From contig JBMOMC010000011.1 in assembly GCA_049325335.1 (NCBI GenBank), forward strand, positions 1 through 36,849: DNA of 36,849 bases, written 5' to 3'. Position 1 is the first letter of the stretch. The number at the start of each line of letters is the position of its first letter. The notes below the pieces were generated by a model, which made no database searches, was not told where the DNA came from, and saw nothing but the letters and a program-made list of their open reading frames with translations. The translations under genes and the position numbers were made by a program. Positions 1-36,849 of this stretch are shown here, one piece after another. The DNA comes from Nitrospirota bacterium. GTDB taxonomy: Bacteria; Nitrospirota; Nitrospiria; 2-01-FULL-66-17.

Positions 1-2
1 CG

Positions 3-149
3 CGCACGGGCGAACGCCGGCGGCATCACTTGCATGAGACCGTACCGCCACGAGCCATCCGCGACGTGAAGACCACGATGATCTACACCCATGTGCTGAA
101 CCGGGGCGGGCGCGGCGTGAAAAGCCCTGCGGACCGATTGCCCGAGTGA
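3..149 (+). pseudogene. intI: Integron integrase 3' end with in-frame internal deletion (5' part outside window)
   Basis: Frame 3 reads [48 protein letters not shown]. The IntI-specific RRHH insertion motif and the [16 protein letters not shown] terminus are present. The HxxRH and LLGH segments that normally lie between them are absent. Confidence 0.85.
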
Positions 150-299
150 TCGATGGCGGGGATGTTAGGAGGCGCAATACGCGTCCTAACACACCAAATC
201 TATTAGTTGATGTAACTTCAATAACATACTGTTATTTATGAATAGATATAGGTTCAGTGGGCTTAAAATGCGTTGCGGTTAGGAAGCGGTAGGCGCTTG

Positions 300-338
300 G
301 TTTGTCGAAATCATTAGGATGTCGAATTGTAGTTGGGC
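300..338 (+). other. Probable attI site (core GTTGGGC at 332-338)
   Basis: GTTRRRY core GTTGGGC is the exact complement of the R'' box GCCCAAC (2191-2197) that closes cassette 1. There is no attC-like palindrome upstream. The left boundary is approximate. Confidence 0.7.
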
Positions 339-402
339 TCCTGATCCCCAGCCAAAACAATTGAAACTAAGTACCAGCACCCAAAGAAATCCGGAGGATT
401 GA

Positions 403-2166
403 ATGTCCGCACAGCGTATGGAGGCTCCAATCACCATTAGGGAAGCAATTCTGGCAGTTCAGAAACGTGATTACCTCTTGCCCGCCATTCAGCGTGAGTT
501 CGTCTGGGATGCTGAGAAGACGGAATCGCTTTTTGACTCACTGATGCGTGGTTACCCGGTTGGGTCATTTCTTTTCTGGAAAGTTGCACCAGAGTCATCT
601 CAGCGCTACAAATTCTACGAGTTCATGCAGGATTTCCACGCGCTCAACAAGAAGCGCTTGGTTCCTTTTGAAATTGCCGAGACTAGGCAGCTTACGGTCG
701 TGCTCGACGGACAGCAACGTCTTACCTCTCTGGCAATTGGCCTGCTTGGGTATCGTGCTGATAGGGAAAAAGGTAAGTGGACAAATAACCCTGCCGCCTA
801 TCCGAAGCGCCGTTTGTACCTCAACTTGGCCCAGCCCTATAAGTCGGACGAAGAAATTGACCGAGAATATGATTTCCGATTTCTTACAGAAGAGGCAGCA
901 TCTGTAAGGGACGAACATCACCTTTGGTTGCTCGTACGGACAGTGATGGATTTCGTGGGCCCGCAGGGAGTAGATAATGGAAAACTAGTAAAGTATGTAG
1001 TAGCGGAGTCACTAAACGACTTTGGTGCTGGGGCGCTATCCCGCTTGTGTGACATAATTATCAAAGACCCCGTCATCCATTATTTTCAAGAAACTGAACA
1101 GAAACTCGACCGAGTCCTAAACATATTCGTTCGGCTGAACAGCGGTGGCATTCCACTCTCTTACTCGGATCTTCTTCTTTCCATCGCAACTGCCCAGTGG
1201 AAGAGCGATGCGCGTGAAGCTATTTACGGCCTGGTTGATGAACTCAACGAAAACGGGGACGGCTTTGAGTTCAATAAAGATTTTGTCCTGAAAAGCGCCT
1301 TGGTTCTGACCGACAGGCCTAACATAAAATTCAACGTCGAGAACTTCGACAGAGAGAACACCAAAGCTATCGAAGACAACTGGGATGAGTCTGTCCGCAA
1401 ACCGCTATTGCAAGCCACTGAACTTGTGGCCTCCTATGGCTACCACGGCAAGACATTAACCTCGTCAAATGTGCTGATCCCCATTGCCTACTATCTACGG
1501 CAGATTCGTTCTCCAAGCAATTTTGCGGTTCATAAGAACTATGCAGAGGACCGCAGGCTCATTCGCAAGTGGTTAGTAGTTAGTCTACTTAAATCGGTCT
1601 TTAGCTCAAAGACGGATACGTTGCTGGGCGCCATTAGGACAACGCTACAGAATAAGAATGTACAAGGGTTTCCTTTCGGTGCTCTGGACAAGACCCTCGC
1701 GAGCCACGGGGTCCCCCTCAGGTTCTCAGATGAAGAATTGAACACCTTGCTTGACGTGGAGTACGGAACGCGAAATGCTTTTTCGGTGCTAGCGGCTGTT
1801 TATCCAGCGCTCAATACCCAGTTTAAGTTCCATCTCGATCATATTTACCCTAAAAGCGGGTTCGACCGTCGAAAACTTAAGAAGACTGCTTTCTCTGACG
1901 ATGACATAGAATTTTATATGTCAAGCTTCAATCAGATACCCAATCTCCAGATGCTTGAAGGAGTAGCCAACCAGTCAAAGCTTGACACCCCCTTTGAGGA
2001 TTGGATTAAGCCTCTACAAGCAGATGCAGTGAGTTGGACTAATTATCGTAGTCAACACACGATTCCCGCATTAACCAGTTATGGACTGAAAAACTTTAAA
2101 GAATTTCACTCAACGCGAAGAAAACTGCTGTTTGAAAAATTAAAAAATGAGCTACCTGCGACCTAA
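403..2166 (+). CDS. DUF262 + DUF1524-like (GmrSD-family) nuclease, integron cassette 1
   Basis: Motifs LPAIQREFVW, LDGQQRLTS and FVRLNSGG (DUF262); C-terminal DHIYP...NLQML...N (HNH-like). RBS GGAGG. Clearly lower GC than the flanking host genes. Confidence 0.85.
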   Translation: MSAQRMEAPITIREAILAVQKRDYLLPAIQREFVWDAEKTESLFDSLMRGYPVGSFLFWKVAPESSQRYKFYEFMQDFHALNKKRLVPFEIAETRQLTVVLDGQQRLTSLAIGLLGYRADREKGKWTNNPAAYPKRRLYLNLAQPYKSDEEIDREYDFRFLTEEAASVRDEHHLWLLVRTVMDFVGPQGVDNGKLVKYVVAESLNDFGAGALSRLCDIIIKDPVIHYFQETEQKLDRVLNIFVRLNSGGIPLSYSDLLLSIATAQWKSDAREAIYGLVDELNENGDGFEFNKDFVLKSALVLTDRPNIKFNVENFDRENTKAIEDNWDESVRKPLLQATELVASYGYHGKTLTSSNVLIPIAYYLRQIRSPSNFAVHKNYAEDRRLIRKWLVVSLLKSVFSSKTDTLLGAIRTTLQNKNVQGFPFGALDKTLASHGVPLRFSDEELNTLLDVEYGTRNAFSVLAAVYPALNTQFKFHLDHIYPKSGFDRRKLKKTAFSDDDIEFYMSSFNQIPNLQMLEGVANQSKLDTPFEDWIKPLQADAVSWTNYRSQHTIPALTSYGLKNFKEFHSTRRKLLFEKLKNELPAT

Positions 2167-2190
2167 ACGAATAGCAACTTTCTGGAAGGC

Positions 2191-2257
2191 GCCCAACAAC
2201 CGCTTCCAGCCGACGTCGGCGCTAACGCGCCGCCTCGGCTGAAGCGGAGCGTTAGAT
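2191..2257 (+). other. attC site 1
   Basis: R'' GCCCAAC, L'' CTTCCAGC with one extra base relative to L' GCTGAAG, central imperfect palindrome, R' GTTAGAT. Confidence 0.92.
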
Positions 2258-2272
2258 GCCCAAGGCTGTTTC

Positions 2273-2830
2273 GTGATCTGCGAAATACGAAAAGCAACCC
2301 TTCAAGACCGAGAGACTCTGGAATCGCTGATCGCTCGTTCAGCCCGACAGCTTGGAGCACATGATTACACGGAGGAACAAATCGAGGGCGCACTACGCGG
2401 AGCGTTTGGCGTCGATACACAACTAATCCAAGACGGAACCTATTTTGTAGTTGAGTCGGAAGGCCAAATTATCGGCTGTGGCGGCTGGAGTCGCCGACGC
2501 ACGCTTTTCGGCGGCGACAGCCACACCGAGCGTAGCGTTGCCGAGCTTGATCCTCGTGTTGAGCCCGGAAAAATACGAGCCTTCTTCGTGGCCCCTGAGT
2601 ATGCGCGCAAGGGAATCGGTACTCTCATTCTTAAGCACTGCGAAGATAATGCTCGGTCTTTTGGTTTTCTGCGCTTGGAGCTTATGGCTACTCTGCCCGG
2701 TGTGAGACTCTATGCCAAACATGGTTACGTGGCGGGCTCTCCCATACAGCACGAGTTGGCGCCGGAATTGAATATCGAATTTGTGCCAATGAGTAAAACG
2801 CTTAATGGGAGCAGTGAACAGGGCATCTAA
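2273..2830 (+). CDS. GNAT family N-acetyltransferase, integron cassette 2
   Basis: IRKAT N-terminus, acetyl-CoA motif FFVAPEYARKGIG, LYAKHGY. The stop codon lies inside the attC R'' box. Confidence 0.9.
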   Translation: MICEIRKATLQDRETLESLIARSARQLGAHDYTEEQIEGALRGAFGVDTQLIQDGTYFVVESEGQIIGCGGWSRRRTLFGGDSHTERSVAELDPRVEPGKIRAFFVAPEYARKGIGTLILKHCEDNARSFGFLRLELMATLPGVRLYAKHGYVAGSPIQHELAPELNIEFVPMSKTLNGSSEQGI

Positions 2831-2899
2831 CATCCGCTTCGAGAGCGACCGAGGAAAGCGCTGCGCGCTTTCCTCGGCGCCTCAAGCGCGCCGTTAGGC
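2825..2899 (+). other. attC site 2
   Basis: R'' ATCTAAC (complement of upstream GTTAGAT), L'' CTTCGAG vs L' CTCAAG, long stem CCGAGGAAAGCGC/GCGCTTTCCTCGG, R' GTTAGGC. Confidence 0.92.
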
Positions 2900-2947
2900 C
2901 TCATAACAAGTCGTTCACGAAAGGAGAAACACCATGTGGCAGGCTGA
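2894..2947 (+). pseudogene. 5' stub of a third cassette (RBS AAGGAG, ATG 2934, MWQA) truncated by the inverted repeat
   Basis: Follows the attC2 crossover point. Strong RBS and ATG, then the 23-bp repeat introduces a stop. No matching GCCTAAC attC was seen in 2900-4760. Confidence 0.65.
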
Positions 2948-3017
2948 GGGGTCAAATCTTTAATCTTTAGGTCCTGTCCACCTGATTCCCCGCCGCGCGC
3001 TCGGTTCATCGTGGATC

Positions 3018-3047
3018 TTTACCCCTCATCCCTGACCGTGCTATAAG
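3018..3047 (+). promoter_or_regulatory. Putative sigma70 promoter for a leaderless transposase transcript
   Basis: TTTACC-N18-TATAAG with extended -10 TG; ATG 6 nt downstream; no RBS. Confidence 0.5.
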
Positions 3048-3053
3048 CGCCGC

Positions 3054-4031
3054 ATGGCACGGCCGCTGCGCATCGACTATCCGGGCGCGATCTACCACAT
3101 CACCTGCCGTGGCAACGAACGGCGCGACATCGTCTCGGATGACGCGGATCGGGTGGCCTTTCAGAAACGCCTAGCCCGCTGCGTGGAGACTTATCAACTC
3201 CGGTTGCACGGCGACGTACTCATGGACAATCACTTTCACCTGTTGGTGGAAAGTCCGCTGGGAAACATCTCGCCGGCCATGCGCCAGTTCAACGTCGCCT
3301 ATACCGGCTATTACAACCGCCGCCACCTGCGCAGCGGGCATTTGTACCCAGGGCGCTTCAAAGCGATCGTGGTCGAAGCCGATGCGTATCTCCTGGAACT
3401 GTCCCGTTATATCCATTTAAACCCGATCCGCGTGGGGCGCGTTCGAACCATGACGGCCGAAGCGCAGTTGCGTCGCCTTCGGCGGTACGGATGAAGCAGT
3501 TTGCGCGGGTACCTCAAGGCCCGAGACCGCGAGGCGTGGATCACCTATGATCGCGTGCTCGCGTATATGAATGGCGATACATCGAGCGGACGAGCAACGT
3601 ACGCGCGGTTTGTGGAGGGAGGCGTGAGTCAAAGCGTCGCCACGCCCTGGGACAAGGTGGTCGGCGGCGTGCTGCTGGGCGGCGAGCCGTTCGTGGCCTC
3701 CATGCAACGGCGCTTTCGGATGATCAGGGATCGCGAGCGCCCGTCGGTTCGCGCGGTTGCCCAGGTCGTACTCCCTGGGGTGATCAGCAGGCGGATTGAG
3801 GCCCTGTTGCGCGGTGAGGGGCTCCGGGACACCACGCTTGGCCGCGGGTTGCTGACCGAGTGTTTGTACCGCTACGGTCAAATGACGCAGTCGGACATTG
3901 GAACGCACGTTGGGGGAGTGGGGTACAGTCGCGTCAGTCAGTTGCGGCGGGCCTTCCGTGAGGCGGTAGAAGCTGACCGACACGTTCACGACCTCTTCCT
4001 GCGGGCGCAGCGATTGATCGCTAAAGATTAA
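3054..4031 (+). pseudogene. REP-associated tyrosine transposase (IS200/IS605 superfamily, Y1) with C-terminal HTH, split by an in-frame TGA at 3492-3494
   Basis: MARPLR..PGAIYHITCRGN, HUH motif NHFHLL, YIHLNP. The ORFs 3054-3494 and 3501-4031 share a frame, and the junction reads YG*SS where the family has YxWSS. C-terminal TQSDIG..VGGVGYSRVSQ HTH. Confidence 0.88.
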
Positions 4032-4141
4032 AGATTTGACCCCGTCGCGTCTTGCTCTTTTAATGAGTTTGTTCCGCGAAATGTGATTCAAAAATAGACT
4101 GTCCCGTTTACGTTCCGCGTCTTGAGACCAGGAGGTGATCC

Positions 4142-4510
4142 ATGAAGGTGACTGAGATCGCGTTTGCCGGTTATCCCGTGACCAACCTGAAGCGCGCGCG
4201 GAAATTTTATGAGGGCGTGCTGGGCCTGACGGTCAGCAAGGTCTTCGGGGATGAAAACGTGGCGTGGGTGGAATACGACATTGGAACCGGCACGCTTGCC
4301 ATCGGCAACATGGCGCCTGAGTGGAAACCGTCGCCGAACGGCGGGTCGGTTGGGCTTGAAGTGGATGACTTCGACGGCGCGGTCAAGCGGCTCAAGCAGC
4401 AGGGGGTCACGTTCGCCGTCGAACCCATGGAATCACCCGTGTGTCACATGGCCGTGGTCTCCGACCCCGACGGGAACTCGGTGACCATCCACAGGCGAAA
4501 GGCTGGGTAA
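4142..4510 (+). CDS. VOC/glyoxalase family protein
   Basis: ARKFYEGVLGL, LEVDD, DPDGN motifs; RBS AGGAGG. Confidence 0.9.
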   Translation: MKVTEIAFAGYPVTNLKRARKFYEGVLGLTVSKVFGDENVAWVEYDIGTGTLAIGNMAPEWKPSPNGGSVGLEVDDFDGAVKRLKQQGVTFAVEPMESPVCHMAVVSDPDGNSVTIHRRKAG

Positions 4511-4528
4511 GGATCTCTCCGGCACGAG

Positions 4529-4636
4529 ATGGCCACAGACGATAAACGTTGCGCTCGGTGCGGAAAATCGGTGACCGTCAACGCCAGGGACTACAAGCTC
4601 TTTGAGGGTCGGAGGGGGAACATTTTTAATCTTTAG
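4529..4636 (+). pseudogene. Short CxxC ORF, probably a truncated gene
   Basis: MATDDKRCARCGKSVTVNARDYKLFEG then runs into the degenerate repeat copy, which supplies the stop. Confidence 0.4.
4614..4636 (+). repeat. Degenerate third copy of the 23-bp repeat
   Basis: GGGGGAACATTTTTAATCTTTAG matches 19/23 with the copy at 2948-2970. Confidence 0.75.
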
Positions 4637-4740
4637 ACCACCCCCTGGACTGTGATAGTTGCCTCTTCTCAGAATAGCTTGCGCTCACGCTAAGAGGGCA
4701 AAGGTGAGGTGAACCCGTCGGGTCGGCCTGGGGTGAAGGG

Positions 4741-4767
4741 GTGGGGCGTATATCAATACGCCCCTAC
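4741..4767 (-). repeat. GTAG-type REP-like palindrome / possible terminator hairpin
   Basis: Minus strand GTAGGGGCGTATTGATATACGCCCCAC; 9-bp stem with 4-nt loop; overlaps the stop of the MutS-related gene. Confidence 0.6.
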
Positions 4768-6620
4768 GACGACGGATCGGGTTCCTTGGGCACTGGCAGG
4801 CCTTCGCGCGCCATGATCTTGAGCGCGTTGGTGGTGGGGCAGGGGCCGGGGCGCAGGTGATAGTCGAAGACCAGGCCGCGCTCGTCCACGGTTTCGCGGA
4901 AATGCTGGGTGGTGATGCGCGGATGTTCGTCCGCGAGTTTGACCAGTTCCAGATCGTGCGTGCTCACCAGGCCGATCGCGTTCGCGCCGCCCAGCGCGCG
5001 CACGTAGTGCCGGCTCCCGATCAGCCGTTCCCGGTTGTTGGTCCCGCGAAAGATCTCGTCGATTAAGAAAAAGACCGGCGGTCGGCTTCGATCTTCCGCG
5101 GCGTCGAGCAGGCGTTTGAGGCGCTTGACCTCGGCATAAAAGTACGAGATGCCCTCGTCCAGGGAATCGTCGATGCGGATGCAGCAATAGAGCCGCATCC
5201 AGGGCGAGGTCCAATGTTCCGCGCACACGGGCGCACCGGCTTGGGCGAGGCACAGGTTGATGCCCAGGGTGCGGAGGAACGTGCTTTTGCCGGACATGTT
5301 GGATCCGGTCACGATCGAGACCGCGCCGAGCCCCTTGAGCACAAACGTATTGGTCACTCGGGTGGTGGGCGGGAGCAAGGGGTGGCCGACCGACTGGGCA
5401 TCGAGCGCGACTTCGCCGGCCGGATCGCCGGGCAATCGAATCTCCGGGTACGCGAATTCTGGGTGCGTGTGCGCATAGTGCGCCAGCGCGGCCGCGGCCT
5501 CGATGCGGCCGAGGCGTTCGATCCACACCGGGAGGCGTGTGGCGATGTCCGCGTGCAACGCGCGATACCGCTCCGCGAAGAATAGGTCCCACGGCAGCGC
5601 GAGGTTCACCAGCAGGTGGACCAGAGGATTGCCGCGCAGATTCAACGCGGCCACGAGGCCCGCTAAGCGACGCGTGGTCACCGAGGGGCGTTCATCGCCT
5701 GACGTGAAGGACGTGAGCGCCTGTTGCAGCGCGGGACGTTCGCGGGACGAGCGGCGCTCCAGCACGGCGAACACGCGCGAGTAGGGCGCAAGGTCCGCCT
5801 CCATGTCCACGGCTTGCGAAAACGCCGCGGCGATGTGGGGCGTGGCCAGCCAGAAGATCGCGCCATAAGCGATCAACGAGAGCACCCAGTACCCCGGGGC
5901 CCCGCTCACGAACGTCGCGGTCAGCAGCGCGGCGGTCAACGCGGCGAGGACGGTTTCCACGGCCAAAAGGCCGCGAAGCCGCGGGGGCGTGCCCTTGCTG
6001 ATTGCCGCGATGACGCGTTCGCCGTCGAGCGTCCCGGACGCGGCGAGCGCGGCTTCCAGCGCGATCCGGTCGCGAAACAGCGACAAACGCTCCAGGTCGT
6101 TGATCAAGGCGCGCCGAGCCGCAAAGCCTTCAGGGGCCGGTTCCAGAATCCACCGGCGAAGTTCAGCCCGACCATTGGTGGACACCGTGGTATCCAGCCA
6201 ACGCAACAGCGAGTGCGCACCGGTGACGTCGAGATCAACCGCGTACGGATGGTGATCGGGCGTAGGATGATCCGCGGTTGGAATGGCCGACCAGTCGAGA
6301 CGAACCCGGGCCAGGTGGCTGCGTTTGAGCGCGATCCATACGTCGAGCCGACGGATGGCGGTCTTGAGCCGGCCGTGCCGATAGGCCACGGCGAAAAACG
6401 CGGCGCCGAAGATGGCGAGCGGAATCCAGCCGCCGCGCTTGGGGTCCGCGAACGCGGCCGCGGTCACTGCGCCGGTCCCGGCAAGAAAGATCGCGATTCG
6501 CCAACGCGTAAATCGGGCGCTCGCGGCCGCGGCTCGGCGCCGTAACGTCTCCAGTCGCGCGAGCGTTCGTTCAAAGGCCTGCGCAACGCGCAGGGGCCGT
6601 GGCTCGCCGCGGGTCGTCAT
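4764..6620 (-). CDS. MutS-related ATPase (domain V) with N-terminal transmembrane segments
   Basis: TGSNMSGKST, SYFYAEVKR, DEIFRGTN, STHD motifs. No mismatch-recognition domain; hydrophobic N-terminal helices. Confidence 0.88.
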   Translation of the reverse strand: MTTRGEPRPLRVAQAFERTLARLETLRRRAAAASARFTRWRIAIFLAGTGAVTAAAFADPKRGGWIPLAIFGAAFFAVAYRHGRLKTAIRRLDVWIALKRSHLARVRLDWSAIPTADHPTPDHHPYAVDLDVTGAHSLLRWLDTTVSTNGRAELRRWILEPAPEGFAARRALINDLERLSLFRDRIALEAALAASGTLDGERVIAAISKGTPPRLRGLLAVETVLAALTAALLTATFVSGAPGYWVLSLIAYGAIFWLATPHIAAAFSQAVDMEADLAPYSRVFAVLERRSSRERPALQQALTSFTSGDERPSVTTRRLAGLVAALNLRGNPLVHLLVNLALPWDLFFAERYRALHADIATRLPVWIERLGRIEAAAALAHYAHTHPEFAYPEIRLPGDPAGEVALDAQSVGHPLLPPTTRVTNTFVLKGLGAVSIVTGSNMSGKSTFLRTLGINLCLAQAGAPVCAEHWTSPWMRLYCCIRIDDSLDEGISYFYAEVKRLKRLLDAAEDRSRPPVFFLIDEIFRGTNNRERLIGSRHYVRALGGANAIGLVSTHDLELVKLADEHPRITTQHFRETVDERGLVFDYHLRPGPCPTTNALKIMAREGLPVPKEPDPSS

Positions 6621-7447
6621 CGCTGCGCGACCGAGGCGGTCAGGTACTCGGTGATGTTGGGCGAGGTGAGCGTCAATCCCAAACCGGTTTTGGCCTTGGT
6701 GTTGGTGATGCGGCGCTCGTGCGCTACGGTGGGCGCCGGGCCGCGGTCGAGAATCGGCAGGCCGTAGAGCGTGGACAGGAATCGGTAGAAGTCCACGCGA
6801 CGAATCAGGGAATCATCCACGAGGTTAAAGATATCAGCCATCAACTGACGGCGGATCGCCAGGTCGATGGCGTCGCACACGTCGTGTCGGTGAATGAAGT
6901 GCACGTACTGGGTCGTGAGCATCGTAGAGTTGATGCGGCCGTCGGCCAACCGCTCCCGGAACGCGTCGCGTCCCCCGCCGTACAGGCCCGCGCAACGCAG
7001 GATCACGTACGGCAGCCCGCTCTGGATCAGCGCGTGTTCGGTTTGCAACAGGATGTCTTGTCGTTCGGATTCCACCGGCGGTTGATAATTTTCGTCGATG
7101 GGCTCGTCGGCCGATTCCGGGTATACGCCGGTTGAACTGATCAGAATGATCGAGCGGGGAGTGATCCGGCGTTCGATCAGACGCCGCGTCAGGGTGGCCA
7201 TGTTGTCCACGTAGGTGGCTCGATACGCGGCCGCGTCGGACGCCGGAGCGGCCGGACAGAACACGAGGTGTTCGGCCCACGCCAGGTGTTCCGCGATCCG
7301 GTCGTCGTCGAGCGGCAGGAAGAACATCGGACACGGCGGCGCGGTGATCGGCGTGCGTTTGACGCCGCGAAACTCGTACCGATTCGCGTGACGCCGAACC
7401 AACGCGTCGCCGAGTGTGCCGAAGCCGAGAATCAGCACCCGAGTCAT
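6617..7447 (-). CDS. NAD-dependent epimerase/dehydratase (atypical SDR)
   Basis: LILGFGTLG, ISSTGVY, ILRCAGLYG, IHRHD; 4-nt overlap with the next gene. Confidence 0.88.
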   Translation of the reverse strand: MTRVLILGFGTLGDALVRRHANRYEFRGVKRTPITAPPCPMFFLPLDDDRIAEHLAWAEHLVFCPAAPASDAAAYRATYVDNMATLTRRLIERRITPRSIILISSTGVYPESADEPIDENYQPPVESERQDILLQTEHALIQSGLPYVILRCAGLYGGGRDAFRERLADGRINSTMLTTQYVHFIHRHDVCDAIDLAIRRQLMADIFNLVDDSLIRRVDFYRFLSTLYGLPILDRGPAPTVAHERRITNTKAKTGLGLTLTSPNITEYLTASVAQR

Positions 7448-7492
7448 AGGCTGGAGCCTACCATATCACGGCACGGCCTCAAAGCCGAGTGG

Positions 7493-7530
7493 CCGCCGTC
7501 CGTCCGGGATCGTTTCCGGACGAACGGCGG
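7493..7530 (-). terminator. GC-rich hairpin downstream of btuB
   Basis: CCGCCGTTCGTCCGG...CCGGACGGACGGCGG stem on the minus strand; no U-tail. Confidence 0.4.
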
Positions 7531-7546
7531 GCCTTCGCGTGGTGGA

Positions 7547-9412
7547 CTAAAACTCTGTGGTCACTCCGGCGTAGAAAGACCGCCCGGGCGTGCCGTACCC
7601 GGCGACTTCTTGGTAGTCTCGGTTCAAGGCATTGTCGATTCGAATGAAGATATTGGTCCGTGATGACAGGCGGTTCGAGGCGCTAAGATCGACCACGGCA
7701 TAGTGGGGCAGATTCACGCCCCCATCCGTGCGGCTGCCGACAACGCGATACTGAGCTCGTAGGTCGCTGGCCTCGTCCGGATGTGCGGTCCAGATGAGCG
7801 CACCCTTGTTGTGTGGTCGGCGCGCCAACCGGGCGCCCGTTGATCCGTTTACGGCATTGGTCACCGTGTAGGTCCCCGTGATTGTGGCCATGGCCGCAGC
7901 CGTCCACGTTCCGGAGAATTCGGCCCCGACAACGTCGGATGACGCGATATTCTGAGGAACGTACGCGCTATCGAGCGCGATCAGGTCACGGTAACGCGTT
8001 CGAAAGCGCGTGGCCTGCACCGCCAGCCGTCCCGGAACCGGGTCGAGGTGGATCCCCGCTTCATACCCGGTGGACTCCTCGGGACGGAGGGTGGGGTTCG
8101 AATACCCCGGATAGTACAGGTCGTTCAAGCTGGGGCCGCGGAATCCGGTCGCATAGTTTCCAAATACGCGTGACCGCCATGGGGCGATCGTGAGCGCCGC
8201 GCCGGCTTTGTACGTGTTGTGGCGACCGAATCGATTGTTATCGTCGGTTCGACCGCCGATGGTGATGAACAAGGGATCGAGCGCGGCGAAGTGGTCCTGG
8301 ACGTAGACCGCGTTGGTGACGAGTCGATGTTCACCGGCCCCAGGGACGTTGGCGAAACGAGTCTGGTACTCGTATCCCACGCTGAGCAAGTTGTCGGCGC
8401 CGATCCCCAGCGTATGCTGCCATTCGACCTGTCGAGATTGGGCGTCGATGTCGGTGTCACCTGATGCCCCATTCACGGTGGTGCCGTGGTCGCGGGACCA
8501 GCCGATGGTGAGGCGATGGTCCCACCGAGCGCTGAGCGGGGTGGCAATGATGAGGCCTGCCACGGCGGCTCTGTTCCGTAGCTTGGTGGGAAAATCGCCG
8601 AATTGATACGTCGGCGGCGGGTAGTCGTCAATGTCCGCCGCTGCGTCGGTAAGACGGAGCGTCAGATCCGCGCGTCCTCCAACCCCGGCGGCGCGGCCAA
8701 CTTTTGCTGAAAACGTGGTGTTGGCGTATCCGTCCGGCTCGGTGTTACCCAGGTTGGCATCGGCACTGGAGATACCGCGGCTGATCCACCGTGAGACCGA
8801 CAGCGCCTGATCCCACACTGGGCCGCGAAGCGAATGGGTCAGCTCGCCGCGCCACGTGTGGTACGCGCCGCCTTCGATCGTCGCGGTATCGTGATTCTCG
8901 GTTGCCGCACGTTTGGTGATGATGTTGACCACGCCGGCCGTGGCTTCCGATCCGTATAAGGGGCTCTGCGCGCCGCGGAGGACTTCGATCCGTTCGATCT
9001 GGTCCACGGTCAGGTTGGCCAGGTCGAACGCGCCGGTGGTGGGGCTGTTGACCTTGACTCCGTCAATCACCACCAGCACGTGGTTGGAATTGCCGCCGCG
9101 CAGGAAGAGCGAAGTCTGGCCGCCGGGCCCGCCGCTCCGCACGACATCCAGTCCCTCGACCTGTCGCAAGACTTCGAGCACGGTCGGCACCCGCATGGCT
9201 TGGATCGCGGCTTCGTCAATGATCGTGGCCGCGTTGGTGAGTTGATCGAGGGGGGTGCCGGTTTTAGTGCCCTGCACCACGATATCCGGCGCGCCCGGTC
9301 CCTCTTGGGCCGACGCCGGAAGCGGAAATGCGACGAAGATGAGCAGAACGAGCAGGACGAGAACACGTTGAATCATGAAGACGCTCCTTGTGTGAGTGAT
9401 GGCTGTGTTCAT
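7547..9412 (-). CDS. btuB: TonB-dependent receptor, vitamin B12 (BtuB-like)
   Basis: Signal peptide, plug motifs LRGGNSNHVLVVIDG and IERIEVLRGAQSPLYG, terminal Phe; lies downstream of a cobalamin riboswitch. Start uncertain. Confidence 0.88.
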   Translation of the reverse strand: MNTAITHTRSVFMIQRVLVLLVLLIFVAFPLPASAQEGPGAPDIVVQGTKTGTPLDQLTNAATIIDEAAIQAMRVPTVLEVLRQVEGLDVVRSGGPGGQTSLFLRGGNSNHVLVVIDGVKVNSPTTGAFDLANLTVDQIERIEVLRGAQSPLYGSEATAGVVNIITKRAATENHDTATIEGGAYHTWRGELTHSLRGPVWDQALSVSRWISRGISSADANLGNTEPDGYANTTFSAKVGRAAGVGGRADLTLRLTDAAADIDDYPPPTYQFGDFPTKLRNRAAVAGLIIATPLSARWDHRLTIGWSRDHGTTVNGASGDTDIDAQSRQVEWQHTLGIGADNLLSVGYEYQTRFANVPGAGEHRLVTNAVYVQDHFAALDPLFITIGGRTDDNNRFGRHNTYKAGAALTIAPWRSRVFGNYATGFRGPSLNDLYYPGYSNPTLRPEESTGYEAGIHLDPVPGRLAVQATRFRTRYRDLIALDSAYVPQNIASSDVVGAEFSGTWTAAAMATITGTYTVTNAVNGSTGARLARRPHNKGALIWTAHPDEASDLRAQYRVVGSRTDGGVNLPHYAVVDLSASNRLSSRTNIFIRIDNALNRDYQEVAGYGTPGRSFYAGVTTEF

Positions 9413-10152
9413 GGGGCAATCTGGTACTGGATGCGCGCCGGGAATCTGATGGTCTCGCGATCCGGGGGTGGGGGGAGAACTCCGACGCGACGCAGCATGG
9501 TCAGGGTGGCCTCGTCCAACATGCGATGGTTTGACGAGGCGACCACTTCGGGATCGGACAAGCGTCCGTCCGGGTTGATCAGGAAGGCAACCTCCACCGT
9601 GCCCTCGATTCCCCGGTGTCGCGCGAGCAGCGGGTACCGTTTGGCGCGTTCGAGGATGGCCAGCACGAGCGGACGGTAGGAATCGGTCGCGGCTCCGGCG
9701 CTCGGCCTTGCCTCGGATACGTCGACGGACGCGGGAGAAGGGGGGAGCGAATGCATCGCGCTGTCCGGGAGATCGGGGACATCGTTGACCGGATCGGTCG
9801 TCGACTCCGGCTGTGGGGTGTCGGGCGCAGCGAATGATGAATCAGATCGAGGGCTCAGGGCCGACTCGTCCACGATGTCCATGGGCGGTTGGCTCTTTGG
9901 TCCGAGAAGCAAATCCCCCCCTTCCCCCTTTCTTACAGGGGGGGGAGAGGAAGCCGCGGGTGGCTTCGTTGTGGGGTGTTCAGGCATTGGCGCGTCGACC
10001 AGCGCGACGAGCGTGGCCGCGGCGTCTGACGCCGGGAGGTTCTGCGGGGTCAGGTGCGGCAATCCGAGCCAGACGGCAGCGCCCAGCGCCAGGTGTGCGG
10101 CCACGGACCATCCGAACCAGCGCATGAACGGCGGGCGGGTCACGCGGTCCAC
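9409..10152 (-). CDS. tonB: Energy transducer TonB
   Basis: N-terminal TM with SxxxH, Pro-rich linker, YPxxAR..GIEGTV...SS...LD C-terminal domain. Confidence 0.88.
   Translation of the reverse strand: MDRVTRPPFMRWFGWSVAAHLALGAAVWLGLPHLTPQNLPASDAAATLVALVDAPMPEHPTTKPPAASSPPPVRKGEGGDLLLGPKSQPPMDIVDESALSPRSDSSFAAPDTPQPESTTDPVNDVPDLPDSAMHSLPPSPASVDVSEARPSAGAATDSYRPLVLAILERAKRYPLLARHRGIEGTVEVAFLINPDGRLSDPEVVASSNHRMLDEATLTMLRRVGVLPPPPDRETIRFPARIQYQIAP
9911..9950. repeat. C-run/G-run palindromic element inside tonB
   Basis: AAATCCCCCCCTTCCCCCTTTCTTACAGGGGGGGGAGAGG; compositionally foreign to the surrounding codons. Confidence 0.5.
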
Positions 10153-10937
10153 TCCACGGTCACGCGCGGACGTCCGGTGCGCGGGTGTACGTCGATCAGC
10201 GCGCGGCAGTTGAACACGTCGGCGATCACCGCCTCGGTGAGCACGGCGGCGGGCGGTCCCGTCGCGCGTATCCGGCCGTTGGCGAGCGCGATCACGTGGT
10301 CCGAATCGGCCACGGCATTGAGGTCGTGCGAGACCGTGACCGTGGTCAACCCGTGCTCGCGGTTCATGCGCGTCAGGAGGGCGTGCAACGCGATTTGGTA
10401 GTGCAGGTCGAGGTTCGCCCCGGGTTCGTCCAACAGCAGCACGGAGGGGCGCTGCGCGAGGGCGCGCGCGATAATGGCGCGTTGGCGCTCGCCGCCGGAG
10501 ACGTCCAGAATCGAGCGATCGACCAACGACCGGAGGTCCATCAGATGGATGGACTGCTCGATCGCGGCCAGATCGTCCGGCGACTCAAAGCCCCATGCCG
10601 ACAGATAGGGGGATCGGCCCATGGCCACGATTTCTCGCACCGAGAAGTCAAAGGGGACCGTGGTGTCTTGGGGCACGTATGCGATCCGTCGGGCGCGCTC
10701 GCGCGGCGTCATGGACGCGAGCGGCGTGCCGTCGAAGGTCACGGTTCCCGTATCGGGCGTGATGAGCCCCGCCAGCACGCGCAGCACGGTGCTTTTCCCC
10801 GAGCCATTCGGACCGATCACCGCGGTCATGGCATGCGCCGCGATATCGAGCGTGATCTCGTGCAGCGCGGCGTCGGCGCCGTACGCCACGGTGACGCGGT
10901 CGAGGTGGAAGACGGGGGGGGCGGTCGGGGGCGTCAT
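10140..10937 (-). CDS. btuD: ABC transporter ATP-binding protein (cobalamin/Fe-siderophore)
   Basis: GPNGSGKST, SGGERQR, LLLDEP, SHDL. Start reassigned to MTPPT (10937), overlapping the permease stop. Confidence 0.88.
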   Translation of the reverse strand: MTPPTAPPVFHLDRVTVAYGADAALHEITLDIAAHAMTAVIGPNGSGKSTVLRVLAGLITPDTGTVTFDGTPLASMTPRERARRIAYVPQDTTVPFDFSVREIVAMGRSPYLSAWGFESPDDLAAIEQSIHLMDLRSLVDRSILDVSGGERQRAIIARALAQRPSVLLLDEPGANLDLHYQIALHALLTRMNREHGLTTVTVSHDLNAVADSDHVIALANGRIRATGPPAAVLTEAVIADVFNCRALIDVHPRTGRPRVTVEWTA

Positions 10938-11971
10938 CGGCTCATAACCGCGCGACGTTGCCGCGCCAATAACCACAGGAAAAATGGACCGCCGCAGAGC
11001 GCGGTGACTACGCCGACCGGGAGTTCCGTGGGCGCCAGGGCCACCCGCGCTGCGGTGTCCGCGACGATCAAGAACATCGCGCCTCCGAGCGCGGACGCGG
11101 GCAGCAGGAGGCGGTAGTCGGTGCCGATCAGTCGGCGCAGGATATGAGGCGTCAAAATTCCCACGAAGCCGATCATGCCGCTCAGCGACACCACGAGCCC
11201 GATCATAGACGCGGAAACTACCAGGCTCGCGCGGATCACGCGGTCGGGGCGAAGACCCAGCGACTGCGCGGTGTCGGCGCCCAGGGTCATCAAATTGAGG
11301 GGTTGACCTTGCGCGCAGAGCCAGGCCATTCCGGCGAGTAAGACGGGGCCGGTGAGCCAGAGCACCGCGGACTCGGCCGACCCCAGATTGCCCATGAGCC
11401 AGACCACGCGGCCGAATACCCTTCCGGGATCGAGGTAACTGGTCAGGAACATGATGACCGCGGCCAGGGTGCCGTTGAGGACCACCCCCGCGAGCACCAA
11501 GGTTTCGGGCCGGATGCGGCCGTTGACCGTGGAGAGCCGATAGAGCATGACCAACGCGACCATGCCGCCCGCGAACGCGAACACCCACGTGGTCGTGAGT
11601 CCCCGGATCAGTCCGCTCATCGGCCACAACCCGCCGATCATCACGCCCAATGCCGCGCCGCTGGACACGCCGATCAAGTGGGGTTCGGCCAAGGGGTTGC
11701 GCAAGAGCGATTGCAGCACCGCGCCGGTCAGCCCGAGGACCGCGCCGACCAACCCGGCCAGCGCGATGCGCGGGCCGCGGATCTGGAGGATGATGGTGTC
11801 GCTCACGTCGGGCGGCCCGTCGCCGCGCCGGGGACCGATCAGCAGATCGACCAGTCGATGGAACGGGACGCGTTCGGCGCCCAGGAGGAGCGCGGCGAGC
11901 CCGGTCGCGGCCAACAGGCCGAGCAGGATCGACAACGTGACCGCGGTGCGCCGACGGGTCAGGCCGCTCAC
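10934..11971 (-). CDS. btuC: FecCD/BtuC family permease
   Basis: LLRNPLAEP..IGVSSGA, IGFVG..PH, ELPVGVVT..GGPFF. Confidence 0.9.
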   Translation of the reverse strand: MSGLTRRRTAVTLSILLGLLAATGLAALLLGAERVPFHRLVDLLIGPRRGDGPPDVSDTIILQIRGPRIALAGLVGAVLGLTGAVLQSLLRNPLAEPHLIGVSSGAALGVMIGGLWPMSGLIRGLTTTWVFAFAGGMVALVMLYRLSTVNGRIRPETLVLAGVVLNGTLAAVIMFLTSYLDPGRVFGRVVWLMGNLGSAESAVLWLTGPVLLAGMAWLCAQGQPLNLMTLGADTAQSLGLRPDRVIRASLVVSASMIGLVVSLSGMIGFVGILTPHILRRLIGTDYRLLLPASALGGAMFLIVADTAARVALAPTELPVGVVTALCGGPFFLWLLARQRRAVMSR

Positions 11972-12918
11972 GGCGCGCGCTCCACGTCCTGATTATCGGG
12001 GTGGAGTTTCCGGGCGAGAAACTCGATGGCCTCGATGATGCGGGGCCCGGGCCGATTGATCAGATCGTACGGGATGGCGTACATCCGGCCGGTCTTGACG
12101 GCCGCGATCCGGTCCCATCGTCGCCACCGTGCGGCGTGCGCGGACGCGCCGCGGTCCGAGTCGCCCGCGAAGAAGATCACCTCGGGATCGAATCGAACCA
12201 CAGCCTCTATGCCGACGCGGGGGTATGACTCGCGCGGCCCAGACTCGAAGGGTCTGCCGCCGGCTTTGATCAGCACGTCGTACAGAAAACTCTTGGGGCC
12301 GACCGTAATCGGCGGCTCGTCGTCTATGAGATACAGGACGCGCGGAGCCGCCGCGGTGAAGCGGCGTGCGGCGATCGCGGCCAAACGCCCGCGCATGTCG
12401 TCCACCAGCGCGGCGGCGCTCGCGTTGCGGCCGGTCACCTTGCCCAGCAGGGTGATCCGCGCGAGAATGGATTCCACGGAATCGGCTTCCACGCCCATCA
12501 ACGGGATCCCGAACCGATCCAGCCGCCGCGCGGTCTCGCCCATACCCGCTCCGCCCGTGCTCACCACCAGATCCGGGGTGAGGGCGATCAGGGCTTCGAA
12601 ATTCGGCGCGATGCCGCCGACTTTGGGTCTATGGAGAGCCGCCTCCGGATAGTTGCAGAAGTCCGACACGCCGACGATCGCTTCGTCGAGTCCGAGCGCA
12701 AAGAGGATTTCGGTCAGGGCCGGGGAGAGCGAGACGATGCGTTGCGGGGTCCGGTCAAACCGGAGAGTCTGCCCCAGGTCGTCGCGGACCACGAGCGGTT
12801 CGGCTGCGGCAACGGCAACGAAGGTGAACAGGACGAGGACGACGATGCGAGGGAGCGGAGGTCTTGATGGAGCGTTCGGCACGCGCAATCCTCGCAGCAG
12901 ACACTTCGAGGATTGCAC
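11968..12918 (-). CDS. btuF: Cobalamin-binding periplasmic protein
   Basis: RIVSLSPALTEILFALG, NFEALIALTPDLV, RPGPR. Start uncertain. Confidence 0.88.
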   Translation of the reverse strand: MQSSKCLLRGLRVPNAPSRPPLPRIVVLVLFTFVAVAAAEPLVVRDDLGQTLRFDRTPQRIVSLSPALTEILFALGLDEAIVGVSDFCNYPEAALHRPKVGGIAPNFEALIALTPDLVVSTGGAGMGETARRLDRFGIPLMGVEADSVESILARITLLGKVTGRNASAAALVDDMRGRLAAIAARRFTAAAPRVLYLIDDEPPITVGPKSFLYDVLIKAGGRPFESGPRESYPRVGIEAVVRFDPEVIFFAGDSDRGASAHAARWRRWDRIAAVKTGRMYAIPYDLINRPGPRIIEAIEFLARKLHPDNQDVERAP

Positions 12919-12976
12919 CCAGCTTCTTCATCCCGAAGAGCGGACAGGCCTTCAGACGAGGCGCGACCGCAAGCGG

Positions 12977-13166
12977 CTCCAGGCAGGTCTTCTGACTCCC
13001 GGCTCATCCGATCCCCTCGTCCTTCCCGATGCCTGAGGCGTCAGTGGACTGGTTGAACGGCCTAACTCTCTCGGCCGTTTGAGGGGATCGTCCCCGGTTA
13101 CAGCGGCGGGACCGTCCCGGATTCGCACCGGGTTCCCTTTTCACGCCCTGATGGGCGACCTGGATC
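12977..13166 (-). ncRNA. Cobalamin riboswitch
   Basis: Minus strand AAAAGGGAACCCGGTGCGAATCCGGGACGGTCCCGCCGCTGTAA, CCACTG...GGGAAGG, and B12 box AGTCAGAAGACCTGCC, upstream of the btu genes. Confidence 0.95.
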
Positions 13167-13173
13167 GATGCGC

Positions 13174-13203
13174 ACTGTAGGCCAAGTGGGCCGGCCGTGT
13201 CAA
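13174..13203 (-). promoter_or_regulatory. Putative sigma70 promoter of the riboswitch-btu operon
   Basis: TTGACA-N18-TACAGT just upstream of the riboswitch. Confidence 0.65.
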
Positions 13204-13225
13204 GCAGAGGCGGTGTGGACGGTCG

Positions 13226-13254
13226 TTGACGGGGGGAGCGCCTCGCCATATGCT
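13226..13254 (+). promoter_or_regulatory. Putative sigma70 promoter of the EAL-HDOD gene
   Basis: TTGACG-N17-TATGCT. Confidence 0.6.
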
Positions 13255-13280
13255 CTAGTTATCGGCTCGCGGAGCGATCA

Positions 13281-14495
13281 GTGGACGTTTTTATTGCGCG
13301 ACAACCTATTTTCGACCGTCAACAGCAAGTCTTCGGGTACGAGCTGTTGTTCCGGTCCGGGTGGGACAATGTGTTTCGCCATCACGATCTCAATCAAGCC
13401 TCGGCCCAGGTGATCGCCAACAGCCTGTTGGTGATGGGGTTTGAAACCATCACCTCCGGCCGGATGTCGTTTGTGAACTGCACGCGCGAGGCATTGGTCA
13501 AACAATATCCGTCCGTGTTGCCCAGTCGGACCACGGTGATCGAACTGTTGGAGCACGTGGAGGCCGACGACGAGGTGCTGGCCGCGTGTCGCGCGCTCAA
13601 GGCCGCGGGCTTCACCCTGGCACTGGATGACTTCGTACTGCGCGAGGCGGTGGAGCCGTTGTTGGCGTTGGCGGACATCGTCAAGGTTGATGTGCTGGCC
13701 ACGAGCGTGGACGAGCAGCGCGAGTTGTTTGATCGGTGCGGCGGCAAGATCGCGATGTTGGCGGAAAAGGTCGAGACGCGCGAGGAGTTCGATCGCGGGC
13801 TGGCGATGGGGTACCGGTATTTTCAGGGCTATTTCTTCAGCCGTCCGGTGGTGATGAACGGCCGCGACATCCCCACCAACAAGCTGAGCGTGCTGGAACT
13901 CTTGAGCGAAATTAATCGGTCCGACCTGGACTATGCGAAACTTGAGCGGATTCTCCAGCGGGAGGTTTCGCTCTCGTACAAACTGCTCCGCTACATCAAC
14001 TCCGCCGCGTTCGCGTTTCGCTCGCAGATCGGTTCACTCAAACAGGCCATGGTCCTGCTGGGCGAGAGCGAGGTCAAAAAATTTGCCTCACTCATTGCGC
14101 TGGCGAACATGGGCAACGATAAACCCGGCGAGCTGCTGGTCACCGCGGTGGTGCGCGGGCGTTTCGGGGAGGTCCTCGCGCCCAAACTCGGGCTGGCCGA
14201 CCGCGGCGCGGACCTGTTCCTGATGGGGCTCTTCTCCGTCATCGACGCGCTGATGGACAAACCTTTGCCCGACCTGCTCAACGGGGTGCCGCTCGCGGAC
14301 GAAATCAAGCAGGCGCTCATGGGGCAGAGCGGACCATTCCATCCCGTCCACCAATTGGTCACGGCCTACGAGCGGGGAGACTGGAGTACGGTGACGCGCG
14401 CGAGCCAGGCGCTTCACCTTGATGAGACCGATTTGCAGTCCTGCTATTTGGCCTCAGTGGACTGGGCGCATTGCACCATCCGGCAGGGTTTCTAA
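13281..14495 (+). CDS. EAL and modified HD-GYP (HDOD) domain protein, YuxH-like
   Basis: ARQPIFD, GYELLFR, ALDDF, LAEKVET, FQGYFF, LSYKLLRYINS. Confidence 0.92.
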   Translation: MDVFIARQPIFDRQQQVFGYELLFRSGWDNVFRHHDLNQASAQVIANSLLVMGFETITSGRMSFVNCTREALVKQYPSVLPSRTTVIELLEHVEADDEVLAACRALKAAGFTLALDDFVLREAVEPLLALADIVKVDVLATSVDEQRELFDRCGGKIAMLAEKVETREEFDRGLAMGYRYFQGYFFSRPVVMNGRDIPTNKLSVLELLSEINRSDLDYAKLERILQREVSLSYKLLRYINSAAFAFRSQIGSLKQAMVLLGESEVKKFASLIALANMGNDKPGELLVTAVVRGRFGEVLAPKLGLADRGADLFLMGLFSVIDALMDKPLPDLLNGVPLADEIKQALMGQSGPFHPVHQLVTAYERGDWSTVTRASQALHLDETDLQSCYLASVDWAHCTIRQGF

Positions 14496-14570
14496 ACACG
14501 TTTTGCAAAACGGGGGAGTTCCGGATTCCCGCCGTTGTTGGAATGACGCCCACTCGTTGTGAGTGGTCTC

Positions 14571-17072
14571 TTAGTCTGACGGCGACGTTGTTCTGCGGAT
14601 GACCTCTTCCTGTAGCACCCGGGAAATGGTGTTGCCGATCTCATGGATCGTATTGGGTTTGAGGATCAGTTCCCGCACGCCGAGGGCTCGCGCAGCGGCC
14701 TGGTCCGTGGGCTGCACATAGCCGGAGGCCATGACCACGGGGATGGCGGGGCGGATCAGGAGAATGTGGCGGGCCAGGTCGAACCCGGATATGCCCGGCA
14801 TCGACACGTCCGTCACCACGACATCATACCCATCCGGATCTGATTGAAAGGCGTCGAGGGCTTGGGTGGGATTGGTGAATCCGGAGATGCGGTACCCTAT
14901 TCGCTCCAGGAATTCGGTCATCAGGAGGACGAGGTCCTCCTCGTCGTCGACAAAGAGGATATGTTCTCCCCTTCCGGGCACCTGATAGGGTCGCGTCGGG
15001 GGCGTGTCGTCGGCTGGAGCGTGTGCGGCCGGCAAGTACAGATGGAAGGCCGTTCCTCGTCCCACCCCACTTTCGACGGAAATTGCCCCGTGGTGACCGT
15101 TGATAATGCCGTGAACCACCGACAGACCGAGGCCGGTTCCCTGGCCTGGGGACTTCGTGGTGAAGAACGGTTCAAAGATCCGTTCCAACGTTGCCGGGTC
15201 CATGCCGCAGCCGGTGTCGGTGACGGACAGTCTGACGTAGGAACCCTTCGGGAGGTCGGCGAGGTCCGGGCCGGCCGCGTCTCCCACCGTGGCGGGCTCC
15301 AGGCGGACCTCTAACACTCCGCCCTGATCGCGCATGGCGTATGCGGCATTGCTGCCCAGGTTCATCACGATTTGGTGGATCTGAGCGGCATTTGCGACAA
15401 TCGTGGGGAGGCGGGATGCGAACTGGGTTCGGATTTCGATCGTCGTGGGAAGCGTGGCGCGAAGTAACTGCACCGCCTCGTCCACCACCGCCGGCAGGTT
15501 CACCGGTCGGTAGTCGGTGTCCTGCGGACGGCTAAAGAGCAGGATTCGGCGGACCAGTTCGGCTGCGCGCGCCCCGGCGCGGGTGATCGCCTGAACATGT
15601 TGGCGCGCCGGATGATCCGACGGCACGCTGGCGGCCGCGAGTTCGGCGTGACCGGAGATGATGGTCAGGATGTTGTTGAAGTCATGGGCGACCCCGCCCG
15701 CTAAGGTCCCGAGCGCCTGCAGTTTGTGGGATTGTTGGAGTTGGTGCTCGAGTCGGAGACGCTCGGCTTCAGCCTGTTTCTGTCCCGTGATGTCCCGCGT
15801 CACCGAGAGCGCGGCGCTGACGCGGCCGTCGGCGTCGCGGAGCGGGCTTGCGTGGGTGCTCAGCCAGCGGCGAGTGCCCTTCAGACCGATGATCTCGAAC
15901 TCCAACGTCCCGGACTCGCCTCGGAAGACGCGGCGGTTCAGATCCTGAAACGAGAGCCGAAACCGCTCCTCCAGCAGGGGAAGGATATTGCGGCCGATGA
16001 TCTGCGCCGTCGAATCCGCTTCAACCATTGCCAGGCCCGCGGGGTTCATGTCGAGCAGCTCGCACTCAGCGTTCACCAGTTTCACGCACTCCGGTTCGGT
16101 GCGGATGATGGTGCGGAGGCGATTCTCGCTGTTGCGGAGCGCGGTCTCGGCTTGCCGGCGCTCGGTGTCCATCCGGTTCAGGGAACCGGCATTCAGCCAC
16201 ACGACCGCTGCGATCAGGAAAATCGTGGCGGTCGTCACGATCGCGAAGCCAAATTCGGTTGGGTAGAGCCCGGATCGTACGCCGGTCAAGCCTGCCCATG
16301 TGAGGACGATGGGTAGGGCGACGACAATCGGGAGCAGACGTCGTGCCATCAGCGCTCCGACCAAGTTGTTTGTGACCGAGGCCGCCATGCCCCGGTCGGG
16401 ACGGGCGCAGAGGACCCCGACGCCGAGGCCGATGAACGTCAGCGCGGTGTGAAGCGCCATGGATTGATACGGATACAGCGTGTAGAGCGCCTCCACGCCG
16501 AAGATATAGCCCAGGACCGCGATCAATCCGATCGTGCCTGCCATGAGCGCGAGCGCGGAAGCGACCGGTCGGACGAGGAATGACTTGGCGTCAAGGGTGC
16601 ACAACGAGGCGCCAATGAGGACGAAGTTCGTTGCGGTGGCGAGCGACATCCGTCCCGGGTCGGGGATCAGTGTTGCGCGCAGGCGATCCGGGAATAGGAG
16701 CGAGTCGATGCCGAGATCACGGTTCAGGAGGTATTCGCCGGTGGTAGTCAAACCGATCAGGGCGACCACGGCGGCACAGGCGTACCCGCCGACTCGTCGA
16801 CGCCCGACACCGCCGGATCGGGGCGGTGTCGGGCGCAGGAGATGCAGCGCGACGCCCGACAGGATGAAGCAGACGGCCGTGGCGGGTTTCATCGTGGCAT
16901 AGCCCGGCAGGACGCTCAACAGCGTTCCGACGTCCCATGCCCAGCCGGCCAGCGCCAGCACGCCGACCACAACGGCGGTGAGGCTTGCGGTCTCGGCAAG
17001 TATCCGACAGTGCCGATTAACGTGGGGTTCCGACGCGGCCATCATCATCGATGCCTCCCCGGTACGGGTCAC
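14571..17072 (-). CDS. Membrane-bound hybrid sensor histidine kinase (PAS, HisKA, HATPase, receiver)
   Basis: Multiple TMs, AGGVAHDFNN, FEPFFTTK, GTGLGL, receiver VDDE/TD.SMP/KP. Start uncertain. Confidence 0.92.
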   Translation of the reverse strand: MTRTGEASMMMAASEPHVNRHCRILAETASLTAVVVGVLALAGWAWDVGTLLSVLPGYATMKPATAVCFILSGVALHLLRPTPPRSGGVGRRRVGGYACAAVVALIGLTTTGEYLLNRDLGIDSLLFPDRLRATLIPDPGRMSLATATNFVLIGASLCTLDAKSFLVRPVASALALMAGTIGLIAVLGYIFGVEALYTLYPYQSMALHTALTFIGLGVGVLCARPDRGMAASVTNNLVGALMARRLLPIVVALPIVLTWAGLTGVRSGLYPTEFGFAIVTTATIFLIAAVVWLNAGSLNRMDTERRQAETALRNSENRLRTIIRTEPECVKLVNAECELLDMNPAGLAMVEADSTAQIIGRNILPLLEERFRLSFQDLNRRVFRGESGTLEFEIIGLKGTRRWLSTHASPLRDADGRVSAALSVTRDITGQKQAEAERLRLEHQLQQSHKLQALGTLAGGVAHDFNNILTIISGHAELAAASVPSDHPARQHVQAITRAGARAAELVRRILLFSRPQDTDYRPVNLPAVVDEAVQLLRATLPTTIEIRTQFASRLPTIVANAAQIHQIVMNLGSNAAYAMRDQGGVLEVRLEPATVGDAAGPDLADLPKGSYVRLSVTDTGCGMDPATLERIFEPFFTTKSPGQGTGLGLSVVHGIINGHHGAISVESGVGRGTAFHLYLPAAHAPADDTPPTRPYQVPGRGEHILFVDDEEDLVLLMTEFLERIGYRISGFTNPTQALDAFQSDPDGYDVVVTDVSMPGISGFDLARHILLIRPAIPVVMASGYVQPTDQAAARALGVRELILKPNTIHEIGNTISRVLQEEVIRRTTSPSD

Positions 17073-17281
17073 GATTCAACGGGCAGCATGTTCGCTGCGT
17101 AGATGTTCGGTAACTCGGTGGTGACCGTCTGTGTCAGGGGCTTCGGAGGATCATGGTACCCACTGAATGGTCCAGGTATAGGTGTGTTGAGGGGCTCAAG
17201 TCAAGCCTGGTTGCAGCGACGGCCTGATTGGGGTATAGGTGCGTGTATATGTCGGGCGGATTCGTGTAGGCTCAGGCTGTC

Positions 17282-20068
17282 ATGGACGTGACGCAGACCG
17301 CGAACGCGTTGATCGAGATGCTGCACGCCTTGGCGTCCGAGTTGTATAGGACCCCGCCGGGGCGCGCGTTGACGCTGGACAGTTCGCTGGAGAAGGATTT
17401 CGGGTTCGACAGCCTGGGCCGCGTCGAGTTGGTGTTGCGCCTGGAACAGCGGTTCGGGGTACGGTTGCCCGAGCACGTGACGGCGAACGCGGAGACGCCG
17501 CGCGATCTGTTGCGGGCGGTCCTGACGCGGGAGGGCGAGGCGCCGGCTGAGGAGCGGGTCGCGGCCGTGCACGCGCAGGTCGTCGGCCCGGTAACGGGTG
17601 ATCCGTCCGCGGCGGCCACACTGGTGGAGGCGCTGCGCTGGCACGTGGAGCGGCATCCCGAGCGGCCGCATCTTTCCCAGTTGGACGACCGGGGCTGCCG
17701 AGACCGGCTCACGTACGGCGAGTTATGGCAAGCCGGGTCGGCCGTGGCCGCGGGGTTACGGGGCCGGGGCGTCAACCCCGGGGACACGGTCGCGATCATG
17801 CTGCCCACGTCTCGGGAATACTTCGTCGGATTCATCGGCATTCTGTTGGCTGGGGGCGTCCCGGTGCCACTGTACCCCCCGTTGCGCCTCGCGCAGATCG
17901 AAGACCACCTCACACGCCAAACCGCCATCCTGCGTAACGCGGGGACCGTGCTCATGATCACCGTGCCCGAAGCGCAGCGCGTGGCGCAATTACTCAAGGC
18001 CAAGGTCGAGTCGCTGCGTCACGCCGCGACGGTCGAGGAACTCTCGTCGGCGGGGCTGGAATCCGCGCAACCTCGCGTGGCGGCGCAAGACATCGCGCTC
18101 CTGCAATACACTTCCGGGAGCACGGGGACGCCCAAAGGCGTGATGCTGACCCACGCGAATCTGCTGGCCAACATCCGTTCAATGGGCGAGGCCGTACGCG
18201 CGAGCTCGCAAGACGTGCTGGTGAGCTGGTTACCGCTGTATCACGACATGGGGTTGATCGGCGCGTGGCTCGGGAGTTTGTACTATGCCGCGCCGTTCGT
18301 GGTGATGTCGCCGCTCACGTTTCTGGCCCGGCCCGAGCGGTGGCTGCGCGCGATCTCCGAGTACCGCGGCACCATCTCGGCGGGTCCCAACTTCGCGTTC
18401 GAACTGTGCGTGCGCAAGATCGACGAGGCCGCGCTCGCCACGATCGATCTGAGCTCGTGGCGTCTGGCGGTCAACGGCGCGGAGCCGATCAGCCCCGACA
18501 CCATGACCCGGTTCATCGAGCGTTTCGGCCGGTGCGGGTTCCGGCCGGGCGCCATGGCCCCGGTGTACGGGCTCGCCGAGTCGTCGGTCGGCCTCGCGTT
18601 CCCGCCGTTGGGCCGGGTGCCGCCGATCGACCGCGTCGATCGCGACGCGCTTGCTTCCCGCGGCGCGGCCGTGCCCGCTGACGCGGATGATTCCTCGGCG
18701 ATGCGCGTGGTGGCGTGCGGCCGCCCGCTGCCCGGGCATCAGATCCGGATCGTGGACGAGTCGGGCCGCGAGGCCGGTGATCGCGAGGTGGGCCGCATTC
18801 AATTCATGGGACCGTCCACTACCAGCGGGTACTACCGCAACGCCGAGGCCACCGCGGCATTATTCGACGGGCCGTGGCTCGACTCCGGGGACTACGGGTA
18901 CCTGGCGGAGGGGGATGTGTATATCACGGGCCGCGCCAAGGAGATCATCATCCGCGCGGGTCGGAACCTCTATCCCTACGAACTGGAGGACGCGGTGGGG
19001 AGGGTGCCCGGCATTCGCAAAGGGTGCGTGGCCGTATTCGGGACCACGGACCCCGACGCCGGGACCGAACAATTGGTCGTGGTGGCCGAGACCCGCGAGA
19101 AAAACGCGGCGGCCTTGGACGCGCTCCGCGCGCGGATCCATGACTTGGCGATGGACCTGCTGCACGCCGCGCCGGACGAGATCGTGTTGGCGCCGCCGCA
19201 CACGGTCCTGAAGACCTCGAGCGGCAAGATCCGCCGCGCCGCGTGCCGCGACCTGTACGACCGCGGAGCCTTGGCCGGGTCGGGTCCGCGCGCGGTGTGG
19301 GTGCAGGTGGCGCGGCTGGCCGCCGGGGGCGCGTTGGGCGAAGCGCGGCGTTGGGCGCGCGGCGGGGCGCGCGCGCTGTACGCCGGGTACGCGTGGACCG
19401 TGTTCGGAGTGGGCATCAGCGCGGCGGCCGCCGCGGCGAGCATCGTCCCTTCGCCCCGGGCGCGGTGGCTGATGGTCCGTGCGCTCGCGCGCGCCGGATT
19501 CCGGCTGGCCGGCGTGCCGTTGGTGATCCGCGGCGCGTTGCGCGCGCCCGCGGTGTGCGTGGTCAACCACGCGAGTTATCTCGACGCGGTGGTGCTTGCG
19601 GCGTCGCTGCCGGAGGGCGGCGCGTTCGTGGCCAAACGCGAATTGGCGGCGGTGACGGGAGCCGGGTGGTTTCTCCGACGTCTGGGCGCGGAATTCGTGG
19701 AACGGTTCGACCGCCAAAAGGGTGTCGAAGATACGGGCCGGCTTGCCGAGGCCGCGCGGGTGGGCCGGACGCTGGTGGTGTTCCCCGAGGGCACGTTCGG
19801 TCGTGCCGCGGGGCTTCGCCCGTTTCGGATGGGCGCGTTCGTGGCGGCGGCGCAGACCGGCACGCCGGTGGTCCCGGTGGCGTTGCGAGGCACGCGCTCG
19901 ATCCTGCGCGACGGGTCGTGGTTCCCGCGCCGGGGAACGGTCGGCGTGGTGATCGGAGACCCGATCGCACCGCAAGGCGCGGACTGGGCCGCGGCCCGTG
20001 CCCTGCACGACGCGGCGCGGGCGGAGATCTTACGGTGGTGCGGCGAACCGGATCTTTCTGGCGGTTGA
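17282..20068 (+). CDS. ACP - fatty acyl-AMP ligase - PlsC acyltransferase fusion
   Basis: GFDSL (ACP), YTSGSTGTPKG, YGLAE, KTSSGKIRR (adenylation domain), NHASYLD and FPEGT (PlsC). Confidence 0.9.
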   Translation: MDVTQTANALIEMLHALASELYRTPPGRALTLDSSLEKDFGFDSLGRVELVLRLEQRFGVRLPEHVTANAETPRDLLRAVLTREGEAPAEERVAAVHAQVVGPVTGDPSAAATLVEALRWHVERHPERPHLSQLDDRGCRDRLTYGELWQAGSAVAAGLRGRGVNPGDTVAIMLPTSREYFVGFIGILLAGGVPVPLYPPLRLAQIEDHLTRQTAILRNAGTVLMITVPEAQRVAQLLKAKVESLRHAATVEELSSAGLESAQPRVAAQDIALLQYTSGSTGTPKGVMLTHANLLANIRSMGEAVRASSQDVLVSWLPLYHDMGLIGAWLGSLYYAAPFVVMSPLTFLARPERWLRAISEYRGTISAGPNFAFELCVRKIDEAALATIDLSSWRLAVNGAEPISPDTMTRFIERFGRCGFRPGAMAPVYGLAESSVGLAFPPLGRVPPIDRVDRDALASRGAAVPADADDSSAMRVVACGRPLPGHQIRIVDESGREAGDREVGRIQFMGPSTTSGYYRNAEATAALFDGPWLDSGDYGYLAEGDVYITGRAKEIIIRAGRNLYPYELEDAVGRVPGIRKGCVAVFGTTDPDAGTEQLVVVAETREKNAAALDALRARIHDLAMDLLHAAPDEIVLAPPHTVLKTSSGKIRRAACRDLYDRGALAGSGPRAVWVQVARLAAGGALGEARRWARGGARALYAGYAWTVFGVGISAAAAAASIVPSPRARWLMVRALARAGFRLAGVPLVIRGALRAPAVCVVNHASYLDAVVLAASLPEGGAFVAKRELAAVTGAGWFLRRLGAEFVERFDRQKGVEDTGRLAEAARVGRTLVVFPEGTFGRAAGLRPFRMGAFVAAAQTGTPVVPVALRGTRSILRDGSWFPRRGTVGVVIGDPIAPQGADWAAARALHDAARAEILRWCGEPDLSGG

Positions 20069-20070
20069 TT

Positions 20071-20254
20071 CAGGCTGCTGAAAAAGTCCGGCTGCGGCGT
20101 TGCTCGGTCGTCGGAAAATCCTCACGTACGTCATAGTACGCTGCTTCGCCAAGCGAGCGGATGGAACCTTTAGCAGCGCCACACACCGGCGCAGTGCGCT
20201 TTCCGGTTTTCCTCCTTCCTCGCGCCTTGCATCCGGCGCTTTTTGAGCAGCCTG
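20071..20254. repeat. MITE-like palindromic intergenic element
   Basis: Terminal inverted repeats CAGGCTGCTGAAAAAG / CTTTTTGAGCAGCCTG (15/16); further internal complementarity; no ORF. Confidence 0.75.
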
Positions 20255-20284
20255 CGGCTTCGCCGAACTTCGCAATCCACAACA

Positions 20285-21367
20285 TCACAGAAACTCCGCA
20301 ACAATGTCTGCGGCTTCTTCGATGCCGGTGGGGAGTACGGGTGATTTTTTGGGCAGGCGCCACAATGCGGCAAGGGCGGCGCCGAGGTCGCCGCGTTCCA
20401 GCGCGGCGCGGTCAAGCTCCAGGGCTCGGCCATTAGCCGTGAGCCAGTCGATCAGGTAGGGTTCCTCGGGCCAGTCCTTGCGTTGCACGTAGAGCATGGG
20501 CGTACCGTTGCACGCGGCTTCGGCGAACGTGCCGTACCCGGGTTTGCCGATCAGCGCGTCGCACCCGCGTAAGACATCCACGAACGGCCAGGCGATCGAC
20601 GACAGCGCGAGCGCGTCGGGGTGATCCACATGGTCCCGACCGGACACCAGCCACCGAATGTCCGGTGTCCGAGGCCAGCGTTCAATAAGCAGCGGGAAGG
20701 ACAATCCGCCCGGCGCGATCATCACGACCCGTTGCCGCGCCGAGAGCCCGAGCGCGCGACGCAGCTCGTCCCTGCGGTCCGCACCCGTGCGGGCGATCGG
20801 GCCCACCGCCCGTCGCGCGGGTAGATCAATCATCGGCATGCTGGGCCTGGGTTGGATGAACACGCGCGCCGACGCGTACGCGGCCAGAATTTGGGCGTGG
20901 ACCGCGGCGGCCTCGGGACGTGTCCCCAGATAGTGTCGATAAATATCGGCCCAGTTGAGCGAGCAGAGCGCGAAGGCCGGGATGCCGGCTCGCGCGGCGG
21001 CCGCGAGCGTCAGGTACGGGATGTTGCTGAGAATCGCGTCGGGGGCGAGCGCCGTCAGCGCCGTGGTTTCCTCGGCGACTCGTTCCGGCCAGTGCTCGTG
21101 CAGGCTGGCATAGGCCCGCGCGCTGTTTTCGACGTCCGTGTCGAGAGCGGAGGTCATGCGCATGCCGAAGTCGGCGGCCGTGGGAACGAGGTCCCACGGC
21201 GGATCAAACCGGGCCGCGAGCAGGTCTCGGTCTACCGTGGTGCGGAGCGTGACGCGCAGACCGGGGATACGCGGTCGTAGGGCATTGACGACCGGCGCGG
21301 TGAGCGCCGCGTGCCCGAAGCCGTGTGGGGTGATGACAACCACCAGATGCGGGGCGCGTCGAGACAC
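20285..21367 (-). CDS. GT-B fold glycosyltransferase-like protein
   Basis: HGFGHA N-terminal motif, KPGYGTFAEA, R.DWPEE. Confidence 0.7.
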   Translation of the reverse strand: MSRRAPHLVVVITPHGFGHAALTAPVVNALRPRIPGLRVTLRTTVDRDLLAARFDPPWDLVPTAADFGMRMTSALDTDVENSARAYASLHEHWPERVAEETTALTALAPDAILSNIPYLTLAAAARAGIPAFALCSLNWADIYRHYLGTRPEAAAVHAQILAAYASARVFIQPRPSMPMIDLPARRAVGPIARTGADRRDELRRALGLSARQRVVMIAPGGLSFPLLIERWPRTPDIRWLVSGRDHVDHPDALALSSIAWPFVDVLRGCDALIGKPGYGTFAEAACNGTPMLYVQRKDWPEEPYLIDWLTANGRALELDRAALERGDLGAALAALWRLPKKSPVLPTGIEEAADIVAEFL

Positions 21368-21441
21368 GGGCGCGCACTATACCACAGCACGGCGCGAACG
21401 GTTGCGGGCGAGGGGGCGGCTGCGGTATACAGGGTGGGACG

Positions 21442-21900
21442 ATGACCGCCTATACCTACGTGCCCATCGGCCTGTTCCGCACGCCGTACCGTACGACCGA
21501 CGAAATTCCCAAAGTATTGGGACAGGCGCCGACCGCGGAAGGCGTGATCGAGGTTGATCCCGCGTACGCGGACGGGCTGTTGGACATCGAGCAGTTCTCG
21601 CACCTGTTCGTGTTGTTCGCGTTCCATCTGAGCACGGCCAAACCGCTGCGTGTGTATCCGCCGGGCCAAACCCGCGAACGCGGGGTGTTCGCCACGCGGT
21701 CGCCGCACCGACCCAACGGAATCGGTATTCTGACCGTGGAACTCGTAAAACGCGACGGGAACCGCCTGTTCGTCAAAGGCCTCGACGTGGCGGACGGCAC
21801 GCCGGTGCTGGATATCAAACCGTACCTGGGACATTTCGATTGTCGCCCGCACGCCACGTTGGGATGGATGCCGGACACTCCCCATGCCGGTCAGCGGTAA
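21442..21900 (+). CDS. tsaA: tRNA m6t6A37 methyltransferase TrmO/TsaA family
   Basis: RGVFATRSPHRPNGIG, GLDVADGTPVLDIKPY. Confidence 0.9.
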   Translation: MTAYTYVPIGLFRTPYRTTDEIPKVLGQAPTAEGVIEVDPAYADGLLDIEQFSHLFVLFAFHLSTAKPLRVYPPGQTRERGVFATRSPHRPNGIGILTVELVKRDGNRLFVKGLDVADGTPVLDIKPYLGHFDCRPHATLGWMPDTPHAGQR

Positions 21901-22207
21901 ATATCGGGACTACGTGCTCGGGCAGCTCGCCTGCCTGGGATCGGTGACCGGAAAGAGTATGTTCGGCGGCGTCGGGCTGTATCTGGACGGGGTGTTTTTC
22001 GCCCTGATTGCCGACGACGTGTTGTACTTTAAAGTGGGTCCGTCAAACCGGGCGGACTACGAGTCGGCCGGGATGGAACCGTTTCGACCCTTCGCGAAAA
22101 AATCCGCGATGCCGTATTACCAGGTCCCGGTGGACGTGTTGGAGGATTCGGACCAATTGCGGGCGTGGGGGCGCAAGGCGCATGATGCGGCGGCTAGAAC
22201 ATTCTGA
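21884..22207 (+). CDS. TfoX/Sxy N-terminal domain protein
   Basis: KSMFGGVGLY, FALIADDVLYFK, MPYYQVP. Confidence 0.9.
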   Translation: MPVSGKYRDYVLGQLACLGSVTGKSMFGGVGLYLDGVFFALIADDVLYFKVGPSNRADYESAGMEPFRPFAKKSAMPYYQVPVDVLEDSDQLRAWGRKAHDAAARTF

Positions 22208-22925
22208 ACGTCGAAACGGTCGATGGACCCGCTTGCGGCGCGGGGCGGTCCGGTTCGTGGTGATCGTCGCGTTGACGGTGCACGCCGGGTGCGCGTCCCG
22301 CGAGATTCGACTGACTCATGACGACCTCACGGCGTTGCGCGCGGCCACGGTAGGGATCGCGCGGCATCCCCCGCCGGTGTTCGACGTGGAGACGCCGGGC
22401 AACAGCACGATCGGGTCCGTGTCCGGCGTGTCGGGCGGGGTGTTGATTTTTCCGGGCCGAAGCGCGGGGAGCGGGCCGATCGACGCCGAATACGGCATCG
22501 ACGATCCCGCGATTGCGGTGCGCGCCCGGGTGCTGGATGCTCTGGCGTTCGAGGTGGGGGCCATACGCGCGCCGACCGAGGTGTCCCTGCCGCCGGATGA
22601 TCGCCTCGACGCGGTGGTCGCATCCGTCGGCCGCGAGGGGTGGTTGCTCGATGTGCGTACGGTGCGTTGGGGGTTGGTCGCGGATACCAAACTCTGGACC
22701 CGATATCGCGTGAGCGTGGGAGCGCGCGCGCGGCTGATCGACTTGGCGGGAGGGCGCGTGGCGTGGCAGGGGTTTTGCGACGCCACGGAGCCCGACGCGC
22801 CGAGCCGATCTACGATTCCGGAACTAACCGCGCGCGACGCCGAGTCGTTAAAAACGCGGCTCAACGAGGCCGCGCAACGGTGCGGGGCCTCGTTGGTGGA
22901 GCAGTTGTTTTCCGGCGTCAGATAA
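22182..22925 (+). CDS. Hypothetical lipoprotein
   Basis: Basic N-region, hydrophobic stretch and lipobox-like VHAGC; fits the operon spacing. Start uncertain. Confidence 0.6.
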   Translation: MMRRLEHSERRNGRWTRLRRGAVRFVVIVALTVHAGCASREIRLTHDDLTALRAATVGIARHPPPVFDVETPGNSTIGSVSGVSGGVLIFPGRSAGSGPIDAEYGIDDPAIAVRARVLDALAFEVGAIRAPTEVSLPPDDRLDAVVASVGREGWLLDVRTVRWGLVADTKLWTRYRVSVGARARLIDLAGGRVAWQGFCDATEPDAPSRSTIPELTARDAESLKTRLNEAAQRCGASLVEQLFSGVR

Positions 22926-22933
22926 GGCCCGCG

Positions 22934-23203
22934 ATGTTCTCCGAGGACAAGACGTTCACGCTCCGGTTCAGTTTGGAAGCCGCGTTCCCGGACGACTATG
23001 ACGGGGACGACGACCAGTACCAGTGGGTGCGCGAGTGGGAGAGCGGGATGAAGGCCGACGTGCTCAAGGCCGTGTTCAGCGCGCTGCGAAACCGCCAGGG
23101 CTGGACTGCGCGCGTGCGCAATCGCGGCATGTCGGATCAAGACGAAATCGAAATCGTGTTGTCGCGCGACGCGTCGGCTGCACGCGATCCGCGACCACGG
23201 TGA
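22934..23203 (+). CDS. Small acidic hypothetical protein (89 aa)
   Basis: MFSEDKTFTLRFSLEAAFPDDYDGDDD...; GC3-biased codons; fills the gap between co-oriented genes. Confidence 0.75.
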   Translation: MFSEDKTFTLRFSLEAAFPDDYDGDDDQYQWVREWESGMKADVLKAVFSALRNRQGWTARVRNRGMSDQDEIEIVLSRDASAARDPRPR

Positions 23204-23216
23204 ACGCGGGGTGATC

Positions 23217-23924
23217 ATGGCGCGCGGACGGGTCGGGGGGGCCGACATCGCGGTCCTGGTGAAATCGCGCGAGCCCAAGGTGCTGCGCGACGTGGCGCCG
23301 TACCTGCGATGGGTCGCGCGGGGCGGGGGGCGTCCGGTCGTGGTGTTGCTCGGACGGCGGGTGCCCGCGTCCGCGTCCGGGGTCCTGTTGGTGGGCGGGG
23401 AAGACGTGGCTCCCGCGCGCTACGGCGAAACCGACCGCCACTGCGAACGGATCAACGAGCCGCGCGACGCCTGGGAACTCGACTTGCTGCCGCGCGCGCT
23501 GGAGCGCGACGTACCGATCTTCGCCGTGTGCCGCGGTGTTCAGGTCCTCGCGGTGGCGTTGGGGGGGGCATTGGTACAGGATCTCCCGGCCGAGCTAGGG
23601 CGGCGCGGGATTCGATCACGCGTGATCCACCGCGGTCCCGCGCACACGGACTCCGCGCACCGCATCCGCATCGTCCCGCGCACCCTGCTCGCGCGTCTGA
23701 TTCCGACCAAGACCGCGCTCGTGAACAGCCACCATCACCAGGCCGTGCGCGCGGCGCCGCGCGGGCTGCTCGTATCCGCGCGGGCGAGCGACGGCACGAT
23801 CGAAGCCGTCGAGCACGCGACCAACCGCTTTGTGCTGGGAGTGCAATGGCACCCGGAACGGTGGCCTCACCCGTCGTCCGCGGCCCTCGTGCGGGGGTTT
23901 CTCGAGGCGTGCGCCGGCGAATGA
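23217..23924 (+). CDS. Peptidase C26 / gamma-glutamyl-gamma-aminobutyrate hydrolase family
   Basis: GGEDV, VCRGVQ nucleophile, VNSHHHQ, GVQWHPE. Confidence 0.9.
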   Translation: MARGRVGGADIAVLVKSREPKVLRDVAPYLRWVARGGGRPVVVLLGRRVPASASGVLLVGGEDVAPARYGETDRHCERINEPRDAWELDLLPRALERDVPIFAVCRGVQVLAVALGGALVQDLPAELGRRGIRSRVIHRGPAHTDSAHRIRIVPRTLLARLIPTKTALVNSHHHQAVRAAPRGLLVSARASDGTIEAVEHATNRFVLGVQWHPERWPHPSSAALVRGFLEACAGE

Positions 23925-24910
23925 TCGGACTCGCGGCCGCGGCCGCGCTGCTCGCAGGCCTCGGGTGGTGGTTGGCGGCCATGTTCTGGATGCCGGGGAC
24001 GTCCGCGCGAGGCGCGTTGGCGCCGCTCACGCCGCGCGAATCATCGCTGGTCGGCGTCCTGCGCCGGGACGTGGAGGCGCTGGCGGGCGCCATCGGCGAA
24101 CGGAACTCCCAGCGGTACGAGGCGTTGCTCGCGGCCGCGGACTACATCGACAACGGGTTGGTCGGCGCGGGGTACGACGTGCGTCGCCACCGATACGAGA
24201 TCAACGGCCGACCGTTCGACAATCTCGAAGTAGAACGCCGGGGGGCGTCGGACCCCGACGCGATCGTCCTAGTGGGCGCGCATTATGATTCGGTGGTCGG
24301 CGCGCCCGGCGCCAATGACAACGGCAGCGGCGTGGCGGCCCTCTTGGCGTTGGCCGAGGCATTCGCCGGCCGGACCACGGCCCGCACCCTGCGGTTCGTG
24401 GCGTTCGTGAACGAGGAACGGCCGTTCGCGCACTCCCCGACCATGGGGAGCATGGTGTATGCCGCGCGCTCGCGCGAACGGGGCGAGCGTGTCAACGCAA
24501 TGGTGAGCTTGGAAACCATGGGATACTTCGCGGATGCGCCGGGCAGCCAACGGTACCCGTCGGTCCTGCGCTGGGTCTATCCCGATACCGCGACTTTTAT
24601 TGCGTTCGTGAGCAATCTCTCCTCGCGCGCCGTGCTCAAACGCGCCATCAAGCGCTTTCGCGACGTGGCGTCGATTCCATCGGAGGGCGGCGCGTTGCCC
24701 GCGAACCTGCCGGGCGTGGGTTGGTCCGATCACTGGTCGTTCTGGCAGGCGGGGTTCCCCGCGATCATGGTCACGGACACCGCCCTGTTTCGCTACCCCG
24801 CGTATCACACCGACGCGGACACCCCGGAGCAGGTGGATTACGAACGGTTGGCGCGCGTGGTCGCGGGGCTGGAGTCCGTGGTCGCGGAGTTGGCGGGGGC
24901 GGATCGCTGA
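23921..24910 (+). CDS. M28 family peptidase
   Basis: GAHYDS, GANDNGSG, NEE, SDHWSF, YH. Start reassigned to the ATG at 23921 (ATGA overlap). Confidence 0.9.
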   Translation: MIGLAAAAALLAGLGWWLAAMFWMPGTSARGALAPLTPRESSLVGVLRRDVEALAGAIGERNSQRYEALLAAADYIDNGLVGAGYDVRRHRYEINGRPFDNLEVERRGASDPDAIVLVGAHYDSVVGAPGANDNGSGVAALLALAEAFAGRTTARTLRFVAFVNEERPFAHSPTMGSMVYAARSRERGERVNAMVSLETMGYFADAPGSQRYPSVLRWVYPDTATFIAFVSNLSSRAVLKRAIKRFRDVASIPSEGGALPANLPGVGWSDHWSFWQAGFPAIMVTDTALFRYPAYHTDADTPEQVDYERLARVVAGLESVVAELAGADR

Positions 24911-24916
24911 CGGGGT

Positions 24917-26779
24917 TCAGGCGCAGCGTGTGTGGGCGTCACCCGGACGATCAACCGGGGAGCGGAGTAGTCGCTGAAACGCGTCAAACGTCATGGGACG
25001 GTTGAAATAGTACCCTTGAAATTGCGAGCACCCAGAGGCTTGTAAACACTCCAACTCTTCGCGCGTTTCCACGCCCTCCGCGATGATGGACAGATCCAGC
25101 CCGCGTCCGAGCGCGATGATGGTTTCCACGATCGCCCGGTTGCCTTTGTGCGCGTGCAGGCCGCGCACAAAGGCTTGGTCGATTTTGAGCGTGGCGACCG
25201 GGAACCGGTTGATGTACGCCAGCGAGGAGTAGCCGGTCCCGAAATCATCGATGGAAAACGCGATGCCGAACGCTTGAAGGGCGCGCATCTTGTCCACCGC
25301 GTCCTCGGTATGTTTGATCAGCGTGCCTTCGGTTAATTCAATGCCGAGGTTGGCGGGATTGATCCCGGCATCTTGAGCCAGGCGCTGCACGTGCTCGACG
25401 AAATTGTCTTGACGGAGTTGAATCGCGCTCACGTTCACCGAGATTTTTTTGAAGTGCTCGGGGAGTCCGGCCTGCTCCAGGGTCCGGAGTTGTCGGCAGG
25501 CCGACCGCAGCATCCAATCTCCGACCTCAAGGATCATCCCGGTTTCCTCGGCGATGGGGATGAACAAGGCGGGCGACACCATGCCGCGACGCGGGTTGTT
25601 CCAGCGCAGGAGGATCTCGGCGCCGATCATGTCTCCGGTCGCGGCGTACTGGGGTTGATAGTAGAGTTCGAATTCGTTGTTGGCGGCCGCGGTCTGCAAC
25701 TCTTTTTCAAGGGCCAGACGGTCTTCGAGCTCCACCGACATCTTGCGGTCGTAGAACATCGCGTGGTTGCGGCCCTGAGATTTGGCCTGGTACATGGCCA
25801 TGTCCGCGTGGCGCAGGATTTCGTCCGCGGACGAGGCGCCGTCCGGGAAAACTTCGATGCCGATGCTGGGCGTCACCGACAAACTGTGCGAGTTGGCCTC
25901 CAACGGCCGCGCGAAGACGGCGCGGATCTTCTCGACCACGGTTTGCGCGTGGCGGGCCGCGGTGTTCGCGTTCTCGCCCAGTTCGGTCAGCAGCATGACG
26001 AACTCGTCACCGCCGAGACGGGCCACCGTATCTTCGCGCCGGATCAATCCGGTCAAGACCGAGGCCACCGCGGTGAGCAAGAGGTCGCCGACCGCGTGCC
26101 CGAGCGTGTCGTTGATGGTTTTGAACCGGTCAAGGTCCAGGAACAACGCCGCCCCGAAATGGCGGTGCCGTCGCGATCGCGCCAGTTCCTGGTCCAACCG
26201 CTGCATGAACAGGCGGCGGTTGGGCAGGCCGGTGAGATCATCGTGATGGAGTTGATACACTACGGTATCTTCGGCCTGTTTGCGGGCCACGGTGGCTCGC
26301 AGCAACTCTTCATGTTCGAAGGACGCGTGGCAACTGGTGGTCAGACGCGCGAGAATCGGCTTGAGCAACAAGAGCACGGATTCGTCGATCGCGCGGTGGA
26401 ACCGTCGGAACACCAGAACGCCGCAGTCCGGGAGTCGGAAAAAGTACATGAACTCGCCGTGGCGCTCGTCGCATCCCAGCAGGTGCGCGGACCGGTCTTG
26501 CTGACGACTCACCCAATGCTCGCACCGGGCTTCAGTGGCTCCGTCTCCCCCATGACGATCGGGCAGACTGAGGTAGTGGCGGAGCGCGCCCGAGCCCGGA
26601 GCGTGTAACGCGAGCCGCCCGGACTCGTCGTGGACCAAGAACACGTCAACGCCGGCGAGCCCGAGTCGGCGGATGCACACCGCGGCGAACTGCCGCAACA
26701 TGGGCTCCAGGCGAAGGTCGAGCCCCACCGCCATGCCGAGTTCGTGTTGGATCGAGATGAGTTGAAGGGTGTTTTCCAC
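24917..26779 (-). CDS. GGDEF/EAL bifunctional c-di-GMP protein
   Basis: DDLTGLPNR, RLGGDEF, EIL, DDFGTGYSS, AEGVET. Confidence 0.93.
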   Translation of the reverse strand: MENTLQLISIQHELGMAVGLDLRLEPMLRQFAAVCIRRLGLAGVDVFLVHDESGRLALHAPGSGALRHYLSLPDRHGGDGATEARCEHWVSRQQDRSAHLLGCDERHGEFMYFFRLPDCGVLVFRRFHRAIDESVLLLLKPILARLTTSCHASFEHEELLRATVARKQAEDTVVYQLHHDDLTGLPNRRLFMQRLDQELARSRRHRHFGAALFLDLDRFKTINDTLGHAVGDLLLTAVASVLTGLIRREDTVARLGGDEFVMLLTELGENANTAARHAQTVVEKIRAVFARPLEANSHSLSVTPSIGIEVFPDGASSADEILRHADMAMYQAKSQGRNHAMFYDRKMSVELEDRLALEKELQTAAANNEFELYYQPQYAATGDMIGAEILLRWNNPRRGMVSPALFIPIAEETGMILEVGDWMLRSACRQLRTLEQAGLPEHFKKISVNVSAIQLRQDNFVEHVQRLAQDAGINPANLGIELTEGTLIKHTEDAVDKMRALQAFGIAFSIDDFGTGYSSLAYINRFPVATLKIDQAFVRGLHAHKGNRAIVETIIALGRGLDLSIIAEGVETREELECLQASGCSQFQGYYFNRPMTFDAFQRLLRSPVDRPGDAHTRCA

Positions 26780-26800
26780 GCACGCCCCTGCCGTGATCCG

Positions 26801-27940
26801 CTAAAAGACGCCGATCACGGTGGACTTGTTGAGCAGATTGATGGGGCCGTTGTAGGTGTTGGCGATCTCGCCGAGAGTGAGGGCTCCGAATGCGTGGCGG
26901 AAGTCTCCAAGGCCGTGCTGGATCGCCTCGAGTTCGCGGTCAAACTCCAGATTCAGGAACAACACGCGGCTGATGCAGTCGAACACCAGGGCCGACGGCG
27001 CGCCGCGGGACCGACGCGCGTCGTAGGAGGCGCGGGCCTCGCTCGCGGCCGTGCCCGCGGAGTCCACCAGCCGGGCCGCCTGGCCCTTGAGGATGTAGAC
27101 CATCGCGTTTTCCGGCACCTCGCCCACGCACACCAGGGCATTGCCCTCGAGCCGGATCGGATCGCGCACCAACAGATCGCCGTCCAGGCGTTCGATTCCG
27201 AACGGGTATGTTTTGGCGATCGAGAAAAAATCGTGCTCGGCAAACCGCAACCCGGACGCGGCTTCCACGCGCGTTCGGTACACGTCGAACGCGGGCTGAT
27301 AGTTGAGGGTGTCCAGCACGTGGCCGCGCGATCCCGTGACCAGGTACGGTCCGTCGAGAGTCTCCCATCCGTGCTGCACGCCGCGCGACACGGGAAACGG
27401 CAGCCCGATCACCACCGCCGCGTCCTGGAGCAGGCCGTGGTTGGTGAAGAGGCAGGGTTTTTGAACAAAGCTGAGTGAGCCGGCGCCGCACCCCACGATA
27501 TCGCGTCCCGGGCCGATCAGACTGTAGAGGCTTTCCACGAATCGCTCGATGTGTTTGGCCAACCCGTCCACCAGGGTAATCAGACTCGCGGCCCCGGTCA
27601 TCGCCGCGCACCCGTGTCGTACCGCGGCGTCCATGTCCTCGCCGTGCGTCGAGAGATCGTTCAACACCGCCACCGTCGCGCGCTCGCCCAATCCCACCAC
27701 GAGCGTGCCGTGATCCAGCCGCCGGCCTTGGTGAATAATGCTCGGAAACGTGCCGCCGAACACCGGGATCGGCAGGGCGGTCAGCACCGGGTCCACGCGC
27801 GCGGGCGTCCACGAATCCGCGTCGCACCCCATGACCAGGACGCTGCGCGCGCCATGTTTCATCACCGCGTCCAAACACCGCTGGAGTTCGTAGGTCGCCG
27901 AATCGTGAGCAAATTCAACGCTGGTTGTCGTCTGGATCAT
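26801..27940 (-). CDS. FIST domain protein (NosP-like)
   Basis: FGGTFP, LVDG, GCGAG, HGW, LVRDP, FDCISR, GALTLGEIA, NKS. ATG at 27940 follows GGAGG. Confidence 0.9.
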   Translation of the reverse strand: MIQTTTSVEFAHDSATYELQRCLDAVMKHGARSVLVMGCDADSWTPARVDPVLTALPIPVFGGTFPSIIHQGRRLDHGTLVVGLGERATVAVLNDLSTHGEDMDAAVRHGCAAMTGAASLITLVDGLAKHIERFVESLYSLIGPGRDIVGCGAGSLSFVQKPCLFTNHGLLQDAAVVIGLPFPVSRGVQHGWETLDGPYLVTGSRGHVLDTLNYQPAFDVYRTRVEAASGLRFAEHDFFSIAKTYPFGIERLDGDLLVRDPIRLEGNALVCVGEVPENAMVYILKGQAARLVDSAGTAASEARASYDARRSRGAPSALVFDCISRVLFLNLEFDRELEAIQHGLGDFRHAFGALTLGEIANTYNGPINLLNKSTVIGVF

Positions 27941-27988
27941 ATCGACCTCCAAGATCAGCCCACACCGCGCGCAGGGGAGCCCGGGTAC

Positions 27989-28016
27989 TTGTCGGCAGAT
28001 TGGTCCGATTTCTTGA
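27989..28016 (-). promoter_or_regulatory. Putative sigma28 (FliA) promoter for the FIST-GGDEF/EAL operon
   Basis: TCAAG-N15-GCCGACAA on the minus strand. Confidence 0.5.
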
Positions 28017-28072
28017 CCCCGCGGCCCCCGCAGGGGTAGGCTGGGCCCGCCTGATCAACCGTCAAGGAGGAG

Positions 28073-29029
28073 ATGCCCATGCCAGATACGAAAATTATCG
28101 CCGTGGTCGGCGCCACCGGCGCGCAAGGCGGCGGCCTGGTCCGCGCGATCATGAACGATAAGGCGAGCGGCTTTACCGCCCGCGCCCTCACGCGAGACGT
28201 CAATTCCGAGAAAGCCAAGGCCCTGGCCAAGCTGGGCGCGCAAGTGGTCGCGGCAGACGTGGACGATCCGGCCAGCCTGCAACGCGCGTTTACCGGCGCG
28301 TATGGCGCGTTCTGCGTCACATTTTTCTGGGCGCACTTTTCCCCGGACAAGGAGTTGGCCCACGCCACGGCCATGGCCAAGGCCACCAAGCAGGCCGGGG
28401 TCCAGCACGCGATCTGGTCCACGCTCGAGGACACGCGCAAGTGGGTGCCGCTGAACGACCAGCGTATGCCCACGCTCATGGGCAAATACAAAGTCCCGCA
28501 CTTCGACGCCAAAGGCGAAGCCGACCAGATCTTCGTCACACAAGGCGCGCCTACCACATGCTTATTGACCTCGTTCTACTGGGACAATTTCATCTACTTC
28601 GGGATGGGGCCCAAGAAAGGCCCGGACGGGAAGCTGTCCATCACGTTCCCTATGGGAGACAAGAAACTGCCCGGCATCGCGGCCGAAGATATTGGCAAGT
28701 GCGCGTGGGGCATTTTCAAGAAGGGCCGAGAGTACATCGGCAAAACCGTGGGCATCGCGGGCGAACACCTGACCGGTAGCCAAATGGCTGCGGCCTTCGC
28801 CAAGACCTTAGGACAGCCCGTGAGCTACAACGCGGTCACGCCCGAAGCCTACCGCCACTTCGGTTTCCCCGGGGCCGAGGATCTGGGCAACATGTTCCAG
28901 TTCAAACGAGACTTCAACGACGTCTTCTGCGGCGCCCGCGACCCCCAATTCGCCCGCAGCCTCAACCCCGCGCTGCAAACGTTCGAGCAGTGGCTGGTTG
29001 CGAACAAGAACAAGATTCGGATCGAGTAG
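28073..29029 (+). CDS. NmrA/HSCARG family protein
   Basis: VVGATGAQGG, ARALTRD, PHFDAK; RBS AGGAGG; upstream TTGACC-N18-TAGGCT. Confidence 0.93.
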   Translation: MPMPDTKIIAVVGATGAQGGGLVRAIMNDKASGFTARALTRDVNSEKAKALAKLGAQVVAADVDDPASLQRAFTGAYGAFCVTFFWAHFSPDKELAHATAMAKATKQAGVQHAIWSTLEDTRKWVPLNDQRMPTLMGKYKVPHFDAKGEADQIFVTQGAPTTCLLTSFYWDNFIYFGMGPKKGPDGKLSITFPMGDKKLPGIAAEDIGKCAWGIFKKGREYIGKTVGIAGEHLTGSQMAAAFAKTLGQPVSYNAVTPEAYRHFGFPGAEDLGNMFQFKRDFNDVFCGARDPQFARSLNPALQTFEQWLVANKNKIRIE

Positions 29030-29821
29030 ACGGTGCGGCGTGACCTGTTGGACGGCGAGCGCCTCGCGGAACGACATGTGGATGTACCAAAAACCTTTCC
29101 GATATCGGTTAAATTCGAAGTTTGATTTGTCGATGGTTTTCATGGCGGGTTGAGTGGGGGCAAAAACAACTGAATATGGCCTCTTCAGAAACAGTTGTTT
29201 CTGAAACGCACGTCGTGGTAGCAAAAGTCTATATATTTCAGTGGTTCTAGTGGCCTACTTCTGTAAGGGTTGTTGAGACGTCAGAGTCCTGACACCCCTT
29301 ATGGCTTCGTGTCGCTTCCATCCAGGAAAGCGACACCTCAACCTACCAGCTTCGAAGCGTGTGGGTTCGCGAAAAGCCGGTTTGTAACACGGCGCTCCTT
29401 CTCCGTGCCGGCGGCGCAGGTTGCTCGATGGAGCCCCCCATATCGTGACAGATGCCGTGATCTGGGTCGCGGTCGTCCGCTAGGGTAAGGCCTTCCATGG
29501 TCTCCGCCGCGGTACCCTTGACTTCGCTTCAGTGGTTGTCTTAAAGTTCCAGCGTGTAACCTCGCCTATCTATCCTTTTTTCAGTTTCTTAGTGAACGAA
29601 GGCCTCCCCGCGGGACGCGTTTCATAACACTGCAAGTCGTATTTGCCGGCACCATGGAGAAGGACTCCATAGAATCGAGGCCGCACGCCAGAGTAAACGT
29701 GTCCCCGCACGGCGGTTCTCATCTGCCGCGCTCTCCCCCGTCGCACCACCCCGCATTGCGGGTCTGATGGATGGTTCGGGAAGCCCCAAGAACATGGCAT
29801 AGCATAAAAGGAGGGTGTGTC

Positions 29822-32083
29822 ATGACCAGGCATCGTCCCAATCACGACCGTCCGGACACCGAAGCCGTTTCCTGGATGGCGATGGTCGTGCTCGGATCGC
29901 TCGTACTGGCCGCGGTGCTCGTCACGGCTGGTGTGATCGCGCTGCCCGCAATGGCCCCCTCCAACGCAGGGGGCGAAGCAGAAGAGCTCGTGTCCCCAGG
30001 CTTCGTGGGAAATCAATGGGTGATGACAACAAAGACCGCTCTGCTGGACGCGCTCGTTCAAGAAGACATCGGGACCCGTATCCTGGCCGTGGAGCGGTAT
30101 TACTCCGACCGACTGAGCCAACTCGCCCAGCGGTGGAGCCAGGTCAGTAACGACACGCGTAGTTTCGCCGAGGGCCGCAACGCCCGCCTGCAAGAAGCGC
30201 TTGGGGTCTCGATCGCTGCGACCGCCCAGCGCCTATACATTGAACGATGGGCGCTCGACACCGCTCTCGCCGACGCCCGCGCCACTGTGCGCGCCATCCT
30301 CAGCGGTGGCTGGTTGCAGGAGCGCGTGGGCGCCGCGATCGTCCAAACTGCCGCGGAGGTGCCTCCGGCTGATCCGCGCTTTCTGCCGAGGGTCGAGGCG
30401 CGGGTCACGGGGTTGTCCACGATGGAGTCCGGTGTTGCGAATCGTGCCGCGGCAGAAATCGGCGCGTTGAACGCCCGCCTGGCGCGGTTCCCCCACGAGG
30501 GGATCATCCGCCTGGCCGACGCGGTAGCCGACGGCCACCGCGTGGCGCGCTTCTATGATGCGTCCGTGGAGGCGCAGACCGCCCGCATCATGGGCGGGAT
30601 CATAAACGAGATAGCTCAAGCACGGAGCGTCGGCGATTACCTCCATCTCGCCGAGGCGGCCAACGCCGCCGCCCGGCCTTCCTGGAAGGGGGGAGGATTT
30701 CTGGAGTTCGGCGCTGCGGCATTGCTCGGGGCCATCGCGATGATGGCGTGGGTTGCCTTCTCGACCCGAATGGATTTCCGCCGTGCGTTTCCGCGAGTCG
30801 TCAAGACGCCCTCCGCTAGACAATCGGCCCCCGCTCCGAGATGGAAAGGGAGGGGCGTTCGGCCCTACGCCACCACGTTGTCCATCTGGCCTCGCGAGGT
30901 GAGCTTCGGGCTCCATTGCACGCGGGACATCGGGGTCCTGGCCGCTCGCGGGCATGTCAGGCACGCGACCATCGTGACGGATCAAGGCGTCGCCCAGAAG
31001 GGACTTGTGGATCCCGTGACGGCCTCACTTGCCGAGGCCGGGGTGACGTGCGATGTCATGGATCAGGCCTCGCGCGAAGTCCCCCATACCCAGATCGCCA
31101 AGATCGCCGACTGGTGCAAGGAGGCCGGGACAGATGTGCTCATCGCGGTCGGGGGCGGGAGCGTGATCGACACCGCGAAGGCAGTCGGCATTATCCTCAC
31201 CAACGGCGGCTCGATCCTGGACTCCGAGGGGATCGAGCGCGTGGGTCGTCCGATCACGCCGTTCTACGCGGTGCCCACGACGGCGGGCAGCGGGGCCGAA
31301 ACCAGCCCATTTTGCTATGTGCGGGATGAGACGCGGTCACGAAAGATTGCGATTTTTAGCCGCCACCTGATTCCAGAGCGGATCGTCATCGATCCACTGA
31401 TGACCCGCTCGATGCCGCCGGAATTGACCGCGAGCACCGGGATGGACGCCCTGGCGAACGCCATTGAGGCGTATTTTTCTACGTGGGCAAACCCCTTGAG
31501 CGACACGCTCGCACTGGATGCGATGCGGCTGATCTCGGAGAACCTCCGTGCCGTCGTGGCCCACGGTAATAACCTGAGCGGACGCCAGCAGATGGCGCTT
31601 GCGGCCTTCGAGGCTGGACAAGCCTCCGTCAACACGAGGAGTGGCCCGGTGCATGCTCTCGGGCACTCACTGTCTGAGCTGCTGGATATTCCAGAGCGGG
31701 TCGGCAACGCTATCCTGCTCCCGCACATCATGAAGGCGTACCTGTATGCCGACGTACGCCGCATGGCCAAGGTGGCCGAGGCCCTGGGCGAATCCATGGC
31801 CGGCCTGAGCGAGCGCGCAGCCGCCCAACGCGCGATAGATGCTGTGATGTTGCTCATGATGGATGTGGGGCTTCCCATCACGTTGGAGAAAATAGGCGTG
31901 GACAGGAACGCGGTTTCAGCCTTGAGCGAGCAGGCCTTGCAGGATCCCATCCTGCGCAGCAACCCGGGGGCGCTCACCCGGGAGGACATCGAAGCGATCT
32001 ACGAGGACGCGTTCATCGAATATGCGGAGATGGAAATGAACTCCGCGACGGTTCAAGGACGACCCCGCGCCAGGATTCACTAA
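29822..32083 (+). CDS. Membrane-anchored fusion: TM-helical domain-TM + iron-containing alcohol dehydrogenase-like domain
   Basis: C-terminal GGGSVID.AK, PTTAGSGAE, GMDAL, VHALGH; two hydrophobic helices in the N-terminal half; RBS AAGGAGG before ATG 29822. Confidence 0.8.
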   Translation: MTRHRPNHDRPDTEAVSWMAMVVLGSLVLAAVLVTAGVIALPAMAPSNAGGEAEELVSPGFVGNQWVMTTKTALLDALVQEDIGTRILAVERYYSDRLSQLAQRWSQVSNDTRSFAEGRNARLQEALGVSIAATAQRLYIERWALDTALADARATVRAILSGGWLQERVGAAIVQTAAEVPPADPRFLPRVEARVTGLSTMESGVANRAAAEIGALNARLARFPHEGIIRLADAVADGHRVARFYDASVEAQTARIMGGIINEIAQARSVGDYLHLAEAANAAARPSWKGGGFLEFGAAALLGAIAMMAWVAFSTRMDFRRAFPRVVKTPSARQSAPAPRWKGRGVRPYATTLSIWPREVSFGLHCTRDIGVLAARGHVRHATIVTDQGVAQKGLVDPVTASLAEAGVTCDVMDQASREVPHTQIAKIADWCKEAGTDVLIAVGGGSVIDTAKAVGIILTNGGSILDSEGIERVGRPITPFYAVPTTAGSGAETSPFCYVRDETRSRKIAIFSRHLIPERIVIDPLMTRSMPPELTASTGMDALANAIEAYFSTWANPLSDTLALDAMRLISENLRAVVAHGNNLSGRQQMALAAFEAGQASVNTRSGPVHALGHSLSELLDIPERVGNAILLPHIMKAYLYADVRRMAKVAEALGESMAGLSERAAAQRAIDAVMLLMMDVGLPITLEKIGVDRNAVSALSEQALQDPILRSNPGALTREDIEAIYEDAFIEYAEMEMNSATVQGRPRARIH

Positions 32084-32226
32084 ACTCCAACTACGCCCCG
32101 GCGTCGGCTCCTGGAAGGGAGGTGCACGATACAGACATGCACATTGTCTATATAATGATGCGCTTGGTTGAGCGGAATTGAGGTTATTGTGGGGAGAACC
32201 CTTGGCCAAGGCCGACCGGGGATTTT

Positions 32227-32433
32227 TTAGATCGAGAGCTTGCCTTCGTGCGAGGCGATGATGTCGGACACGCCGAGGCGCCGGCGGATGTCTTCCATGG
32301 CGGAGTCAAAGTCCGTGTGCACGGTCTTGTTGATCCACACGTCCGCCGGGGTTTTGGGGTCGGGGTTGGGGTCGGCCACGATGTAACCGCCCTCGACTTT
32401 TTCCAGAAGAATTTTCAGCTCGCGATTGGCCAT
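32227..32433 (-). CDS. Small hypothetical protein (68 aa)
   Basis: Protein-like composition, GC3 bias, strong promoter directly upstream. Confidence 0.7.
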   Translation of the reverse strand: MANRELKILLEKVEGGYIVADPNPDPKTPADVWINKTVHTDFDSAMEDIRRRLGVSDIIASHEGKLSI

Positions 32434-32442
32434 ACGAGCGAG

Positions 32443-32472
32443 ATTTTATAAGCGGGTGGGCGGGGCTGTCAA
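32443..32472 (-). promoter_or_regulatory. Putative sigma70 promoter
   Basis: TTGACA followed by TATAAAAT (16 or 18 bp spacing). Confidence 0.6.
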
Positions 32473-32885
32473 TCGTGGTTCGGTCGTACCCGGCCCCGCG
32501 TCGCCTTTTTCTCCGCCTGTTGCCGCTTGTCCGCCAACATCTTGGCCTTCGCCCGTTTCGAGCGTTTGCGCTTCTGCCGACGAATTTTTTCGATCGCTTG
32601 TTGTTCGGCGCTGGCTTTGCCCAGTTGTTGGCCTTCGATTTTATCGAGCAGCAGGCGTCGCGCGTAGAAACGGTTCAGGCCTTGCGAGCGCGAGGCTTGG
32701 CAGCGCACGCTGATCCCGCTCGGACGGTGCGCGAGCATGACGCACGTGGCGGTCTTGTTCACGTGTTGACCGCCGGGGCCTGAACCGCGCACGAACGTCT
32801 CGTCGATGTCCGTTTCGCGCACCCCGAGTGCGGCCATCCGCGCGGTCAGTTCGTCATTCTTTTGCGCAGACACCGGAAAGGCCAT
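32469..32885 (-). CDS. Peptide chain release factor-like (GGQ) ribosome rescue protein
   Basis: FVRGSGPGGQHVNKT, RSQ..NR, basic C-terminal tail. Confidence 0.9.
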   Translation of the reverse strand: MAFPVSAQKNDELTARMAALGVRETDIDETFVRGSGPGGQHVNKTATCVMLAHRPSGISVRCQASRSQGLNRFYARRLLLDKIEGQQLGKASAEQQAIEKIRRQKRKRSKRAKAKMLADKRQQAEKKATRGRVRPNHD

Positions 32886-32976
32886 ATCACCTGTCCTGAT
32901 TCATCGGTTGATCGATCAGCCGGCGACGCACTCTCCTGCTCTCCCCATCTCCGGCTCTCCCGCTCACGATGTGCCC

Positions 32977-35145
32977 CTATGCCGCCTCCCACCGCCAGGT
33001 GACTTTGACCAAATACACCGCGGCTGATCCCGTGTCGCGTGACGACGACGGGTTGGCGATGAGGTGAACGAAACTTCCCGGATGATACTCCCACGCGAAG
33101 CGCAGGTTGGCCGCGAGGGTATGGCTCTCGCGTTCGTGCTGCACCAAAGCTTTGAGCACGACGCGCCGGCTCACGGACCACTGCACGTTTCCTGACAGGA
33201 TGCGCGGCACGGTGTCCGCGTGAAACGGCGCCGTGTCGGTCGGCACCCGGATCCAATCCACGCTGAGCGCGGCGCCGAGTGAGACCGTCTCCAGGACCGA
33301 CGCGGTGAGGTCCACGTCCACCGACGTTTTCCTGCCGCCGTAGTAACCGCCCCACAACACGCTCACGATGCCGGAGAGCGGGCGGCTGGCCTCGCTCGCC
33401 AGGTACACGTTCCAGTGGTGGTACCGGTAGTCGCCGGCCGGAATGATGATGCCGGGTTGCAGCTCGAACGCGTCTTGAAGCCGCTCGACCTGCGGGTCCC
33501 AACTCAGCAGGATCATGTCGCCGGTGCGAAACTCCGCGAGGACTCGCTGGTATTGGCTCCGGTACAACAGGGTGCCGTCCGTGGCGCTCTGGTACGTCAG
33601 TTCGCTCTTGACGCCCCATTCCAGGACCGGGCCGGTCGCGGGCCGTGGGCGCGCGTCGATGTACCCGTAGGTCTCCGCCAGGTCGTTCTGTTTCACGAAG
33701 CCCAGTTGCGGGTCGAAGCGCTCGTCCACGCGCAGGTGATAGAGCCGCACGCGCCAGAACGGATCGCGGTATTGGGCATGGGCGTACCCCGCGTACCCGG
33801 GTTGCGCGGCTTGCGGTCCGTCCGATCGCATCCAGAACGCTTGCGTCGTGACCGCGGACGTCGGGTTATACGAGGCGTCCGCGCCCACGGTCTGAAACGG
33901 GGCGTCGCCCAGGATCTCGCGTCGCGTGCCGATGACGCCCACTTGTGAGCGCAGGCCCAGATCGCGCGTCAGACGCACTACGCCGTAGCGTTCCGCGGGT
34001 GCATTGTCTTGCGCGCGGCTTTGCATGGTGAGGGCGCCGATCCCGTACCGGTTTGCCTTGCCGGTGAGTTTGGCGCCGCCCCAGAGCGGAACCGGCTCGC
34101 CGCGGCTCAGTCCGATGGTTCGGCTGAAAAACGGTTGCACCTGGCCGTTCAGCCCGAACTCGAACGCGCCCTTGTCTTCCAGGAAAAACTCGCGTTGCTC
34201 GGGGAAGAACAGGGGAAACCGGTCCAACCGCACCTGGAAATGGTCCGCCTCGGTCTCGGCGAAATCCGTGTTGAGGGTCAGGTCGAGGGTTAGATCCGGA
34301 GTGAACGCGTACCGCGCATCGCCGCCCACGTCGTGGTCCACGTCCCACCCGGAATCGTCGGTCGACCGCACGCCGTAGGAGCCCTTCGCGTACGGGATGA
34401 GGGTCAGGCGGTGTTGCGGGCGCAGCGGCGCCACACCCACCAGGTGCCCGCCGCGCGAGATTTCATACAACGACTGCTCCGGAGCGATCGGGCTCCAGAA
34501 CGACGTTTCCAGCAGGTGGGGGATCACGCGGCGAAACTGGATGCCCCACGTGGCGCCCGCGGACGGGTGGTACCGCAAGGTGGTGAACGGGATGCGAAAC
34601 TCCGCGGCCCATCCCGTGGGCGTGCGCCCGGCCGCGACCTCCCAGAGCCCGTTCCACGCGTCGTTCACGAACGCGCCTTCGCGCGTGAACGCGGCGTCGT
34701 ACTGCGCGCCGAGCGGGTTGGTCTGGAACAGGAACGCATTCTGGTGGTCGTGGTACGTGTCGATCACCACGTCGAACGTGTCGCTGCGCGAGAGCGCGGC
34801 GTCGCGGTGGCGTTCGTCGGCTTGGATCAATTCCGGCTGGGGATCGTCGAGCCGCGCGGCCACGTACAAGGCCTCGGTATCGTACGCGACCCAAACCGTG
34901 GTCGTCCCCACCGCGGGTTCGCCGGTGCGGGGCGTTTGTTGGAGGAATCCCCCCATGCCGGGACTCATGCGCCACACGGGGTCATCGAGCGCGCCGTCCA
35001 CCTCCACGCGCGCTTCGGTCAACGCCAACGCGGTCAACGTGGGTTTGTCGGGTTCGGCGGCTCGCGCGGGGCTCGACGCGGCGAGTAGGATCAGACCGAG
35101 CGCGGCGCCGCCGGCGATCGGGCGCCGCCGTCCGCACCCGGGCAT
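32977..35145 (-). CDS. CBM9-like + DUF5916-like outer membrane protein
   Basis: Signal peptide, VDGALDD..W, GWAAEFRIPFTTLRY, NTDFAETEAD, FPEQREFF. Confidence 0.8.
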   Translation of the reverse strand: MPGCGRRRPIAGGAALGLILLAASSPARAAEPDKPTLTALALTEARVEVDGALDDPVWRMSPGMGGFLQQTPRTGEPAVGTTTVWVAYDTEALYVAARLDDPQPELIQADERHRDAALSRSDTFDVVIDTYHDHQNAFLFQTNPLGAQYDAAFTREGAFVNDAWNGLWEVAAGRTPTGWAAEFRIPFTTLRYHPSAGATWGIQFRRVIPHLLETSFWSPIAPEQSLYEISRGGHLVGVAPLRPQHRLTLIPYAKGSYGVRSTDDSGWDVDHDVGGDARYAFTPDLTLDLTLNTDFAETEADHFQVRLDRFPLFFPEQREFFLEDKGAFEFGLNGQVQPFFSRTIGLSRGEPVPLWGGAKLTGKANRYGIGALTMQSRAQDNAPAERYGVVRLTRDLGLRSQVGVIGTRREILGDAPFQTVGADASYNPTSAVTTQAFWMRSDGPQAAQPGYAGYAHAQYRDPFWRVRLYHLRVDERFDPQLGFVKQNDLAETYGYIDARPRPATGPVLEWGVKSELTYQSATDGTLLYRSQYQRVLAEFRTGDMILLSWDPQVERLQDAFELQPGIIIPAGDYRYHHWNVYLASEASRPLSGIVSVLWGGYYGGRKTSVDVDLTASVLETVSLGAALSVDWIRVPTDTAPFHADTVPRILSGNVQWSVSRRVVLKALVQHERESHTLAANLRFAWEYHPGSFVHLIANPSSSRDTGSAAVYLVKVTWRWEAA

Positions 35146-35154
35146 GCGGCGGCG

Positions 35155-35469
35155 TTACTCCGCGGCGCCTTCGACGAAGTCGTCGAGGGCGAGCAGTCCC
35201 ATGCGCAGCCGCTCTTTCATATCAAGTTCCACGTCCGGATGCGCGAGGAGCAGGTGCAGGGCGTCGCGGATGCCGTTCTTGGAGTAAGGGAGCAGTCGAA
35301 CATCGTAGGTGCGGCGTAGCAGCGCCATGGGGTCGGGGCTGTTCATCACCGCGCGCTGGTAATCCTGCTCGTTCTCCCACCGCGGCGACGACACCACGGC
35401 CAAGGATTCGAGCGTCTCGCCGTACGCGTTGACGATGATGACCGCTTCTTCCGGGGTCAACGTGGACAT
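35155..35469 (-). CDS. Hypothetical protein (104 aa)
   Basis: MSTLTPEEAVIIVNAYG... with GC3-biased codons. Start reassigned to the ATG at 35469. Confidence 0.7.
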   Translation of the reverse strand: MSTLTPEEAVIIVNAYGETLESLAVVSSPRWENEQDYQRAVMNSPDPMALLRRTYDVRLLPYSKNGIRDALHLLLAHPDVELDMKERLRMGLLALDDFVEGAAE

Positions 35470-35632
35470 GGGGTGCCGAGGTCGGTCATGGGCCGACCAT
35501 ACCACGATCCGCCGCCGGCTCGCAATGGGCGGCAGGACAATGCTCGGGGATCTTTGGATCGATTGACTCCGCATTTGAGTTTGGGGCACACTGGCAGAAG
35601 GTCATCGATCATCATGACGTGGAGGTCTTTTC

Positions 35633-36849
35633 ATGCGCCGTAAACGCTGGTCTGATGTGCGTGTCTCCGAGCTCCGCGGCCTCATTGGTCGCGGATGCGC
35701 GCTGGTCTTGATCCTGTGGGCAACCGCGGCGTGTAACGGCGACGGGACCGGCTCAGGACTGACCCTCAGCGTCGGATTCGGCCTCAAGCAACTCGAGTTC
35801 ACCTGGACCTCTGTTGCGGACGCGGACTACTACCGTCTGATGGAGAGCCTCGACAGCGGTGCGAGTTTCTCCCAGCGCGGAGGTCAAATCGCGGCTGGGA
35901 CGACCAGCCTGACAATAGACATTGCGGTGCATCGCCACGATTGGGCGAACGCTCGGTATCAGTTGGAGGCGTGCAATACCAGTGGGTGCACCGCGTCGAA
36001 TACCGTGACCACGCTCAGCGGCCTGCTTCAGGCAATCGGTTATATGAAGGCGTCGAACACCGAGGCGGCCGATGGATTTAGCGGGGCGGTCGCGGTGAGC
36101 GGGGACGGGGACACCGTGGTCGTGGGCGCAACGGGCGAAGATAGCAGCGCGACCGGGATCGACGGGACCACGGGTAATAACGGGGCGCTCAATGCCGGGG
36201 CGGTGTACGTGTATGCGCGGGATGGCGCGGGCGTGTGGACCCAGCAAGCGTACGTGAAGGCGGCGAACACCGAGGCGGCCGATGGATTTGGCGGGGCGGT
36301 CGCGGTGAGCGGGGACGGGGACACGATGGTCGTCGGGGCGACGGGCGAAGATAGCAGCGCGACCGGGATCGATGGCCCTGCGGGCAATAACGGGGCGCTC
36401 AATGCTGGGGCGGTGTACGTGTACACGCGAGACACCCTGGACGTGTGGACCCAACAGGCCTATGTGAAAGCCTCGAACACCGAGACCGAGGATGGGTTTG
36501 GGCGCGCGGTGGCGGTGAGCGGGGACGGGGACACGGTGGTCGTCGGGGCGACCGGCGAAGATAGCAGCGCGACCGGGATCGATGGGACTGAGGGCGATAA
36601 CAACGCAATCGACTCCGGCGCGGTGTACGTGTACGCGCGAGATGGCGCGGGCGTATGGACCCAGCAAGCGTACGTGAAGGCGGCGAACACCGAGGCGGCC
36701 GATGGATTTGGCGGGGCGGTGGCGGTGAGCGGGGACGGCGACACCGTGGTCGTGGGCGCAACGGGCGAAGATAGCAGCGCGACCGGGATCGATGGCGCCG
36801 CGGGCAATAACGGGGCGCTCAATGCCGGGGCGGTGTACGTGTACACGCG
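35633..36849 (+). CDS. FG-GAP / integrin-alpha-like repeat lipoprotein (3' truncated by the window; absent from the ORF track)
   Basis: GGAGG RBS, ATG 35633, lipobox TAAC, FnIII-like segment, then repeats YVKAANTEAADGFGGAVAVSGDGDTVVVGATGEDS...AGAVYVY. Confidence 0.9.
   Translation, partial: MRRKRWSDVRVSELRGLIGRGCALVLILWATAACNGDGTGSGLTLSVGFGLKQLEFTWTSVADADYYRLMESLDSGASFSQRGGQIAAGTTSLTIDIAVHRHDWANARYQLEACNTSGCTASNTVTTLSGLLQAIGYMKASNTEAADGFSGAVAVSGDGDTVVVGATGEDSSATGIDGTTGNNGALNAGAVYVYARDGAGVWTQQAYVKAANTEAADGFGGAVAVSGDGDTMVVGATGEDSSATGIDGPAGNNGALNAGAVYVYTRDTLDVWTQQAYVKASNTETEDGFGRAVAVSGDGDTVVVGATGEDSSATGIDGTEGDNNAIDSGAVYVYARDGAGVWTQQAYVKAANTEAADGFGGAVAVSGDGDTVVVGATGEDSSATGIDGAAGNNGALNAGAVYVYT
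36041..36849 (+). repeat. 210-bp coding tandem repeat (3 full units + 1 partial)
   Basis: Units start at 36041, 36251, 36461 and 36671. Confidence 0.92.

Follow-up and report, generated by a model that had tools for sequence, protein, structure and literature searches.

The window analyzed here, a stretch of 36,849 nt, opens with the 3′ end of an integron-integrase-like gene (1-345, forward strand; motif recognized by eye). An attI-like point lies near 332, in the same orientation as the integrase, and public contigs diverge at 333-338. These contigs share the integrase end and then carry several different first cassettes; in this genome, several integron arrays are found at contig ends. Two cassettes lie downstream of the integrase and run in the same direction. 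One is a GmrSD (DUF262) cassette (403-2166), closed by attC1 (2191-2257, forward strand, folding z of -5.4), and the other is a GNAT cassette (2273-2830), closed by attC2 (2825-2899, forward strand, folding z of -6.1). Related public contigs end at 2897-2898.

From attC2 to the left repeat of the element that follows is a distance of 48 nt. Most of this interval is a stub (2900-2941, forward strand) made up of a 17-mer (2901-2917) resembling the 5′ half of attC sites, a ribosome-binding-site-like stretch, and an ATG at 2934. With up to 2 mismatches, the 17-mer has three other matches in the genome, all on contig C14 and two of them in recognized attC sites. The remaining 5 to 6 nt (2942-2947, forward strand), just outside the repeat, are probably carried by the element rather than being cassette DNA, since the same bases precede the repeat at unrelated insertions in G002, G004, and G006; part of the encoded “MWQA” would thus travel with the element. 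A reading of the sequence alone had a third cassette cut after MWQA, and this is better replaced by a composite junction of attC-like 17-mer and element-carried bases. An intact source gene for “MWQA” was found neither in 200 genomes of the class nor in 30 relatives, which gave one match with 2 mismatches.

The element is framed by a left terminal inverted repeat (TIR) of 23 bp (2948-2970, forward strand) of the GGGGTCAAATCTT family, a consensus over 251 unique ends, and by a right TIR (4021-4043, reverse strand) that is its exact inverse and holds the stop codon of the gene (4029-4031). Both the exact pairing and the position of the stop had been noticed before, and both hold; when the window was shuffled 30 times, the longest exact inverted repeat was only 13 to 17 bp every time. 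The absence of a target duplication and the one-sided nature of the joints were likewise borne out. A promoter had been placed between the repeats, and a consensus promoter scan found none there. The TIR regions are unfolded (folding z of +1.2 and -0.3). ORFs cut by a left TIR often take their in-frame stop from it, in the window (2948-2959) as well as at L183 (1549-1934), L265, and L284; the same short C-terminal tail is encoded by the TIR in the window and in G002. One public contig matches 294-5200 with zero differences, arguing that neither the junctions nor the internal stop described below are assembly errors, with the proviso that this run is possibly the source of the window itself. 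Contigs of the same population showed no alternative joints at the window repeats, viral contigs gave 0 matches to the exact window TIR, and one plasmid record of 72,556 carries a distant relative.

The cassette remainder and its attC were said to be missing beyond the right repeat. They are indeed not there, and the right flank is itself not cassette DNA: our attC scan on this side, covering 4044-4760, gave nothing except a 23-nt local match of about 10 bits inside a glyoxalase gene. Nearest to the element, a second TIR family (GGGACAG type) is represented by one solo repeat end (4079-4105, reverse strand), which faces outward to the right. A 9-nt direct repeat (4046-4054 and 4116-4124), starting 2 nt outside the right TIR, brackets this end and is possibly the scar of an earlier round of end joining. 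The glyoxalase/VOC gene (4142-4510, forward strand) has been severed from its upstream neighbor; in G001, the homologous gene is part of an operon that has no attC. A 35-codon ORF (4529-4636), for which no full-length relatives and two unrelated-looking matches were found, is terminated by a degenerate solo copy of the window TIR (4614-4636, forward strand, 4 mismatches) at the boundary to core genes. The neighbors of the core genes past 4636 differ in G001 to G003.

A GTAG-type REP hairpin (4743-4767) lies at the 3′ end of a MutS-like gene. The spot appears to collect Y1-family elements, since G001 has a different RAYT-like gene with REPs there (L314). No empty site was found in the same-genus genomes, where the MutS-like gene has other neighbors. 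On the evidence of its two flanks, we take the element to mark a fusion point at the array end rather than a clean insertion. Farther on, the window holds a cobalamin riboswitch (12965-13178) upstream of an ABC/TonB uptake cluster, an ordinary arrangement, and ends in tandem 210-bp repeats (36041-36849) that probably encode a repeat protein.

The gene between the repeats and its family

The gene (3054-4031, forward strand, 325 codons) encodes a Y1/HUH core followed by a DnaA-domain-IV-like helix-turn-helix (HTH). It matches PF01797 (Y1_Tnp) and carries the HUH motif NHFH, the Y motif YIHLNP, and an SS motif. An in-frame TGA at codon 147 (3492-3494) interrupts it, and the protein is altered at columns 54 and 99, which are near-invariant among 33 homologues; an intact G002 copy is 86% identical in amino acids. 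The window copy is therefore a pseudogene, and the unit is dead: a broken TIRtron, a dead member of a named family. TIRtrons and their TIRYT genes were defined by Di Nocera, De Gregorio, and Rocco in 2013 (PMC3733652); they are the TnpA-Y1 subclass 2.1 of Quentin et al. 2018 (PMC6006769) and Group 1 of the RAYTs of Bertels et al. 2017 (PMC5581495). Through its motifs, its domain, and its TIR, the window unit is assigned to subclass 2.1, subgroup 2.1.2. Against the GGGGWSAS-type motif, its TIR matches 7 of the 8 consensus positions, the eighth base being A rather than C or G. The unit had been put forward as an under-described system, but the kind already has its name in PMC3733652 and PMC6006769.

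A TIR-flanked HUH/Y1 system with an additional C-terminal HTH, as proposed from the sequence, is what the motifs, the PF01797 match, and the DnaA-type HTH point to. Subclass 2.1 proteins carry a Bac_DnaA_C, HTH_23, or HTH_28 type of HTH (PMC6006769, in part). Among 34 aligned homologues, 14 match Bac_DnaA_C, and the family profile finds DnaA domain IV (1J1V, E = 0.001). The Bac_DnaA_C match is absent from the closest homologue, P0002, and the C-terminal half of the window protein alone gives no Pfam match; it aligns with the homologues over its full length. An intact homologue folded with a pLDDT of 86, its best structural match being TnpA-REP (4ER8), followed by the TnpA proteins of IS608 and ISDra2.

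The family counts at least 4510 proteins at E ≤ 1e-20 among the 8000 candidates scored; the closest named protein match is from Nitrospirota. The analyses below draw on 80 loci from GTDB and 79 from metagenomes; each scan confirmed about 590, of which these were the best. The earlier suggestion to look for flanking repeats at homologues paid off: the TIR motif, which often ends in TTGACA, is present at 265 ends in 154 of these 159 loci, across many phyla. This genome alone has four TIRYT genes, each with its own TIR family, plus solo and paired repeats. The 10 nt outside the tips (flanks of L010 to L168) are purine rich and C poor, with T or A favored beside the G run, which could reflect a target preference or be a product of repeated rounds.

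Scars at the ends of relatives

Target site duplications were sought in 101 two-ended loci and found in none, with abutting repeats of 0 to 4 nt; a shared 7-mer at both ends occurred in 3 of the 101 loci, compared to 2.7 for mismatched pairs. What was found is a different kind of repeat, confined to single ends. At 48 of 251 unique ends, the tip of the TIR together with adjoining flank is duplicated in exact tandem; the expectation is 0.005 when flanks are shuffled and 0.62 for randomly placed positions. At 10 nt beyond the tip, the count is down to 6. Left and right ends are equally affected (24 each), several ends show repeated rounds, and a replication set gave 19 duplications among 95 further ends. 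At comparison sites, duplications were seen at 0 of 114 GTAG-REP ends and 9 of 3175 GGGTC sites outside TIRs. The ends of the window element themselves show no tip duplication.

The two borders of these duplications behave differently. The flank part measures 6 to 14 nt, and 7 to 11 nt in 42 of the 48, whereas the part within the TIR ranges from 0 to 24 nt. At L199 and L196, the duplication reaches hundreds of bases into the gene and still starts about 8 to 12 nt outside the tip; L199 went through three rounds, with flank parts of 10 to 12 nt. The joints are exact in 41 of the 48, and in 39 of these the microhomology is 0 to 2 nt; the other 7 contain 1 to 3 unexplained bases. Assembly may contribute to the signal, with duplications rarer on contigs of at least 80 kb (3/28 versus 45/223, P = 0.31); the 3 come from contigs measuring between 91 kb and 3.6 Mb. 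At one locus (L007, G000:C11:52760-52826), a TIR tip is followed by at least five tandem 13-nt flank-plus-tip units running into a masked gap, which is either an extreme tip duplication or a local assembly problem.

Copies of whole units also carry a little flank. In G371, four copies (97.6 to 99.4% identical) lie in unrelated flanks and have in common 6 to 7 nt past the right tip (4 of 4) and 6 to 9 nt past the left tip (3 of 4). The two identical copies at L140 share 8 and 9 nt beyond the tips, and gene-less miniature copies in G000 share 5 to 11 nt of flank. This is not universal: at the left end, a pair 99.7% identical has only 2 nt in common, and a pair at 95% has no shared bases. An empty site was found for none of the copies, and insertion with deletion or later recombination between copies would both fit. 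Many TIRYT copies lie among other mobile elements. For G371, the two IS-like flanks correspond to positions about 590 bp from one another in a homologue that is intact. In an Rhs/YD-repeat region (L006, G000:C2:444000-453804), several gene-less TIR miniatures of about 69 to 85 bp sit at joints of Rhs with IS fragments, with 5 to 10 flanking bases in common.

Proposed mechanism and rival explanations

We propose, at a probability of roughly 60%, that the TIRtron is an autonomous-type mobile element, that its dead copy in the window marks a rearrangement joint, and that a nick about 9 nt outside the tip explains the scars. Each end would act independently. TIRYT, probably recognizing the GGGGTC repeats through its DnaA-like HTH, would nick the strand that runs from flank to GGGG, with little sequence preference, and remain attached through a 5′-phosphotyrosine. 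The bound end could then be joined to any available host 3′-OH. Were a host polymerase to extend the 3′-OH of that very nick before the joining, the outcome would be a tip duplication; a 3′-OH elsewhere would give an adjacent deletion, a one-sided joint, or a transposition with a few carried bases. In the window, the distal array end would have been fused to non-cassette DNA. The position of the cut is something we infer from the scars in these genomes: an HUH nick at this distance with release by any 3′-OH predicts a roughly fixed outer start, a variable inner end, and blunt joints.

There is precedent for the individual steps in the published passages on a relative. TnpA-REP forms a Tyr-5′P intermediate and accepts an attacking 3′-OH in vitro (PMC8266576), and a route of nicking, extension, and rejoining has been put forward to explain BIME amplification (PMC3333891, legend of Fig. 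7B). The main texts and passages covered by our literature search contain no TIRYT biochemistry and no report of TIRtron unit mobility, carried flank, tip duplications, or a link to integrons. The word “integron” has 0 occurrences in the main texts of PMC3733652, PMC6006769, and PMC5581495. It is a more tentative step, for which we would give somewhat less than even odds, to see here a mode of HUH transposition that the papers covered do not describe, in which an HTH reads an unfolded repeat, a ruler-like nick falls about 9 nt away, and independent ends make the unit self-mobile, leaving flank tags and tip duplications and eroding neighbors, array ends included, perhaps with a strand bias that aligns it with cassettes.

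The sequence-only reading went another way, to a cassette-directed HUH system whose ends are joined to attC or cassette DNA and remodel arrays independently of IntI. Several junctions do look like this. A cassette-ORF stub just past an attC abuts the left end in the window, at L049, and at L284, an end terminates an array ORF at L265, and attC-like sites are cut by ends at L199, L042, and G000:C40. In 13 of 14 cases, drawn from 10 genomes, the element points the same way as the cassettes (nominal P = 0.002), a count to be read with care, as kin are not independent and the control was too small. The proposed nick gives no reason for this alignment, which counts against it and leaves a residual lead for cassette targeting. 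GC skew was considered as the cause of the co-orientation and rejected: 3 of the 4 TIRYT genes of this genome are on the positive-skew strand, and the two array-linked ones oppose each other. TIRtron ends equally cut IS110-like, intron-RT-like, Rhs, and other genes (the IS and intron labels are our reading of translations). The junctions have no fixed position relative to attC, and 2 of the 4 TIRYT genes here are distant from any attC match.

For counting attC sites, one heuristic was dropped for its many false matches, and a strict one, blind to GCCGAAC-type sites, picked up just 2 of the 159 loci; because these over- or undercalled attC, two covariance models (R1 and R2) were used, trained mainly on sites of this genome, R1 including one site from a test locus (L023). 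Both are insensitive: the window's attC2 scores 14.8 bits with R2, and R1 had matches within ±1.5 kb in only 7 of 30 integrase loci. R2 misses some sites, so the rates given here, on both sides of each comparison, are lower bounds. With R2, an attC lay within 6 kb in 7 of the 80 GTDB loci and 0 of the 79 metagenome loci, which are shorter; the matches inspected in 6 of those 7 look genuine. That leaves 152 of 159 loci with no attC match within this distance. As a control, 78 source genomes were searched, the top 131 to 138 candidates per genome being scored, with 10 matches unlisted; 43 of the 50 genomes with attC matches were kept, and 7 with a single weak match were dropped. Within 6 kb of an attC were 6 of 150 TIRYT genes (those listed, of 221 in the 43 genomes) and 2 of 89 IS4/IS5-type transposases (all 89 DDE_Tnp_1 genes; Fisher P = 0.71). 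Compared to a genome background of at most 1.2%, the 6 of 150 listed are a few-fold excess (P = 0.011). The enrichment expected of homologues thus comes out as few-fold over background and like that of ordinary ISs; given an insensitive model and a small control, there may be a weak attC preference. We consider a cassette-directed system improbable, and IntI-independent remodeling along with it. The window element mostly ends its array by chance, in our estimation, since arrays are variable islands that gather mobile elements, rather than through attC targeting.

The main rival is a staggered double-strand cut near the tip, offset by about 9 nt and made by TIRYT with or without host nucleases, followed by fill-in and end joining, with a mobile TIRtron again at the array by chance. 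The near-fixed flank part of 7 to 11 nt resembles such a stagger, and end joining can add bases like the 1 to 3 seen at 7 of the 48 joints. A fixed stagger would not, however, give an inner end point that varies from 0 to 24 nt and, in L196 and L199, over hundreds of bases; target duplications are absent, and the relatives studied, in the part of PMC3333891 drawn on here, act on single strands. We regard it as unlikely, and still as a better candidate than the readings that remain. Slightly less probable even than cassette targeting is a domesticated, nontransposing TIRYT, with slippage during host replication or misassembly at G-rich repeats as the source of the duplications, and with multi-copy units moved passively along with neighboring elements. 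It would accord with the statement in PMC6006769 that there is no formal evidence of autonomous mobility, which the passages of PMC8266576 do not supply either, with the many copies found among other mobile elements, and with the lower frequency of duplications on long contigs. Slippage needs microhomology at the junction, though, and 39 of 41 exact joints have 0 to 2 nt; duplications almost never occur at REP ends or GGGTC sites outside TIRs, 3 were found on contigs between 91 kb and 3.6 Mb long, and the G371 and L140 copies are bounded within 9 nt of the tips in unrelated flanks.

Finally, the repeats might belong to an unrelated DDE insertion sequence, with the Y1 gene as a passenger. TIRs of 20 to 30 bp are typical of DDE elements. 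Here, in 154 of the 159 loci, which come from many phyla, the TIRYT gene is bracketed by the same motif, and each of the four TIRYT genes of this genome has a TIR family of its own; this coupling, with neither a target duplication nor a DDE transposase, refutes an insertion sequence of that kind, which we would credit with next to no probability. The earlier expectation that the unit is not a DDE element with target duplications is therefore sustained.

Significance and comparison with known systems

Subclass 2.1 is the largest RAYT-like group, present in 14.9% of species, and its activity and mobility are left open (PMC6006769, in part). The scars in relatives predict the strand that is cut, the distance of the cut from the repeat, the bases that move along, and which intact copies were recently active. 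Activity is thus directly testable, since these are concrete predictions and a cleavage and strand-transfer assay is described (PMC8266576, in part). If the ruler-like cut is true, TIRYT would be an HUH enzyme capable of repeat-directed, sequence-tolerant joining, and TIRtrons would quite generally give rise to gene truncations in variable islands. The idea of integron remodeling has gained little support. The authors who put forward a link between subclass 2.1 and prochlorosin diversification went on to qualify it (bioRxiv 10.1101/2020.03.09.984088), a precedent that counsels caution with arguments from association.

The window unit has the plan of a TIRtron: a Y1/HUH gene framed by TIRs starting in GGGG, the right one overlapping the 3′ end of the gene, and further TIR copies, solo or in pairs, at other places in the genome, with no REPs. 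It shares the NH[YF]H, Y[IV]HLNP, and SS motifs (PMC6006769, Table 1, in part) and the Bac_DnaA_C-type HTH. It departs from published TIRtrons, as far as their published passages go, in the A at the eighth position of GGGGWSAS and in being a pseudogene; those passages also report no mobility and describe neither a cut site nor tip duplications, nor any carried flank or integron setting.

With E. coli TnpA-REP and its REPtrons (passages of PMC3333891 and PMC8266576; PDB 4ER8), TIRYT shares the core fold and, in our proposal, the 5′-phosphotyrosine chemistry and a nick-extend-rejoin route to tandem copies. GTAG families, too, have REPs reiterated in tandem with flanking DNA (PMC3733652, in part). 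REPs, however, fold into hairpins that stand on a GTAG foot, and cleavage falls at dinucleotides such as CT, whereas the TIRs here are unfolded. As a point against our proposal, its nick would be set by distance and tolerant of sequence, unlike the cuts of the TnpA-REP enzymes studied, which are at specific dinucleotides (PMC8266576, in part). The TIRYT protein also has an HTH, and its gene appears to move, which is said to be unseen for REPtrons in the passages cited. That the unit is not a GTAG/CGTC REPtron was correctly anticipated; in addition to the unfolded TIRs, its NF047646 score of 62 to 69 bits is under the cutoff of 80.

Nor is it a member of IS200/IS605, again as anticipated: the protein has 325 amino acids and a Y---NP motif, and hairpins are absent. 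The TnpA proteins of that family (IS608 and ISDra2) share the Y1 HUH fold and the lack of a target duplication. IS200/IS605 elements encode a short TnpA with a Y---Q motif, and their two ends, which differ from one another, bear subterminal hairpins and use a target of four or five nucleotides, whereas TIRtron ends are identical unfolded repeats with no fixed target word. Members of the IS1111-attC group and group IIC-attC introns are, like this unit, found inside integron arrays. They insert at a fixed position of attC; the positions of TIRtron junctions, in contrast, vary, and 95% or more of the loci show no attC nearby. With IS91, ISCR, and Helitron elements, TIRtrons share one-ended joints, capture of neighboring DNA, and the logic of strand displacement. 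Those elements use one origin, one terminator, and an unrelated larger protein, whereas the two ends of a TIRtron, with their even division of duplications between left and right, look equivalent.

Follow-up and report, generated by a model that had tools for sequence, protein, structure and literature searches.

What does the fold of an iron-containing alcohol dehydrogenase (Fe-ADH) do when it is carried behind a membrane module and part of its metal site has been replaced? The question is raised by a gene at 29822..32083 (+ strand) in a stretch of 36,849 nucleotides from a Nitrospirota bacterium, referred to here as the window. The gene is a single uninterrupted open reading frame of 753 aa, whose product joins a stalk and membrane segments to an Fe-ADH fold, and its integrity, membrane module and catalytic site are considered in turn before the possible functions are weighed.

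Integrity and upstream region of the fusion gene

Translation starts at ATG 29822, which is preceded by the Shine-Dalgarno sequence AAGGAGG (29808..29814, +) with a duplex energy of -12.1 kcal/mol, compared with -3.7 for the upstream ATG 29771. The neighbouring genes are those for an NmrA-like protein and an RF-1-domain protein, together with a small ORF. A first reading of this DNA, made from the sequence only, had allowed that the fusion might result from an assembly error or a lost stop codon. The entire stretch shows 0 differences from the likely source contig, and 29820-32013 is spanned unbroken, with 140 substitutions and 0 gaps, by a groundwater contig from another study, so the fusion is not an assembly error; independent DNA and RNA contigs also bridge the junction. 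Among proteins of length 414-1318, 28 others share the same N-terminal region (E 1e-41 to 1e-189, identities in this region down to 47%) and 28/28 carry Fe-ADH Pfam domains. The genome also carries a paralogue, and several families of the class contain such fusions. The fusion gene is therefore confirmed as real and conserved. A lost stop codon survives at most as an ancient event, since a ribosome site and in-frame ATG stand at the ADH start in 5 of 14 genomic copies, although not in the window copy, which suggests a two-gene origin long ago; a recent lesion does not fit. Metatranscriptome RNA contigs contain the sequence of relatives, which speaks for presence and implies neither level nor strand.

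A sigma-70-like promoter, TTGACT-18-TAAAGT, lies at 29518..29547 (+) and would give a leader of about 270 nt. A TTGAC box is found 250-375 nt upstream of the start in 12 of the 15 family upstream regions, and such a box at 240-340 nt precedes 4 of 866 other genes in genome G000. Within the leader there is a weak, partly conserved hairpin (29641..29680, +) with a purine-rich, mostly GGA-containing loop; 82% of cells are paired and the covariation score is matched by 12 of 500 shuffles, while the window's own copy departs from the consensus stem. The complete leader folds no better than shuffles (z -0.26), Rfam gave no gathering-level match around the gene or at 11 related loci, and patterns for Rex, CRP/FNR and sigma-54 were not found upstream. 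Most copies appear to be monocistronic and to have a promoter-like site of their own, and no conserved pathway operon surrounds the fusion among the 17 loci examined. G000 has three molybdopterin enzymes and no match to COX1 or Nitr_red_alph_N; the idea of an "oxygen-proof ADH" was dropped, host physiology giving no clue to function.

The membrane segments and the predicted stalk

Hydropathy windows of 19 residues exceed 1.6 only in residues 13-47 and 291-315. The first hydrophobic helix (aa ~17-45; 29870..29956, +) may be an anchor or a cleavable signal peptide: by eye, an AxA-like site closes it in several homologues and others resemble uncleaved anchors. The second helix (aa 291-315; 30692..30766, +), seen in hydropathy and alignment, opens with a conserved GF.E(F/Y)G and is followed by a basic, poorly conserved linker (30767..30877, +), in which residues 316-350 hold 10 K/R against 1 D/E and the window copy has no internal start codon. 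There are 10 K/R after helix 2 and 0 after helix 1. Because the linker is basic, the positive-inside rule places the ADH fold in the cytoplasm, and the topology would be N-terminus in, stalk out and ADH fold in. The two hydrophobic helices, with basic residues on the inner side of helix 2, match the layout of an inner-membrane protein with a periplasmic loop.

Between the helices lies a predicted periplasmic, all-helical stalk (aa ~67-290; 30020..30691, +; AF2 mean pLDDT 83), likely a long coiled-coil hairpin. Ala makes up 19% of region 60-290, compared with 14% of the ADH part. The stalk carries QExxGxxI motifs at three places (aa 79-87, 123-131 and 165-173; 30056..30340, +), at spacings of 44 and 42 residues. 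Hydropathy, composition and Pfam thus agree with the earlier description of a transmembrane segment, an Ala-rich helical region, a second transmembrane segment and an Fe-ADH domain, and its repeated LQE.(L/V)G..I motif occurs in exactly two copies (residues 123 and 165), with a degenerate third, VQEDIGTRI, at 79. In an alignment of 16 stalk sequences the Gln, Gly and Ile columns of the motif are invariant or nearly so. The stalk has no Pfam match over cut-off and no PDB sequence match, and 4HB_MCP, PilJ, CHASE3, TorS and DAHL are absent from the Pfam matches of the 16 sequences at E up to 1. In general shape it resembles the long antiparallel coiled coils of chemoreceptor hairpins (3g67/2ch7), SMC arms, EnvC (8tzl), Cg1735 and SteB, but at an rmsd of about 10 A, mostly below 15% identity and with scores in the chance range for helical proteins, which lend no support to kinship. 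A prediction of a two-stalk complex (ipSAE 0.00) is uninformative either way. The stalk is predicted to represent an undescribed family of periplasmic domains, found in Nitrospirota of groundwater and sediment that have been little studied; proteins with weak QExLG-like repeats (P0063, P0065, P0068 and P0071) were left out of it.

Stalks also occur alone, with short cytoplasmic tails, in G007 (two copies), G039, G033 and G009, and these four genomes contain no PF00465 match over cut-off (G007 is 98% and G009 97% complete). The G033 gene occupies the same syntenic position as the fused copies of G022 and G028, and the stalk tree requires 6 changes between fused and stand-alone states, 4 of them forced by starred branches. 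From the stalk-only genes, the shared synteny and these changes, the ADH part appears to be an optional appendage. The G021 copy seems to be split, but the break falls in a stretch of N whose flanks are duplicated, and this copy was scored as fused by inference; P0079 was rejected as a stand-alone form, its 90% cluster including a 712-aa fused member. For metagenome "stalk-only" proteins, a separate ADH-like gene may lie downstream, outside the sequence seen.

The Fe-ADH fold and its rebuilt metal site

The Fe-ADH fold (group III) occupies 30878..32014 (+), as established by Pfam, PDB alignments and Foldseek. Pfam places Fe-ADH at residues 357-525 and ADH_Fe_C at 536-731, with PF00465 and PF25137 scoring 142 and 161 bits against cut-offs of 31.3 and 27, and the best Foldseek matches are MDH, DhaT, ADH2 and FucO at 31-35% identity. 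Group III enzymes (B. methanolicus MDH 8zwd/8zrl, DhaT 3bfj, Zymomonas ADH2 3owo, E. coli FucO) are alike in fold and sequence (E 6e-72 to 2e-58) and share the NAD-type Asp, GGGS, PTT and Lys, as well as the Asp and one His of the metal site and the equivalent of FucO His267. In alignment to PDB homologues the window protein keeps the NAD-site residues D387, GGGS 444-447, D450, K453, PTT 485-487 and K508, and the GGGS (444) and PTTAG (485) noted earlier are where they were said to be. Conservation across the clade of related proteins is high: D387 in 49 of 51 filled rows, GGGS in 54/55, and D450, K453 and T486 each in 55/55. GGGS with the NAD-specifying Asp is the definition of the coenzyme site given in excerpts of one paper (PMC5125639), and NAD(H) binding is probably kept. 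Over 10 pairs drawn from 5 genomic copies, the ADH part has a dN/dS of 0.15-0.30, and therefore the domain is not decaying. The full-length AF2 model is poor (pLDDT 59.8, with residues 445-518 below 50). Fe-ADH family proteins form dimers, and here the conserved N-terminal strand of the fold would be expected to mediate dimerisation.

In excerpts of the FucO literature (PMC10087678) the four iron ligands are Asp196, His200, His263 and His277. Alignments to 8zwd, 8zrl, 3bfj and 3owo show that the window protein keeps Asp542 at site 1 and carries Asn546 for His at site 2 (31445..31459, +), keeps His611 at site 3 together with His615, the FucO His267 equivalent (31652..31666, +; 54/55 and 53/55), and has Glu625 for His at site 4, followed by Arg626 for Gly (31694..31699, +). 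The quartet is thus Asp/Asn/His/Glu (D542/N546/H611/E625). In the clade, site 1 is D in 45, E in 9 and N in 1, site 2 is Asn in 55/55, site 4 is E in 42 and Q in 13, and Arg626 is present in 54/55; the resulting quartets are DNHE (36), DNHQ (8), ENHE (5), ENHQ (4), DNQQ (1) and NNHE (1). The canonical DHHH is found in 0/55, compared with 200/202 outgroup Fe-ADH sequences, which were taken from collection scans with the ADH alignment in which, among the matches listed, 1 clade member was found in 159 loci and the rest were almost only ordinary Fe-ADHs. Beyond the Asn and Glu/Gln that replace the His200 and His277 equivalents and the Arg that follows site 4, the window protein differs from group III in having EVP for the PNP loop and a membrane module of about 350 aa in front of the fold. 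On trees the clade sits on a long stem of 0.87-0.98 changes per site (SH-aLRT 100), within which Glu and Gln branches at site 4 are interleaved and site 1 drifts between D, E and N. The motifs DALANAIE (542) and PERVGNA (624) read as first described, and the claim that metal ligands are substituted holds for sites 2 and 4; however, its ligand set was incomplete, as the site has four ligands, of which Asp542 and His611 (in VHALGH) are kept. Iron-dependent catalysis has probably been lost, although the Glu variants could still use D/N/H/E to bind Mn, Mg or Fe. Either a pseudo-enzyme or an altered-metal enzyme, as had been proposed, is likely from the substituted ligands and the kept nucleotide site.

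Competing accounts of the function

The account that we favour, at a little under even confidence, is regulatory: without iron but binding NAD(H), the fold would exert inside-out control over the envelope stalk. Binding of NAD+ or NADH would open or close the two lobes of the ADH fold, this motion would alter the packing of the paired membrane helices and stalks, and an envelope protein used bare by other lineages would thereby come under redox control. Lineages that have the internal ribosome site would, in addition, make the ADH-like part as a free subunit, which might pair with its tethered counterpart. Sites 1 and 4 should be fixed if the clade shared a metal site, so the drift at these positions argues for an iron-free protein. 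Loss of one ligand has been proposed, in excerpts of PMC5125639, as the reason why maleylacetate reductases lack metal, and two are changed in the window clade. Fe-ADH folds in signalling have a precedent in ErcA/YiaY, as described in excerpts of PMC12551699 and PMC12997753. The direction of signalling is suggested by gene distribution. Counting against this reading, Asn546 is invariant, His611 and His615 almost so, and next to the old site Arg626 has appeared and become near-invariant; such residues look like a functional pocket that has been rebuilt, which a catalyst or a ligand site would require. A bolder version, a new kind of inside-out redox switch in which an NAD+/NADH sensor free of iron drives a stalk that belongs to a new family and spans the periplasm, and several lineages add a free sensor subunit from the internal start, with tuning by heterodimerisation, is rather unlikely.

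A tethered but active NAD(H) oxidoreductase, working metal-free like maleylacetate reductase or with another metal bound by Asp/Asn/His/Glu, and with the stalk as anchor, scaffold or coupling rod, is less probable than regulation but a real contender. The same conserved pocket residues, the complete NAD pocket and purifying selection are consistent with it, and in a metal-free variant His615 would act as the acid while Arg626 and Asn546 hold an anionic or carbonyl substrate. Metal-free catalysis is known in this fold, and the equivalent of His615 in metal-free maleylacetate reductase has been proposed as its catalytic residue, according to excerpts of PMC5125639. In both groups the metal site is altered and the His267 equivalent kept; however, by the same excerpts of PMC5125639, site 1 Asp is replaced by Asn or Arg in maleylacetate reductases, whereas the window protein keeps Asp542 and its clade is changed at sites 2 and 4. 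Sequence similarity between the two is low (E 1e-14 to 1e-19). Maleylacetate reductases are soluble. An enzymatic role would also accord with the two fusions being the sole PF00465 matches over cut-off in G000, with an internal start that would yield a soluble protein of ordinary size, and with the existence of ADH-only gene calls of about 405 aa (P0082, P0083 and P0087). Against this stand the drift at sites 4 (E/Q) and 1 (D/E/N), P0087 (DNQQ), in which all three His ligands are lost, the absence of a conserved metabolic operon, the EVP in place of the conserved PNP loop, and the apparent repeated loss or gain of the domain with retention of the stalk.

Regulation from the inside is also to be preferred to an outside-in receptor, in which the periplasmic part would sense and the ADH fold would be a cytoplasmic output binding a partner, as ErcA/YiaY binds a histidine kinase; this is improbable. 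The layout is receptor-like, with two hydrophobic segments around a periplasmic domain and then a cytoplasmic domain, and an Atlas feature search gave the sensor clusters DAHL, PilJ, 4HB_MCP, CHASE3 and TorS at 0.78-0.81, but the bar is 0.9 and shuffled proteins reach 0.8 one third of the time. Similarly, two fold searches matched the stalk model to generic long coiled coils only (best Z 11.1, rmsd 9.9, where the bar for helical proteins is about 13), and stalk-only forms lack an output domain. Among NCBIfam models ErcA scores best (NF041833; histidine kinase partner ErcS/YiaZ), with 333 bits for the window protein and 363-378 for three other clade proteins against a cut-off of 550, and one quick tree made the clade sister to the ErcA group at 87, whereas a second left the link open. 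ErcA offers a signalling precedent at the membrane, but the members fetched keep D-H-H-H and most adjoin a downstream gene with a shared N-terminal peptide; a profile of 21 such ErcS-type peptides found none among the G000 ORFs (best E 1.6), and the fusion has no overlap with a kinase gene. YiaY signalling requires His281, according to excerpts of its source, and this is likely the residue at Glu625 in the window protein, so the ErcA mechanism would not carry over unchanged. Of the sequence-only reading's receptor-like protein with an ADH output, the fusion to a membrane module stands; for the receptor part, no sensor family or fold matched above the bars of the tools, and the output part sits poorly with stalk-only forms; the redox-sensor option of that reading fits better. 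Finally, a recent joining of an ordinary Fe-dependent ADH to the upstream gene by stop loss or misassembly is refuted as an artefact, hardly credible in the face of the two-module homologues, their spread over families, the contigs bridging the junction and ligands replaced in 55/55.

Group III ADHs are known as soluble proteins with a nearly fixed Asp-His-His-His, and ErcA/YiaY still need a metal-site His and work beside a kinase. In the clade, by contrast, an ADH fold whose site has been rebuilt is part of a membrane protein, which offers a natural experiment on the role of the fold in the absence of iron, as nucleotide sensor or in new chemistry. No description of the fusion was found in literature searches. 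The annotation given to the clade proteins by their sources is plain "iron-containing alcohol dehydrogenase", and a metabolic reconstruction that relied on it would be misled into predicting alcohol metabolism. The domain, of about 390 aa, should be easy to express and assay. In this small group of Nitrospirota the fold is likely not an ordinary enzyme but a switch that binds NAD(H) and, if this is true, the ADH fold would serve as an inside-out redox switch across the inner membrane.

The fusion gene and its range

The gene encodes 753 aa in one unbroken frame (29822-32083, + strand) with a strong ribosome site before the ATG at 29822, and every motif quoted in the sequence-only reading is present in the protein. 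Hydrophobic segments lie at aa ~17-45 and 291-315; the 25 residues after the first contain no K/R and the 35 after the second contain 10 K/R and one D/E. Because basic residues cluster after the second segment, the positive-inside rule would place aa ~46-290 outside and the remainder in the cytoplasm. The LQE motif occurs in two exact copies and one degenerate copy, spaced by 44 and 42 residues, and the Pfam families Fe-ADH (aa 357-525) and ADH_Fe_C (aa 536-731) cover the C-terminal part.

An assembly error had been named as a possible source of the fusion, but a contig from another study (X3) covers 29820-32013 unbroken, with 140 substitutions and no gaps. The contig that is the likely source of the window matches it over its whole length with zero differences. 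RNA-library contigs of relatives (X5, X6, X8) also bridge the stalk-ADH junction, as evidence of sequence presence rather than transcription level. A search with aa 1-345, covering protein lengths of 414-1318 only, recovered 28 further proteins; these are 541-753 aa long and every one carries the Fe-ADH domains. Two are named as Nitrospirota at source. The only PF00465 matches over cut-off in the window's own genome are this fusion and a paralogue on contig C7 (45% identity in the stalk, 67% in the ADH part). The paralogue (G000:C7:245344-247320; L001:9207-11360) has the ligand quartet D-N-H-Q. Read by eye, a solute:sodium symporter-like gene is transcribed divergently from it, and a GAF-GGDEF-like gene and glnB/amtB/nitrite-reductase-like genes lie downstream of it.

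A search of 41 related genomes recovered the N-terminal module in 12, and a search of 401 sampled phylum-wide recovered it in six, all six from the window's class; the ADH-like clade was found in nine of the 401, from this class. Searched with a profile, 1.84 billion representatives yielded 34 matches (19 below 1e-30). In a Pfam scan of 30 of these, the true members of the family carried no Pfam families over cut-off other than the Fe-ADH ones. The stalk-ADH family is small and confined to one lineage. No description of the fusion was found in the literature searched, which covered few subscription journals and no supplements. An internally deleted copy missing almost the whole stalk (G002:C11:89053-89511, L017/L021; also P0062 and P0066) loses the ADH frame shortly past its start in two records, and is likely a pseudogene or mini-form. 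Elsewhere, an Fe-ADH with intact D-H-H-H heads a frame that stays open for 849 aa or more (L272/L227, G199:C211), possibly another fusion.

No conserved operon was found across 17 loci read. A TTGAC box lies 250-375 nt before the start in 12 of 15 family upstream regions, compared with 4 of 866 background genes at similar distance. A long conserved leader, at 29518-29821 in the window and also ahead of the genes of 11 homologues, includes a weakly supported purine-rich hairpin with a GGA loop, and has no Rfam match; after the hairpin, several genomes have a start codon that opens an upstream ORF or an in-frame extension. The genome contains csrA, and the family may be under post-transcriptional control, possibly by CsrA or at translation, which is no more than a lead. 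Also in the window (24917-27952, - strand), a FIST-domain gene lies directly 5' of a GGDEF-EAL gene (families by Pfam), a NosP-like sensor arrangement. The genome, 99% complete, has no match to heme-copper oxidase subunit I (PF00115) and has several multiheme cytochrome ORFs with up to 24 CxxCH motifs (C43).

The metal and nucleotide sites

The Fe ligands of FucO are Asp196, His200, His263 and His277 (PMC10087678, accessible text), and alignment to solved homologues places D542, N546, H611 and E625 at these four sites. The ligand substitution proposed earlier therefore stands for N546 and E625, but that reading left out the two ligands that are kept. Among 257 distinct ADH domains (fragments below 250 profile positions excluded), 55 form one clade that includes the window protein (SH-aLRT 100, stem 0.87-0.98). 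Within it, site 1 is D/E/N in 45/9/1 members, site 2 is always Asn, site 3 is His in 54, and at site 4 Glu (in 42) and Gln (in 13) alternate between tree branches; outside the clade, 200 of 202 domains have DHHH. The clade also has Arg626 instead of Gly (54/55) and EVP instead of PNP. The NAD-site residues D387, GGGS, D450, K453, T486 and K508 are kept, as is H615, the His267-equivalent. The ADH part has a dN/dS of 0.15-0.30 and the stalk one of 0.21-0.51.

The stalk and its junction

Sixteen stalks align nearly gap-free, with 24-63% identity to the window copy. The AF2 model is all-helical (mean pLDDT 83), its helix lengths pointing to a hairpin roughly 130-140 A long. Fold searches returned long antiparallel coiled coils only (cohesin, SMC, EnvC and, at Z 11.1 and rmsd 9.9, a chemoreceptor hairpin), all inside the chance range for helical proteins. 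Searches of Pfam, PDB sequences and Atlas clusters gave no match that names the stalk. The suggested search for stand-alone N-terminal domains recovered genes for the stalk alone (~300 aa, short-tailed) in four genomes (G007, in two copies, G039, G033 and G009), none of which has an Fe-ADH over cut-off. The G033 gene has the same two flanking neighbours as fused copies in G022 and G028. In a quick tree of 39 stalks, leaving out partial P0054-P0058 and near-duplicate fusions, there are six fused/alone changes, four of them forced by starred branches; for metagenome stalks scored as alone, an ADH-like gene of its own may lie downstream.

Several stalk-only proteins (L007, L016, P0042, P0049, P0053, P0058) end in basic residue(s) and AA, like a ClpXP/ssrA-type degron. 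In L007 and L016 this ending, W(K/R)KEAA, is similar to the WKREVxM junction seen in fused copies, with the stop at the would-be ADH start. Other small membrane proteins (P0068, P0071) carry short QExLG repeats, and the last membrane helix of P0068 begins similarly (GG(L/F)xEFG); these possibly form a wider repeat family, with none found in the window's genome.

Five of 14 genomic copies, the C7 paralogue included, have an in-frame ATG exactly nine codons ahead of the conserved W of SWP, preceded by a sequence resembling a Shine-Dalgarno site (-7.3 to -11.5 kcal/mol); among 5247 internal ATGs in the genome, 8.5% reach -7 and 2.6% reach -9. A matching K/R-E-V/I-x(1-2)-M pattern occurs in four more proteins (P0046, P0054, P0056, P0090) within an otherwise unconserved linker. 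In the copy in the window, the junction lacks a start codon. The ribosome site and ATG suggest a two-gene origin, and an internal start at the ADH beginning is possibly still in use in some copies.

Functional readings and comparison with ErcA

The fusion is conserved, its metal site rebuilt, its NAD site kept and its ADH part optional. We infer that the ADH fold binds a nucleotide and has lost iron catalysis. Tentatively, and at somewhat under even chances, an NAD(H)-binding pseudo-enzyme would act from the cytoplasm on the envelope stalk; this inside-out reading is favoured because the stalk occurs elsewhere without a cytoplasmic domain and gave no match to a sensor fold. Maleylacetate reductases are metal-free after one ligand change and catalyse through the His267-equivalent (PMC5125639, in the portion available), a precedent which supports both metal loss in the clade and the competing reading of metal-free catalysis. 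The window protein has two altered ligands with H615 kept. A tethered reductase, metal-free or with an altered metal, is the main competitor and somewhat less likely than the inside-out reading. The receptor-like module with ADH output proposed earlier was right about a real fusion to a membrane module, but the lack of a match to a sensor fold and the stalk-only genes make outside-in signalling improbable. An ordinary or artefactual ADH is scarcely credible given the gap-free contig, the 28 two-module homologues and the C7 paralogue.

ErcA is the best NCBIfam model for the window protein, but the score is below cut-off, and the N-terminal peptide typical of the ErcA partner was not found in the genome. 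The protein is not an ErcA member. ErcA/YiaY is an Fe-ADH in complex with a hybrid kinase, and YiaY signalling requires His281 (PMC12551699, PMC12997753, both as partial texts). True ErcA members, present in other classes of Nitrospirota, differ in keeping DHHH and adjoining a downstream signalling gene with a common N-terminal peptide. Since their site-4 His falls at residue 280-282, YiaY His281 likely corresponds to Glu625. One quick tree groups the clade with ErcA as sister, whereas another leaves its placement loose.

ErcA-type genes with a downstream kinase-like gene (once apparently HD-GYP-like) sharing the peptide were seen at L221-L237, L108, L076 and actinobacterial L043-L100. These pairs span Nitrospirota, Verrucomicrobiota, Chlorobiota and Actinomycetota, a wider range than the 20 Pseudomonad genomes for which the accessible part of PMC12551699 states close yiaYZ homologues, and the shared peptide is a candidate ErcA-docking site. 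By analogy, the window protein may be ErcA-like in a loose sense, as an ADH fold used for signalling.
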